Shown: piece by piece, positions 1-64,000 of the stretch
How the letters are laid out: the number at the start of each line of letters is the position of its first letter
How positions within the stretch are numbered: position 1 is the stretch's first letter
The notes under the pieces: model-generated
Told to the model about the DNA's origin: nothing
Seen by the model: the letters and a program-made list of their open reading frames with translations, nothing else
Database searches by the model: none
Assembly: GCA_010909165.1 (NCBI GenBank)
Contig: MU008165.1
Span: forward strand, 124,001-188,000
DNA: 64,000 nt
Source: Anthoceros angustus
Taxonomy: Eukaryota; Plantae; Anthocerotophyta
Reading direction: 5' to 3'
Program-made: the position numbers and the translations under genes

Positions 1-1099
1 CCCCATTCTTCTTCTTTCTACAGTCCTTTTCCATGTGATTAGGTATTCTGCACCAATTACAAATAATTCCACTCTTTTTGGTACCCCTGGAAGGTGTGGA
101 AGAGCTGGATTCGCCATGATATTTGTTTGGTGTGGAATAAGCAGGTCTATTGGAAGGAGAACTTTTTCCGCGTCCTCTTCCTCTGCCTCTTCCAGCGTAC
201 ATCACCTGCTGTCGGCTGGACTTGGGCTCATGGCGTCGGTGGACTCCTCCTGAATCATGGCTCCGATGAGTTCTGCGACACTGATGTCGAGGTCGTCGTC
301 TGCATCGAAGCCGCCCGAATTCTTTTGGGCTTGTCGAACCACAGCGTTCTGTGTGGTGAGAAATGGTCTGTAGGAGGGTGGGAGGGATATCAAGAGAACA
401 AGGAATGCAACAAGTTCGGAGACGGAGGTGTTGGTGGCAGCTTCATATTGAGATCTAGCTTGCTGGAAAGTGTTGATATGGTGTTCGATGTCGAGGTCTT
501 GCATCGAGCCGAATTCTTTTGGGCTTGTCGAACCACAGCGTTCTGTGTGGTGAGAAATGGTCTGTAGGAGGGTGGGAGGGAAATCAAGAGAACAAGGAAT
601 GCAACAAGTTCGGAGACGGAGGTGTTGGTGGCAGCTTCATATTGAGATCTAGCTTGCTGGAAAGTGTTGATATGGTGTTCGACGGAGTCAGATTCCTTCA
701 TCTTCAGATTGAAGAAGTTGCGCATCGCGGTCATCATACTCATCACATCTCTTGAAGAATATAACTGAGCAAGGTGATCCCACATCTTAGAAGTTTTGCT
801 TGACCGCATTGTCTTACCATATTAAGGGCTAGTCCACCGATCGAGGTCTTGAGCTTTTTCATCCTGGCGTCAGTTTCTTTGCTCTGAGCCCCACCGTGGT
901 TTGGTGTGGACCCACTTACAACGTCCCATAGGTCTCGATTGCGGAAAAGTGCACGATTCGCAGCGCCAAACGCCCGCCCATTGAATCTATCCTTTTCCTT
1001 AAAACTGTCACCATAGTTGTGATTCACCACGGAAGGTCGTACTTCATCTTTGGGTGGATCCTGCCTCTCCTCTCGATCGTCCACGTCGGAACCAGCCAT
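1..1099 (-). mobile_element. Ty1/copia gag region (frameshifted; element continues beyond the window start)
   Basis: ORFs 743..1099 and 390..809 give a copia gag pattern (LWDVVSG...MWDHLAQLY...FFNLKMKESDSVEHHI...LLISLPPSYRPF). Minus strand 62..1 reads CNWCRIPNHMEKDC, a CCHC zinc knuckle. Confidence 0.85.
313..700. repeat. About 195-bp near-identical tandem duplication inside gag
   Basis: The block ccgaattcttttgggcttgtcgaaccacagcg...gatatggtgttcga occurs at about 315 and about 509. Confidence 0.9.
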
Positions 1100-1918
1100 T
1101 GCAGGTGGTCACTATTGCAGCTTAGAGAGCTGAAGCGCCTTCGCATTTCCTCATCATCATGCAGGAAATACTGGGCGCAAGGAGCAAAACAAGAAGAAAC
1201 CTTTTCTGTACTGGCGTGTTTGTCAGGATGACGAGCAGCAGTAAGGGAAAGTTTGTGATGAAGACAGCTCAGCATGTTTGGATCAGTATGCTCAAGGAGG
1301 CGCTTATTGAGATCACGCACTTCTCTTGCTAACTCCTCTATGCTTGTTCTGCGTAGGGTGTGTTGACGGCGTGGTTCTCTGGCGAGAGTCTTTATCGAAC
1401 TGGAAGTTTCTTGCTTGTGTTGTTGTAAGCCTGCATTGGAGAGGAGGAAGAGGACACCTTGTAGATTTGGGATATGATCAAGAGCGAGTTCAATTGCTTT
1501 CACTTGACTTAAACTAAAGATAGTAAGCAAGTTTCTTCTAGCAATTTCTATGCCTCCCTTGATCTTCTACTTTGATTAGAATAGAGCCAATGAAGTTAGC
1601 AATAAGTATGGAATCTCCTACTATCTTACTAGACTTCCTAGCAATTCTAATCTTTGCATTCCTATATTCTATCTCTTGTCTTGCGCCTTAATCTTCTTCC
1701 AATAGCCTTGCTTGCGAGGATTGAAGGATCCATCGCATTGAAGCAAGGATTGGATGCACTGTGTGCATTATTGAAGATTAAGGAAGGCAAACATGATGAC
1801 AATCTATGACATGCAATCTAAAGAATCTATACATCTTCTAAAAAGAAATGAAGAAGAAGATGAAGAAGAAGAGTAGATCAGCATGTCAAGTTGTCCAATG
1901 CAAATAGAGAGCAGCAAT

Positions 1919-1929
1919 GCTCGATACCA
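1919..1929 (-). promoter_or_regulatory. Primer-binding site (tRNA-iMet type, 1-nt deletion)
   Basis: Minus strand TGGTATCGAGC versus canonical TGGTATCAGAGC, immediately inside the LTR. Confidence 0.75.
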
Positions 1930-2203
1930 TGATGAGAATCATAGCTCTAGGTAGCAAAACATAGCAAGATAGTAGAAAGCTTTGCACAAAAGTTGTATGC
2001 ATTGATTATAATAGAAAGTACAAAGCCTTTATATAGGCTAGGTGGTTATAACCATAAGGTGGTTGTAACCATAAGTAGTTCTAACCTCTAAGTGGTTGTA
2101 ACAACTAACTACTCATTAAACTACCTAAAGCCCTAAGAACTAAATTAATTAATAGCCTTAAGTGCCCTAGTGAAGAGTGCCCTAAATAGGTCATATTTCA
2201 TCA
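1930..2203 (-). mobile_element. 5' LTR of the copia element (about 274 bp)
   Basis: Inverted termini TGATGA...TCATCA. Abuts a PBS-like gctcgatacca (1919-1929) on the gag side. TATA-like motif near 2030. Confidence 0.8.
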
Positions 2204-2849
2204 CTGTCGTGGGGTGATGGGCGACAATGCTCTTGCTGCATTCTGCCGTGACGAGCGCTCAATTTGGGAAAGATGGCCGCTCGTAATTGCGCTTGAGCGC
2301 CGGAAGAGATAGTGCCAGAGAGCAGGGTGCCTGAGCGCGAGTGACTGCAAAAACTATCGAGAAGTCGGTCGAGGGAATGGCCTTCTCTCGCCGTAACGTC
2401 GGAGTAATCAAGCGCGGGAGGGCGTCCTTCGCAGCCGTGGCTGAGAGTCACGCCATCACTCTAGCTGGTGCCGCTCGGCACATGTACAGGTCATGGTTAC
2501 GCCCCATGACGGCCCGACAACCCTGCGGTCCTGGTCCGCTGCATGCCCGTTCTCCTCTCGACTGCGCCACGTGGGCCCCTTGCCAAACACACTCCCCCCT
2601 TTTCCGAAGTTACTTTTCCCAGCGGACTTATCGCAGCCTTACTCGAGATGCAGTGGGACTCACCCTGCCTACTCCGGTCCGGTCAGAAGTCCCACTACTC
2701 GAGTCCAGGTCAGTCACCACAGCCTTATGCCCTTCAGTCGTTCATTCCTCTTTCACCTGTCCCCAACCTTATTTTCCCCCTTTCGCCTTATTTTCCACTC
2801 CACACTAACAAAAAAAACAAAAACTAGCTCATTACCTTCCTAAGGGGGA

Positions 2850-4133
2850 GAGCCCGCAGTCCACACTTGGTATCTCAGCCTGCCATTGGCCTCCGTTACA
2901 GTAGGTTGGTCACTTTCCAGCATCCGATCTCTCTCGAGTGGGAATCAGAGTCTCGAGAAACATTGCAGCAGTAGGCTGTATAGCAGAAATTGAGGTATCT
3001 CGACAGGTCATATCTGATACAAGCTCTGTTATGTGTTGCAGTTTTAGGGAGAGGAATTCCAGGCGTCCGTTGACCTACCTAGAAAGAGTTTCTAGTTTGT
3101 CGGTTACTTCAACATATCTTTCTGCAGATTGCGTGCCCTGTCTGGCAAGGATCCTGAGCAGAATTTCTTCAGTTCTACCTAGGCGGTCATTCATGACTCT
3201 GTATACACCGACAGTTTCTGGTAACCGAGGGGAATTGTCTGGGAATAACTCTGCAATTTCCTCCACGTTACTTTCAATGTACACCCGTGATGGGTTGTTG
3301 CTAAATGGTCGGGTATAAGCAGCAACTCTTTGTTGCTATGAGTTCCTTGAATTGGTCTGACGCGTGGGTCTACTATGTGCAGGCTGATTCACACGCTCAG
3401 CGTGACCTCGTCGCCGCGAAGGCATTTTTCTGGAATTATGAATTTAGAAATTGCATTCATAATTCTTCTAGAATTCTTGTAATTATAAACTGATGATTGT
3501 GTGCAGGAGGGGTAACATGGGCTTCAGCAGACTCCCCAATTATCCTAGGATAATTGTGAGATTTTGCTTAAGTCCTGGTTGCTCTTCCAAAACACCGATA
3601 TCAGGTTTTAATATTAATATACTTCAATTCCTCTTGCGTATGCGCAACGGAACTTTGTAAGATCTTAGATTGAAATCGAGACTTGTCCAAACTCTCTGAT
3701 TTAATCATTGTGACGATACAATGGCAACATCATCGTAGCTACCATTTAGCGTGAGATGATACCAGTCCATTAACCAGGCTAAAACATCAATAGCCTTGAT
3801 CCACAAGCGTAGAGGAATATCAAATTCACTCCATAGCGTGCCGAGATATGAGTATCTTAGGGTTCCTCCGGATCTGGTCATCGTCTAAAGGTGATCATCA
3901 AGAGCAGAGCTCTGATACCATGTTCGGATAGAACCATGGCCAGAGTGCAAGAGAAAAACGAAGCACGATCTAATTAAGAGCATAAACAATGAATACAAAA
4001 ATAGTGTCTTAGTTGGTCTTATGTACTAAACATCTAGGCAACCCTTCGCTAAGTGACCTTTGGATAAATAACCTTGTCATAATTAACTCAGCAAGTTAAC
4101 CCTAAGCGAGGTAAGATTATTTTAACCGTAACA
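2850..4133 (-). mobile_element. Second LTR retrotransposon 5' end: LTR 3921-4133, PBS 3909-3920, decayed internal leader/gag
   Basis: Perfect gctctgatacca (PBS reverse complement) followed by tgttcgg...ccgtaaca imperfect inverted termini. Left boundary approximate. Confidence 0.65.
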
Positions 4134-4290
4134 CACACCTTGTCTCCTACTTGAAACTCTGCCTCTTGCCTCTGCCTGTCAGCAAACTTCTTTTGCCTGT
4201 TCTGAGTCTTGGCCAATATCTTCTTAGCAACTTCATGCCTGGCCCTTAACTGCTCAATGAATTCACATGGTTCTCTTGCTGCTGTCATTC
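4134..4290 (-). mobile_element. Ty3/gypsy integrase C-terminal remnant
   Basis: AKKILAKTQNRQKKFADRQRQEAEFQVGDKV is the typical post-integrase-core motif. It is cut by the LTR ending at 4133. Confidence 0.75.
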
Positions 4291-4320
4291 CTCCGAGTGA
4301 CTAGAGAGTGCACAAGATAG

Positions 4321-4908
4321 AGTAACGGCACTGGTGAAACAAGATAGAAAGATGAAAAGTTGAAAGAGGTAAAAAGCTAAGTTAGTAGCTGCCCTGTTAA
4401 GAAGATGCATGTGTTGCATGCTTCATGCAATCTCTTGTTAGAGAGGGCTACACACAAATGAAGAGCTGCCTAGAGGACTCTTAGTGATCGGTGGTGCATG
4501 AAGAATCCCTAGATTTGATTTGCCTAGTTGAGGTCAGCGGGATATATAAGGGCGAGCAAAGGCTTTGAGGAACAAGTTACTCACTCTTTGAGAGAGCAGC
4601 AAGTGTCTTGCAAGCCTGTGTTGAGAGAGGCGGGAGAGCTAGCTAGTGAGCTTGTCATGGAATCAATGCCGGTGGCCAGTTGGGCGTAGATAGCCGATTC
4701 CATTGTTGTATTCTTGCAATAAAGAGCGAGACCGAGGAGGTGACTGCGAGCCGTCAATGGACGGTGTATGAGCCTAGTCTTTGTGTTGTGAGGTTGAGAG
4801 CGCTAAGAAACGTGCAAGTCTCTTGTGGATTGAATTGGTGAGGTCCTAGACCACTGGGAAGCCAGCACTTGTCGCTTCCTTACTAGCTGCGCAGTGAGGG
4901 GTGTTACT
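4321..4908 (+). mobile_element. LTR, left arm of inverted pair
   Basis: AGTAAC...GTTACT termini, TATA (tatataa near 4543), aataaa near 4718, followed by ttag and PBS TGGTATCAGAG at 4913. Confidence 0.8.
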
Positions 4909-4916
4909 TTAGTGGT

Positions 4917-5044
4917 ATCAGAGTGGCGCAGCGGAAGCGTGGTAGTCCATAACCCACAAGTTCCAAGATCGAAACCTGGCGCAGCGGAAGCATGGTGGGC
5001 CCATAATCCATAGGTCCCAGGATCGAAACCTGGCTCTGATACCA
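4917..5044 (+). pseudogene. tRNA-iMet (CAT) retro-copy, partially duplicated, with encoded CCA
   Basis: Matches plant initiator tRNA (ATCAGAGTGGCGCAGCGGAAGCGTGG...GATCGAAACCTGGCTCTGATA) plus CCA. Copies at 4917-4980 and 4977-5044 are joined at TGGC and carry several C>T/G>A changes. Confidence 0.92.
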
Positions 5045-5048
5045 CTAA

Positions 5049-5628
5049 AGTAACACCCCTCACTGCGCAACTAGTAAGGAAGCGACAAGTGCTGGCTTCC
5101 CAACGGTCTAGGATCTCGCCAATTCACTCCACAAGAGACTTGCACGATTCTCAGCGCTCTCAACCTCACAACATGCTAGGCTCCAAGTAGCCCGTCACGA
5201 CGACTCGTAGTCCACCTCCTCGAGGTCTTGCTCTTTGTGCAAGAATACAACAATGGAATCGGCTATCTACGCCCAATCAAGGCTCGGCATTGATTCCATG
5301 ACAAGCTCACTAGCTAGCTCTCCCGACTCTCTCAACAAGGCTTACTGCCTCTGCCTCTCAAAGAGTGAGTAACTTGTTCCTCAAAGCCTTTGCTCGGCCC
5401 TTATATATCCCGCACTGACCTCAACTAGGCAGTTAAATCTAGAGTTCTTACACCAGCGATCACTAAGAGTCCTCTCTAGCTCTTCATTTTGTGGGTAACA
5501 GTCCTCTCTAACAAGAGATTGCATGAAGCATGCAACACATGCATTTTTCTTAATAGGGCAGCTACTAACTTAACTTTTTACCTCTTACAACTTTTACCTT
5601 TCTATCTTATTTCACCAGTCCCGTAACC
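5049..5628 (-). mobile_element. LTR, right arm of inverted pair
   Basis: Reverse complement of 4321-4908 along its whole length, with scattered mismatches and indels. Confidence 0.85.
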
Positions 5629-7339
5629 TCCAATTATGGGGCAAGTTTTTCTAATGAGACGTCCTAAGATAATAATTATATAGACAATTTAATTGAAGTA
5701 TTTCTTTCCTTTGAGTTGTATGGTACAACTTGATTGGAGTCGGTGCTTCGATGTATTTGGCACCATTTTTTTGACAGTTAAAAGAACAATAATTATGCTT
5801 AAATTCATCTTGTACCACCAGAGTAAGCAGTCTAATTTGTTCACAAATATATAAGACCATAAATTCATCATTTTGACTATAATCTGAAGCATTTCTATGA
5901 ATGCCCATTTGCATCCACAAAAAAGTATGTTCATTTTTGGCAAAGTTTTTGTTTTGGTCAATTATACCAATCAAATCATAAATAAATCACAGCTTGAAAT
6001 TTAAAGCTTTAAGAACAAATAAGACTAGATGGAAATCTAGTCTAAAAATCTACTTTAGCAACAAGAAACGGAACAATATTAAGGCTGATGTATGATTAAA
6101 TGAAGTCAATGTGTCATTCAACATTACCCTTGATCCAATCTAAAACATCAGCAACATCTCCAATCAAATAGCCTTTGAATCTGGCGCAAGGTGCTAGAGG
6201 GGAGAAGGCCACTAATGTCCCTTCGGGCACAGGAGTATCCGCCTATGCGAGCAGCATAAGGCCAATCCTAAAAAACTTCCTCCAAACCAATCTAGAAACC
6301 TGATTAGCCAAATTCAGCAAAAGCTCGGCATCCTCGAGGAGCAGTCCTAGAGAAGGCGTGAGCTTGAGGAGGCTGGATTGTGGCGGGGCAATGAATCAAA
6401 CGGGCCTCCATTTAGGGACTCCCTATATCGGCACGAGCACACATAGCAATCACCTCGCGGTATGCCGAAGTAGAAATCTCATACTTGTTCTTGTGTTCTT
6501 TTACATTAAATCATTTTGTTTCACTAATATGTCGTTTAAACATCGTTGTGTGTCAGAAAGTCATTGTCAAGTAATGCTCTCACTTACTAAATTTAGAAAA
6601 GGAAACACTTAATGGAACATCCGGTGCCAAAGCAAATGGTAATTAAACCTTTTCGCAGCATCTATATTGATGTCGCAATTGTTTCCGTTAATATTTTGTC
6701 AATTTCGCAATTGTTTTTGTTGACATCTCTATGGATTTAGCAATTATTTCCATTGATATCTTTACATCCAAGCTTTGATGGGGCAGAGATTAGGGACCAT
6801 CTCGTGGGTACAACTTGCCTAATAACAGCCGTAGCGTTGGTGACCTTCTTGAGAAAAATGGAGGACAACATCTAAGCAACGCTTGGTAAAAGCGATGAAC
6901 CAATAAAGTCTGACTAAGTAACGATGGCAGTCAATCTCGTAGCGTGATCAGTGAAGGTTGCAGAGCCTACATCAATAGAAACCATAGCAAATCAATAAGA
7001 ATGACTTTAGAGGATTTTAGACAAACTAAAGACTATGTCGTTGGCCTTACCATGTGCTGCTTTGGCAACAGGCATGCCATCATATATTGTTTTGACTATC
7101 TTTTCCATGTTTAGGAAGTGAGATATTATCTATGGATTGTGCAGAACAATAACTAAAATATTAAAGTACAACATAAAATTAATGCAATGTTCTACACAGT
7201 CTACCGGTCATATCTCACTTATAAAATTGAATATAATTGAGAATGAGGATGCACATATTGAATTCAATTCGAATGTTGATTTTGAATTTTTTTGAATTTC
7301 TTTTAGGGTATGAACTTGCACTACATATATGTAAGAAGT

Positions 7340-7780
7340 GTTTAAAAGAGTCACTACTTACAAGAAGTTGTCAACCTCGTATGGAGAAGTGATGCTACAC
7401 CTTACTAAAACAAGATCATTGGATATAATATACTTGGTGCCACTCCTACCAAAGCCAAGAAAGGGAGACTGAACTAAACGACGATCTTGTACTTTATAGT
7501 CTCGTACGCGAGATGTTGGGCTTTTGGGAGAACAAAATTTCATGACTGTCATTCTTCTGGTGAGAAAAGATAAATGAGCGTTAGGCTTTTGAAAGAACGG
7601 AAATACATAGCATTGATTTGTTTTCTACTTATGCCACATGTTCTTTCCAAGCTTAATCTTAAACAGATATTTTTCACCCCAACATCACACAAATTCTTAC
7701 CAATGTAGAAAATAAAGTCCTTACAAAATGATTCATGGTCCCCACTATAGTTCTTTTGAAATGAGTTCATGGCCCACTTT
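7340..7780 (-). pseudogene. Decayed AT-rich duplicate of the 3' exons/UTR of the adjacent cysteine protease
   Basis: 7361-7470 resembles 8598-8710 and 7625-7720 resembles 8761-8860. Translation WGEKYLFKIKLGKNMW versus [16 protein letters not shown]. Confidence 0.7.
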
Positions 7781-7831
7781 CAAGTCAAGTCAAGTCAAAA
7801 AGTTTATTCATGTACCTAACGTCTCGGCGTT

Positions 7832-8250
7832 GAAGAACTCACTCACTCGAGGAGTCCAACGTGCCCCCTCTAAAGAACTCACTCACTCGAGGAATCCAGC
7901 ATGCCCGCTGTGAAGCACTCACTCACTCGAGGAGTCCAGCATGCCCGTTCTGAAGCACTCACTCACTCGAGGAGTCCAGCATGCCCGCTCTGAAGCACTC
8001 ACTCACCCTCGAAGTCCAGCATGCCCACTCTGAAGCACTCACTCACTCTCGAAGTCCAGCATGCTCGCTCTGAAGCACTCACTCACTCTCAAAGCTCTGA
8101 AGCACTCACTCACTCTCGAAGTCCAGCATGCTCGCTCTGAAGCACTCTCTCACTCTCGTCCAGCATGCTCGCTCTGAAGCACTCTCTCACTCTCGAAGCT
8201 CTGAAGCACTCACTCACTTTCGAAGCACTCCCTCTCGAAGGAGTCCAGCA
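7832..8250. repeat. Minisatellite, about 39-bp unit, about 10 copies
   Basis: Unit gaagcactcactcactcgaggagtccagcatgcccgctct, with partial copies. Confidence 0.95.
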
Positions 8251-8639
8251 GGTCCCCAGGACTACAATCAGCAACGTTTTTGAAGAGAGATCATGAACTA
8301 GTTTCATAACAAACAATTGAACAATCTAAATGATGACATACCAAGATCGCTTTAGATTACAAAAAAGGAACAAAAAAGAAACAACCACAACAGCTTCTTC
8401 ATGATCACTTTGTAATTCATGATAAAGTAATAATATGTACATGATAAATAGAAGATGAATTCACGAATATGGATAGCAAATTCTTGACATAGGAATAGGT
8501 CATATTCTATCAGTCGAGAGAATCTATCTCCCTCTCCAACAGAACAGGAACTCAACTCCCACTACATGAAAGAAGTGATAAGACGAGATCACAGTTTACA
8601 AGGGATCGTCAACCTCCTATGGAAAAGCGACACTACACC

Positions 8640-10484
8640 TTACTGAAACTGCTCAGGAACCACCGGGTAAGATGCACAAGTAGCCACACCTGCCAAAGCC
8701 AAGACAGAGAGACGTCAGGCTTTTGGGAGAACAGGAATACGGGAACGCCGGAGCTTTGATTTCTACTTACCACACATGTTCTTCCCAAGCTCAATGTTGA
8801 AATAGCCATTTTCTCCCCAGTCGGCACCCCACGAGTTCTTGACGACCCAGTAAGGAAGGCCTTCCGGATTGATTTCATAGCCGACAGCCAACACGGCGTG
8901 ATTCACAGTCTGAATGGAAGAAACCGCAAGTCAGATCGAGAGTCATCTCACAAAAAGATACGGACAACTCTCAGGAGGAACTGGACAAACCTGAGGCCCG
9001 TCATGGCAGAGAGGGCTCGTGAAGATTCCGCTGGTGTAATGCTGGAATAAGTTGATGACTTCGAAAGCAATACTCACAGGCCGCTGTGTTGCAACTGCGT
9101 GAAGCAATTCATCTTCGGCGCCCTGCACAGATAGAATCGCACACGAATGTTATCCTGCATTGCTTCTCAGCTGAAGAAGCATCTCTAAACGATCAACTCG
9201 TACCAAAGTGATGTTAACCACGTCGAAGACTGTGGCCCCGACGCTGTTACTGTTGAACTTGCACACCCCGTCTTTGGCAGTGTAAGGGTAGGATTCTTCA
9301 GTGTCAAGGCCGCCGTTGTACTTGATGTACTCAAATGCCTGAGAAGGAAGGCCACCGTTGCAGCCAAAGTTGTTGAAACCACCAGCACAGTCAACCAGCT
9401 GCTGTTCCGAGAGAAGCACCAGTTCTCCGGTAGCCTGGGCGTGGGCAGACTCCAACGCACCAGTGGTACTGCGTACAATCAGGCGGTCAGCAAGACCTGC
9501 GACCTCACAAAACTCATCCTACAACAGCTTCCGCAGAGCCGTACCTGAATGTCCAGCAAGAACCGCAGCTTGCCTGATTCTTCACAGCGCTGACAATGCC
9601 AGCCTCCCTCCAATCTTTCTGTACACGTCACAGCATCCACACAAAATAAGCTCGTGGACAAAGGCTTCAAAGTCACAAGCGCCGTGTCCCGCACCTACCT
9701 GCAGCGGCAATTGCACACTGGTCATCTTGTGTGAACCCTTGGTGGCTGAGCAGTCCTGCTCAGCTCCGAGATAGTGCTTCTTGAATTCGTCAAAAGTCAA
9801 ATCCGTGAACTCTGATGAGCAAACAGTAGAACCTCAATCAGCCGCTCTATCGCAGTTCCAACCTCCAGGAAACCAGAACATTGCGAATACTTACTGTTGA
9901 CACCGAGCTTGTATGGAAGATTCTGTTTGTTAGTGCTTTCAATGAGCTCCACATTCTTCACAAAGACGCCAAACCGTTCTTTCAAGTGCTCCACTGATTC
10001 GTAGGTCTTGCCATGTCTGCATCCAAGGAAAAGCTTAAGAACTCCAAGACACAACACCTTCTCAACCAGATCACCTCCACGCCGACCAGTACAGAGCACA
10101 TCGAACTCTACGCTTCCTAAACCAAAACATCTAATTTCCCTTGCCATTGCAAGGCGAGCTCGATACAGAGCAGCCACGGCTAATCCAGGTAGCGGTTTTC
10201 AGGCCACGGCAAAACAATCACAGACAAGATGAAACAAGCACCCGGAGGCAATGCTGTGAGTCCTCAACCGGCACCAATTCCGCTCACCTAAGCATGAAAT
10301 CACCGAACTGCAGGGCATGGACTCCGCGGCCAAGAATCTCGTGGACACGCTCCACGGTGAGCGCGTCCTTAACCCGCCTCTCAGTGACCATGGCGATTTC
10401 CAACGGCTCCAGGAGCCTGGCCGCAGCGCCAGCCACGAGCAAAGCACAAACCAAAATCAAGGCGAGGGCGGACGAGGACGCCAT
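8640..10484 (-). CDS. Papain-family cysteine protease, aleurain/cathepsin H-like (multi-exon)
   Basis: Signal peptide [17 protein letters not shown]29 propeptide ([13 protein letters not shown]), catalytic [62 protein letters not shown], end [12 protein letters not shown]. Confidence 0.95.
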
Positions 10485-11022
10485 GGCTGCCGCGCTTGGA
10501 GCTCCTGCGAGGCCACTGCAATGAGATCCGCGATGCAAGCAAGCCAGGCTCCTGCTTCGACCTGCTTGCGTCTCGCCTTTTGTCCCTCTCCCCGGTTCTT
10601 CCCGAAAGATAGGGACGAAAGATTAGAGGGAGCGGGCCCACAGGCTCCGCACCTGGTTCATGAATCTCACCGGCAACCTATTTCCACCACCGGCTGGAAT
10701 TTGAGAAATTGAGACCCCAGTCTCTAGACCCTAATAAAAGAAGGCCTCGGTCACTTTTTAGCAAAAATCTGCCAGTGGGTATCGTTTACGCCGGAAACGA
10801 CAGGTACTGGCCTCCATTATTGGGTCCACCGGCTGGCCCAGATATTCACGGCACGCCGGTTTCTTCGTAACCCCAAAACTGTAAGTTTCCGGGATTCTCT
10901 CCGGGAATTGTAAGGATCCTTTATATGAGAGAAAGGAGTCTACTTTTGGATGAATCTTTTTTCCAGAGCTACACCACATGCGCAGATCCAAAATGAAAGG
11001 CTGCATTCAGCGTTCAGATGTA

Positions 11023-14000
11023 TCAGCTCAAATAGGTTGACAGCCATGGAGCCTCCGCGTCGTTAAGGAGAGCATAAGCAAGATCGTCACTGCGCGGAAT
11101 ACAAGGAAAGGGAAGTCAGATCTCCCAGCAGCGAGTTGGGTTGGAGGTTTGAAGGTCAGAGTGTCTCATCTGAGATTCACATACCTCGGGAAACCGAGTC
11201 GAAGCTTCGTGTCATCGTGTGAGTTTCCTGCTCTGTCGCAGATCAGGAGATGGCAAGCACTTAATCGCGCCCTGTGCATCTCACAAGCAGAGGGTGGCTG
11301 TGAGTCACTGCAATTGAATATCCATGGATGGTACAAGAAATGGGCGAGAACCGGTTGAGGTGGGAAGTGAGGCTCCTACCCAACTTGGGCTAGTTCCATG
11401 TTAGAAGGACAGACCTCTCCTTGCTCCTCGCACATAGTTGCACACGCTTCAAAAAGCTATTACATGGAACCAGGGTCAGATCAAGGAAGCTTTAACGCTA
11501 ATGCAGACCAGATTGAACGGCAAAGAAAAAGGACCTTTTCATATGTGGTTTGAGGAATGCTCGTCCTATTGTGCTCCGAAACTAAAGCAGCAAGGAAAAG
11601 CTTGGTGAGCTTGCCGTTGGTCCTGATAATCTGCGAGCAAAGGCAATGGAACATGTTCAGTGGCAGTTGAGAGGCATACATCGCGAGGAGAAGGAAGGAA
11701 GCAATTCCCCACCTTCATGACTTCAGTGTTGTACATCATTTCAATAGCTGCTTTCATGTCACTCAATTTTACAGATTTTGCATTGGAGGAACCAGAGGCA
11801 GAGGCTCGTTGTTCCGAATGTGTGAGAGCCTGTTGGCAGAGCTGCAGAGTGCGTTTCACATCTCCTCGCACTTTGTAAACCTGAACACAGGTGGCTAAAT
11901 GAGTATTTAGGAACTTGGAGTCAGGATGAGATGAATTCGTAGAACTTTCCTCCATAGCTCATTGCACTAGGCTCGAAAAGGTTTACCTCTCGTGCAGCAA
12001 GCTCAATTGCATTGGGTTCAAATGTATCAGCATTATCAAGCACATGGCGCACAATTCCTTCAACCTGCTTTTGGGAATATGAAGTGAGATGAATTTTCTG
12101 CACGCCAGTATGACTTGTTATCTCCGGCAGAGCCAATTCAGGCAGATCTTGTTTGTTTCCAATACCTGTGGAGCAAACTGGATGTTGAGCTTCATCCAAA
12201 GGGATTGGAGTTACAACAAGCAAAAAACGAAGACATTTGAACAAAAACAGTCCGATAGACAAGAGCCCAGCATTCCAGGGGGGCCTTAAGCAAGGCCGTG
12301 CTCTCAAGCCTGTACCTATCAGTATGAGCCGAGAGCGTGCCCGCAATGGCCACTCCAAAACTTTTTTCAGAACCTTCAAAACCGAAGCACAAAGATAGTC
12401 AAGGAATGACTGGCCGCACCAAAGGGAACACGAGTGCACCAACATTTACAGGCCCACAACTTACAGATTTCTCCTGTGTGACAAGAGCGTCAAGGCCATC
12501 AATCGACACCACAACAGGCTGCTGGTCACATCCACCATCTATTATCTCTGAGAATTTCTTGTCCAGTGCTGCTAGTGCCTTCTCCCAGGCCGATTTTTCC
12601 TCCTTCCCAGTCAGCTTCTCCAGGAGCAACTGCATAAGTTGATGGGAGGCGCCGGTATGTTACGCATTCTTGTCTTAATTGCTTCAACACTTTATGATTC
12701 TAACTGGCCCTCTAACCAGTTTTGCGTTGACGTACTTAAGCACTGCACTCACCATGTACACATGCTCCGGAAACCCAAGTCCACTGGCTACGATCTCCAC
12801 ATATTGGAATGGAGGAAGCACCTTTGTAGCAACCTTGGCTTGAAGGTCCCATATAACATGCTGGAGAACTGTCTTCTGCTCACAGTCGAATGCATACAGG
12901 TATCAGTGAACCCAACAACGCTTGGCAACACAATACAGCATTCCTGCACATTAGGACCCTACCTTTCCAGCGCCAGGGCCCCCACTGATGTACAAGCAGG
13001 TGCCTGAGCTGTGGTCGCTGGCTACCATAGCATCTGTTAGGATGGATTCAATTTGATGTTTTTGCCTGCAGCCACATGACAACATGACCAATTATGCCAG
13101 GTCTTGATGACTGTATGCAGATTTGTGAAAATAGACGAAACCTATCTGAACCTGGTTCTGTACAGAAGTTCCTTGAGGGCTCCGGGAGGTGTGAGAGGGG
13201 CCGCCTTCACATTGCCCACTTTTGGAGCATCAGGTTCTACAGCTTCGTCTGCTTCTTGTTCAACCGGCTGGGCGATGTGTGCCACAGTCTGTTCAACAGT
13301 GGGGGCAACGGCAACCTGCTCAGCATTTGTAGTTATCCCTGCCTTTGTGGCCTCAGTCTTCCCACCAGAGGAACCACTAACCCTTGAGGGGCTCGGACTG
13401 CCTGACTTGTAATCAGCTGCCTGCAGGATAAATGGCTCTTGAGGGACTGGATAAGGCGAAGACTGGAGTCTGGCTAATAGTTGCAAGGAAGAAGATATAT
13501 GTTCTCACCAGTTCTCTGGTGACAGTCTCCTTTCTCTTGGCAGCAGCTCCAGGTGATGACACTGTTACCCTTCTGGGACTCTTATTCAGCTTCTTCTTTT
13601 GCACGGTCTTCTTTATGACAGAGCATTCCTCTTTGTACTCAGGAGGACTCGTGAGTTTTGCACGTCCCCTCCTGTCCTGTTTAATTTTGTCATTGGAGGA
13701 TGGTCAGCGACAATGAAGAAATACGGGTTACCACAAAACAGCTGATAAGACCAGGCATCCACTAACTTTAAACCCATGCAACCATGACGTTCACTCTATG
13801 ACCACAGTAGAACTGCTTCTGTGTTTGCCTTACTCTGAAAGAATTCAAAGCTACTTCGCAGTCGAGGTCCGGAATGGGAGTCAGCTTCGTGGTATCAACA
13901 TCATACAAATACCGGCACATGAACACATCATCTCCTCCATTAACCTGCTTCCCAAACTCCGTAGGGCTCATAACCCAGCATTGCCGGTGTATCGATTCAA

Positions 14001-15466
14001 TCTATAGAACAAAAACCAAATTATCAGGAGGAACAGCTAACCAAATGGATTTCCTGTTCAGTGTGATCACGAGAACCATGCTGTAGAAGAGAAATGGCTG
14101 CGAAGGTCGACAGACTTACCTCGTTTTTGTCATGGTGGTTGGACAAGAAGAGCTCCCTACGTCCATGGTGAGGCAGCCTTCCCTTGGTTGTTTCTTCTGG
14201 GAGTACAAACCATTGTCCAGTGAATCGAACATGCCCATCCTCATTCCTCCAGATCCTGCAGGAAACAAAAAGCTTCAGAGAACAACCCAAGAGTATGCAG
14301 CACAGGACCACGACGCTCTTTGCAGGCCTGGAGAAGACAACGCTTCCGCAGATGACAGCTTAAAATGATCATGCCTACCTCCGAATGCGAGCCGCCCATA
14401 TTTCCCTGGCCAGAAAGCGTTCGCGAGTGGTCTTGCGTCGTGGAACAGGGGGCCTACCAGGTACCTGTCCTCCTCTCCTGTTTTTGGATTTCTTGCAACT
14501 TGCACAAAACCAATCTCCCTCTGGAACTGCCGACAATGGTGGATCGAGACATGTGAGGTGGTAACCTCCAAGGCAGTCATCGCACTCCAGTTTCTCTTGC
14601 TCATCAACAACACCGCAGATTTTGCAGTCCTCTATCTCCGCATCTGACTCCTCCGAACTCTCATGGCAGATGTCCTTCCTCTTGATATAAACGTCATCCC
14701 CGACAACAAAGTCCAGCCCTTCAAACTCCACCTCCTGCAAGTACTTCCTGCCTTTGGACGGTGAGCACTTCATCTTCTTAGAGTTTATGTCATTCTGCTC
14801 GTCCTCTTCACTCGCTCTTGCTTGAGCATTCTTGAGATACTCGGGTTTCTCCAAGGTGCACTTCCTCTTTCGCATCCCGAAGCCCCTCCTGCCCCCGAAA
14901 GCCTTTGCTGCTATTTGATCACCTGCATCCTGGCCCTGATCCTTATCCTTATTCTCCGCTCTTTCCTCACGACAGAAGCTGCCATCGGATGGTCCCCCCT
15001 CACCGTCAGAAGGCTCCTCTTGCTCTTGCTCCTGCTCCTGCCCCTCCTCGAAGCTGCTGCTGTGCTCCCAGTCCGAGGAGCTGTTTTTGTCAGGAGAGGA
15101 TCCTGTTTCAGCTTGCTCCTTGCGATGCTTGTTAGCGCTTGAGGATTTCTTGTGTCTGGAGGACCTGACGGCAGAATTCTTCTTCCTCTTAGCCCCACCT
15201 TTGGTCCCGCCTCCTGAATTCCCAGCGTAGTCAGATTCTTTGCACAGCTTCTGGACGACTCGCTCCACAGGTCTGCCACCCAGCCGAGAGACTCTCCTCT
15301 TGGTACTACCAGACGTACCTCCAATTTTCTCGAGCTTCTTGCTGATGTGCCCCACCTCGTCCGCAGGCGCAGACACGCTGGAAATGGAGGTGGGCGGCGT
15401 CTTGGGACATTCTCTGCGCTGCTGCTGGACTGCATCTAGTGCACCACCCACCTTCTTGGACGGCAT
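11023..15466 (-). CDS. ORC1: Origin recognition complex subunit 1-like (BAH/PHD, AAA+, winged helix; multi-exon)
   Basis: PHD (CKICG...ECDDCLGGYHLTCLDPPL...WFCASC) embedded in BAH (WFVLPEETTKGRLPHHGRRELF). Walker A ISGGPGAGK, GDVKRTLQLC, C-terminus LGFPSDDLAYAL...WLSTYLS*. Start codon uncertain. Confidence 0.88.
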
Positions 15467-15508
15467 AGCTACCTGGCTTGGCTCGGGTCGGGAAACCGCG
15501 CACACTGA

Positions 15509-16161
15509 TCAAACAATCACGGACCCGTGTTCCTGGCGGCAATCCACAAGAAATGCAGGTTCGCCAGCTCCCAGAGGATCAAGAATCAGCTCAAGTGCTG
15601 TCACCAGCAGCCAATTCTGGGCCAAGAATTGGTAGAGCCAGTCCTCGACAGCACGGGAAGCACCAATTTCTCTCTGGCATGCAACAATTACTCCAGCCAA
15701 ATTCCATGCATGCAACGCCACTTCTGGTTCAGCAAATGGGTCTCTGCTGGCGTCTGCACTGGGCTGGAAGACTGCAATAAATGCTGCTGCAGAAACAGAG
15801 CTCTGTGAAACGGGAAGAAGCCGGCAGGCAGTGTGCGAAAGCCCGGCGGCCGGACTACGGTTGCAAAAGAGATGGAAATTTGGGGAGTGACGACTGCACA
15901 CAACTCCACAGGCACTTGACAGCGGCTCCTGTCGAGTCCAGTTAGCTAAATGGGGCTCTAACCTAGGATTTTCAGCAGAGATAATTTCCAGAGAGTGATG
16001 TGTCTGTACGTGCTTGAGATGTGTACAGTTTGCAGTGACAGAGAAACCGGCGTTACGTCCCGTAGCCATCTTTCAGTCCTTCAGCACATCAGGCTCATCA
16101 ATGTTCTGACGTCGACCTATGCATTCTGCCTCGACACGAACCAAGGTTGTATCTAAGTACA
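15509..16161 (-). pseudogene. Fragment of an unidentified gene (also at about 25260-25896)
   Basis: Exon-like ORFs (MYLDTT...DEPDVLKDWKMATGRNAGFSVTANCTHL; VALHAWNLAGVIVACQREIGASRAV) are conserved between both copies and truncated at the duplication edge. No family recognised. Confidence 0.4.
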
Positions 16162-16389
16162 TCTCTATGTAGAATACAGCTCACGCTTATGAGTTGAGCT
16201 CAGATCAAGCACTCACTTATGACCTACCAGACCCTGGACAGATAATGGGCCTCTAATACTTTGTTGGAACAGAATCCCTTGGTGCGCCAGAATGGAAATG
16301 GAAGCGTCAAAGTGAACCTGACTTGAGTTCATAACGTTCATCATCCGTCATCCGCTTGCAAGCCCTGGCCACAGCTTGGAAGACCGACT

Positions 16390-16800
16390 ACGATGGTGCA
16401 GCCTCGGTGAAGTTGATGCTGCAGAAGCAGCAGCTGTGGGAACGGCTCCAGGTATTTGGTAAACCCGTCCTCTCCTCAGGATCTCGGTGACCATCCAGTG
16501 CTTCCTCTTGCTCAAGGGTCGTGTGGATTTGATCGGTACCTGCCAACACAAATGCGGTAGGTCATCAAGGCTTGTTACATAATCCGTAAGGTCAGTCACA
16601 CAGGCGAGTCTTAAGCCAAGTGCGGCAGAGCAGGGCAGGACAGCATAGGATAGGACAGACTCGTCGCCGAGCATTTTCCTCGTCGTGTGGCATGAACTTG
16701 CTGGTTTTTCTCACCACCTTGTGTCAGATAAACGCTCCACGGCCACCACCACCGACTTCTGCATCTTACTCGACAGCACCTTCCCCACAGTCGACTTCGT
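16390..16800 (-). pseudogene. uS17 pseudogene
   Basis: Copy of 26104-26557 with ATG>ACG and deletions/frameshift in exon 1. Confidence 0.85.
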
Positions 16801-17259
16801 TGCTTCGGCTGCTGATTCACGCTCCAGACATTTGAAAGCGGCTGTTTCACTCAAGCATACTGATTCACGCTCCACACCTAAGCCTCGGCAAGCGGCTGAT
16901 GCACGCTCGAAACAAACGCAAGTCTTTTCGTTTACATTAGGGCCGGGACCTGGAAGGGTGTGGTTTTGTAGGGTTTAAGCACCGTTTTCTGAATCCTACA
17001 GCACGCAAACATTTACAGGATTTGCTGTGTGCAAATGCGGAGGAATCCACACGAAGACGGCGGGCAAAGGAGCGGGAAGAGTGCGATCGAAGAACACATT
17101 TTGCCACGAGAAAATAATGGCGTCCCTGCCAGAAGGCCGTGATAGGTTTGCGGGTTTCATGGGAATTTGGCGGACATGTATTTGCAGAGCCTTGTCATTT
17201 CAGTGGCAGAGAAAGTTGTGTCCGAGTAGGTTTGCATCCCCCATATCAGTCAGGCATAT

Positions 17260-17530
17260 GCATCCAATCCAGCCATCCAGCCATCCATCCCAGCAGGATT
17301 CAAGCAACAGCACGGAAACAGAAGCACGAGGAGCGGAAGCAAGAAAAGCATCTGGTGCTCAACGCAGTCGTGCACGGCTGTGGGCAATCGAGCTGCATTG
17401 TCAGGACTCATGGCATCCAGCTGAAGCTTCACACCAACAGCCTGCAGCGTCTGAAAGGGAAGCAACTGCATTGTCCGGCCACATAGCATGTAGCTGAAAC
17501 TTCACACCATCAGCCTGCAACGTCTGAAAA
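17260..17530 (-). pseudogene. Inverted fragment of DJ-1/PfpI exon 2 plus intron
   Basis: [13 protein letters not shown]...TAVHD. Reverse complement similar to 49170-49370, including the intron ggatggatgg motif. Related pieces at about 27020-27105 and 27520-27890. Confidence 0.85.
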
Positions 17531-17859
17531 GAAATTAGCTACTAAGAAATTATGCGCGTACTATTTCTTGGTAGGAGGCGCGCAATCGATTCGTAGCAAT
17601 CCTCCTCCTCCGTGCGATCGGCGACAAGCTCTAGGTAGAGCGAGACAGATTCGAACTGCAGTCGTCGGGTTGTGAGGCTCCATGCTGACCGGGCTTTTAC
17701 AACAACAATAACTTTCTTTGCCCGATGAGTTCCATTACATATCTTAAGGATGCCCTGACTATGTAGTTGGGCATCCCGTTTCGGGCATGTGTTGCTGGGC
17801 TCATGCCTGGATATGGCATGCCCAGGCCGATTTCCCGGACATTTAAGCATCCTCAGCTT

Positions 17860-18010
17860 AGATCGGTACTTAGATGGGGTGCCTAAAGGGAGTGGATGCC
17901 CTTGGTGCAAGTAGCTTAGGCACACCATGGTATAAGTTGTTAAGTACCACTCCCATGACGGAAATCCGTCCTTAGTGTACTTAAATAAAATTCTTCTTCT
18001 TCTTCTTCTA
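17860..18010 (+). mobile_element. 3' end of a non-LTR retroelement/SINE with AATAAA and (TTC)n tail
   Basis: Ends aaataaaattcttcttcttcttcttcta. An inverted copy lies at 27623-27772. Confidence 0.65.
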
Positions 18011-18192
18011 GCCGAATCTAGGGGTGGTGCCCTTTGGTGAACCATCACATGACCCGTGGTTCATGTTTCATGGTCATGTCAATGAACGTGGGTTGAGTTA
18101 GCAGGTTTGTCACATGGTAGGTTGGTCACACACACCATATAACGTAGCACACCGAGGCAAAAACCGATGGTGCGGGTCTCCCCTCTTTCCTC

Positions 18193-18508
18193 GGTGGTGG
18201 CTTTCTTCTTACAGCGGGTATCCATCGCCCTGCAGAGCTGAGCGCCGGCCAACACTATTTACATGATGGCAGGTGGTGGCTTTCTTTCGACAGCGGGTAT
18301 CCATCGCCCTGCAGAGCTGAGCGCCGGCCAACACTATTTACATAATGGTAGGTGGTGGCTTTCTTTCGACAGTGGGTATCCATCGTCCTACAGAGCTGAG
18401 CGCCGGCCAACACTATTTACATGATGGCAAGTGGTGGCTTTCTTTCGACAGCGGGTATCCATTGCCCTGCAGAGCTGAGCGCCGACCAACACTATTTACA
18501 TGATGGCA
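18193..18508. repeat. Tandem repeat, about 79-bp unit x4
   Basis: Unit ggtggtggctttctttcgacagcgggtatccatcgccctgcagagctgagcgccggccaacactatttacatgatggca. Confidence 0.95.
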
Positions 18509-18514
18509 ACGAGC

Positions 18515-18665
18515 GCAGGAGACGTGGCTCATCGGCACCAATTGTAGATAAGCCTTTCCTCATCGCAGGAGACGTGGCTCATCGGCACCAATTGTAGGTA
18601 GGCCTTTCCTCATGGCAGGAGACATGGCTCATCGACACCAATTGTAGGTAGGCCTTTCCTCATCT
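18515..18665. repeat. Tandem repeat, about 50-bp unit x3
   Basis: Unit gcaggagacgtggctcatcggcaccaattgtaggtaggcctttcctcat. Confidence 0.9.
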
Positions 18666-18947
18666 CGGACCACGACATAATCGGGGCGGTAGGTAGCTTC
18701 GGGATTAGCATTCATAGGGTTAGCCCATGGCTCTTGGCCCTTTAGTGGGTTGTCCTCCCTCGGTTCGGGTAGATGGGTTTTCTTATCTCTTCTTTTTAAT
18801 AAAGACTCCATTGTTCGTTGGTATCACTCCTACCTGATGTATGACAAACAAACAAATGTGATACCCTAATGTGATATACTTGCCCTAATTTCCACCAATT
18901 TGAAATTGAATCTATGAGCAGTGTTCCTGAAAGCACCGCTCACGCTA

Positions 18948-19330
18948 GAATTCCGTCCTTGTGATGCTCGAGAGCGATCTGCCTCGAGGTCTGTCTGTTT
19001 GGCTGGTTCGCTGACTGGATGTCTATGTCACAATGCGTATGCTTCGAGGTTGAATTCAAGAAGGTGCCTTGTTGGAAGCTCCTAAGGAGCAACTGAAGCA
19101 CCGGCAAGAGTTTCCCTCGACTTCAGCAGGTCAGTTCCAGAGGAGGTTGGGAGTTACGCTGATGGAGCTCATTGTGGCAGTACAGGTCACTCAGACCACG
19201 GATTTCTTGGAATTGGCGGACGAGGAGGCATGACTCAATACCACCGTGCTTGGTAGCGATATCTTTGTTGGGAAGTGAGGGAAAAGTGGCTTGCTGAGTT
19301 CTTTGCTTGTCGTGGACCTTGGTGATCAAG
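18948..19330 (+). pseudogene. Inverted fragment of the 5' end of the ATP-citrate lyase A gene
   Basis: Reverse complement of about 48140-48643 (5' UTR, exons 1-2, introns). The ATG-containing segment is deleted. Confidence 0.9.
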
Positions 19331-19359
19331 TGACGGAATTCTAGCGGAATTCTAAAATA

Positions 19360-21040
19360 TTAGTTTCAAATAATTTTTACAAATGTTTTTAAAAAAATAA
19401 CCCAAAAATGGCTGTCGTTCTTGGGTTACGAAGTAAGTGTTAGACCTTCTATGCCCGAGTATCATTCAGATTATGGTATTTGGGTAAGGACTTCTACCTT
19501 CGGTTCTCTTGTCGAATATCTTCACCTAGGTGTACTTGAGGACTTATTTGCGGAGCCAATCGTTTACCCTCATATGGAAGATAATCTTTTGCACCCCACA
19601 TACAAGTCCTCAAGCACACCTGGGTGTAGATCGGCTACCTCAAACTTCACAATTGTAGTCCTCCTCCATTGTACATTGACATTCCAAGTAGATCGGCTAC
19701 CTCAAACTTCACAATTGTAGTCCTCCTTCATTGTACATTGACATTCCAAAGACACACTCTGGGCATAGCGAAGCGAATTTTAATAACGGTCATTGGGTTG
19801 TGAACGCCCCATGCTGATAGGGCTTTACTTGCCTAGGACACCCAATGGCTACTCAGTGTCGTATCAATATCAAGTATGTAGTTATCAAGGCAAGTAATTA
19901 TTAGTAAAAATGTAAAGTAATTTACATGATATATTTTAATTTGATTCTGATTCTTTGAAACTATATTATAAGTAACATTCTTACTTGTTCCATCATCCTA
20001 CCCGGTATGGTCCGTATTTTATTAGTATATATTTATGAGCCAATCGCTTACTTATGGAAGATAATCTTTGCACCCCACATACAAGTCCTCAAGCACACTG
20101 GTGTAGATCGCTACCTCAACTTCACAATTGTAGTCCTCCTCCATTGTACATTGACATTCCAAGTAGATCGGCTACCTCAAACTTCACAATTGTAGTCCTC
20201 CTTCATTGTACATTGACATTCCAAAGACACACTCGGGCATAGCGGTTTAATTTTAATAACGGTCATTGGGTTGTGAACGCCCATGTCGATAGGGCTTTAC
20301 TTGACACCCAATGGCTACTCAAAGGTCGTATCAATATCAAGTATGTAGTTATCAAGGCAAGTAATTATTAGTAAAAATGTAAAGTAATTTACATGATATA
20401 TTTTAATTTGATTCTGATTCTTTGAAACTATATTATAAGTAACATTCTTACTTGTTCCATCATCCTACCCGGTATGGTCCGTATTTTATTAGTATATATT
20501 TACAGTAAAAATTACCGTGAGCTCTTTTTCATACATTCAAGTCACCCAACTCCATAATTTAGAGTGAGCAAAACTCCAGGTAACAACTATTTACAGATAA
20601 CTTACTCGTTGTTAGAAATGTGTAATTTCTAACATTCACATTTAAAAACTATGATAACACAAAATATTAGTGCATTAGAACACTGACCACAATATTAGCG
20701 TACTAACAGACCTACCACAACCGTAAGACATCACGCTAACCCTCCGAGTAGGTCCGTCATCATATTAGGACTCACAAACAGCTCACCACGAAGCACTTGC
20801 TAAATGATTGTTATCTCAAAGTGCACACCCTAGATACATCGACGATATTCCCTTCGAGTTGTTGGCCTCTAACAACAAGTTTTTTTATAAGCCTCTAGAA
20901 ATATGGGTGTCTTTCTAGAAAGTGAGCTTTTTGTACAATTGGACCTTGGAGTTACAGAGCTTGAGTCAAACTTCTTTATGGAAGACTAGTTTCCATACTC
21001 ATGTTTGGGCCTCCGAGTTATAGAACTCAAGCTTTCAAGA
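19360..21040. repeat. Dispersed AT-rich repeat (probably TE-derived), also at about 28280-29540; contains an internal about 480-bp tandem duplication
   Basis: Shared blocks cacctaggtgtac..gaggactta..gcggagccaatcgtttaccctc and ctagtttccatac..atgtttggg..gagttatagaactc. Confidence 0.75.
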
Positions 21041-22689
21041 ACAAGCCTTGTTATAAGCTTCCTTTCTACAAATGCTAAGTTTTCACTTCTTCTAAATAGT
21101 GCATTCTCGCGTGCTTTTCCTTGAAAAACTAAACCTTGGCTTCCATATGTTTGGACCTTAGAGTTATAACTCAACTTTCTTCCTATAACTTCCTTTCTAC
21201 AACCATTGAGATAATTTCTCACTCCTTATTCTTGAAAGGCCAGGGATCTTTATCCTCTGCTAGGACCGCCCTTCCTCATTTTTCCTCGCTCCCCGAGGTT
21301 GGGCTGCATGGGCTTCAAGCGTCCCTCTTAGAGAAGCATTATGGGCAGGCACAACTGGTCCTTCTCCAAGATTCCTCCATTCCCAGGCCCACTCTAGCTC
21401 GCCTCCACTCTTGCTTGGGGAAGGGATGTCATGTGCAGATTGTGTTTTGTCGTAATAACTCAATATTTATAATTAATAAGTTAGTTAAATAAGTATTCAA
21501 TTACACTAACTTATAAAGGAGTCAGGATAACTTTCCAAGGTGGACTTGGCATCACGATGCATAATGGATTTTTCCACAAATAATTAGGAATTCTGTCAAG
21601 CAATCTAAGACACACAACAATCATCTATCTTCGCGGCATGCGGTGGGAGGTTTGGCTATTTAGGTGGCACCCACTAAATAGCACCCATCTTGAAGACACT
21701 AGTTGTAACTGGTCTTCCTTTGTGATTGCAATAAAGTGTTGCTTGCTATTGTGTGGATGCCTGGCTTTCAGCTCATTGATAGAATCGTGAATGACATAAC
21801 TGCAAGGATACTAGATTGTTAGGTTTGAGTTGTTTCCGGTTGTGGAAGTATGGATTCAACGAGGTTTCATCAAATACCAACTTGTAGCTACAACTGGTTT
21901 TGGGAGGAGGAACATGGCCGCAGTGACAGAAGTAACCAGCACTATTAGGTGAGTTCATGCAGTTTCATTTTTGGTCACTGGAGTTCCTTCGCAGTGCAGG
22001 TCTCGCATAGCATAAGTGTTCTGTGTTTGATGTTGTATCAGTGAGGCTAACGCAGAAAGCTTTATAGCCTAACACTTTTATGTTGGGTGGTAGAAATTTC
22101 AGAGTCATAGCTTTGGGCTCTTCACAACCATCTTGTTTTGCATATCTAGAGGACAAGCTATGATCTGAGCTTGTCCTCTAAATATCCTAAGAATACACTA
22201 TAATGTGCAAGGAATATCCACTTAGCTATCGCTAACTATGTTTAATGAACACTAATAAATGCTTAATTAACATAAGTGCTTTAGAATAATTAATACTAAT
22301 TGCTTACTTATATATAAGTAGTTAGATTAATTAACACTCATCAAATACTAAACCCAAGCGCTCAGATTAGTATCACAAGGCATGATATTTATCACACGAG
22401 GTAAGCACTTGCATTCATATGAGCACTTCCTTAACAAAAAACCAAGCAAAACAAATCCAATATGCAAATATAGGTGCAAACCAATCTCCCCCAAATAATG
22501 TGAGACTCCAAGTCAAAACGTTATCATTACTGCATCCGCTCATGTTTTTCTGACAAATTATATATATAAAGTGATGAGTGGAGGGCTGTCTTGAGCATCC
22601 TCATGCAGCATGTCCCATATGTCATCTACACTACTCTCTCCCCCCCAGCCGGTTGCTCGCCGTTTTCTTCTAATCTTCTTCGGCGATCT

Positions 22690-23700
22690 CCACTTGGTGA
22701 AACCCAAGTCCAATGTTGAGAAGAACTTGGCAAACCCAATGGTATCGAAGATCTCTTCGGCCGTCGGCATGGGATAGTGGTCATGTGGGATTCGCTTGTT
22801 CAACAAGCGGTAGTCACCACACATTCTTCTCTTTGTCCATAGTCCTTCTCATGCTTCTTCTTCGGAAGTACTATCGCAGCTGCGTATTGTGAGTTAGATT
22901 GTCGAATCAGCCCTAGCTTGACAAGCTTTTGGCATCGATTCTCAACCAAATCCCACTCGGCCTTGCTCAGCCTCTGCCTCTTAAGGAACACTGGTTCATC
23001 CGTGGTGAGCTCTATGTGAAACGTCCCCTTAGTGTACTTCCCCATCTCCGCAAGTGTGAAAGCAAATACATGTTACGACGCCTTCAGCAACTCCTTCAGC
23101 TGACGCCATTGATTGCTCTTCAACTCTGTGCCTATCAACCACTCATGTGGCTGTGGCTTGGATGGCTTGCACGGCTCCTCTACGTGCTCACTCTCCTTGC
23201 CCTCTAAACTGGCTTTCTCCTCTTGAGATGCAAGTGCTGGAATGTCCTTTGCCCATCGAACCCGCTACTTCAACGCCGCCTTCTTCTGGTTTTGAAGCTG
23301 GTAAGTGACTCCAGCACTGAACAACTAGGTCATCATGTTGATGTCAAATGCTTGCCTAAGCAATCGACACCATTCTTTCTCGGTCACTCCCCATGTCTTT
23401 GTGGCTCCGACAGCAAATCCCATAGCCAACTCCCTCTCTCTCCCTCAACCTATGAGCCCTCGAACTAAATTGACCTGCATCCAATAATAGCTCCTGACCC
23501 AACACTCCTCAGATCGTGCCAAAGTCCTTTTGGACTTGCTTTTCACAATCATGCAGGCTAGCACATTCTCCAACATGTATCCACAAGGCCTTTCTTGCCC
23601 TTTCTGGATCAAGCACAAGATCCTCGTCAGGTCATAGAACAATGTTGTTCGTGGGTCCTTTAGACCCGGACCCCTGCCTACAGAGAAGAGTCCTTGACTA
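22690..23700 (-). mobile_element. Ty3/gypsy pol remnant: C5 DNA methyltransferase fragment followed by reverse transcriptase
   Basis: DNMT 23700-23320 (QGLFSVGRGPGLKDPRT..LENV..LLLDAGQFSSRAHRLR..ERELAMGF..LLRQAFDIN). RT 23135-22700 (FHIELTTDEPV..LGLIRQSNSQYAA..MCGDYRLLNKRIPHDHYPMP..FFSTLDL). Confidence 0.85.
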
Positions 23701-25240
23701 TTTGGGTAGTCACTAGCTTTACTCAGAGTGAGGCTACCCACTCCTGGCAGCCAGGTTTAAAAACTTGTCCTGGTAGTAGGGTTGGAAAACTTGTTGGGGC
23801 CGCTGAAAGGTATGTTGATTTCGTCCGGTAGTCGGGGTGATGTAAGTTGGCACCGTAATTATTTGAATTGTGTTGGTGGTTTACTATGATTATTGGCAAT
23901 AAAATATGTACATCGCCCTCGTCCCACGTGAACGGAGCACCCCTATGAGAATGCAAAGAAATCATATCGTTTTTTCCCTGGATTTTTTTTCTGTCTCTTT
24001 TGTCTTTGAGTGTCCGCATCAAATTCATCACCACCTAATGCTTTTGCAAACTCTTCGCTGACCAGTCCCTTCTTGACCTTCTTAAGCAGTTTACAATCCT
24101 TTTCCATCTCATGCCCTTCCAGAGCTTTCTTCGCATCCCTCATTCGTTTGGTGGGCTTTCTTTCTTTAATCTTCTCGACTCCTTGTACGCACGCATATAT
24201 GACACAAATGCCTTCAACCCTTTCTCCATGACATCGCGATCGGACTTCGCCGCTGCTCGTAGCTGGAAGACAAATCAGAAGATTGGAATGAGATGAGACA
24301 ACAACTAATGTAATTCACAGTCCTGCAGATGGATTGCTGTTGCATTATGACCCCTGAAGTGAAAAAGACACGATATGGAGGTGCAAACGTTATGTGGGCA
24401 AGCTTTGGGACCACATCCCGCACGCTCTCGTAATTCACGGTCCACCTGCCGAAAGGGAAAATAAGGCCCACCGTCCCCAACACCACGCAATAACTTACAT
24501 GATCATCTTGCTCGACGAGTGCTGCTTTACAAACTCCAGCAGCTGTGACGGCTTCTCATCCGCCTCATAATTCAAGTACTGCACATGCCACAAGGTGGAT
24601 GAAGCAGGAAACATAGGCTACGCCTTCCGCAAACAGCAAGACAGAACCAAAGACTGCAAAAACCTTCAAACGTGGGACACCCTTCCTTATTCCGAGAAAA
24701 ATACCTGAATGCTTAAGTTGGATGGCTTGTCTGTACCACCTACCGAGCACCTCCTTTCGCTTCAATTTTCACCTCCACTCGCACCGGATTCCGCAACCCA
24801 GCTTTGGCCAGCTCTTGCACTTCCCGAGTCCGAGTAGTCGAAAACAGGCCCGTCCTACGCTGCTTTGGCAGCTCAGCGATGAAAGCAGTAATTTGGCGTT
24901 GAAACCCCATGTCCAGCAGCCTGTCAGCCTCATCCAGGACAAGCACCTACACCACAACCAGCAGTCCAACCAGTCTTAATCCCTCAATCAAACACAAACA
25001 CCGAACCCCAGATAACCCACCATCATCCCCCTGGCAATTACCTCCAACTGCCGGAAATCCAAAAAAGAGGACCGCTCAATAATGTCATGCAGCCGTCCAG
25101 GCGTGCCAACCAGCAGGTTGACACCATTCTGCTTCAGTCTTGCCAAGTCCGCCGCCACGTCCGTGCCGCCCACAAGCAAGCCTACTGCGATGCCAGGCAG
25201 AGTTGCCACCAGCGGCTCCGCCACGTGAAAAATTTGCCAC
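23701..25240 (-). pseudogene. Inverted, internally deleted pseudogene of the DDX55/RH18 helicase
   Basis: Reverse complement of three segments of the gene at 29.6-34.4 kb ([13 protein letters not shown] exon, introns, last exon and 3' UTR). Confidence 0.92.
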
Positions 25241-26103
25241 CCTGTCTTTGTCGGGCACATTGATCAAACAATCACGGACCCGTGTTCCTGGCGGCAATCC
25301 ACAAGAAATGCAGGTTCGCCAGCTCCCAGAAGAACAACGATCAGCCAGGTACTATCAACAGAAGCCAAGTTTGGGCCAAGCATTGGGAGAGCCAGTTCCT
25401 GACAGCACGGGAAGCACCAATTTCTCTCTGGCATGCAACAACTACTCTAGCCAAATTCCATCCATGCAATGCCGCTTCTGGTTCATGGGTCTCTGCTGCC
25501 GTCTGCGCTGGGCTGAAGACAGCAATAAATGCTGCTGCAGAAACAGAGCTCTGAGAAACGGGAAGAAGCCGGCAGCCCAGGGGCCGGACTACGGTTGCAC
25601 AAGAGATGGAAATTTGGGGAGTGACGACTGCAAACAACTCCACAGGCACTTGGCAGCGGCTCCTGTCGATTCCAATAAGCTAAATGGGGCTCTTACCTAG
25701 GATTTCCAGCAGAGATAATTTCCAGAGAGTGATGTGTCTGGACGTCCCTGAGATGTGTACAGTTTGCAGTGACAGAGAAACCGGCGTTACGTCCCGTAGC
25801 CATCTTCCAGTCCTTCAGCACATCAGGCTCATCAATGTTCTGAGGTCGACCTATGCATTCTGCCTCGACACGAACCGAGGTTGTATCTAGGTACATCTCT
25901 GTGTAGAATTCAGCTCAGGCTTTTGAGTTGAGCTCAGATCAATCACTCACTTAGCACCTACCAAACCCTGGACAGATGATGGGTCTCTATTACTTTGCTG
26001 AAACAGAATCCCTTGGCGCGCCAGAATGCAAAAGGAAGCGTCAGAGTGAACCTGACTTGAGTTCATAACGTGCAAGCCATGGCCACAGTTGTTGGAAGAC
26101 CGA

Positions 26104-26557
26104 CTACGATGGTGCAGCCTTCGCCGAGCTTTCAGCGTCCGGTGAAGATGATGCTGCAGAAGCAGCAGCTGTGGGAACAGCTCCAGGCATTTGATAAACC
26201 CGTCCTCTCCTCAGGATCTCGGTGACCATCCAGTGCTTCCTCTTGCTCAAGGGTCGTGTGGATTTGATCCGGACCTGCCAACACAAATGCGGTAGGTCAT
26301 CAGGGCTTGTTACATAATCCGTAAGGTCAGTCACACAGGCGAGTGTTAAGCCAAGTGCGGCAGAGCAGAGCAGGGCAGGACAGGATAAGACAGACCTCAT
26401 CGCCGATGTTGCACGCGTTTTCCTCGTCGTGTGCCATGAACTTGCTGGTTTTCCTCACCACCTTGTGGTAGATAGGGTGCTCGGTGAGGCGCTCCACGGC
26501 GACCACCACGGACTTCTGCATCTTATTCGACAGCACCTTCCCCACAGCCGACTTCAT
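26104..26557 (-). CDS. rps17: Organellar (probably mitochondrial) ribosomal protein uS17, 2 exons (26557-26396, 26274-26104)
   Basis: MKSAVGKVLSNKMQKSVVVAVER..HPIYHKVVRKTSKFMAHDEEN.CNIGDEVRIKSTRPLSKRKHW is the bacterial-type S17 signature. GT-AG intron. Confidence 0.9.
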
Positions 26558-27103
26558 TGCTTTGGCTGCTGGTTCACGCTCCAAACATTTGAAAGCGGCT
26601 GTTTCACGCTCCACACGTAGACCTCGGCAAGCAGCTGATGCAGGCACAAAACAAACGCAAGTCTCTATGTCTTCGTTAGGGCCGGGACCTGGAAGGGTGT
26701 GGTTTTGTAGGGTTTAAGCACCGTCTTCGTAGTACGCCTCTTCACCCTCTTTCCTTTCTTACAGATGCTGTGAATCCTACAGCACGCAAACACCTTGCAG
26801 GATTTGCTGTGGGCAAATGCGGAGGAAGCCACGCGAAGACGGCGGGCAAGGAAGCGGCAAAAGTGCGATCGAAGGCCACATGTCGCCACGAGAAAATAAT
26901 AGTCCCTGCCAGAAGGCCGTCATAGGGTTACGGTTTCTTGGGAACTTGGCGCACATGTATTTGCAGAGCCTAGTTATTTCAGTGCTAGAGCAAGTTGTGC
27001 CCGAGTACATTTGAGTCATGCATCCAATCCAGCCATCCATCCCAGCAGGATTCAAGCAACAGCACGGAAACAGGGGCACGAGAGCGGAAGCAAGAAAAGC
27101 AAG

Positions 27104-27520
27104 TTTTTATTGAGATGAAAAAACGACGGGAAGAGCCCATCCAGGAGGGGACAACCAAAGGGGACGGATGGAGAACTGAGCTCCCTACGGGACAACCAAA
27201 GGGGACGGATGGAGAACTAAGCTCCCTATTTAAAGTCGCCTACTGCACCCACAATGTCATATGCAGGAAGAATAAATGGTCAGCAAACCACGGAGGTAGA
27301 GGAAGATGCGTCACTTACTGTCGCCGCCTTGTGGAGGATCGCCGTTGAGAGCGCCCGTTGAAGGGTAATTGAAACCTGTTGTCGGAAGTATGCTGTGAAG
27401 TATGAGAGGGACAGCCCCGCACCGTGTTTGCGCGCATGGTAAGCTTTGGCACATGACTTGATAAATTTGTCAAAGTCCTCAGCCATTGCCCATACGTTTC
27501 TAGTGCAATTGGAATAAAGA
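27104..27520 (-). mobile_element. 3' fragment of an RLE-type (CRE/NeSL-like) non-LTR retrotransposon
   Basis: FDKFIKSCAK..YFRQQVSITLQRALSTAIL resembles the C-terminus of restriction-like-endonuclease LINEs. A-rich end (caataaaaac) at about 27104-27111. Interrupts the DJ-1 fragment. Confidence 0.55.
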
Positions 27521-27622
27521 GCTGTGGGCACTGTCTCCGGATCGAGCTACCTTGTCAGGACACATGGCATCCACCGCAAGCTTTGCACCAATAGCCTGCA
27601 ATGTCGGAAAGGGAAGCAACTG

Positions 27623-27772
27623 ATAGAAGAAGAAGAATAATTTTATTTAAATCCACTAAGGACGGATTTCCGTCATGGGACTTGGTACTTAACAACTTGT
27701 ACCATGGTATGCCTAAACCACTTGCACCAAGGGCATCCATTCCCTTTAGGCACCCCATCTAAGTATAGATCC
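27623..27772 (-). mobile_element. Second copy of the (TTC)n-tailed retroelement end
   Basis: Reverse complement of 17860-18010. Confidence 0.65.
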
Positions 27773-29499
27773 AAGCGCACGATGCTTAATAACCACGTTC
27801 TTATAAGTGTGTGTTCATTTGGCCTAAGCCATTTGGATAGCACCCAGCTGAAGCTTCACACCAACAGCCTGCAACGTCTGAAAGAGAAGCAATATGACCA
27901 GCAAACAAGTCCCAACAGCATTGGAGATGGCTGCCCAGTGCAACCCCACACTGCTCACCAGTCCTCCTTTCCATCCGCCAAGACGATTGCGCACTACCTA
28001 CTAAGAAATTGTACGCGCTCACGCAGGAGGCATGCAATCGTTTCCATTGCGATAGCGTTCCTCCAGCGACGAGCTCTGGCCAAAGCGGGCCGGATTGACT
28101 GGTCGTGGTTCTTGGCGAGCCATGCCTTGGCGGGCTTTTACAACCACTTCTTTATTTATGTCCGAGATACTACAGCGTAAGGAAAACCAAGTACACATAC
28201 GATATGTCTCAACTAGAAAGATTATAAATCATACTGAACAACCTTTTATCACTTTTTGAATTTTGAAAACTAAAATATCAATTTAAAATATTTTTCAAAA
28301 ATGTTTCCAATGAAATATACCCAAAGATGGCCGTCATTTTTTTTATCAAAATATGTTTGGGCATTCTAAACCCGAGTAGTATAATCTGTCTAGGTTGGGT
28401 GCACTCCTTCGCTCCCCACCCTACGCAGACTATGGTGCTTGGGTCCAAATCAGCTTGGGTCCAAATCAACAATCTCTAATTTCACCATGCCCGAGTAGCA
28501 TAATCTGTGTAGGTTGGGTGCACTCCGTTGCTCCCCACTCTACACAGACTATGGTATTTGGGTCCAAATCAACAATCTCTAATCTCACCATTTGTCTGCC
28601 CTCCATTCTATAGCCGATCTGCACCTAGGTGTACTCGAGGACTTATATGCCTCCATTCTATAGCCGATCTGCACCTAGGTGTACTCGAGGACTTATATGC
28701 GGAGCCAATCGTTTACCCTCTTGTGGAGGACAATCTTTTGCACCCCACATACAAGTCCTCGAGCACACCTGGGTGCAAATCAACTATCTCAAACTTCACA
28801 AGTGTAGCTCTCCTCCATTAGATATTGACATTCCAGGGATACAGTCTGGATGGTTAGAGCGAAGCGAACTCGAACAGCGATCGTCAGGTTGCGAGCGCTC
28901 CATGCTGACCGAGCATAACCTGCTGGGACACCCAATCACTACTTAGTGTAGTACTAGTATCAAGCATGCAGTTATCAAGCCAAGTAATTATTAGTAATAT
29001 ATATAAAGTATTTTTATTATTTACATGATATTTTTATTTAATTCTGATTCTTTAAAACTATATAATAGCTAACATTTTTACTTAGAGTTCCATCATCCTA
29101 CCGGTATAGTCCATGTTCCACTGGTATGTATTCATAGTGATTTAAAAAATTACTTTGAACTCTTTTTTATACATTCAAGTCACCCACCTTCATAATTTGG
29201 AGTGAGTAACAATCCTAGCAACAACTATTTAAAGATAATTTAATCGTCGTAAAAAATCTTTTATTTCTAATATTTATATTTAAAATATATAACAACATAA
29301 AATTTTAGCACTCTAGCACACCAACCACAATATTAGCGTACTAATAGACCTACTACACAAGACATCACGGTAACAACAAGTGTTTCTATAAGCTTCTAGA
29401 ATTATGAGCGTCTTTTTGAGAAGCTGAGCTTTATGTATGATTGGATCTTGGAGTTTAGAGCTTGAGTCAGACTTCTTTTTAGAAGCCTAGTTTCCATAC

Positions 29500-32400
29500 A
29501 TATGTTTGGGTCGCAGAGTTATAGAACTCGGCCTTTCAGCAGTGTTTCACGGCCAGTTGTGGCGGCTGCGGCAGGCGGCAGGCAAACGAAAGGATTCAGC
29601 TGAAACAATCGATGAGATGACGGTAGCATGCCACTCCCTGTTCCGAAATCTGCAACCCTCCCTGTCGGAAGAGACGCTGGATGTCCTGGAAAAGCAGGGA
29701 TTTGTGAGCGCCACCCCGGTGCAGGCCGCCACAATTCCTCTGCTCTGCAGCTACAAAGATGTGGCTGTGGATGCAGCCACCGGCTCGGGCAAGACGCTTG
29801 CCTTCCTGGTTCCTCTTGTGGAGATTCTGCGCAGGCTGAGCAAGCCTCTCGGCTTCCATGAGGTGCGCCGGCTGGCTTCTTTGGTGTGGGATGGTGGTGT
29901 GGGTCGGGGTTCGTGTGTGTGCTGATTTGTGGGGAACACGGTTCAGGTTGGCGCTGTGATTATATCGCCCACTCGGGAGCTGGCGTCGCAAATTTTTCAC
30001 GTGGCGGAGCCGCTGGTGGCAACGCTGCCTGGCATCGCAGTAGGCTTGCTTGTGGGCGGCACGGACGTGGCGGCGGACTTGGCAAGACTGAAGCAGAATG
30101 GTGCCAACCTGCTGGTTGGCACGCCTGGACGGCTGCATGACATTATTGAGCGGTCCTCTTTTTTGGATTTCCGGCAGTTGGAGGTAGTTGCTAGGGGGAT
30201 GGTGGTGGGTTATCTGGGGTTCGGTGTTTGTGTTTGAGTGAGGGATTAAGACTGGTTGGACTGCTGGTTGTGGTGTAGGTGCTTGTCCTGGATGAGGCTG
30301 ACAGGCTGCTGGACATGGGGTTTCAACGCCAAATTACTGCTATCATCGCTGAGCTGCCAAAGCAGCGTAGGACAGGCCTCTTTTCGGCTACTCAAACTCG
30401 GGAAGTGCAAGAGCTGGCCAAAGCTGGGTTGCGGAATCCGGTGCAGTGGAGGTGAAAGTTGAAGCGAAAGGAGGTGCTGGGGCAGTAGGTGGTACAGACA
30501 AGCCATCCAAGACACCATCCAGCTTAAGCATTCAGGTATTTTTCTCGGAATAAGGAAGGGTTTCGCGTGCTTGAATGTTTTTGTTTGCAGTCTTTCGTTC
30601 TGTCTTGCTGTTTGCAGAAGGGTAGCCTATGTTTCCTGCTTCATCCACCTTGTGGCATGTGCAGTACTTGACTTGTGAGGCGGATGAGAAGCCGTCACAG
30701 CTGCTGGAGTTTGTAAAGCAGCACCCGTCAAGCAAGATGATCATGTAAGCTACTGCGTGGTGTTGGGGACAGTGGGCCTTATTTTTCCAATTGAGCAGCT
30801 GCTGGTGGATTATTTTTCTCCTGCTGCTGCATGCTCAAGCCTCGGAAATTGCGCCAGATATTTCATGACTTGCAATTGTGTGGACTTCTGGGGAACTGTC
30901 CTACGCCAAGCAGGGCTTTTGAAGAATGTTCCCTCAGTATTTCTACATGGCAAGATGAAGCAGGTAGGTTCTGAAGCTTTCAGGCTACCACCCTGTCTTG
31001 CTTGTGGGGTTTAGGGACAGCGAGCTGAGGCTTGGTCTCTTGCAGTCTGTGCGGGAGAAAGCTCTAGCAACCTTCACTGAGATGCAGAGTGGCATTCTGT
31101 GCTGCACAGACGTAGCTGCCTGAGGGCTCATACCTGGTGTGGACTGGATTATACAGGTAGGAGTCAACAACTTGATGGTAACGATTGGTCATTTGAATTG
31201 GTATGCCATTTTGCTTTTCTTTGTCAGGTTGAATTGTTTTTTACAGTTTTGATATGTTTGGGTCGCAGAGTTATAGAACTCGGCCTTTCAGCAGTGTTTC
31301 ACGGCCAGTTGTGGCGGCTGCGGCAGGCGGCAGGCAAACGAAAGGATTCAGCTGAAACAATCGATGAGATGACGGTAGCATGCCACTCCCTGTTCCGAAA
31401 TCTGCAACCCTCCCTGTCGGAAGAGACGCTGGATGTCCTGGAAAAGCAGGGATTTGTGAGCGCCACCCCGGTGCAGGCCGCCACAATTCCTCTGCTCTGC
31501 AGCTACAAAGATGTGGCTGTGGATGCAGCCACCGGCTCGGGCAAGACGCTTGCCTTCCTGGTTCCTCTTGTGGAGATTCTGCGCAGGCTGAGCAAGCCTC
31601 TCGGCTTCCATGAGGTGCGCCGGCTGGCTTCTTTGGTGTGGGATGGTGTGGGTCGGGGTTCGTGTGTGTGCTGATTTGTGGGGAACACGGTTCAGGTTGG
31701 CGCTGTGATTATATCGCCCACTCGGGAGCTGGCGTCGCAAATTTTTCACGTGGCGGAGCCGCTGGTGGCAACGCTGCCTGGCATCGCAGGCTTGCTTGTG
31801 GGCGGCACGGACGTGGCGGCGGACTTGGCAAGACTGAAGAATGGTGCCAACCTGCTGGTTGGCACGCCTGGACGGCTGCATGACATTATTGAGCGGTCCT
31901 CTTTTTGGATTTCCGGCAGTTGGAGGTAGTTGCTAGGGGGATGGTGGTGGGTTATCTGGGGTTCGGTGTTTGTGTTTGAGTGAGGGATTAAGACTGGTTG
32001 GACTGCTGGTTGTGGTGTAGGTGCTTGTCCTGGATGAGGCTGACAGGCTGCTGGACATGGGGTTTCAACGCCAAATTACTGCTATCATCGCTGAGCTGCC
32101 AAAGCAGCGTAGGACAGGCCTCTTTTCGGCTACTCAAACTCGGGAAGTGCAAGAGCTGGCCAAAGCTGGGTTGCGGAATCCGGTGCGAGTGGAGGTGAAA
32201 GTTGAAGCGAAAGGAGGTGCTGGGGCAGTAGGTGGTACAGACAAGCCATCCAAGACACCATCCAGCTTAAGCATTCAGGTATTTTTCTCGGAATAAGGAA
32301 GGGTTTCGCGTGCTTGAATGTTTTTGTTTGCAGTCTTTCGTTCTGTCTTGCTGTTTGCAGAAGGGGTAGCCTATGTTTCCTGCTTCATCCACCTTGTGGC

Positions 32401-32999
32401 ATGTGCAGTACTTGACTTGTGAGGCGGATGAGAAGCCGTCACAGCTGCTGGAGTTTGTAAAGCAGCACCCGTCAAGCAAGATGATCATGTAAGCTACTGC
32501 GTGGTGTTGGGGACAGTGGGCCTTATTTTTCCAATTGAGCAGCTGCTGGTGGATTATTTTTCTCCTGCTGCTGCATGCTCAAGCCTCGGAAATTGCGCCA
32601 GATATTTCATGACTTGCAATTGTGTGGACTTCTGGGGAACTGTCCTACGCCAAGCAGGGCTTTTGAAGAATGTTCCCTCAGTATTTCTACATGGCAAGAT
32701 GAAGCAGGTAGGTTCTGAAGCTTTCAGGCTACCACCCTGTCTTGCTTTGTGGGGTTTAGGGACAGCGAGCTGAGGCTTGGTCTCTTGCAGTCTGTGCGGG
32801 AGAAAGCTCTAGCAACCTTCACTGAGATGCAGAGTGGCATTCTGTGCTGCACAGACGTAGCTGCCCGAGGGCTCGACATACCTGGTGTGGACTGGATTAT
32901 ACAGGTAGGAGTCAACAACTTGATGGTAACGATTGGTCATTTGAATTGGTATGCCATTTTTGCTTTTCTTTGTCAGGTTGAATTGTTTTTTTTACAGTT
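29500..32999 (+). repeat. About 1752-bp near-identical tandem duplication of the helicase 5' half
   Basis: 29500-31250 versus 31251-32999 differ only by 1-3 nt indels in the stretches compared. Confidence 0.95.
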
Positions 33000-34171
33000 G
33001 GATTATGTTTGCAGTATGATCCTCCTCAAGATCCGAATGTCTTTGTGCACAGAGTCGGTCGCACTGCACGAATGGGACGATCCGGAAGTGCTATTTGCTT
33101 CCTCCTTCCAAAGGTATCCTATCTTTCCCTTAGGCAGGTGACTGGTGGGGGCACCACAATTTAACTGAGAGGTATGTGTGGTGATCATCCAGGAAGACTC
33201 CTATGTTGAGTTTTTGCGGCTCCGAAGAATACCTATCGAAGAGAAGCCAAAGTACGAGGGCGTGCGGGATGTGGTCCCAAAGGTTGCCCACATAACGTTT
33301 GCACCTCCATATCCTGTCTTTTTCACTTCAGGGGTCACAACGCAACAGCAATCCAGCTGCAGTACTGTGAACTACATTAGTTATTGTCTCATCTCATTCC
33401 AACCCTCTAATTTGTCTTCCAGTTACGAGCAGCGGCAAAGTCCGATCGAGATGTGATGGAGAAAGGGTTGAAGGCATTTGTATCCTATGTGCGTGCGTAC
33501 AAGGAGCATCAATGCAACTTCATCTTCAGGTAGTCACAGGATAAGAAGGTAGCTTACAGATGGTCTCCGTCTTGTTGATATTGTTCTTGATTTTGCTGCT
33601 GAGTGCATTTTCAGGTGGAAAGAGTTGGAGCTGGGGAAGGTTGGCATGGGTTATGGGTTGCTTCAGCTTCCATCGATGCCTGAGCTCAAGAGGGGAGTGC
33701 TGTCGTCTGCCAATTTTGTGCCGGTCAATGTGGATCTGGCAACTATACCATACAAGTAGGCTGTATTTTCCTCTCTCCCAATTTCCGGTTTTTGATTTGG
33801 TTTCCCTTCCTGATCAAGGGAGGTTTGGTTACAGAGATAAAGCTCGGGAGAAGCAGCGGCTGAAAAATGCTGCTACCAAAGCATTGGAGAAGGATGAAAG
33901 TGTGAAGCAGAGACACCCACCCGGTAAAGATCTAGCAGGAAAGGATACGCGCGTTGAGAAAACCAAGGAAAGAAAGCCCACCAAACGAATGAGGGATGCG
34001 AAGAAAGCTCTGGAAGGGGATGAGATGGAAAAGGATTATAAACTGCTTAAGAAGGTCAAGAAGGGACTGATCAGCGAAGAAGAGTTTGCAAAAGCTGTTG
34101 GTGGTGATGAATTTGATGAGAACACAGAAAGAGAAAAGAAACGGAAGAAAATTTCAGGAAAGAAACGATGA
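29617..34171 (+). CDS. RH18: DEAD-box RNA helicase DDX55/SPB4/RH18 (multi-exon; 5' half present twice, second ATG 31369)
   Basis: Q motif (GFVSATPVQ), [56 protein letters not shown], basic tail ending GKKR*. Confidence 0.93.
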
Positions 34172-34452
34172 TTTTTGCAACCTAATTGGATTGGTTCGTC
34201 CACCTGGAACGAGGGTGATACACCCTCCCGCACATTGTCCATTGTCAATCATCGTCGCACACCATCAAAGAATTCAAAAAATTACGGTGCCAACATACAT
34301 CGCTCTCGATTAGCAGATGCCTACGGGCCAAATCAACAGACCTTTCAACGGCCCCAACTAGTTTTTCAACCCTGCCGTCACGAGTGGGTGGCCTCACGCC
34401 CACGGTAAAGCTGGTGACTACCTAAACATGATGCGTGGCAACAGCATCGAAC

Positions 34453-35053
34453 TCAAAACCCGTGAATCTTGATCAAGTCTTTCTTCACAACGCCAGCCTT
34501 CCGAGCCACCAAGTAGGAATCGTTAGCACCTGTAGTCCACGGACACATGAATAACAAAATTCCGATGCACATTAACATCTCTCCTCACCTGGACAAGGAA
34601 CTGGGACACGTTCTTCCGTTGATCTCCTTGCAGCTGAATCACCTGGCCGAGCTCAGAGTCCTGCACGACTGTTCCATTGCAGCAGAATTCCTGAAAGATG
34701 GTGGTGTGTCAGCGTGTGACACAAGCCAAGCAGACAAACACCGATTGAACACACCTTCTTGAAGTCCTTAAGAATCTTGTTATAATTGAATTCTTTCTTC
34801 AAGCCTTGGACTGTGGTGAGACTTTTTCTACCGTTCCGCTGCTGTACACGCACATGTACATATTCCTTGGAGCCTGCACCGGAACCCTTTGCCTCCGCAT
34901 CTGCGAAGGGATCTGCAACCAAAAAGCATGCCCCAAAAGTCTCAAAAGAAGGAGAAAGTAAGACAGGATACAAAATCAAGCCAATTCATCGAATCCAAAT
35001 GACATACCTCTGGCACCGAAGGCCCCCGGGAGCTCGAGATCTAGATCTAACAT
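34453..35053 (-). CDS. SUI1: Translation initiation factor eIF1/SUI1 (4 coding exons)
   Basis: MLDLDLELPGAFDPFADA..VHVRVQQRNGRKSLTTVQGLKKEF..FCCNGTVV..IQLQGDQRKNV..IKIHGF*. Confidence 0.95.
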
Positions 35054-36624
35054 GAACCTCAACTGATAGTAACACACCAATGAATATGATTTCTCCAACT
35101 CCGTGCTCCGGAGACTAAATACCACACCTGCACGAACAAGCGAGAACAGCGAGAACAAATTCACGCAGACAGTTAGAACACCAGTTTACAATTACAAGCA
35201 CGCGTGTTGCATCGCGACAGACAGATGCAAACAGCACACAGAAAAAAACAGCAGTGCTCATCACACGGAGAATCATGCACCAGATAACACTAAGGACATC
35301 CATTCCCCTAAAGCACCAACCCTACAACAGTCCAAGGACACCAATTCCCCTAAATCACCAACCCTACACATCACACCCATACTCGCTATATCGCAATCTC
35401 TAACCCTGGACCTCTTTCCCGCAAAAACAGATTCAGTAGCGAAAAGCCCCAACGTGAGTCAGACCGCACGAGGCGATGCCACAAAGATTCAACAAACAGG
35501 ACTCTTGATTCTCCACACAAACAATAAGTCATCCAAATCCAAAAACCACAGCCAAAACACTCACAACCAAATCGCGCTTCTGCACCACGACCGCCTCCTG
35601 AATTCTACGACAGGCGCCTCACAACAGACAAGCACCGCAACCAGAAGTAAGCCATCGACAGACAAGTAAGGAGACGACCAGACCTACCGAGGTGAACGGA
35701 GCAGGAGCAGGAGCAGACACGAAGCAACGAGTCGTGAGGACACCTTCCACTCCGAGGTATGGCGATAGCGACGAGATCAAATCGGAAGACAGCGCAGGCG
35801 CGTATGATCGATCTACTTGGCACCGAGCAGTGAGCAGCCCGAGTGAAGACGGAATGACGTGGCAGTCACGCAAATCCCGGAATGGAAAACACGCCTCCAG
35901 ACTCGACAACTATAGTACATTTAGTGAACGTCCGGTAAAGCCATGACGCTATGTATATACTCACTCAAGTAGCTCAAGTAGGGCCCACCACCGAAAATAG
36001 GTACCTACATATGTTTATGAAGTATTGATGCGGATGTTTTATGAGAGAGTCTTAATGAATGTTATGTAATATTATATGTATATATATATATAAAATCATT
36101 AATGAATTTAAATATAAAGTTATTTTAAATATATTTATATTCAAAATAATAATTTAATAATAATAATAATAACACATCTCTGGCTTTACAATATGGAAAC
36201 TTGTGTTAGGCCATCTCACGGTCACGTGCGGGATGATCATGGTCCCCAGCCTTGCAGGCCCTATAGGATAGAAAGACCTAGCTCATATTAGGATATTCCA
36301 ACATGCACATCAGGACTCTGCCATCCTTGTGCCTCTCTAAAATCATCTATGTGTTCAAATAGTAGGGCTCAAGATATTGGAAGGTATATCATGTGACTGA
36401 AATAGAATTCTTGCCATACAAGTTTTTGGAGCTATGCTCGATTAGATTATGTGGTCCAAAGTCCACAGTTTATAGGGTCCAAAATAATTAATATTATTTT
36501 GAATATAAATATTATTGAATTATTGAATAATAATAAATATTATAGAATTATCATACTATGTTTATTAGGTCAATATTATTTTAATATTATTTTGAATATA
36601 AATATTATAGAATTATCATTCTAG

Positions 36625-36765
36625 GGTTAACAATTTTCAAGGAGAACACAAATGAACAGATATTGTAATATATATTTAAAACTTTGGGAGAAATTATCAG
36701 CGTTCGAATGATGAAATATGATAATGATAATCCAAATGAACTTGGTTTGTACAATACAAATGAGC
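36625..36765 (+). pseudogene. Short decayed duplicate of an RRM segment of the downstream PABP-like gene
   Basis: ttcaaggagaacacaaatgaaca... aligns with 37850-37970. Confidence 0.75.
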
Positions 36766-36862
36766 TAGGTTTGTACATTTCTATCAATCTCGATTTGATA
36801 GTCTTGCCTAATAAGATCATATCAGTCTGCGTTTTGACAGTCATGTCTCATGAGCATGGAAA

Positions 36863-36971
36863 CGATGCATATACGATGCATATACTCCGGTGTAGTAGCC
36901 CTGGTATGACCACAACAGATGCATATACGATGCATATACTCCGGTGTAGTAGCCCTGGTATGACCACAACA
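36863..36971. repeat. 54-bp tandem duplication
   Basis: gatgcatatacgatgcatatactccggtgtagtagccctggtatgaccacaaca x2. Confidence 0.9.
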
Positions 36972-37522
36972 TGTTCATTATATCATTTTACATTCTACTT
37001 GTACCTACGCCCCTACCATGTATGTCAACGACCCGCCTTTCTTCCCGCTCTCTCAAGGAACACGTAAGATGAATGTAATATAATGTAATACCATATGTAT
37101 TCATATATAGTATCTAAATGATAATTAAATAGAAATTCATGAACTGAAAAAATAAATAAAATTTAAAATATATGAGATATTCATAAAATATTTTTTAGTA
37201 ATAATAATATGTTAATATAGTTGTAATTATATTGTAATAACTTACAATATTACCAAGTCACTCATTGGACTCGCCCATTCAACTACCACCTTGAATTCAG
37301 ATGTCACAATGGGCTCACCCCTTCAACTACCACCATGGATTGAATTGAGAGGTCACACCGGGCTTACCCTTTCAACTAGCACCATGAATTGAAAGATCAT
37401 ACATGCCAAATTGAATTCGGGAAGGTGTAAGAGAAAAATATCAAATTTAAATGAAAGTCTAAGTAGTAAGTTAAACTCATTACAATTCTCAATGAAGTTA
37501 TTATCCTTCATTTGAAGATAGT

Positions 37523-39136
37523 ATGGATGTTTTAAGTGATAGGACACCTTCATTTGTGTATGTCAGGAATCTACATAGGCATTATGTAGACATAGATAAG
37601 CTCTTAGAGACTTTTGAAGTTTTTGGAACAATTTTGGGCTGTACAGTAAGAGTTGATGAAAATGGAGTATCCAGAGGCTATGGATATGTTTGTTTCCAGA
37701 ATAGGGAAGCAGCTCAACTTGCTGTGACCACTAGCATAATTTTGTCTGGTTTGCACTTAAAGGTAACTCCTTATATCCCTTATGCGCTTCGAGAAAAAAT
37801 TTGGGATGGTAGCAACGAAGCAAATTATATGAAAGTGTACATTAAAAATTTCAAGGAGAACACAAATGAACAAGTATTGAAAAATATATTTGAAAGATTT
37901 GGAAAAGTCAAAAGCATTCGAGTGCTGAGAGATGATAATGGACAGCCCAAGCGAGCTGGACTTGTACATTTTTATTGTCCTCAAGTTGCCGCTAAAGTTG
38001 TCGCTTCATTCAACGGGAGGAGAGTTGATGGTAAAGATAAATGGTGTGTTATGCGTGCTCACAATGAATTTGAGTGGGAACAACTTTGGAGACATAAATT
38101 TCAAAAAGGTGTCAATCTTTATGTAAGAAATTATGACGATGGTGTTGACGATAAGATTTTACACGAGGCTTTTTCGCCATTTGGAATCATTTCTTCTTGT
38201 AAGGTCGTGAAAGGTGGGCAAGGGTCTAGCACAAGATATGCATTTGTTGCCTTTACTACTCCAGAAGAAGCCTCAAATGCAATACATCATATGCACGGCC
38301 AAACAACCTCGCTTGGAGGACCATTGTTTGTTCAATTAGCTTTCTTCAAAGGAGATGGAGGGACATCGGCTTCACATGCAGAGGCTAGAAGTCATGACCT
38401 TAGGAGGAATTGGATGCACAGCCTAGGTTCTCATCCTCCAAGTTTAGCAGGAGGAACATTGCTTTCAGATGTTCAAGTAAGGAGTCTTGCAAGGACTTCG
38501 ACAAGGGGTCTTGATCCACAACCACAAAGTTCGTGTGCAGCAATGAGGACATTGCTTGCACACAAACTCGAAGCGAGGAGTCGTGCGAGCAATCTGACTA
38601 AGAGTCATGATTCACAGCGCGGAAGTTTAGTAGGAACATCGATAGTCCTTCCACATAAAGCTATTGCAGCTAGGAGTCATGAAAGGACTTCGTCTAAAAC
38701 TCTTGATTCACAACCTCAAAGTTCAATAAGAATAGGGATCACATCACTTCCAAGTACTAAAGAATTCAAATACGTGAGGAAATTGACAGAGAGTATTGAA
38801 TCACAACCTCAAAACTCAACAAGAACAAAGACACTCCATCCGAGTGTCGAAGCTAGGAATGATGTCCGGAAGTCGACAGAGAGTATTGTTTCAGAGCCTC
38901 AAAGCTTAGCAAGAATTGCTAAGCAGCAACATAAAATGATGGCCATGTTTGGAGAATTGTTGTATCCATTTGTAGTTCAAATAGAGAAACATCATGCATG
39001 CAAAGTGGTAGAATTTATACTGGAAAATATGACCCTAGATGAGATTGAGGATCTCCTTGAGTCTCCACAAGCTTTAAAAGCAGAAGTTGTCAAGTCGGTG
39101 AACATGATTAAATGTAATAAAAAGTTGAATAATTAA
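37523..39136 (+). CDS. Divergent intronless poly(A)-binding-protein-like gene (3 RRMs, repetitive linker, MLLE/PABC)
   Basis: RNP motifs VYVRNL/SRGYGYVCF, VYIKNF, GVNLYVRNY/RYAFVAF. C-terminal GELLYPFV..ACKVVEFILE..LLESPQALKAEV. Confidence 0.85.
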   Translation: MDVLSDRTPSFVYVRNLHRHYVDIDKLLETFEVFGTILGCTVRVDENGVSRGYGYVCFQNREAAQLAVTTSIILSGLHLKVTPYIPYALREKIWDGSNEANYMKVYIKNFKENTNEQVLKNIFERFGKVKSIRVLRDDNGQPKRAGLVHFYCPQVAAKVVASFNGRRVDGKDKWCVMRAHNEFEWEQLWRHKFQKGVNLYVRNYDDGVDDKILHEAFSPFGIISSCKVVKGGQGSSTRYAFVAFTTPEEASNAIHHMHGQTTSLGGPLFVQLAFFKGDGGTSASHAEARSHDLRRNWMHSLGSHPPSLAGGTLLSDVQVRSLARTSTRGLDPQPQSSCAAMRTLLAHKLEARSRASNLTKSHDSQRGSLVGTSIVLPHKAIAARSHERTSSKTLDSQPQSSIRIGITSLPSTKEFKYVRKLTESIESQPQNSTRTKTLHPSVEARNDVRKSTESIVSEPQSLARIAKQQHKMMAMFGELLYPFVVQIEKHHACKVVEFILENMTLDEIEDLLESPQALKAEVVKSVNMIKCNKKLNN

Positions 39137-39499
39137 ATTAACTCTTTTAAAGTGATTGAATCACCAAATAGGAATAAGATCGATGTGAGGTTGCAACAAA
39201 GCACCGCGAGCAGATCATGCGCTTACAACATCAGAGCAGGACACCAGACGATGAGCTGAGGAAAGTTGCAATTAGGGCTGTATACTTGCTGGTCCATGTG
39301 AAACCAAATATCACAAACCAGATAGATCAGATCAGCCCTGAAGCCAGTGACGGATGAACATGCCTCAAAGGCACCAACGGCGGGGGCGCGTGATTTCTGG
39401 TCCTGCAGGAATTTGAAGTTCCAATCACCCGCACAAACATATGGCTTCAGTAGGATGTGGGATTGCATGATCGTGCCTGATCATGGAAGGCACCACCCA

Positions 39500-40520
39500 C
39501 ACACCACGAACCTTGCTTAGTTTTTCCAAATCTGCCGGAATGGCTGGTAGTCTGAGTACTTTCTTGCAATGGCGTGTGTCATCTCATGCTGCTGGTAGGG
39601 TCGATGGGGTGAACATGCCGTGGCGTGGCAAGTTGTTGCCCACATCTGCTGCGGCGCTCCAATCTTGATTGGCTTGTCCTTGGGACACTGGCATTCATTA
39701 TCCCGGAACATTGCTGACCTTTCAGCTAGGCCATAAAATTTTGGATTCTCAAGATTTGAATGGACCATCAAGCATCCAAGCGGGAGTGAATAGGCTGCAG
39801 CTGGCAGGCATAATCATGCCAAGATTCAGAAACAAAGTCTGATTCTCCATGAAGGTGGAGGCGCCACGAGGGGCCGAACTTCAAACAAGCAGGCAAAGAT
39901 ACTTGAATTTGAAGATATCTTCACTCCTGATGAGTTTGATTTGCATATAAAAGCTACTGGCTGAGGACTCGAAGAATGCATTCGGGTTGATGCAGAACGA
40001 ATTTGCCAGAGGGATGATGTTGGCAGGAGCTTGGACATCCAGTGCAGCTAATTGAAGCAAGTGAACGCATGGATGCATGCTGCTTGCAGAAAAGAGCCTG
40101 GCGTAGAAAGAGCTAGGCACTGCAGCTGGGAGGCAGCTGCGTCCATGGAGAAGTTACAGACGATGGTGAACAGGCTATTGAAGTCATTGCAGGGCAGATC
40201 AGAGAAGGAGACCTGGACCTCCCGTGGGCCCGGGAACTCGGCAGTCTTGGATCTGCGCAGGGCTTTCAGATGACGCAGAAGCTTGTCGATAGCGGTGATG
40301 GTGTTCCTCCCCGTGGCACAGCCCAGGCCAGCTACTCGCCAGCGCTTCAGCTCCAATTACACCATCCGGAATCGAGCTTGTGCTTGGAAGGCCTTTCCAG
40401 AGAGCATCTTCCGCAGCTTCCAGCCAATGCAGCTGAGCAGAGGAATTGTTGCTGTAGCTTCCTCCCCTTCTCCTCCAACCATGCCGAGAAGCTGAGAGAA
40501 CCTTCGTTCCAGAATCAGAC
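39500..40520 (-). pseudogene. SABATH-family SAM-dependent carboxyl methyltransferase pseudogene
   Basis: SYSNNSSAQ, VAGLGCATGRNT, SDLPCNDFNSLF and PSSFYARLF are spread over different frames. Boundaries approximate. Confidence 0.8.
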
Positions 40521-41035
40521 TTACTTACAGAACAGGGAACCATTGATGTAGATTGTGCATGCCATTGAAGTGAGTTATACCTACACGTATCTGCCATGAA
40601 ATTTGGCATGTGCTCTCAATTCTAAAAGCCTAGAAACCTTGTCACTGAAAGTGGACGCTGGCTAGTGCGCGACTTGTGGTCCTCAGCAATTTCAAGCAGC
40701 GGTCTCTGATTTTGTTTGTGGTCAGTGAATTGGCAGCTCATCTCTCAGGCTGCAAATTCGGCAGCGTCTTTCTGGATCAGAACTGGAGATGATCCACGGG
40801 CAAGTGTTGCATGCTTTGCCATCTCGATGACATGATTGCAATTGTGAACGTCATGCGGGGGGAAGTACCAGTCTACTTAGAAGTATGTAAGAGCCAATTC
40901 TGGGCTCAGCTCATCAGGCAAAATAAGTTGTCAGATCTGTGTGCTTTGTGCTTGTCTTCTGTACTGTAGAGGAGATTGAATTAGATTCACATTGAATTCG
41001 CAGTTAGCTACCTGGACGTGATTGGTGCATCGACC

Positions 41036-42369
41036 ATGGGGTTGTCGGGCAGGACTATGGCAGGCTTGGCCTTGCTGGTCGCGGTGAGTGTTTTACGAAC
41101 CTGTTATTCTGTTTGATGGCTGATGCTGGTACTGTGTACATGCAAAGCAGCTTTGTGGCTATGGCGAGCATTCGTCTGGATGGCTGTTTGACGTCTGCAT
41201 AACATTGTCGATGTGGACTTGCAGCTGCTGGCGATCGATGCAGGGAGCTCTGGAGGGATGCCGGTAAGTTGCACGTAGTTTGGATCGACATTGTGTTGCG
41301 ATTGATTATCGTAGCATGCTCTCCAGTTGAGGATGCAGACAAGTGGGGATGCGTGCTGAGCCTGAGAGCAGTTTCGGTGTGCGTATTTGCGTGCAGGTTT
41401 TGTCAAACAGTCCGAGGAAGTTGCTCTCCGGCAATGAACGCGGCCAGGTGGAGCGCTACGACGATGGGAAGTCAAGACTGTGGGACGCCGCCGAGGATCT
41501 GTGGGACTCGTTGGTGGGGGACGACGATGAGAGCGAATATGTCGACGGCTATGGCTTGTATACGCGCTCCCAGTCCATGAAGCTGGAGAATGAATATAGC
41601 TCGTCAACAAACACCTATACGGGAGACGAGAAGGGACAGGGGGACAAGAAGGGAGTAGAGGAGAAGGAGCACAAGGACGAAGAGGAGAAGAAGAAGGAGG
41701 ATCCAGAGGAGAAGGGGAAGAAGCAGCAGCAGCAGGAGGTGAAGAAAAAGGGTGGTGAATCCAAGAAGGGAGAAGAGCAGAAGGAGACGAAGAAGAAGAA
41801 GAGTGGTGAATACAAGAAGGGAGAAGAGGAGAAGGAGGCGAGGAAGAAGAAGGGTGGTGAATTCAAGAAGGGAGAAGAGGAGAAGGAGGCGAGGAAGAAG
41901 AAGGGTGGTGAACACAAGAAGGGAGAAGAGGAGAAGGAGGCGAGGAAGAAGAAGGGTGGTGAATACAAGAAGGGAGAGAAGAGTGGGGAATACAAGGGAG
42001 AGAAGAGTGGGGAATATAAGAAGGGAGAAGAGGAATTGGAGAAGGAGGACGAGAAGGAAAAGGAGCAGGAGTACGAGCAGCTGAAGAACGAAGAGGAGCA
42101 GAAGAAGGAAGAGGAGCCGAAGAAGGAAGAGGAGGAGAAGAAGAAGGGTGGTGAATACAAGAAGCGGGAAGAGGAGAAGAAGGAGGGGGGAAGAAGAGAC
42201 GAAGAAGGGTGGTGAAGAGAAGAAGACGGGTGGTGAAGACAAGGAGGGGGAAGACGAGAAGAAGAAGGGTGGTGAAGAGAAGAAGAAGGGTGGTGAAGAG
42301 AAGAAGGGTGGTGAAGAGAAGAAGACGGGTGGTAAAGAGAATTCATGCGGCTTAAAACACTTAAACTAG
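41036..42369 (+). CDS. Secreted Lys/Glu-rich repetitive protein (exons 41036-41083, 41225-41263, 41397-end; probable frameshift near 42185)
   Basis: Phase-0 GT-AG splicing gives MGLSGRTMAGLALLVALLAIDAGSSGGMPVLSNSPRKLL, then KKKGGEYKKGEEEKEAR repeats. Confidence 0.65.
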
Positions 42370-42479
42370 GAATACAAGCATAACGTAGTCTAGTGTGCTC
42401 CTTTTGACAAAAGTTAGTCAACTTGTCCATGTCTAGGACAAATTCACAGGAGCCCAGTTGCTCTTGCAAATTTCTGTGA

Positions 42480-43000
42480 TGTTTCCCTGTCACAGGCGGT
42501 GTGATTGCCTACTACCGGCCGTTTGTGTAGTTGCCGCCTCAACTTCTGTAAAGGAAGACCTGAAACATGTCACTAATTCCAATTCTAATCTCGCCGCAAA
42601 GCTTTGCTCCCTGCGAACGTGTGTTTCTGCTGCCTCTGTGAATAATGGGGCAAAGTGTATCATCTTGCAGCACCAAATGGCGGGAAAACCTTGCACCGGG
42701 GCTACGATCCAAATTGGGAACTTGGGTTCCACCTTCACCTTCCACGCATCGGAAACCAAGGGAATGTTGGACACGGCGGCAACTGTAAAAGCCTTTCTCG
42801 AGATCCTCCTGCAAGGTCAGCAACACTGCAACTTGATGATCATGAACTTCATTCTGAAGAAAATGTGGAAAGAGAGACAGTTCTTCGACTATTTTGCAGG
42901 TCTCCTGCTGGAACTGTGAAATGGTTATGTCAGATTCATGCTCCTCGAGAGAAGCCCAATTGCAACCACAAGCAAGCATATTCATCATAGATTTCCACAT
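42480..43000 (+). mobile_element. Possible decayed L1-type LINE C-terminus
   Basis: Weak EDLKH and KKMWKERQFF motifs only. Confidence 0.25.
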
Positions 43001-43115
43001 AGAACGGCACTGTAAACGTGCTCACCCGGGAGCTCGTTCATGGGGAGGATAGCGTCCAACAGTGTAGCACCATCGCCCTCTCTGCAACCTACAGGTTCAG
43101 GGCGTGCTGTTGCCC

Positions 43116-45821
43116 ATGGCTGACTCAAGGTTAACAATAACTGTGGGAAGAGGTCCTGCGAGGTGTAGCACGTTGGCAGCCCGATTCTATAGGGTTGTGG
43201 TGGCTGGAACCGTGACCGAGCTATGCCATCAGGGCCATCTCGCTGAGGCTGTTGAGGCTTTGGGAATTCTGGTGCAGACAGACTGTTGCATCTCCAAGTC
43301 TTTGTTGTATACTGTCCTGAAGAAATGTGCAGTGGAGAAGGATCTTGTTCTGGGTCGCCGCGTCCATGGGTTAACGGTGAAAAAAGGGTGTCAATCGGAC
43401 ACTTTCCTGTGCAACCACATCCTGCGTATGTATGCTTCTCATGGCAGGTTGCAAGACGCGATGAATGTGTTCACCGTGGTTGCCCAACCAGATGCCTTCA
43501 TGTGGTCTTCCATCATTTCTGCTCATGTTAGACATGGGCAAGATAGGCGGGCCATAGAACTTTATCATCGGATGCGAATGTCCAGTGTGCAGCCAGATGG
43601 CCATGTATTTGTGGCAGCACTTCAGGCTTGTGCAAGGGGAGCAGACTTGACGTCTGGGCAGCAGGTGCATGCTGATGTCTTGAACAGTGGGGTTGAGCCT
43701 CATTTATGTGTCTGTAATGGCTTGGTGGATATGTATGCAAAGTGTGGCAGCTTGGAAAAGGCTCAAAGAGTGTTTGACGGACTTGGTCAGAAGGATGTGG
43801 TGACCTGGAATACCATGATAGCAGGGTATTCTCAGCAGGGCATGGGTCAGGAAGCCCTCCATCTGTACAGCGTGATGCAAGAAGACGGCAAGGCTGTACC
43901 TGATTCTGTGACATTTGCCTGCCTCCTGCAGGCATGTGCAAGTGTGGGAGCCGGAGCTTTGGAGAAGGGAAAGGAGCTTCATGCACAACTTGCAGAAGGA
44001 GGACATCAAGCCGATGTGTTTGTAGCAAGCAATTTGGTGAACATGTATGCGAAATGTGGCTGCTTGGAAGAGGCCCAGAGAGTGCATGATGAACTTGGCC
44101 AGAAAGCCGTGGTGACATGGAATGCCTTGATAGCGGGATATGCCCACAAGGGCATGGGCCAGGAAGCCCTTCGTGTGTACAGTGCTATGGAAGAGGGAGG
44201 TATCGCTGTACCTGATCCTGTAACATTTGTGTGCCTCCTGCAGGCATGTGCAAGCGTGGGCTTCACAGCTTTGGAGAAGGGAAGGCAGCTTCATGTGCAG
44301 ATTAGAGACCGAGGGTACCAAGCTAATGTGTTTGTAGCCAACAGTTTGGTAAACATGTACGCAAAGTGTGGCAGCCTCGAAGATGCGCAGAGAGAATTCG
44401 ACAGACTTGGTCAGAAAGATGTGGTGACTTGGAATGCCATGATAGCAGGGTATTCCCAGCATGGCATGGGCCAGGAAGCCCTTCATCTTCACAGTGCTAT
44501 GCAAGAGGGAGGGATTACTGTACCTGATTCTGTGACATTTGTGTGCCTCTTGCAGGCCTGTGCAAGTGTGGGCGTCCCAGCTTTGGAGACGGGGAAGCAG
44601 CTCCATGCGCAGATTAGAGGAGGAGGATATCAGGCTGATGTGTTTGTGGCCAGCAGTTTGGTAAACATGTATGCAAAGTGTGGCAGTCTAGAGGATGCTC
44701 AGAGAGTGTTTAACAAACTTGGTGAAAAGGATGCTGTGACATGGAATGCTATGATAGGAGGGTATTCCCAGGAGGGCATGGGCCAGGAAGCCCTTCTTGT
44801 TTACAGTGCTATGGTAGAAGAGGGCATCACTGCACCTAATTCCGTGACATTTGTGTGCCTCCTGCAGGCATGTGCAAATGTGGCAGCTTTGAGTTTGGGA
44901 AGGCAGCTACACGCCCAGATTGAAGAACAAGGGCTTCAAGCTGACTTTCTTTTAGCTGGCAGTTTGATCAACATGTATGGAAAATCAGGCAGCATGGCTG
45001 ACGCACAGCAGTTGTTTGATGCATTGCCCAAAAGAGACGTTGTGGCCTGGAGTGCATTGATCGCAGGCTACACCTGTCAAGGAGACACTGAATCAGTCTT
45101 TGACTTGGTTAAGACAATGACAACGGAAGGTATACCACCAGTGGGCATCACATTCCTTAGTGTGCTAACGGTATGCAGTCATGCAGGTCTAGTGACCAAG
45201 GGGAAAGAGTACTTTGAGGCTATGAGCAGAGAGTATGGCATCACTCCCACCGTGGAGCACTACACATGTATGGTAGATCTCCTGGGCCGTGCTGGACAAC
45301 TGGATGAGGCACTGGCTTTGGTGAGGGCAATGCCTGCACTTCCTAATGCTGCAGTTTGGCACACTCTGTTGGGTGCTTGTCAAAAGTGGAGCAATTTGGA
45401 AGTTGGACGCCATGCTTTTGAAGAAGCAGTGGAGCTGGACACGAAAAATGCCGCAGCATATGTGTTGATGTTGAACATATACACCAGTGTCCAGATGTGG
45501 GAGCAGGCAGAGCAGATCCAGGCCAGGAGAATAAAGATCAGGGCATGGAAGCAGCCAGGGCAAAGCTGGTGGACCGACATGGATGGCCTTGTGCATAGTT
45601 TTTCGGTTGGGGATAGCAGACATCGAGAGTCAAGCAAGGTTCAACTAGCCAGTTCCCTGCAAAGTGAAGAAAGATATGTTCCAAACGAGGACTCTCCGCT
45701 GGCACACACATTCGATGACAATTCCATACTAGCAAATCAAGGAGCTATGAACTTAACATACTTCCAGAACACATCGGTACTTCATACCGATCCGGCATCA
45801 AGTGTTATTTGTTGCGTGTAG
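43116..45821 (+). CDS. PLS-class PPR protein with E/E+ domains, WW-type PG box, no intact DYW deaminase
   Basis: Intronless ORF with repeated LVNMYAKCGSLEDA..DVVTWNAMIAGY, HYTCMVDLLGRAG, VWHTLLGAC, KQPGQSWWTD. No HxE or CxxC downstream. Confidence 0.95.
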   Translation: MADSRLTITVGRGPARCSTLAARFYRVVVAGTVTELCHQGHLAEAVEALGILVQTDCCISKSLLYTVLKKCAVEKDLVLGRRVHGLTVKKGCQSDTFLCNHILRMYASHGRLQDAMNVFTVVAQPDAFMWSSIISAHVRHGQDRRAIELYHRMRMSSVQPDGHVFVAALQACARGADLTSGQQVHADVLNSGVEPHLCVCNGLVDMYAKCGSLEKAQRVFDGLGQKDVVTWNTMIAGYSQQGMGQEALHLYSVMQEDGKAVPDSVTFACLLQACASVGAGALEKGKELHAQLAEGGHQADVFVASNLVNMYAKCGCLEEAQRVHDELGQKAVVTWNALIAGYAHKGMGQEALRVYSAMEEGGIAVPDPVTFVCLLQACASVGFTALEKGRQLHVQIRDRGYQANVFVANSLVNMYAKCGSLEDAQREFDRLGQKDVVTWNAMIAGYSQHGMGQEALHLHSAMQEGGITVPDSVTFVCLLQACASVGVPALETGKQLHAQIRGGGYQADVFVASSLVNMYAKCGSLEDAQRVFNKLGEKDAVTWNAMIGGYSQEGMGQEALLVYSAMVEEGITAPNSVTFVCLLQACANVAALSLGRQLHAQIEEQGLQADFLLAGSLINMYGKSGSMADAQQLFDALPKRDVVAWSALIAGYTCQGDTESVFDLVKTMTTEGIPPVGITFLSVLTVCSHAGLVTKGKEYFEAMSREYGITPTVEHYTCMVDLLGRAGQLDEALALVRAMPALPNAAVWHTLLGACQKWSNLEVGRHAFEEAVELDTKNAAAYVLMLNIYTSVQMWEQAEQIQARRIKIRAWKQPGQSWWTDMDGLVHSFSVGDSRHRESSKVQLASSLQSEERYVPNEDSPLAHTFDDNSILANQGAMNLTYFQNTSVLHTDPASSVICCV

Positions 45822-46074
45822 TTACTTGTCAGTTCTCATCGAGGATATAAGTTGAAGTTGGATCCACAACGACCGACTTGGTAGATATACCCCCATTTAA
45901 TCTCAATGTCAGACCAAACCTATCCTTTGATATAAAACATATTTGTGCACTTGCATTTGCTCAGAAAGTTCAACTGGAGTGTAATCTGGGCTGAAGTCCA
46001 GAATCCCACTGAAATATAATGTATCAAAATGCTCTTGTTGCGAGGAGAGGATACTGCCGGAATACTTGAATCCC

Positions 46075-48467
46075 TTATGCAGCGCTGGTAACATACGCAA
46101 TAGCCTCTTTGCATATGCAGGTCATACTTGACTCGGGTCCATACACCTGTGATGACGGTACACTTGCTTAGTCGTCAGGATGCCGTACCAGAAGAAGTTG
46201 ATACATTCAAGCTAATACAAACATAGGCACTTCAGGTTCTTGAGCTCGAGCTTGACGTACCTCAATCGGTATGCCAATTTCCGGGCCCAGTTGTCTCATA
46301 TGCTGCAAACCTTTCTGATAATTTGGACCACCTCTTCTCACATAGACAGCCATCTTGGCTGCGTTCAGCTGGTTTTGCTGTTTTCATCCACAAAGCATGT
46401 AAGCAAAGTTTAAGTTTGTCGATGGCAGCAGCACATATCTAGGACACACCCACCTTTTCTCTCAGAGCTTTGATTATCCCACCAAATGTGGCTGCCACGT
46501 CTGTGAAATTCGCTATACCGCCACCAACGAGGAGTGCCCTCTTCTTACCATCAGGATTGGCTGTAGCACACTGCCCACTATACACTGATGAGCAACAGGA
46601 TCTTTTACTTGGCGAGGAAGCAGCAAGGATATTTCAGCTTACGTCAATCAGAGCTCGTGCATACTGCAGCGTTTCCTCTGCATTAGGAGCCCCACTGTAC
46701 TCTGCATAGTTGCCGAGTTCATGTGCATAGCCCAAATCTCCAACCTGTAACCAGACGTAGGTGGATGAGGTGAGGCAGGTAGGCAAACAGAAAAGACAGG
46801 CAGACAGAAGTATCCTACACAGGGCCCAGGTGCCCTCAGTTTTCTTACAGTGTCTGCGTAGATCACACTTGCGCCACCTCCTGCGACCATTGTCCAAATG
46901 TGTCCTTTAGGATTTAAGATGGTGAGTTTCAGAGAGGCGCCAGTCTGTGTACAAGCAAGCGGATGGAGCCTCAGTTTTCTCCAGGTTGAAAGCGGAAGCA
47001 GGAAGAGATGAAAAAACTAAGACATACCTTCTCATCCATCCTGTGGATCTTATCTTCCGCTGCAGTCATTGTCCTACCGAAAGGTAAGGGAAATTCAACA
47101 TTACCCCACCTGTATGTCAATTCAAGGGGAACCACCTCTTAAACCCGTGGGGTCGTTGTAAATTGCCACAAAACCTCAAAAAAAAAAAGGGTTGAGAAGT
47201 ACTTTTGGTAGTTCTTGAAAGCAGCAGTGTCATCCAGCTCTCCACGCATGTCAAGAGGATAGGGTTGCCCATTCACCAGTGTGAATGGGTTCATTTCGAT
47301 GAGTGTAAAATCCACATCTGCCAGCAAGAACCAGGACTCCAACCCTGAGCAGATACTAGAAGCTGTAAATTGCGAAAAAGACAGCATTGGAAGTATGGCA
47401 AACAGCTGCATACCAATGAACACACTGAACACAGCTCGAATGAAATTTTCAATGACAGGGCGAATCTGCACAGGATCGAATCTCAAAGCCAATCTCACGA
47501 CAAAGCAACTTAAGGGAAGCATCACTCAAAGTCCTCCTCCTCACACTTGATCCCACTCAACCAAAGCCAAATACCTCCAATCCCAGGGTAGCAATGAGAG
47601 GCGCGCAGAGTTCTGAGGTCAAGGATTGCTCTGTTGGGACAAACACAGTTTTCACCTTTCGCCACACAAAAGAGGAACAAGAAAGATCAGATATATTGGC
47701 GTCTCTCACTTATCACCACAACAGACTTCCATCAGGCCACTCACCTTGTCCCAGTTGTCCTCAATCTCAATTCCTCCACATTCTGAGAAGCTTATTTCTG
47801 CTCCCAGCCGGTCTGAGGTGATGGACAGATAATACTCATCTTCATGTGGCACAAAGGGTTCCACAATGAATGTGGTGATGGGTCCCTTGGAGCCACCCAT
47901 CTCAACCTGGATAACAAGCATGTCAGGATCCTGTCGCCCCACTTCCGAACCCCTCTCCTCCAAGCATAAGTAGCAAGCAAGTCCAATGCAGCAAACCCGC
48001 TTGCAGCAACGATGGGCACACCCACCTCCTTCCCCAGCCTCTCCTTCACAAAATTCTCCACACCCGCCAAATCCAGGTTCAGAGCAACCTGCACACAGCA
48101 TTGTCCATCAGCAACAAGTTTTCACACACTCTGCAAGACCCTGATCACCACGGTCCACGACATGCAAAGAACTCACCAAGCCACTTTTCCCTCGCTTCCC
48201 AAACAGCATATCCGGCTTCACCACAAGCCTGGTGGTATTGAGCCATGCTTCCTTGTCCGCCAATTCCAGGAAATCCGTGGCCTGAGTGACCTGTACTGCC
48301 ACAGCGAGCTCCATCAGCGTAACTCCCAACCTCCTCCGGAACTGACCTGCTGCAACGCATTGTCATACCTGGGCGGATTTGAAGTCGAGAGAAACTCCTG
48401 CCAGGCGCTTCAGTTGCTCCTTCAAGATGCGCTTCGAGTCGTACTCTCTGATCTTCTTCCTGGCCAT
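46075..48467 (-). CDS. ACLA: ATP-citrate lyase subunit A (multi-exon)
   Basis: [92 protein letters not shown]. Confidence 0.96.
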
Positions 48468-48953
48468 CTTGACCGTATCCCGCTGATGGGCGACCGAGGC
48501 CTGATCAGGAGCTTCCAACAAGGCGCCTTCTTGAATTCAACCCCAAAGCATACGCATTGCGATACAGGCATCCAGTCAGCCAACCAGCCAAACAGACAGA
48601 CCTCGAGGCAGATCGCTCTTGAGCAGCACAAGGACGGAATTCCTGAACCAGACCAGCAGAACCGGGCAGATGCAGCAGATCGCTTCCTCTACGTATGTAT
48701 AATGGAGCTCAATCCGGCCACTATCACCACTGCAGGAGGTTGTTATCAAACCCAAGGTGAAAAGGTCGAGCACGTTTTCTGTGTGACCAGGTAAAGTGGG
48801 TTGTTTAGAAGGACAGCAAACAGGGATTAGGCTTGCGTTTGTCAGGCGTCGACGTGGACCCGCCACGCAGTTCGCCTGGTGCAGGGTTGGCCATAGATCA
48901 TCTGGTGGGTAGTCATTAGTGTCACCTTTTACCAGCGTTGCAGGAATTGCAGG
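48468..48953. promoter_or_regulatory. Short divergent (putative bidirectional) promoter/5' UTR region between ACLA and DJ-1
   Basis: Head-to-head start codons 486 bp apart. Confidence 0.5.
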
Positions 48954-50559
48954 ATGGCTGCGTCTAAGTCGGTGCTCCTCATTGCCGGTGACTATGTCGA
49001 GGATTATGAGGTCAAGCGTCTATGGACTCTGTGCCCACCATCCTTTGCATGCGAGCCTGGCTTCGTGGGATGGAGCTTTTCCAGCTCTCTGTATGACATG
49101 CATGCTGCTCAGGAGCAGCATGATGTTAGGTTGGGCAGCGATCTCTCAAGGCTGTTGGGTGTGTGCAGGTCATGGTTCCCTTTCAGACGTTGCAGGCTGT
49201 TGGTGTGAAGGTGGATGCCATCTGTCCTGGCAAGGCAGCTGGGGATACGGTGGCCACAGCTGTGCACGACTTTGTTGGGTACCAGGTGCCTGCTTCTGCT
49301 TCTCGTGGTTGCTGTTTCTACGGTGTCCCTTCAATCCTGCTGGGATGGATGGATGGCTGGATTGGATGACTGGCATGAGGAATTGCAGACCTACTCGGAG
49401 TCGAAGGGCCACAACTTTGCTCTTAACAAATCGTTCGAGGATGCGAATCCTGAGGCCTATGATGGGCTGCTGATACCGGGGGGGCGTGCTCCCGAGTACC
49501 TTTCCTTGGACCAGAATGTGCTGAACATCGTGAAGAACTTTGCAGCTGCGGATAAGCCCATCGCCTCCATCTGCCATGGGCAGCTGATTCTTGCTGCTGC
49601 AGGTGTTTTGAAAGGAAAGAAATGCACCGCATATCCTGCAGTCAAGCCGGTGGTTGAGCTTGCAGGGGGGAAGTGGTTGGATCCACAGCCCATCTCCGCA
49701 GCCTTCGCGGACCACAAGCTGGTGACAGCAGCAGCCTGGCCGGGACACCCGGACTGGCTCAGGTTGTTTGTGGAGACTCTCGGGGGGAAGATCATCGGAG
49801 GGCCCAAGACCATCCTGATGATAGTCGGGGTAAGGCATCCATGCCTTACCCATGTCCACCATGCAACTTGATGTCTGCATTGCATCCAACTTTTGACTCT
49901 GTCGTGCCTCTCTGTATCCAGGACTATGTGGAGGACTACGAAGCCATGGTGCCATTCCAGGCTCTGCAAACCGTGGGTTGCACAGTGGATGCTGTGTGCC
50001 CAGGAAAGCAGAAAGGGGACAAGGTTGCCACAGCCATCCACGACTTCGAAGGTGCACAGACATACAGTGAGAAGCCAGGCCACAACTTCCAGCTCACCGC
50101 CACCTTCGATGATGTTAACCCTGAAGCCTACGATGCACTGGTGGTTCCTGGAGGCCGTGCCCCTGAGTACCTGGCACTGAATGAAAAGGTTCTACAAATA
50201 GTCCGCGAGTTCAATGAAGCCCGCAAGCCTATTGCGTCCCTCTGCCATGGACCCCAGATCCTTGCTGCTGCGCACGTGCTTAAGGTAATCAGTTAGCTTG
50301 TGTGTTGGACAGACATGTTTGTCTGTAGTTTCCTTCTTTCAAGGTTTGGTCCCTCGTTTGGGTTTTGCAGGGAAAGAAGTGCACAGCTTACCCTGCTGTG
50401 AAACCTGTAGTAGGGCTTGCAGGAGCAGAGTGGCTGGAGCCAGAACCCATTTCCAAGTGCTTCACTGATGGGAATCTGGTAACTGGACCTGCATGGCCTG
50501 CCCATCCAGAATTCGTAGCCCAGTTGATGGCTCTGCTGGGTGTAAAGGTGTCATTCTAG
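48954..50559 (+). CDS. DJ-1/PfpI family tandem-domain protein (glyoxalase III-like, DJ1D/YLS5 type)
   Basis: Two repeats of [21 protein letters not shown](I/L)[15 protein letters not shown] introns. Ends GVKVSF*. Confidence 0.95.
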
Positions 50560-51283
50560 AAACAGCTCGGCCTCTCCAAATACTTAACTGTTTAATCTTG
50601 TCACCTAGTAAAGGTGTTGGGGATTGGTTATCCCACTTTGTCCTCTTTCCATGTGCCTTGCCCATTTTGGCAGGTGAGGGCGTGCCTCTGGTTCTTGCCC
50701 AAGCGTGCTCACCGTCAGTCCCGTATATTTATTTAAACCTGTATTACTTGAAGAGAATATAGAAGTAAGTAAAAAACGAAGCTAAAAGAAACGGCGGATG
50801 TTCCTGCCGCTGCGATCGATGTCCCCGCCCTCGCCGTGCAGCCGGGGCAGGGTCATCGAGCAATCGCCATTTACACCTAGAGACGCAAAAACTTTAAGGT
50901 CTTTTTTGACTTTTGCTTTTTTTTTCTCTCATCTCAAATCGTTTTTGTTTTTTTAGTTCGGACGTGCGGATGTGTAATCCGCTTTTTATCTCTTTAACGC
51001 TGTACTATCTCTGTCCTATGATTGGTCCTTTCATCCTTAGCGGACATAATTAAAGTCCTATGATTGTCCTTCCATCCTTAGCAGACATAAATAAAGTTGT
51101 TGTTGTTATTGTTGTTGATGGTAGATAGCGAATCTGCATCGAAATGTCAAAGTTAAGCGACCTGGCAAGTTGTTCAAGTCCTTGATGGGGTTCTTGCTAA
51201 AAATGTTTTGCTTGATCATTCATATTCCTTCGTCCCCTCCTTTGTATGCTTATGGAGATAAGGTCCCAACTAGGGTGCGGAAA

Positions 51284-51592
51284 CCAGGAACCATGCGGCA
51301 TAGATGAGAACCCATGAACCATGCGGCATAGATGAGAACCCATGAACCATGCGGCATAGATGAGAACCTAGGAACCGTGCGGCATAGACGAGAACCCAGG
51401 AACCATGCGGCATAGATGAGAACCCAAGAACCATGTGGCATAGATAAGAACTAGGAACCATGCAGCATAGATGGAACCCAGGAACCATGCAGCATAGATA
51501 AGAACTAGGAACCATATGGCATAGATGAGAACCCAGGAACTATGCGGCATAGATGAGAACCTAAGAACTATGCATCATAGATGAGAACCACG
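51284..51592. repeat. Minisatellite, about 29-bp unit, about 11 copies
   Basis: Unit ggaaccatgcggcatagatgagaacccat and variants. Confidence 0.95.
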
Positions 51593-51727
51593 CGGTACTA
51601 TTAAGGTCTATCAGCTCGAAAGCCGAGCGGAAGTTTTGTGGTTCTCGTGTTCCATGCATCCCAGTGTCCCAACGGATGATGATGTGGCACTCTTGATCGT
51701 ACGAGCTAGCATTAATGGCCATCGGGT

Positions 51728-51902
51728 ATCGATTTACAAGCAATCCACTGAATTATTATCTCGGTTCATTTTGATCCTCTCACTACACTTCCTTGGCATT
51801 GTTTGCGCACATTTAAACCATCGATTTACAAGCAATCCACTAAGCTATCTCGGTTCATTTTGATCCTCTCACTACATTTCCTCGGCGTTGTTTGCGCACC
51901 TT
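51728..51902. repeat. About 90-bp tandem duplication
   Basis: atcgatttacaagcaatccact..atctcggttcattttgatcctctcactaca x2. Confidence 0.85.
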
Positions 51903-53929
51903 TGAACCGCTTGCGATGGGATTCCAAACTTCAGCCTCCCGGTATGCAGGCAATGCGGGGTGGGGAGGCCATAGTCTAAGCTCGTGATATGGATTCAAAG
52001 TTTCAGGGTTCCGATGCTCATGCGATGCGGGTAGGAAAGACATGGTGAAAGCTCATGATGTGGATTCAAATCTATTGGCTCTAGGTGTGCGTGTGATTCA
52101 AATTCGGTGGAGAAGCCGTGGTCTAAGCCTGTGATGTGGGATGTGCAGGCTATAGTTTGCAATGGCGCCTATTTGAAGGATGTGAGATAGGCAAACAAAA
52201 AATTATCTACTGCACACTAGAAATCGTGATTCTTTCTATCTACCTAGACAATGCGGGTGAATATGGTGCTAAAAAATGCTCATCAATTTGATAGTGCAGG
52301 GTAGCATGGTGCGTACATGCTGCGAAGATGTTCCTAGTTTGTAATGTGACTACTTGGAACCTTCTTTTTGGCTTTTGACTGCATAGTCCACCTTGTAGCT
52401 GTGTTCCTTGACCACTTCTTTTTGATTTGTGTGATTCGCAAAAAGCATGTTTCAGTCTTCCGGAGTTCTTGTAATCACATGGATCCTGTGAGAAGACTCG
52501 CGACTGTTGCAACTCTTGCTCTATTGCTACCAAGCTTTCTATTTTTCGTATGATTTAGTCCTCTATTCCAATAATATGATTATATAGCTCAGGTCACTTC
52601 TCAGCCATTCTTTGAATCTTTCAAAGCTGGTTATATAAGATTTGTTCCTTAGATCTTTTTCCAAAGCTTTGGATGTCACCTTCTGTGTGAGTGGAGGATC
52701 CTTTGGCAATCCATAAGCCCGGATGTAGGATGACCCTGGGTACATCACAATTAACCAATCGGCTCCCTGATACAGCCTCATGTGTATGTTCCCACGCTAG
52801 GGTTATATGTTTTTTGATAATTTGTTGTGTCGGAGTAAATTGATGGAGTAAGTGTGACCTTCACTTCATACCTGCAAATAAAATTCACTCGTAGCTTGTA
52901 GGCAATTACAAATTGGCCCTTACGTGCGCATCTTTTAATTCATACATCACTTCACAATCATGCTTCAAGTTCAAAAGGAACACAGGTTTGTATTTAGTAG
53001 ACATCATAGTACGTGGCTCTGGCCAAGAATTGCTGGACAATCAAGGTGGCAAGGCACAATACAGTGATTAGCTGCTAGGAAGTGGGGATGAGACATGGCA
53101 CATCAAAGATTATTGTCAAGCTTGTTCTAGGTAATTGCCAGGTGAAGGCGATCTTAAAGTAAGTTAGCAAAAGGACATTATGCTAGCTATCCATTTTGCT
53201 GTACGTCATTAATGTAGCAATTAATTTAGATTAAGTAATGACCTATTGTAGGCCATTTCCCGTTGAGACATTATGCTTGGCACTGGGACCGAAGCTCCAG
53301 CGTCGTTTGAGCTTTCTCTCATCAAGGTGGGCGATCACGGCGGGATCTGGGTCTTAATATGGCAAGGCCAAGCTAGCTACAAGTTACCAGCAAGCAGCCA
53401 TGGAGGCAGCTTTATGTGAGTCCTATTAATCAGGCTTGTGAAGCACACAGCTTGCTTTCAGCTTGTAATCAAAATCTAGTTTCCTTGTAGCCAATTACAC
53501 AACACTGACATTGCTTGTGTGCTGGCTGGGAGCTTAGAACTACATGTTGGAGGACTGAACAATGCTCCGGCCCCGTAGAACTTCTCTCGTGCCGTCAAGA
53601 TCGTGAGTATGTGTATGTGAGTTCATAGCACGTTTACTCACATTAAGCTGTTGTGTTACCTTCCCTGCAAGTGGTAGGGATAGAGATATAGTTCAGTGTT
53701 GAACATTATGTGGGTGCTCTCACTGTCTTGTCTCAGCGACACATAAACAATGATGCTCTCAGGGACTAACCTTATTGATCGCTTTGAGTTGTATGGCATG
53801 TGTGGAGGAGGATTGACCCTTAACAATTCAAGCTCCCATGGGCGATGGGGGAAACAGGTCACCCTATTCCCTAAGGAGTCGTAGTGGGCAAGGGGGTTCT
53901 ACAACAGTCCCTAGTCACATGGCAGCCAC

Positions 53930-55310
53930 ACATTGATGGAGTCATATTGGTTGAGCTATTTGCGGGCATGGCTACTGGGCTTGAGGCAATGTTGAGGGCA
54001 AGGGTTAAAATTGCCAAGTATGTATATTGCGATAACTGGCTCTTTGCTTGAGATGTGGCAAAGCATCGACTCGGCCAGTTGCAGAAGAGATATCCAGACT
54101 TCTTCCCTTCAAGTGCTTGGCATGCAGCATTTTCCACCTTTCCAGCTGATTTTTGACTCATTTAGATTAGCCATTGGACAACACTCGGCCATGTGGATCT
54201 GATCATTGCGGGCTGGGAGTGTCAAGGATTTTCAGTTGCTGGACGGGGTGATGGACTTCATGATCCACGCTCTGGGCTTTTAGCAGATCTGGTGGTATGT
54301 TTGCAACATGCCCGGCAAGTTTTCCCACAGCTAGCTTATATCCTTGAGAACACTCCAGCTCAACTACATCCTAGGCCAAGCATGCGCCTAGATATGGCAT
54401 TGATTCAACATTTTGCTAGTCGCCCATTGCTTGTGGACGCTGCTCAATGTAGCTCTTATGCTCATCGGCTGAGGAATTTCTGGACAAACCTTGCTCCTCA
54501 CTCCATTCTAGAGTCCACTTTAGCAAAGCTGGAGCGAGATGTTGATCTCAAGGTCCAGGATGTCATGAACCTCGGACGGGTTCCCCAAAAGGTGCTCCAT
54601 CAAGAGCCATCGCCTTGGTTCCTAGCTAACCAACCAGGGAAGCCAAGATCATCTTGGCCAACGTTGGTTAGCTTTCCCAAGTCCCATGCTCTCCGCAATC
54701 AAGGTGCGGGCATGGTGTTTGACAACACTAAGCAGTCCTGGGACGAGCCCCTTGCTGATGAAAGAGAAAGGGCCATGGGGTTTTCAACTGGCACCACAAC
54801 GAAACCACATATTTCTTCGCTGCGGCGTCGGGAGATTCTTGGACGCACCATGAACCTCCATTACTTGACATGGCTCCTATGCATTTGTTTGGCATTCCAG
54901 GTGTTGTTTCGGCCTTCAGCATCCTCAGCACATCATGTGCCATGGACTCATGCTGATTCTGTGCACCTTCCCGCCAGTCTTGACGTGCTCTCTTTTCGGC
55001 TGGAAGTTTGGGGCGGGAGGCGGAGGGGGAGGGGGGAGTTGCCCTATCGAGGAAGAATGGGGCGACAGATGTTCGCTTTTTCTGGCTCGGTTGTCGATCC
55101 ATCTATGGCAGCTCCACCAAACAGATCTGCTGCAAAAGCAAGTATATAGCCATTGGTATTTGGGGAGAATTTGACAGCTGAGCAGCAGCAGTAGATTCAT
55201 GATTTGCTTATGAATCTTGAAGATGTTTTCACTTTTTCCATGAGGAAGCTAGGCCGTTGTACACAATGATTAAGAAGTTTCCGCATTAAGCTGGACAGTC
55301 CAGATGAGAG
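53930..55310 (+). mobile_element. Retrotransposon-borne C5 DNA methyltransferase (decayed) followed by gypsy pre-RT region
   Basis: Motif I LVELFAGMATG (about 53947), IV GWECQGFS, VI ILENT, VIII AHRLRNFWTNL, IX ERERAMGF, X RREILGRTMN. Then GENLTAEQQQ*IHDLL..DVFTFSMRKLG..FRIKL. Confidence 0.85.
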
Positions 55311-56224
55311 CCTTTCAATCTCCATCTTACAATCTATGAGCAATATGGCACATTCCCCTCTAACATGATTATGTGCTTTTTGCTGAGAGCCTTTCAATTT
55401 CTATCTTCTGCCTTTCAAATCTCTATCTTCTGATCTATAGGCAATAAGGCACATTCTTCTGATCTATAGGCGACAAGGCACATTCCCCTCTAACACGATT
55501 TTGTGCTTACACTTAAACACTGTTAAGTGGAAGATGATTCTGTGCTTACAGTTAAACACTGTGCTTCCACTTAACGGGTCTAGTCTGTCTGAATCAACTA
55601 ATCAAACATGGCAAGTCGATGTTATAGTCTTGTCCAGCATGTGGTAGAGTCCGAGCAATATGTATTCACATTTGCATGTTTCCTCCTCATTGCTCCTTAA
55701 AATATTGTACAAAGTACGGTATAAAACATATGCAACTTAGTTTCTGGGTCACTCATATTATAACCACATCTGAGCTCGCGTTATTTGTTTGCGAGAAGAT
55801 GCAAGAGGCTTTGGGTCAGATTCTTAAAAAGCTTATATGCACCATATGGTTGAAATTTGAATCTTAGGCGCTTATTGCTTCCAGGTTGCGCTTCAACGTT
55901 TCGGTCTTATGCTTGCTTCTTGATTCCATTTTTTGTATTTGCACATTTTCTTATAGAATATGGGCATACATAATTACCAAGCAATTTCAAAATGTCTCAT
56001 CTAGTCTAGTCAAGTACGATAAATAGGTAAAATGCAAATGCTTATGTGACTGAACTATAAGTAAATGAGTTAATACTTTTCACAAATAGCACTAAGAATC
56101 TCTTGAGAGGAAATAAATAGAGTCATTTCAAGACATGACTCATGAGATGATGCACACTAAAGGCTCAACAATTGGACAATTGGACAATGAACATTCTTTT
56201 ACAACAAAGAGTAAGTAATTCTCG

Positions 56225-58600
56225 AGTGGCCCCTTCTATTGATCGATAGCAAAGCATGCTTGATACAGCCCCTCATTGCCAATGAGCACATCGTAACTTT
56301 GAGTTGAAGTTACTAAACATCGAAGCTTAAGAACTACTTCAGCATGCGTCCTTGGCTAAAATGCAATGGCAACAAACCGCTTGGTTTCACCTTTGACTCT
56401 CTCTAAGCCTCCTCCAGCCGTTCGAATGGACCACCTCGATGGCTGCACGTCTTGATCGGTTAACCCAAGTTGTTGAACCATGCATGCACCAAGGGTGACG
56501 GGATGAGCTCTTGAATTAAGGAGCGCCACCTTGGGCACTACACCATTCAATGTGACAACTCCTTGCCGGTTGTCCACCAATGCAGCTGTAACCTTCACAT
56601 TCAACCGTTACGAAGGATGCACCACGGGCAAGTCCTTCAAGGCTATGTGCAACTAGTCATTGTGGTACTTGGCTGCCGGAGTGGACTCCCCTGAAGTGCT
56701 AGCAGCGGCTGCATGTGCACCATCATAAGCTGTGACCATAATTCTTTTTTCAAAGGCAACTTCAGCACTCGGCACCTTGGCCAAGAGCATTTGCGAAAGT
56801 GCATTAGGTTCCAAACCCAAATCCTTGTAGCTGAACACAGGGGACTCCATAATGCGTTTAAAAATCAGTTCTACTTGTAAGGATACATGGACAACACCGA
56901 CTCTTGGTTTAGCAATTTTATGACCGCTGGTGTCTTGATGGAGCCTCTCCTAAAGGCTCTTAGTTCCGATGAACTCTTACCAGCACCCAGCAATTCAGCT
57001 TCATCTGGCAACTGGTGAAATGACTTGGGCATGGTAGCCCTAGCCCCCCTTTCCTTGTGCCCCCCAGCATCATCATTTTGACTAGAAGTACCAGCCCTTG
57101 TGGCTAAGCGTGCAACTCTAGCTGAAGCTGCAACGTGGAGTGTGGGGCATGGTAGAAACACCTTCCTAGCATCTTTCAGCATTGGCGGATCATTGGAATA
57201 ATCCAGAGCATGCGCCTCCTTGCCCACAGTGAATGCTGAATAATGAGGCCCATACTCCAACATGGCAGCAGAAACATCAAATGCGCCCTCCCTCGAAGGT
57301 GGATAGGTATAGGATGCTGACATGGCGCTCATCTTGCTCTTCAGCGACTCTAGCCCCGCTAATAGACTTGCAGACTTTGCCTTTTCAGCACTCAATGCAT
57401 CCACTTTTTCTTGTTGTGCATTCCCTTTCTTCAAGGCTTCCAACTCCGCAGCCATGGCTACTACCTTGGCCTCCTCATTCTCAATGTTCTCATTGTGCTT
57501 CACCCTAGCCACTTTTGATTTGCTCACAGCAGCACCTAAAGTAGATGCATGGCTAGCATTTCATGTTGCAGGTGTTGTTAGAGCATTTGTGCTTTGACTT
57601 GAATTCAGCCTCATTTGCCTCCTCTTCAGATGCAGCTGATAGCACACATCGCTCACATGTCCAGACTTGTTGGATCCTAAACACGTGAAGCTCTCTCTTG
57701 GACAAGGGCATTGAGGTGACATGTGGTCAGGAGATGCACAACAATTGCAAGCAATCGATTGGGCCATAGCAGCATGGGCAGCCTTGACTGGACCTGGAGT
57801 TGCCCCACTTGCACCACCCCGCTTTTTAGCACTTGCAACATAGTGAGCATTAGCTACTTCTAGCTTTTCAGCCACTGCATAGACCTGGGCTAGCGTGTAG
57901 TCGTCACTATGTTTGTCAAAAACGGACTGCAAAATATGGAAATGTAGCTAAGGATCAGCCTCCAATGCTCCCAAGAATTTGGCAGCTGCCTCATTGTTGG
58001 TTATGCTCTTGGTATCCTCCTTAAGTTGCTGAATCCGCCTGTACATCATTTGGAGAGTTTCCCCCTTCAAGCGCTCGAATTTGATCAAAGCCCAAATCTT
58101 GTTGGTGCTTTTGGTTGGGAATTCCTTCTCCAAAATCTGGAAAAAGGCTGTTACAGGAACAGAAATTACCATCGTTGAAACTGTGGGTGAAATTCCAGTA
58201 GTAGTTCTAGCCAATTCAACTGGAGTTAGAGTCACTATTGTTGGTGCAGCTCCTGAAGCTCCAGATGCCCCATGCAATGCTACGACAGCAGCTAACGCAC
58301 TAGCTTGTGCATTGGCTATAGCTACAGCAAAGGCCGGGTTAGGGGTGGAAATGGTGGCCAGTAAGTGGCCTGAATGAGCTCGGAAAACCTCAAGTGCTTC
58401 ATCTGCAAGCCACGTTGCCATCTATTTAAAAGCGTATTGGGAAAGGTAAAGGCCATCCTATGCTTCAGCCTTAACTCCGAAACTATTGTCTCGTGGTAAG
58501 TTTTGAAATTCCTAAGCGTGAGAGTTCCTGGCCTTCCACTGAATTTTGACATGCGCACGTGTGAAGTGTCACCGTCCATGACCGCCGCTTGCATGTTACC
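56225..58600 (-). mobile_element. Ty3/gypsy gag-protease remnant
   Basis: Gag-like ORFs (SKFSG.., ETLQMMYRRIQQL), two zinc knuckles (CNCCASPDHMSPQC; CLGSNKSGHVSDVC), retropepsin (VALLNSRA..IRTAGG..YDVLIG). Multiple stops. Confidence 0.8.
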
Positions 58601-60089
58601 GCACCCAGGTCCTGTCGATGCGGTATCCCCAAAATTCAGTCCGGCCCCGGCCTAGGCAGTGTGAAAAGGACCTAGCCTCGATTGGTGAGTTTCAGCGTTG
58701 TGAAACGGGCTGGGAAATTGCCCGCCTTGTAATGCTTGCACAAACTCAGCACAGCATAAAAAGGTCCCGCTGCGAGCTCGCCAGACCCTAATCTTGACAA
58801 CGCTGCGATATGTGCAATTGAATCCGATGGGAAACTGCAACCCCGGGTTCAGATCTGAGCCGCGACTCCACTTGCTATGATGCCCGCATTCAAATTTGGC
58901 TGGGTGCCAATGTCGCCGCCACTGAAGCCTGCGCGAATGCTTGCTTGGCTTATTGCGCCTGCGTAATGTTGGAGACCCCCGTGCCAATCTGCTTGCCCGT
59001 CAAGTACCTCCGCTCCTAGTGTCTGCAGCAGATGGTGGCCTGGACGCTGCTCCTCGGTAGCCGGAGATTGTTGGGCATCGCGGCGCTGATGTGTAGAAGG
59101 CTGGTCCGTGAGATCCTTGCCGTCAGCTTCCCAGTCCCAGCTTGCCATTCCTTTGGCTTCCTGATTCTGGCTTACGAAGATACTAGCTTGGGCCCAGTCT
59201 TCTAGACTCGACTGATTTCACGGTGGCCTCCTTCAGTACCCTGATTCCAGACAGATGTAAGGGCACCGGTCCCTTCCGGATTGCCCGAAATCCAGGCTGT
59301 AGTGCCTAGGACCTGGTTTGCAAGCTCACGGCCTTCTTCAGGGCCGTCTCCACCAACTCTACCACCGCACAAAGGCTGCACCGCCTCAAATGCCCCTAAC
59401 AGACCGGAGGACATGTCATGGCCTCAATTCCATTCCACTTGCATGGAGAAGAAGCCTATGCTGCAGTTGCTCAAGTCCAAACTGGACAGTTGGAGGAAAC
59501 TTTCCACCTTTATGCTTGTGCATTTCAATTACAGCAACGTGACAATTGGGTGGATGAGTTCCAACAAGACGAGGAATTCTTGTGCACACCGCTAGATGAG
59601 TTGGCAGCATCACGGGCCACCACAGCACCTCAATCACTGCTTGGAAGCGTGCCTTCAAAATAATCTCAAATTTAACAATTGCAGAGGGTCGATTTTTGTC
59701 AACCGTACTACATTCTATCGAATTAAGACTATATATCCGAAATGAAACATTAAATTGTTGAGTTGTAACATGAAAAAATCAGATTATTGAATTGCAACAT
59801 AAAAACTGCCTACAATTCTTCCGAGGCCGTTAGGCAATGAAGGTAGGAAATACAAAGCGATGGAGATTTGAAGGACCTAACGGGAGGAAATATGAGGTGT
59901 CTCATGCCCTTTTGTTCAAATAATAATAATAAAAAAGCCGAGAAGGAAAACTATGCTTTTGATTGCTTGCGGCCTCCTCCCTACCCAGAGCCCTTGCACG
60001 GAGCCACTAAATCCAATCCAGCGTACCACTGGTGCTGGTAGACAAGGCGTGATCACCCCAATGCCTTTGAGACGTGAGACACATAAGCC

Positions 60090-60714
60090 TCAGAACCCGT
60101 GAATTTTGATCAGATCTTTCTTCACCACGCCAGCCTGATCAGCACGGCTCAGACTCAGTCAGAACAGCACAGCATAGACTCGGTCAAAACGATTTGATTG
60201 GGAAGTCGCTGGAACAATACTCACCTGTACAAGGAACTGAGAAACATTCTTGCGCTGGTCCCCTTGCAGCTGAATCACTTGACCCAGCTCAGGGTCCTGC
60301 ACCACCGTCCCATTGCAGCAGAAATCCTGCAAACGTGATAGTACGCGTATCGTGAGCAAGAGAGGAGGTGAAAAAACTCCTTTCCTTCCCTTCTGGACCA
60401 TCCAGAAGGTTAGCTCCCATCCTACGGGCATCACCTTTTTGAAGTCCTTAAGAATCTTGTTGTAATTGAACTCCTTCTTCAGGCCCTGGACAGTGGTCAG
60501 ACTTTTTCTCCCGTTCCGCTGCTGCACTCGCACATGCACATAGTCCTTCGATCCTGCGCCCGAATCCTCTGCATTCGCATCTGCGAACGGATCTGCAACG
60601 ACAAGTAGCCCCATCGAGTGTCAGCCACAAACACAGCACCATCTCAGGGAACGAAAGCAGACGAATTCACTCCACCAACTTACCAAAGGCCCCCGGAATA
60701 TCTAGATCTGACAT
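60090..60714 (-). CDS. SUI1: Translation initiation factor eIF1/SUI1, second paralog
   Basis: MSDLDIPGAFDPFADANAEDSGAGSKDYVHVRVQQRNGRKS...KIHGF*. Same intron positions as 34453-35053. Confidence 0.95.
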
Positions 60715-62728
60715 GAACTTGAGTTGAATGGACGAACCCACAGAAAGTTCCTTCCCCAGCCCAGACAGCTCGCCCACCTGCACCACGGACTTCCAGTCAG
60801 CGCTTCCACCCAGGAAAACCCGGACATAAACAGGCCCAGCTCGGGAGAACCCCAGCGGAGTCCAGCCACGAGCGGACAAAAACATGCCCTCCTTTGACAA
60901 AAACAGCGTTAAGCGAAGAGTACAGGACTATCCAACCACACCCAAGCCCCGGAATGGATGCAGAGTGCACCGACACAAGCCCTCTCTTCACCACCAAGGA
61001 CTTACAAGCAGAGGAGCACCGTCCTTAAACCAGAATTTTCACTCCCCATCCCACCGAAACCCTGCAACCCAACACGATTTCCCGCAACCAGACTCCTCAG
61101 GCACAAAATCCACCACACAGACACAAGAACGACCCACAAACACACCGCACATGATTCCTCCACCATCGCATCCCATTCCAACAAGCAGCCGCACCAGACG
61201 CCCACGCAGGGCCTCCACCTCACCACCCAGAAGCAGCACACGGAAACCAACTCACCCGCTGCAGCACCGAGGAGATTGCGCCCAAACACAGCGCACAGCA
61301 GGAGAGTCGTCAAGGGGACTGGGAGCGGGGAACAGGCAGAGAAAAGCAGCCAGCCTCAGAAAGCCAGCCCTCTCTCTACGCCTTATATGCGCTTGCTTCC
61401 GCGTTGCGCCCCTCCTGCTTTGCCGCAACTAACCACGGTTAGACAAGTAAGGTAACTGACTATGCCGTGGTTGGCCGACGTCTACGTTAATAGGAAACGG
61501 GGAGAGCACAGCACGTGTAGTGCATGAAGGGGGACTGGCGCCTTTCAAGCCACTCTCATCTCCTCAAAGACGCAAGCCCGCCAAGCCAAGCCAAGCCAAA
61601 CAATCGCAGTCCTGCCCGCCTTTGAACTCCCTTTCCTCGCTTGCACTGCACGCAACGCTGAGGTGAGGCCAGGTGAAGAGGCCCGTTACCTTTCTTCTTT
61701 CCGTCTTATTTCTTTGTTTCTCTTCCTTCTTCCTTCTTCCTTTTCCCTGCTGAGCTGCTCTTCCACAGTGGCACTGTGCCCCAGGCAAAGCCAAGCTGTT
61801 GCCCCTCCCCCGGGAAGGAAAGGGTCGGTGAACGAAGGAATACAGGCATGCTGAAAGACGGCCTGGCGCCTATTGGGAGGCCCACTTCCACGACAGGCTT
61901 CCACTTGTTGACTCCCTGGGTAGGGTAGGGGAGAGTTGGGCTTTTCCACCGGCGACAAGTCAATGAGTTAACAACGTTATCTCGGCAGGCGGGATGTCGA
62001 GACGAGAGTGGGAAGGAAAGCAGATGAGAAGCTGGCAGAGGGCCGTGCAGGTGCAGGGGTAGCGGCAGCAGATACCTTGCGTGATGTGAGCCATGTCCAG
62101 GAGATCGGCAATGCTGCAGCAGGGCCCTGGTCAGTATGGCCATAAGTGTCACGGACTGAACAGCAAGCCATGCCAGCACAGAGAGAGAGCACTTGCAGTC
62201 AGTCAGGAGATGGTGGCGCACTTGGACTTCCACTGCTATCTGTCAGAGGTAGGCGTGGCTGCTAGCCGAGGGTCAAACTTCAAACTCCTCGAATGCATAT
62301 GTGAAGATGTGAGGTGGGCGTTGCAGAGTTTTACCGTGTCCTCTTTTGCACCGGCCTCGCCGTTCACCTTCGTCTGTAAAATATTCTTCTATGAGTACAA
62401 CACGGGGAGGCTCCTCCTCGTGAAGAGGAGGCAGTACAGATTAGGTGCTGAACACAACAGAGACAAGTAAACTTCACACACATCCCAAGTAAGGAGTGAT
62501 GCGTTCAACGCCCCGGCTGGAGTGAAAAGGAAGCAGCAGGAGCAGCATTACAGATAATTCACAGCTCCAGCGGGCCGGTTCACATCCCAAGCCGACTGTA
62601 GAGGTGATATTTGAGACACACCCAGGTATTCGCCCAAGAGGGATTCCTGCGTCGGTGAACCATCATTGGCATCTGACGGGGGACGAGTGTGAAACTGGTT
62701 GTCGAGATATACATACAGTACTGGCTCT

Positions 62729-64000
62729 CTAAGTGAAGTCCCTATTCGTCAGAATGAAGGGTCCAATCATGGTCCAAACTGCCACAAACAACAGCTGTTG
62801 AGAGCAAGCACATTGGTAGGTGGGATTGAACATGGATAGACAAGACAGCCAGATAGCCCCAAATCGTACATAAGTGCGTCGAAATGACTTACTGTAAAGC
62901 AATGCAGCGAGCCACTCGTTCACAATTTTCACCCACACGCTAGCCCACCCAACGTCAATGCTCCACCTGTTCCACCGTGATTGGTTAGTTGCTTGGATAA
63001 CTGCACCGACGGGACGGGCTTCACGATATCCACATAAGGACCACCCACTTACTTGTGGATTGTTTGATTCAGATCCCAGCCGATGAACAGCATCGCAAAG
63101 TACATGGCGCCCATCGCAAAAACAAAATGGAAAAAACCATACCCGTATGGAACTCCGTCAATTTTCTCCTCGGTGTTCCTAAACTGTAAAAAGTGCAAGA
63201 TACTGTTAGCGCCAGCACACTCACCTATTTACTCAAGACAAGACAAGGGTTAATGCTCACTTTGAATGACTTGGAATCAATGCCAGTCGAGTAGGTCGAC
63301 ATGATGATAGCCATAAAAGCAAGACCAAAACTCTGAAAAACCGGCACCGACACAGGCAAGTATGCAGGAAGTTAGTTATAACAATCAACGGCCCCTTACA
63401 CAATAAAGCCGACCTTGCTTGCCACAGTGCAGGTGCAACAAGAAAAACAGAGGTCGCTGAACTCACAAATATTGTCACTAAATCACCCCTCCCAGTCTGT
63501 CTTGGTCTGGTGTTACAAGTCACACTTGCTGGTTCACTGGAGAGTTACAGATGCGTATTAATCTAGGTATTCGGCCAACGCAAAACTTAAGACACCCTGG
63601 GGGAAGCCCTAACCCAAGAATGCATTCTTGCTTTGTTTACCTCATTATTGCCGAATAGCAGAGAAATACGATGTACAGAGACACCAACGCGGAAGTCAGG
63701 AGGCCCGCATTGACCTGAGAGGACACACAAAGAACTCTCAGGCTCGTCACGACTGCTTCAACGACAAACCAGTTCTTTCAACCAGTACAACAGTTCAGAA
63801 GGAGCTCAAACCAATACAGAGACAAATGAGCCCAAGATCAAGCTCACCTTTGAATGTAAAGAAATGAGCGTCATCGCCAGCACAAGGATAAGAGTCCAGG
63901 TGACAAAGAAAATGTTTGTCCCACAAGAAGGCCGTGGAGCAAACCATATGTACATAATCACAATGCCCAAAATTGATACGCCGTAGCTCAGGAATGACAC
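62729..64000 (-). CDS. Serine incorporator (SERINC/TDE) family membrane protein, 3' part
   Basis: MYIWFAPRPSCGTNIFF, NAGLLTS, VPYGYGFFHFVFAMGAMYFAMLFIGW, WSIDVGWASVWVKIVNEW, WTMIGPFILTNRDFT*. Confidence 0.93.

What the first reader, a model, noticed from the sequence alone, without database searches (positions are those of the whole stretch)
4321..5628. Head-to-head LTRs bridged by a DNA copy of their primer tRNA-iMet
Seen: LTR(+), ttag, TGGT, ATCAGAG..tRNA-iMet body..CTCTGATACCA, ctaa, LTR(-). The left PBS continues directly into the tRNA 5' end because both contain ATCAGAG (acceptor stem). The right half is the layout of a primer tRNA extended into minus-strand DNA. CCA is not normally encoded in eukaryotic tRNA genes, so the copy came from mature RNA. 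Established: RT normally copies only the 3' end of the primer, stopping by m1A58. Inference: read-through plus a template switch produced a 1.3-kb palindrome with two U3 outer ends. It could be a one-off aberrant product or a non-autonomous fold-back family. A transcript would form a roughly 580-bp hairpin (potential siRNA source).
Basis: partly seen in the sequence, partly recalled or inferred. Interest (0 to 1): 0.8.

Follow-up and report, generated by a model that had tools for sequence, protein, structure and literature searches.

The report
Inverted LTR pair bridged by primer tRNA
Two inverted copies of one retrotransposon LTR are joined by a DNA copy (about 1.7 units) of the initiator methionine tRNA that primes their replication, most likely an old reverse-transcription accident that entered a plant genome.

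Summary
Window 4321-5629 reads LTR(+) 4321-4908, ttag, PBS 4913-4923, tRNA-derived centre 4917-5044, ctaa, LTR(-) 5049-5629. One correction: the centre is not a single tRNA. It holds about 1.7 tandem tRNA-iMet bodies joined at a shared TGGC (tRNA positions 8-11 and 63-66).

The arms differ at 12.3% of sites plus 15 indels, so this is not an assembly fold-back. The two tRNA bodies differ from each other by the same amount, and each difference is one hit on an intact cloverleaf. Arms and tRNA copies therefore look the same age.

Best reading (about 0.6): plus-strand strong-stop DNA read through the whole primer tRNA, slipped once at TGGC, and ran off the tRNA 5' end. Its new 3' end, CTCTGAT, then paired with ATCAGAG in its own PBS and copied back to the U3 start. 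Their CCA argument is weak, because CCA also belongs to the PBS complement.

No target-site duplication is present. I could reach no other copy, although an unchecked note from this scan (s1-300156) reports a similar fold-back elsewhere in this genome. I found no published description. It is a new variant of a known kind, of moderate to high interest.

The parts
4321..4908 (+). Left LTR arm, U3 outermost. Termini AG...CT with a 6-nt terminal inverted repeat AGTAAC/GTTACT; TATATAA at 4543; AATAAA at 4718.
4909..4912 (+). 4-nt spacer ttag between LTR and PBS, mirrored by ctaa at 5045-5048.
4913..4923 (+). Primer-binding site TGGTATCAGAG, complementary to the last 11 nt of tRNA-iMet. Its last 7 nt (4917-4923) double as tRNA positions 1-7.
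4924..4980 (+). tRNA-iMet body copy 1 (about tRNA positions 8-66). It carries 5 substitutions and a 1-nt deletion relative to the state that keeps base pairing.
4977..5034 (+). tRNA-iMet body copy 2 (tRNA positions 8-66), with 3 substitutions. It overlaps copy 1 in the 4-nt junction TGGC (4977-4980).
5034..5044 (+). tRNA 3' acceptor strand plus ACCA (CTCTGATACCA), which is also the complement of the right arm's PBS.
5045..5048 (+). Spacer ctaa, the reverse complement of ttag.
5049..5629 (-). Right LTR arm, inverted, U3 outermost. TATATAA at 5407 on the minus strand; the AATAAA equivalent is mutated.

Best explanation
This is a fossil of an aberrant reverse-transcription product of an LTR retrotransposon primed by tRNA-iMet. 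It is read here on the window's minus strand, where the right arm is the sense LTR.

(a) Plus-strand strong-stop DNA (U3-R-U5-ttag-PBS) did not stop 18 nt into the primer tRNA at m1A58. It went on copying the tRNA.
(b) Near tRNA positions 8-11 (U-G-G-C; G9 and G10 are m1G and m2G in yeast and human initiator tRNA) the nascent end re-paired with the identical UGGC at positions 63-66. This was probably on a second tRNA-iMet molecule. The body was copied again, giving the 1.7-unit centre.
(c) Synthesis ran off the tRNA's processed 5' end, leaving a 3' end ...CTCTGAT.
(d) The acceptor stem is self-complementary, so that 3' end is the complement of ATCAGAG inside the strand's own PBS (or that of a sibling strand). 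It paired there and primed synthesis back through TGGT, ttag, U5, R and U3. Synthesis stopped at the template's 5' end, which is the U3 start set by the polypurine-tract primer. The result is an LTR-PBS-tRNA-PBS'-LTR' fold-back with two exact U3 ends.
(e) The product entered the chromosome downstream of a cysteine-protease gene. It has since decayed by about 6-7% per arm.

The anatomy, the equal age of the parts, the microhomology junctions and the exact ends are shown. Steps (a) to (e) as events are inferred, as are the role of tRNA modifications and the route of insertion.
For: Layout and exact junctions.

Arms homologous over their full length and ending at the same boundary.

LTR polarity from the inward-pointing TATA boxes and the poly(A) signal.

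Centre is tRNA-Met(CAT) with CCA once the duplicated segment is skipped. Read directly from the sequence, the initiator hallmarks are present: A1:U72, a GGG:CCC anticodon stem recoverable from the two copies, and A54 and A60 in GATCGAAAC.

Equal age: arms show 72 substitutions in 584 columns and the two tRNA bodies 8 in 56 (Fisher p=0.67). At all six paired columns where the bodies differ, exactly one copy keeps the Watson-Crick pair. So both descend from one intact tRNA and the arms need not have differed at birth.

The duplication junction lies in a 4-nt TGGC shared by tRNA positions 8-11 and 63-66.

The 7-bp ATCAGAG/CTCTGAT closing stem appears in both the minimum-energy and the centroid DNA fold of the centre.

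Literature: m1A58 is the plus-strand strong-stop signal, and without it synthesis continues into the tRNA (PMC8599865). m1G9 and m2G10 are present in yeast and human tRNAiMet, and loss of the position-9 methyl is described as a missing RT-block (bioRxiv 10.1101/2022.12.16.520695 and PMC7293042). TAR-dependent self-priming of minus-strand strong-stop DNA is known; I saw this only as a reference title, Guo et al. 1997, listed in PMC10986323.
Against: There is no target-site duplication (gatag versus ccaat). So integrase-mediated entry is not shown, and the way a single-stranded fold-back became a 1.3-kb duplex insert is unexplained.

No modification footprint (misincorporation) is seen at positions 9, 10, 26, 37 or 58 in either copy. 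This fits a hypomodified tRNA but is also what a DNA template would give.

Arm divergence is uneven. It reaches 24.7% in 4721-4820 against 6-15% elsewhere. That could mean two different templates, or just indel-driven misalignment.

The termini are the unusual AG...CT, and no other family member was available to confirm the LTR boundaries.

Plant (and specifically this species') tRNA-iMet modifications were not checked. The reference plant tRNA-iMet sequence rests on my memory plus the base-pairing argument.
Confidence: 0.6

Rival explanations
1. It is a member of a fold-back family. LTR-tRNA-LTR' units either multiply as such, or one active LTR family makes them recurrently and integrase inserts them through two U3 ends.
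For: An unchecked first-reader note in this scan (s1-300156) reports, on another piece of the same genome, a 1267-nt 'inverted-LTR fold-back element with tRNA-iMet PBS, 5-bp TSD and AG..CT termini'. The size and termini match this one. 1309 nt minus one 54-nt body is about 1255 nt.
Against: I saw only the title of that note and could not read its sequence. An inverted second LTR gives no sense 3' R for the first strand transfer, so canonical replication of the fold-back form is not possible. Recurrent de novo formation is compatible with my best explanation rather than opposed to it. No TSD is present here. There is no other copy in the window, no hit to a conserved arm 24-mer in metagenome contigs, and no relatives of the ORF across the centre.
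Confidence: 0.17
2. It arose by DNA-level rearrangement in the chromosome. An integrated element whose PBS had been extended by tRNA read-through suffered a break. The strand folded back at the ATCAGAG/CTCTGAT repeat and was filled in by host repair synthesis. Alternatively, loose cDNA was captured at a break.
For: The lack of a TSD suits break repair. Fold-back inverted insertions at breaks are documented in yeast (titles and abstracts listed). From memory, capture of Ty1 cDNA at breaks is also known.
Against: A chromosomal fold-back normally produces a hairpin-capped end and large inverted duplications. It would not produce a compact insert whose two arms both stop exactly at an LTR boundary with unrelated unique flanks. 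The capture variant still needs the same aberrant cDNA as the best explanation.
Confidence: 0.12
3. Two independent LTR insertions or solo LTRs flank a pre-existing tRNA-iMet gene or tandem gene pair.
For: tRNA genes are known landing zones for some retroelements. Other notes in this scan report LINEs inside tRNA genes of this genome (unchecked).
Against: LTR elements insert by their LTR ends, not by their PBS. Here each arm is followed by its spacer and PBS, and the PBS is fused in register with the acceptor stem on both sides. There is no separate TSD around either arm. The tRNA ends in CCA. The second body lacks positions 1-7 and the first lacks 67-76, which is not how tandem genes look. 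Arms and bodies are equally old.
Confidence: 0.03
4. It is an assembly or library fold-back artefact (chimeric palindromic read).
For: Palindromes are a known long-read library artefact.
Against: Artefactual fold-backs have identical arms. These arms differ by 72 substitutions and 15 indels, and the two tRNA bodies differ at 9 positions. The centre has a biologically specific structure.
Confidence: 0.02

Closest known systems
Plus-strand strong-stop DNA of retroviruses and LTR retrotransposons, and its read-through when tRNA m1A58 is missing
   Same: It has U3-R-U5-PBS followed by a copy of the primer tRNA. The literature says that without the m1A58 stop, synthesis continues into the tRNA (PMC8599865).
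   Different: Here the whole tRNA was copied (1.7 times) and the product folded back and became chromosomal. The cited work describes such products as dead ends that cannot be integrated.
Self-priming (snap-back) of strong-stop DNA in vitro, such as TAR-dependent self-priming of HIV-1 minus-strand strong-stop DNA
   Same: A 3' end pairs with an upstream complementary segment of the same strand, and RT copies the strand back on itself.
   Different: The known cases involve the minus strand and the TAR hairpin, are seen in vitro, and are suppressed by nucleocapsid. Here it would be the plus strand, with the tRNA acceptor-stem complementarity as the hinge, preserved in a genome.
Complex LTR retrotransposon structures made by template switching (multi-LTR, chimeric and tandem elements in plants)
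   Same: They are products of RT template switches among co-packaged templates. Switching at short homologies is well established (the sugar beet preprint 10.64898/2026.03.01.708851 says so in general terms).
   Different: Those structures have direct LTRs and element-derived internal parts. None that I found has inverted LTRs with the primer tRNA as the only internal sequence.
Strong-stop-DNA hypothesis for the origin of tRNA-derived SINEs (Ohshima, Okada and colleagues, 1993; recalled from memory, not retrieved)
   Same: The right half, read on the plus strand, is a tRNA with internal A and B boxes followed directly by antisense U5-R-U3. This is the 'primer tRNA plus strong-stop DNA' layout that the hypothesis requires to become genomic DNA.
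   Different: There is no LINE-type tail, no poly(A) or simple-repeat end, no TSD and no evidence of amplification. The tRNA is initiator Met, not Lys.
DIRS-like retroelements and Foldback/MITE DNA transposons (elements with inverted terminal repeats)
   Same: They have long inverted terminal repeats and a short centre.
   Different: The arms here have LTR anatomy (TATA, poly(A) signal, PBS). There is no tyrosine recombinase, RT or transposase, no internal complementary region and no TSD.

Membership tests
Canonical LTR retrotransposon / TRIM | Two LTRs in direct orientation | tested here: not met
   The arms are inverted.
Canonical LTR retrotransposon / TRIM | tRNA-complementary PBS just inside the LTR | tested here: met
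   TGGTATCAGAG lies 4 nt inside each arm.
Canonical LTR retrotransposon / TRIM | Polypurine tract before the 3' LTR, and a 4-6-bp target-site duplication | tested here: not met
   There is no internal PPT. The flanks are gatag versus ccaat. The 26 nt outside the left arm are only mildly purine-rich (19/26, top 4% of windows).
Canonical LTR retrotransposon / TRIM | TG...CA LTR termini | tested here: not met
   The termini read AG...CT with an AGTAAC/GTTACT inverted repeat. The boundaries were not confirmed on other copies.
Functional tRNA-iMet gene | Single intact cloverleaf detected by tRNA finders, with no encoded CCA | tested here: not met
   ARAGORN finds 0 genes. Rfam scores 20 bits against a gathering score of 29. 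The bodies are duplicated and mutated, and CCA is present.
tRNA-derived SINE | tRNA head plus LINE-related or simple-repeat tail, TSD, many copies | tested here: not met
   The tRNA-like head is present, but the tail is an antisense LTR. There is no TSD and no other copy in the window or the scanned collections.
DIRS-like element | Inverted repeats plus internal RT/RNase H, tyrosine recombinase and an internal complementary region | tested here: not met
   The centre is 128 nt of tRNA sequence only. ORFs in the element are at most 86 aa and have no relatives.
Foldback / MITE DNA transposon | Terminal inverted repeats with TSD and family-level amplification | tested here: not met
   There is no TSD. 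The arms carry LTR promoter and poly(A) landmarks and a PBS. Family size is not testable with these tools.
Assembly fold-back artefact | Arms identical or nearly so | tested here: not met
   The arms show 12.3% substitutions plus 15 indels.
Read-through plus-strand strong-stop DNA, self-primed (the proposed mechanism class) | On one strand, in order: a sense LTR, the PBS, the complement of the full tRNA ending at tRNA position 1, and an antisense LTR ending at the U3 start | tested here: met
   The minus strand reads exactly this.
Read-through plus-strand strong-stop DNA, self-primed (the proposed mechanism class) | Direct observation of such cDNA in virus-like particles, and dependence on tRNA m1A58 status | not testable with these tools
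   This needs wet-lab cDNA sequencing.

The most novel reading that the evidence does not exclude
Complete read-through of the primer tRNA inevitably recreates a PBS-complementary 3' end. Such inserts would be ready-made long hairpin and convergent-promoter loci aimed at the parent family. Their tRNA-plus-antisense-LTR half would be a concrete starting point for tRNA-headed retroposons.
Probability: 0.2. Interest if true: 0.8.

Novelty: new variant of a known kind. Interest (0 to 1): 0.6.

Why it matters
Textbook reverse transcription has the plus strand stop 18 nt into the primer tRNA. What happens in vivo when it does not stop is known mostly from in-vitro work and mutant cells, where the product is described as non-integrable.

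This locus would be physical evidence of three things in a land plant. The whole primer tRNA can be copied. The acceptor-stem complementarity can then turn the strand back on its own PBS. And the resulting palindrome can become a heritable part of the genome.

It also suggests a simple way in which a retrotransposon family could generate a long inverted repeat against itself, as a potential RNAi trigger. Finally, it gives a real example of the 'tRNA joined to antisense LTR' layout once proposed as the origin of tRNA-derived SINEs. If it is a single accident, it is a neat curiosity. If it is recurrent, it is a by-product class I could not find described.

Tried and rejected
- Other copies in the window: blastn of the arm found only the two arms. 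A tRNA T-arm motif occurs only in the centre.
- Public collections: a 24-mer identical in both arms gave 0 hits in metagenome contigs. The diagnostic PBS-into-tRNA-sense 22-mer gave 0 hits in viral contigs and 0 in prokaryotic genomes.
- The same 22-mer gave 1 metagenome contig, L001. L001 has no inverted arms and looks like a different situation.
- The collections hold little plant DNA, so these blanks say little.
- Protein word-search with the 86-aa ORF across the centre found no relatives.
- Exact look-ups of two neighbouring ORFs found nothing on record. So there was no independent assembly and no empty site.
- Scan notes by sequence and by relatives were blank.
- I tested whether the palindrome sits inside one older gypsy element. 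It does not. The left flank has an integrase-tail-like ORF, with no Pfam hit and only a weak atlas hint of SH3_Tf2-1. The right flank has no pol remnants.
- PPT-like tract outside the left arm only: weak, not used as evidence.
- Literature: ten searches found no description of an inverted LTR pair bridged by the primer tRNA. Subscription-journal papers are not covered.

Full report
**What is there**

Window 4321-5629 is a 1309-nt near-palindrome. On the plus strand it reads as follows:
- a 588-nt LTR-like arm (4321-4908);
- a 4-nt spacer ttag;
- the 11-nt primer-binding site TGGTATCAGAG (4913-4923);
- a tRNA-derived centre running to CTCTGATACCA (5034-5044);
- the mirrored spacer ctaa;
- the same arm inverted (5049-5629).

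The repeat finder reports ten collinear inverted blocks, the inner 140 nt being 94% complementary. blastn aligns the arms over 617 nt at 86.4% identity, E=0, and finds no third copy in the 64-kb window. A MAFFT alignment gives 584 aligned columns, 72 substitutions (44 transitions, 28 transversions) and 15 indel events. The p-distance is 0.123 and the K2P distance 0.136. GC skew mirrors across the centre: +0.258 in 4501-5000 and -0.258 in 5001-5500.

**LTR polarity and termini**

Each arm has a TATATAA box pointing toward the centre, at 4543 on plus and 5407 on minus. The left arm keeps an AATAAA at 4718.

The left arm begins AGTAAC and ends GTTACT. That is a 6-nt terminal inverted repeat with unusual AG...CT termini.

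**The centre**

The centre is not a single tRNA copy. There are two tandem bodies, 4924-4980 and 4977-5034, with a period of 53-54 nt. This is why ARAGORN sees no tRNA and Rfam's tRNA model reaches only 20 bits against a gathering score of 29.

If the duplicated segment is skipped in silico (4917-4923 joined to 4977-5044), ARAGORN calls a 75-nt tRNA-Met(CAT) that includes CCA. The initiator hallmarks can be read directly:
- an A1:U72 pair;
- a GGG:CCC anticodon stem, recoverable from the two copies;
- A54 and A60 in GATCGAAAC.

From memory, the inferred original sequence equals the plant cytosolic initiator tRNA. I could not retrieve a full reference sequence. Only a 19-nt wheat small RNA matching its 5' end turned up.

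The junction between the two bodies lies in a TGGC that the tRNA carries twice, at positions 8-11 and 63-66.

**Age test**

The two tRNA bodies differ by 8 substitutions and one 1-nt indel in 57 columns. This is indistinguishable from the arms' 72 in 584 (Fisher p=0.67).

At all six base-paired columns where the bodies differ, exactly one copy keeps the Watson-Crick pair. So every difference is a single later hit on an intact cloverleaf: five substitutions and the deletion in copy 1, three substitutions in copy 2.

That is about 8% change per copy, and the arms show about 6-7% per arm. The arms therefore need not have differed when the tRNA was copied. Arms, tRNA copy and the internal duplication look like products of one event.

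With an assumed rate of 1e-8 per site per year, which has not been measured for this lineage, the event is several million years old. The divergence also rules out an assembly fold-back, which would have identical arms.

**Mechanism (inference)**

Read on the minus strand, the order is:
- sense LTR (the right arm);
- ttag;
- PBS;
- the complement of the tRNA from its 3' end inward;
- the complement of the tRNA again, from position 66 to position 1;
- ACCA;
- ctaa;
- antisense LTR.

The first four items are plus-strand strong-stop DNA that failed to stop. m1A58 is the normal stop, and without it synthesis continues into the tRNA (PMC8599865).

The restart at TGGC coincides with G9 and G10. These are m1G and m2G in yeast and human initiator tRNA, and loss of the position-9 methyl is described as removing an RT block. 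A stall there, followed by re-pairing on the identical UGGC of a second tRNA-iMet, would give the 1.7-unit centre. I did not verify these modifications for plants.

After run-off at the tRNA 5' end, the nascent 3' end is ...CTCTGAT. The acceptor stem is self-complementary, so this end is the complement of ATCAGAG inside the PBS. The DNA fold of the centre closes with exactly that 7-bp stem in both the minimum-energy and the centroid structure. Its overall z-score is unremarkable, as expected for a mutated sequence.

Extension from that stem copies TGGT, ttag, U5, R and U3. It ends where the template ends, at the U3 start set by the polypurine-tract primer. This explains why both arms stop at the same LTR boundary.

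It does not by itself explain the exact outer end, because minus-strand DNA continues past U3.

The template for the fold-back could also be a sibling plus strand, which would allow the arms to differ slightly at birth. Arm divergence is uneven: 24.7% in 4721-4820 against 6-15% elsewhere. That stretch is indel-rich, so I cannot tell misalignment from a real mosaic.

The ACCA at 5041-5044 is the complement of the TGGT in the right arm's own PBS. It therefore does not independently show a mature-RNA template. The better arguments are these:
- the copy spans the whole tRNA;
- it ends at the processed 5' end;
- it is fused in register with both PBSs.

LTR insertions into a tRNA gene could not produce these features, because elements insert by their LTR ends.

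**Insertion**

There is no target-site duplication: gatag on the left, ccaat on the right, and no shared 4-mer in the adjacent 10 nt.

The flanks are unrelated.
- On the left is a 187-bp stretch with a Ty3/gypsy integrase-tail-like ORF on the minus strand. It has no Pfam hit and only a weak atlas hint of SH3_Tf2-1. A different short LTR with its own iMet PBS follows it.
- On the right is AT-rich DNA downstream of a papain-type cysteine protease gene (Peptidase_C1 and I29 hits).

So entry by ordinary two-ended integration is not shown. Break capture, one-ended integration or a later flank deletion all remain possible. How a single-stranded fold-back became a duplex insert is not explained by anything I could test.

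**One-off or family**

I could not reach any other DNA of this genome.
- Scans of public collections gave nothing useful. The single contig L001 carrying the PBS-into-tRNA junction has no inverted arms.
- The ORF across the centre has no relatives.
- Neighbouring ORFs are not on record.

An unchecked first-reader note from this scan (s1-300156) describes a 1267-nt inverted-LTR fold-back elsewhere in this genome. It reportedly has a tRNA-iMet PBS, a 5-bp TSD and AG..CT termini. So the scan has flagged this kind of structure before, on other DNA of the same genome. If that note is right, such products form or spread more than once and can be inserted by integrase. The size difference is about one tRNA body.

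Replication of the fold-back form by the canonical route is unlikely, because there is no sense 3' R for the first strand transfer. I therefore favour recurrent formation over a self-copying family, but this is open.

**Transcript hairpin**

The whole element folds as one long imperfect hairpin, with a minimum free energy of -998.5 kcal/mol. That applies to a read-in transcript. From the LTR's own predicted start, about 30 nt after the TATA box, only R-U5 would pair, roughly 350 bp at most. The two promoters are convergent. Small-RNA production is untested.

**Comparison and novelty**

The ingredients are known: the m1A58 stop, read-through, self-priming of strong-stop DNA and RT template switching at microhomology. 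Ten full-text searches found no description of a genomic inverted LTR pair bridged by the full primer tRNA. The library lacks most subscription journals, so this is not proof of absence.

From memory, the right half has the 'primer tRNA plus strong-stop DNA' layout that Ohshima and Okada proposed as the origin of tRNA-derived SINEs. I could not retrieve that paper.

I class the finding as a new variant of a known kind. It fails the membership tests for a canonical LTR element or TRIM, a tRNA gene, a SINE, a DIRS-like element, a Foldback/MITE transposon and an assembly artefact.

**Verdict**

Confidence in the self-primed read-through model is about 0.6. Interest is 0.6.

Another agent's note calls this genome a probable hornwort (s1-680238). 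I did not test that.

Noticed in passing
window 3909-4133 (minus strand): A separate short LTR of about 213 nt (TGTTACGG...CCGAACA) is followed at once by a canonical PBS TGGTATCAGAGC at 3920-3909. No second copy of this LTR is in the window. A copia-type gag ORF (Pfam Retrotran_gag_2, E=1.6e-14) lies at 390-809 on the same strand, so the element may run off the window start.
   Followed up: partly
window 4135-4291 (minus strand): A 52-aa open frame resembles the C-terminal tail of Ty3/gypsy integrases (..QNRQKKFADRQR..EFQVGDKV..). It has no Pfam hit and only a weak atlas look-alike with SH3_Tf2-1. This 187-bp fragment is wedged between the short LTR and the palindrome.
   Followed up: partly
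window 9150-10177 (minus strand): Exons of a papain-family cysteine protease gene (Peptidase_C1 E=1.4e-22 at 9150-9455; propeptide inhibitor I29 E=4.6e-8 at 9797-10177). The palindrome lies about 3.5 kb downstream of it. The exons were not joined.
   Followed up: no
L001 1404-1436 and 2243-2254 (metagenome contig Ga0058702_10011941): TGGT plus tRNA-iMet positions 1 to about 26 in sense orientation is followed by an apparent TG...CA LTR of about 800 nt and a normal TGGTATCAGAGC PBS. There are no inverted arms. This is possibly an LTR element inserted into a tRNA-iMet gene that happens to be preceded by TGGT, or a remnant of a related read-through product.
   Followed up: partly
window 4721-4820 versus 5140-5235: A local hot spot of arm divergence (24.7% against 6-15% elsewhere) with several small indels lies just after the poly(A) signal, at the presumed R/U5 border. 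It is either misalignment or a sign that the two arms had different templates.
   Followed up: partly
window 4295-4320: The 26 nt just outside the left arm are 19/26 purines on the plus strand (top 4% of windows), while the right flank is not purine-rich. This would fit a copied polypurine-tract primer in the fold-back model, but it is too weak to count.
   Followed up: yes
window 29500-32663: Segments that are 100% identical are repeated at a spacing of 1742-1752 nt (a recent tandem duplication or very young LTR pair). LTR-like direct repeats 95% identical lie 9.7 kb apart (15840-16660 and 25574-26395). Tandem arrays of 312 nt (43699-44934) and 79 nt (18114-18585) are also present.
   Followed up: no
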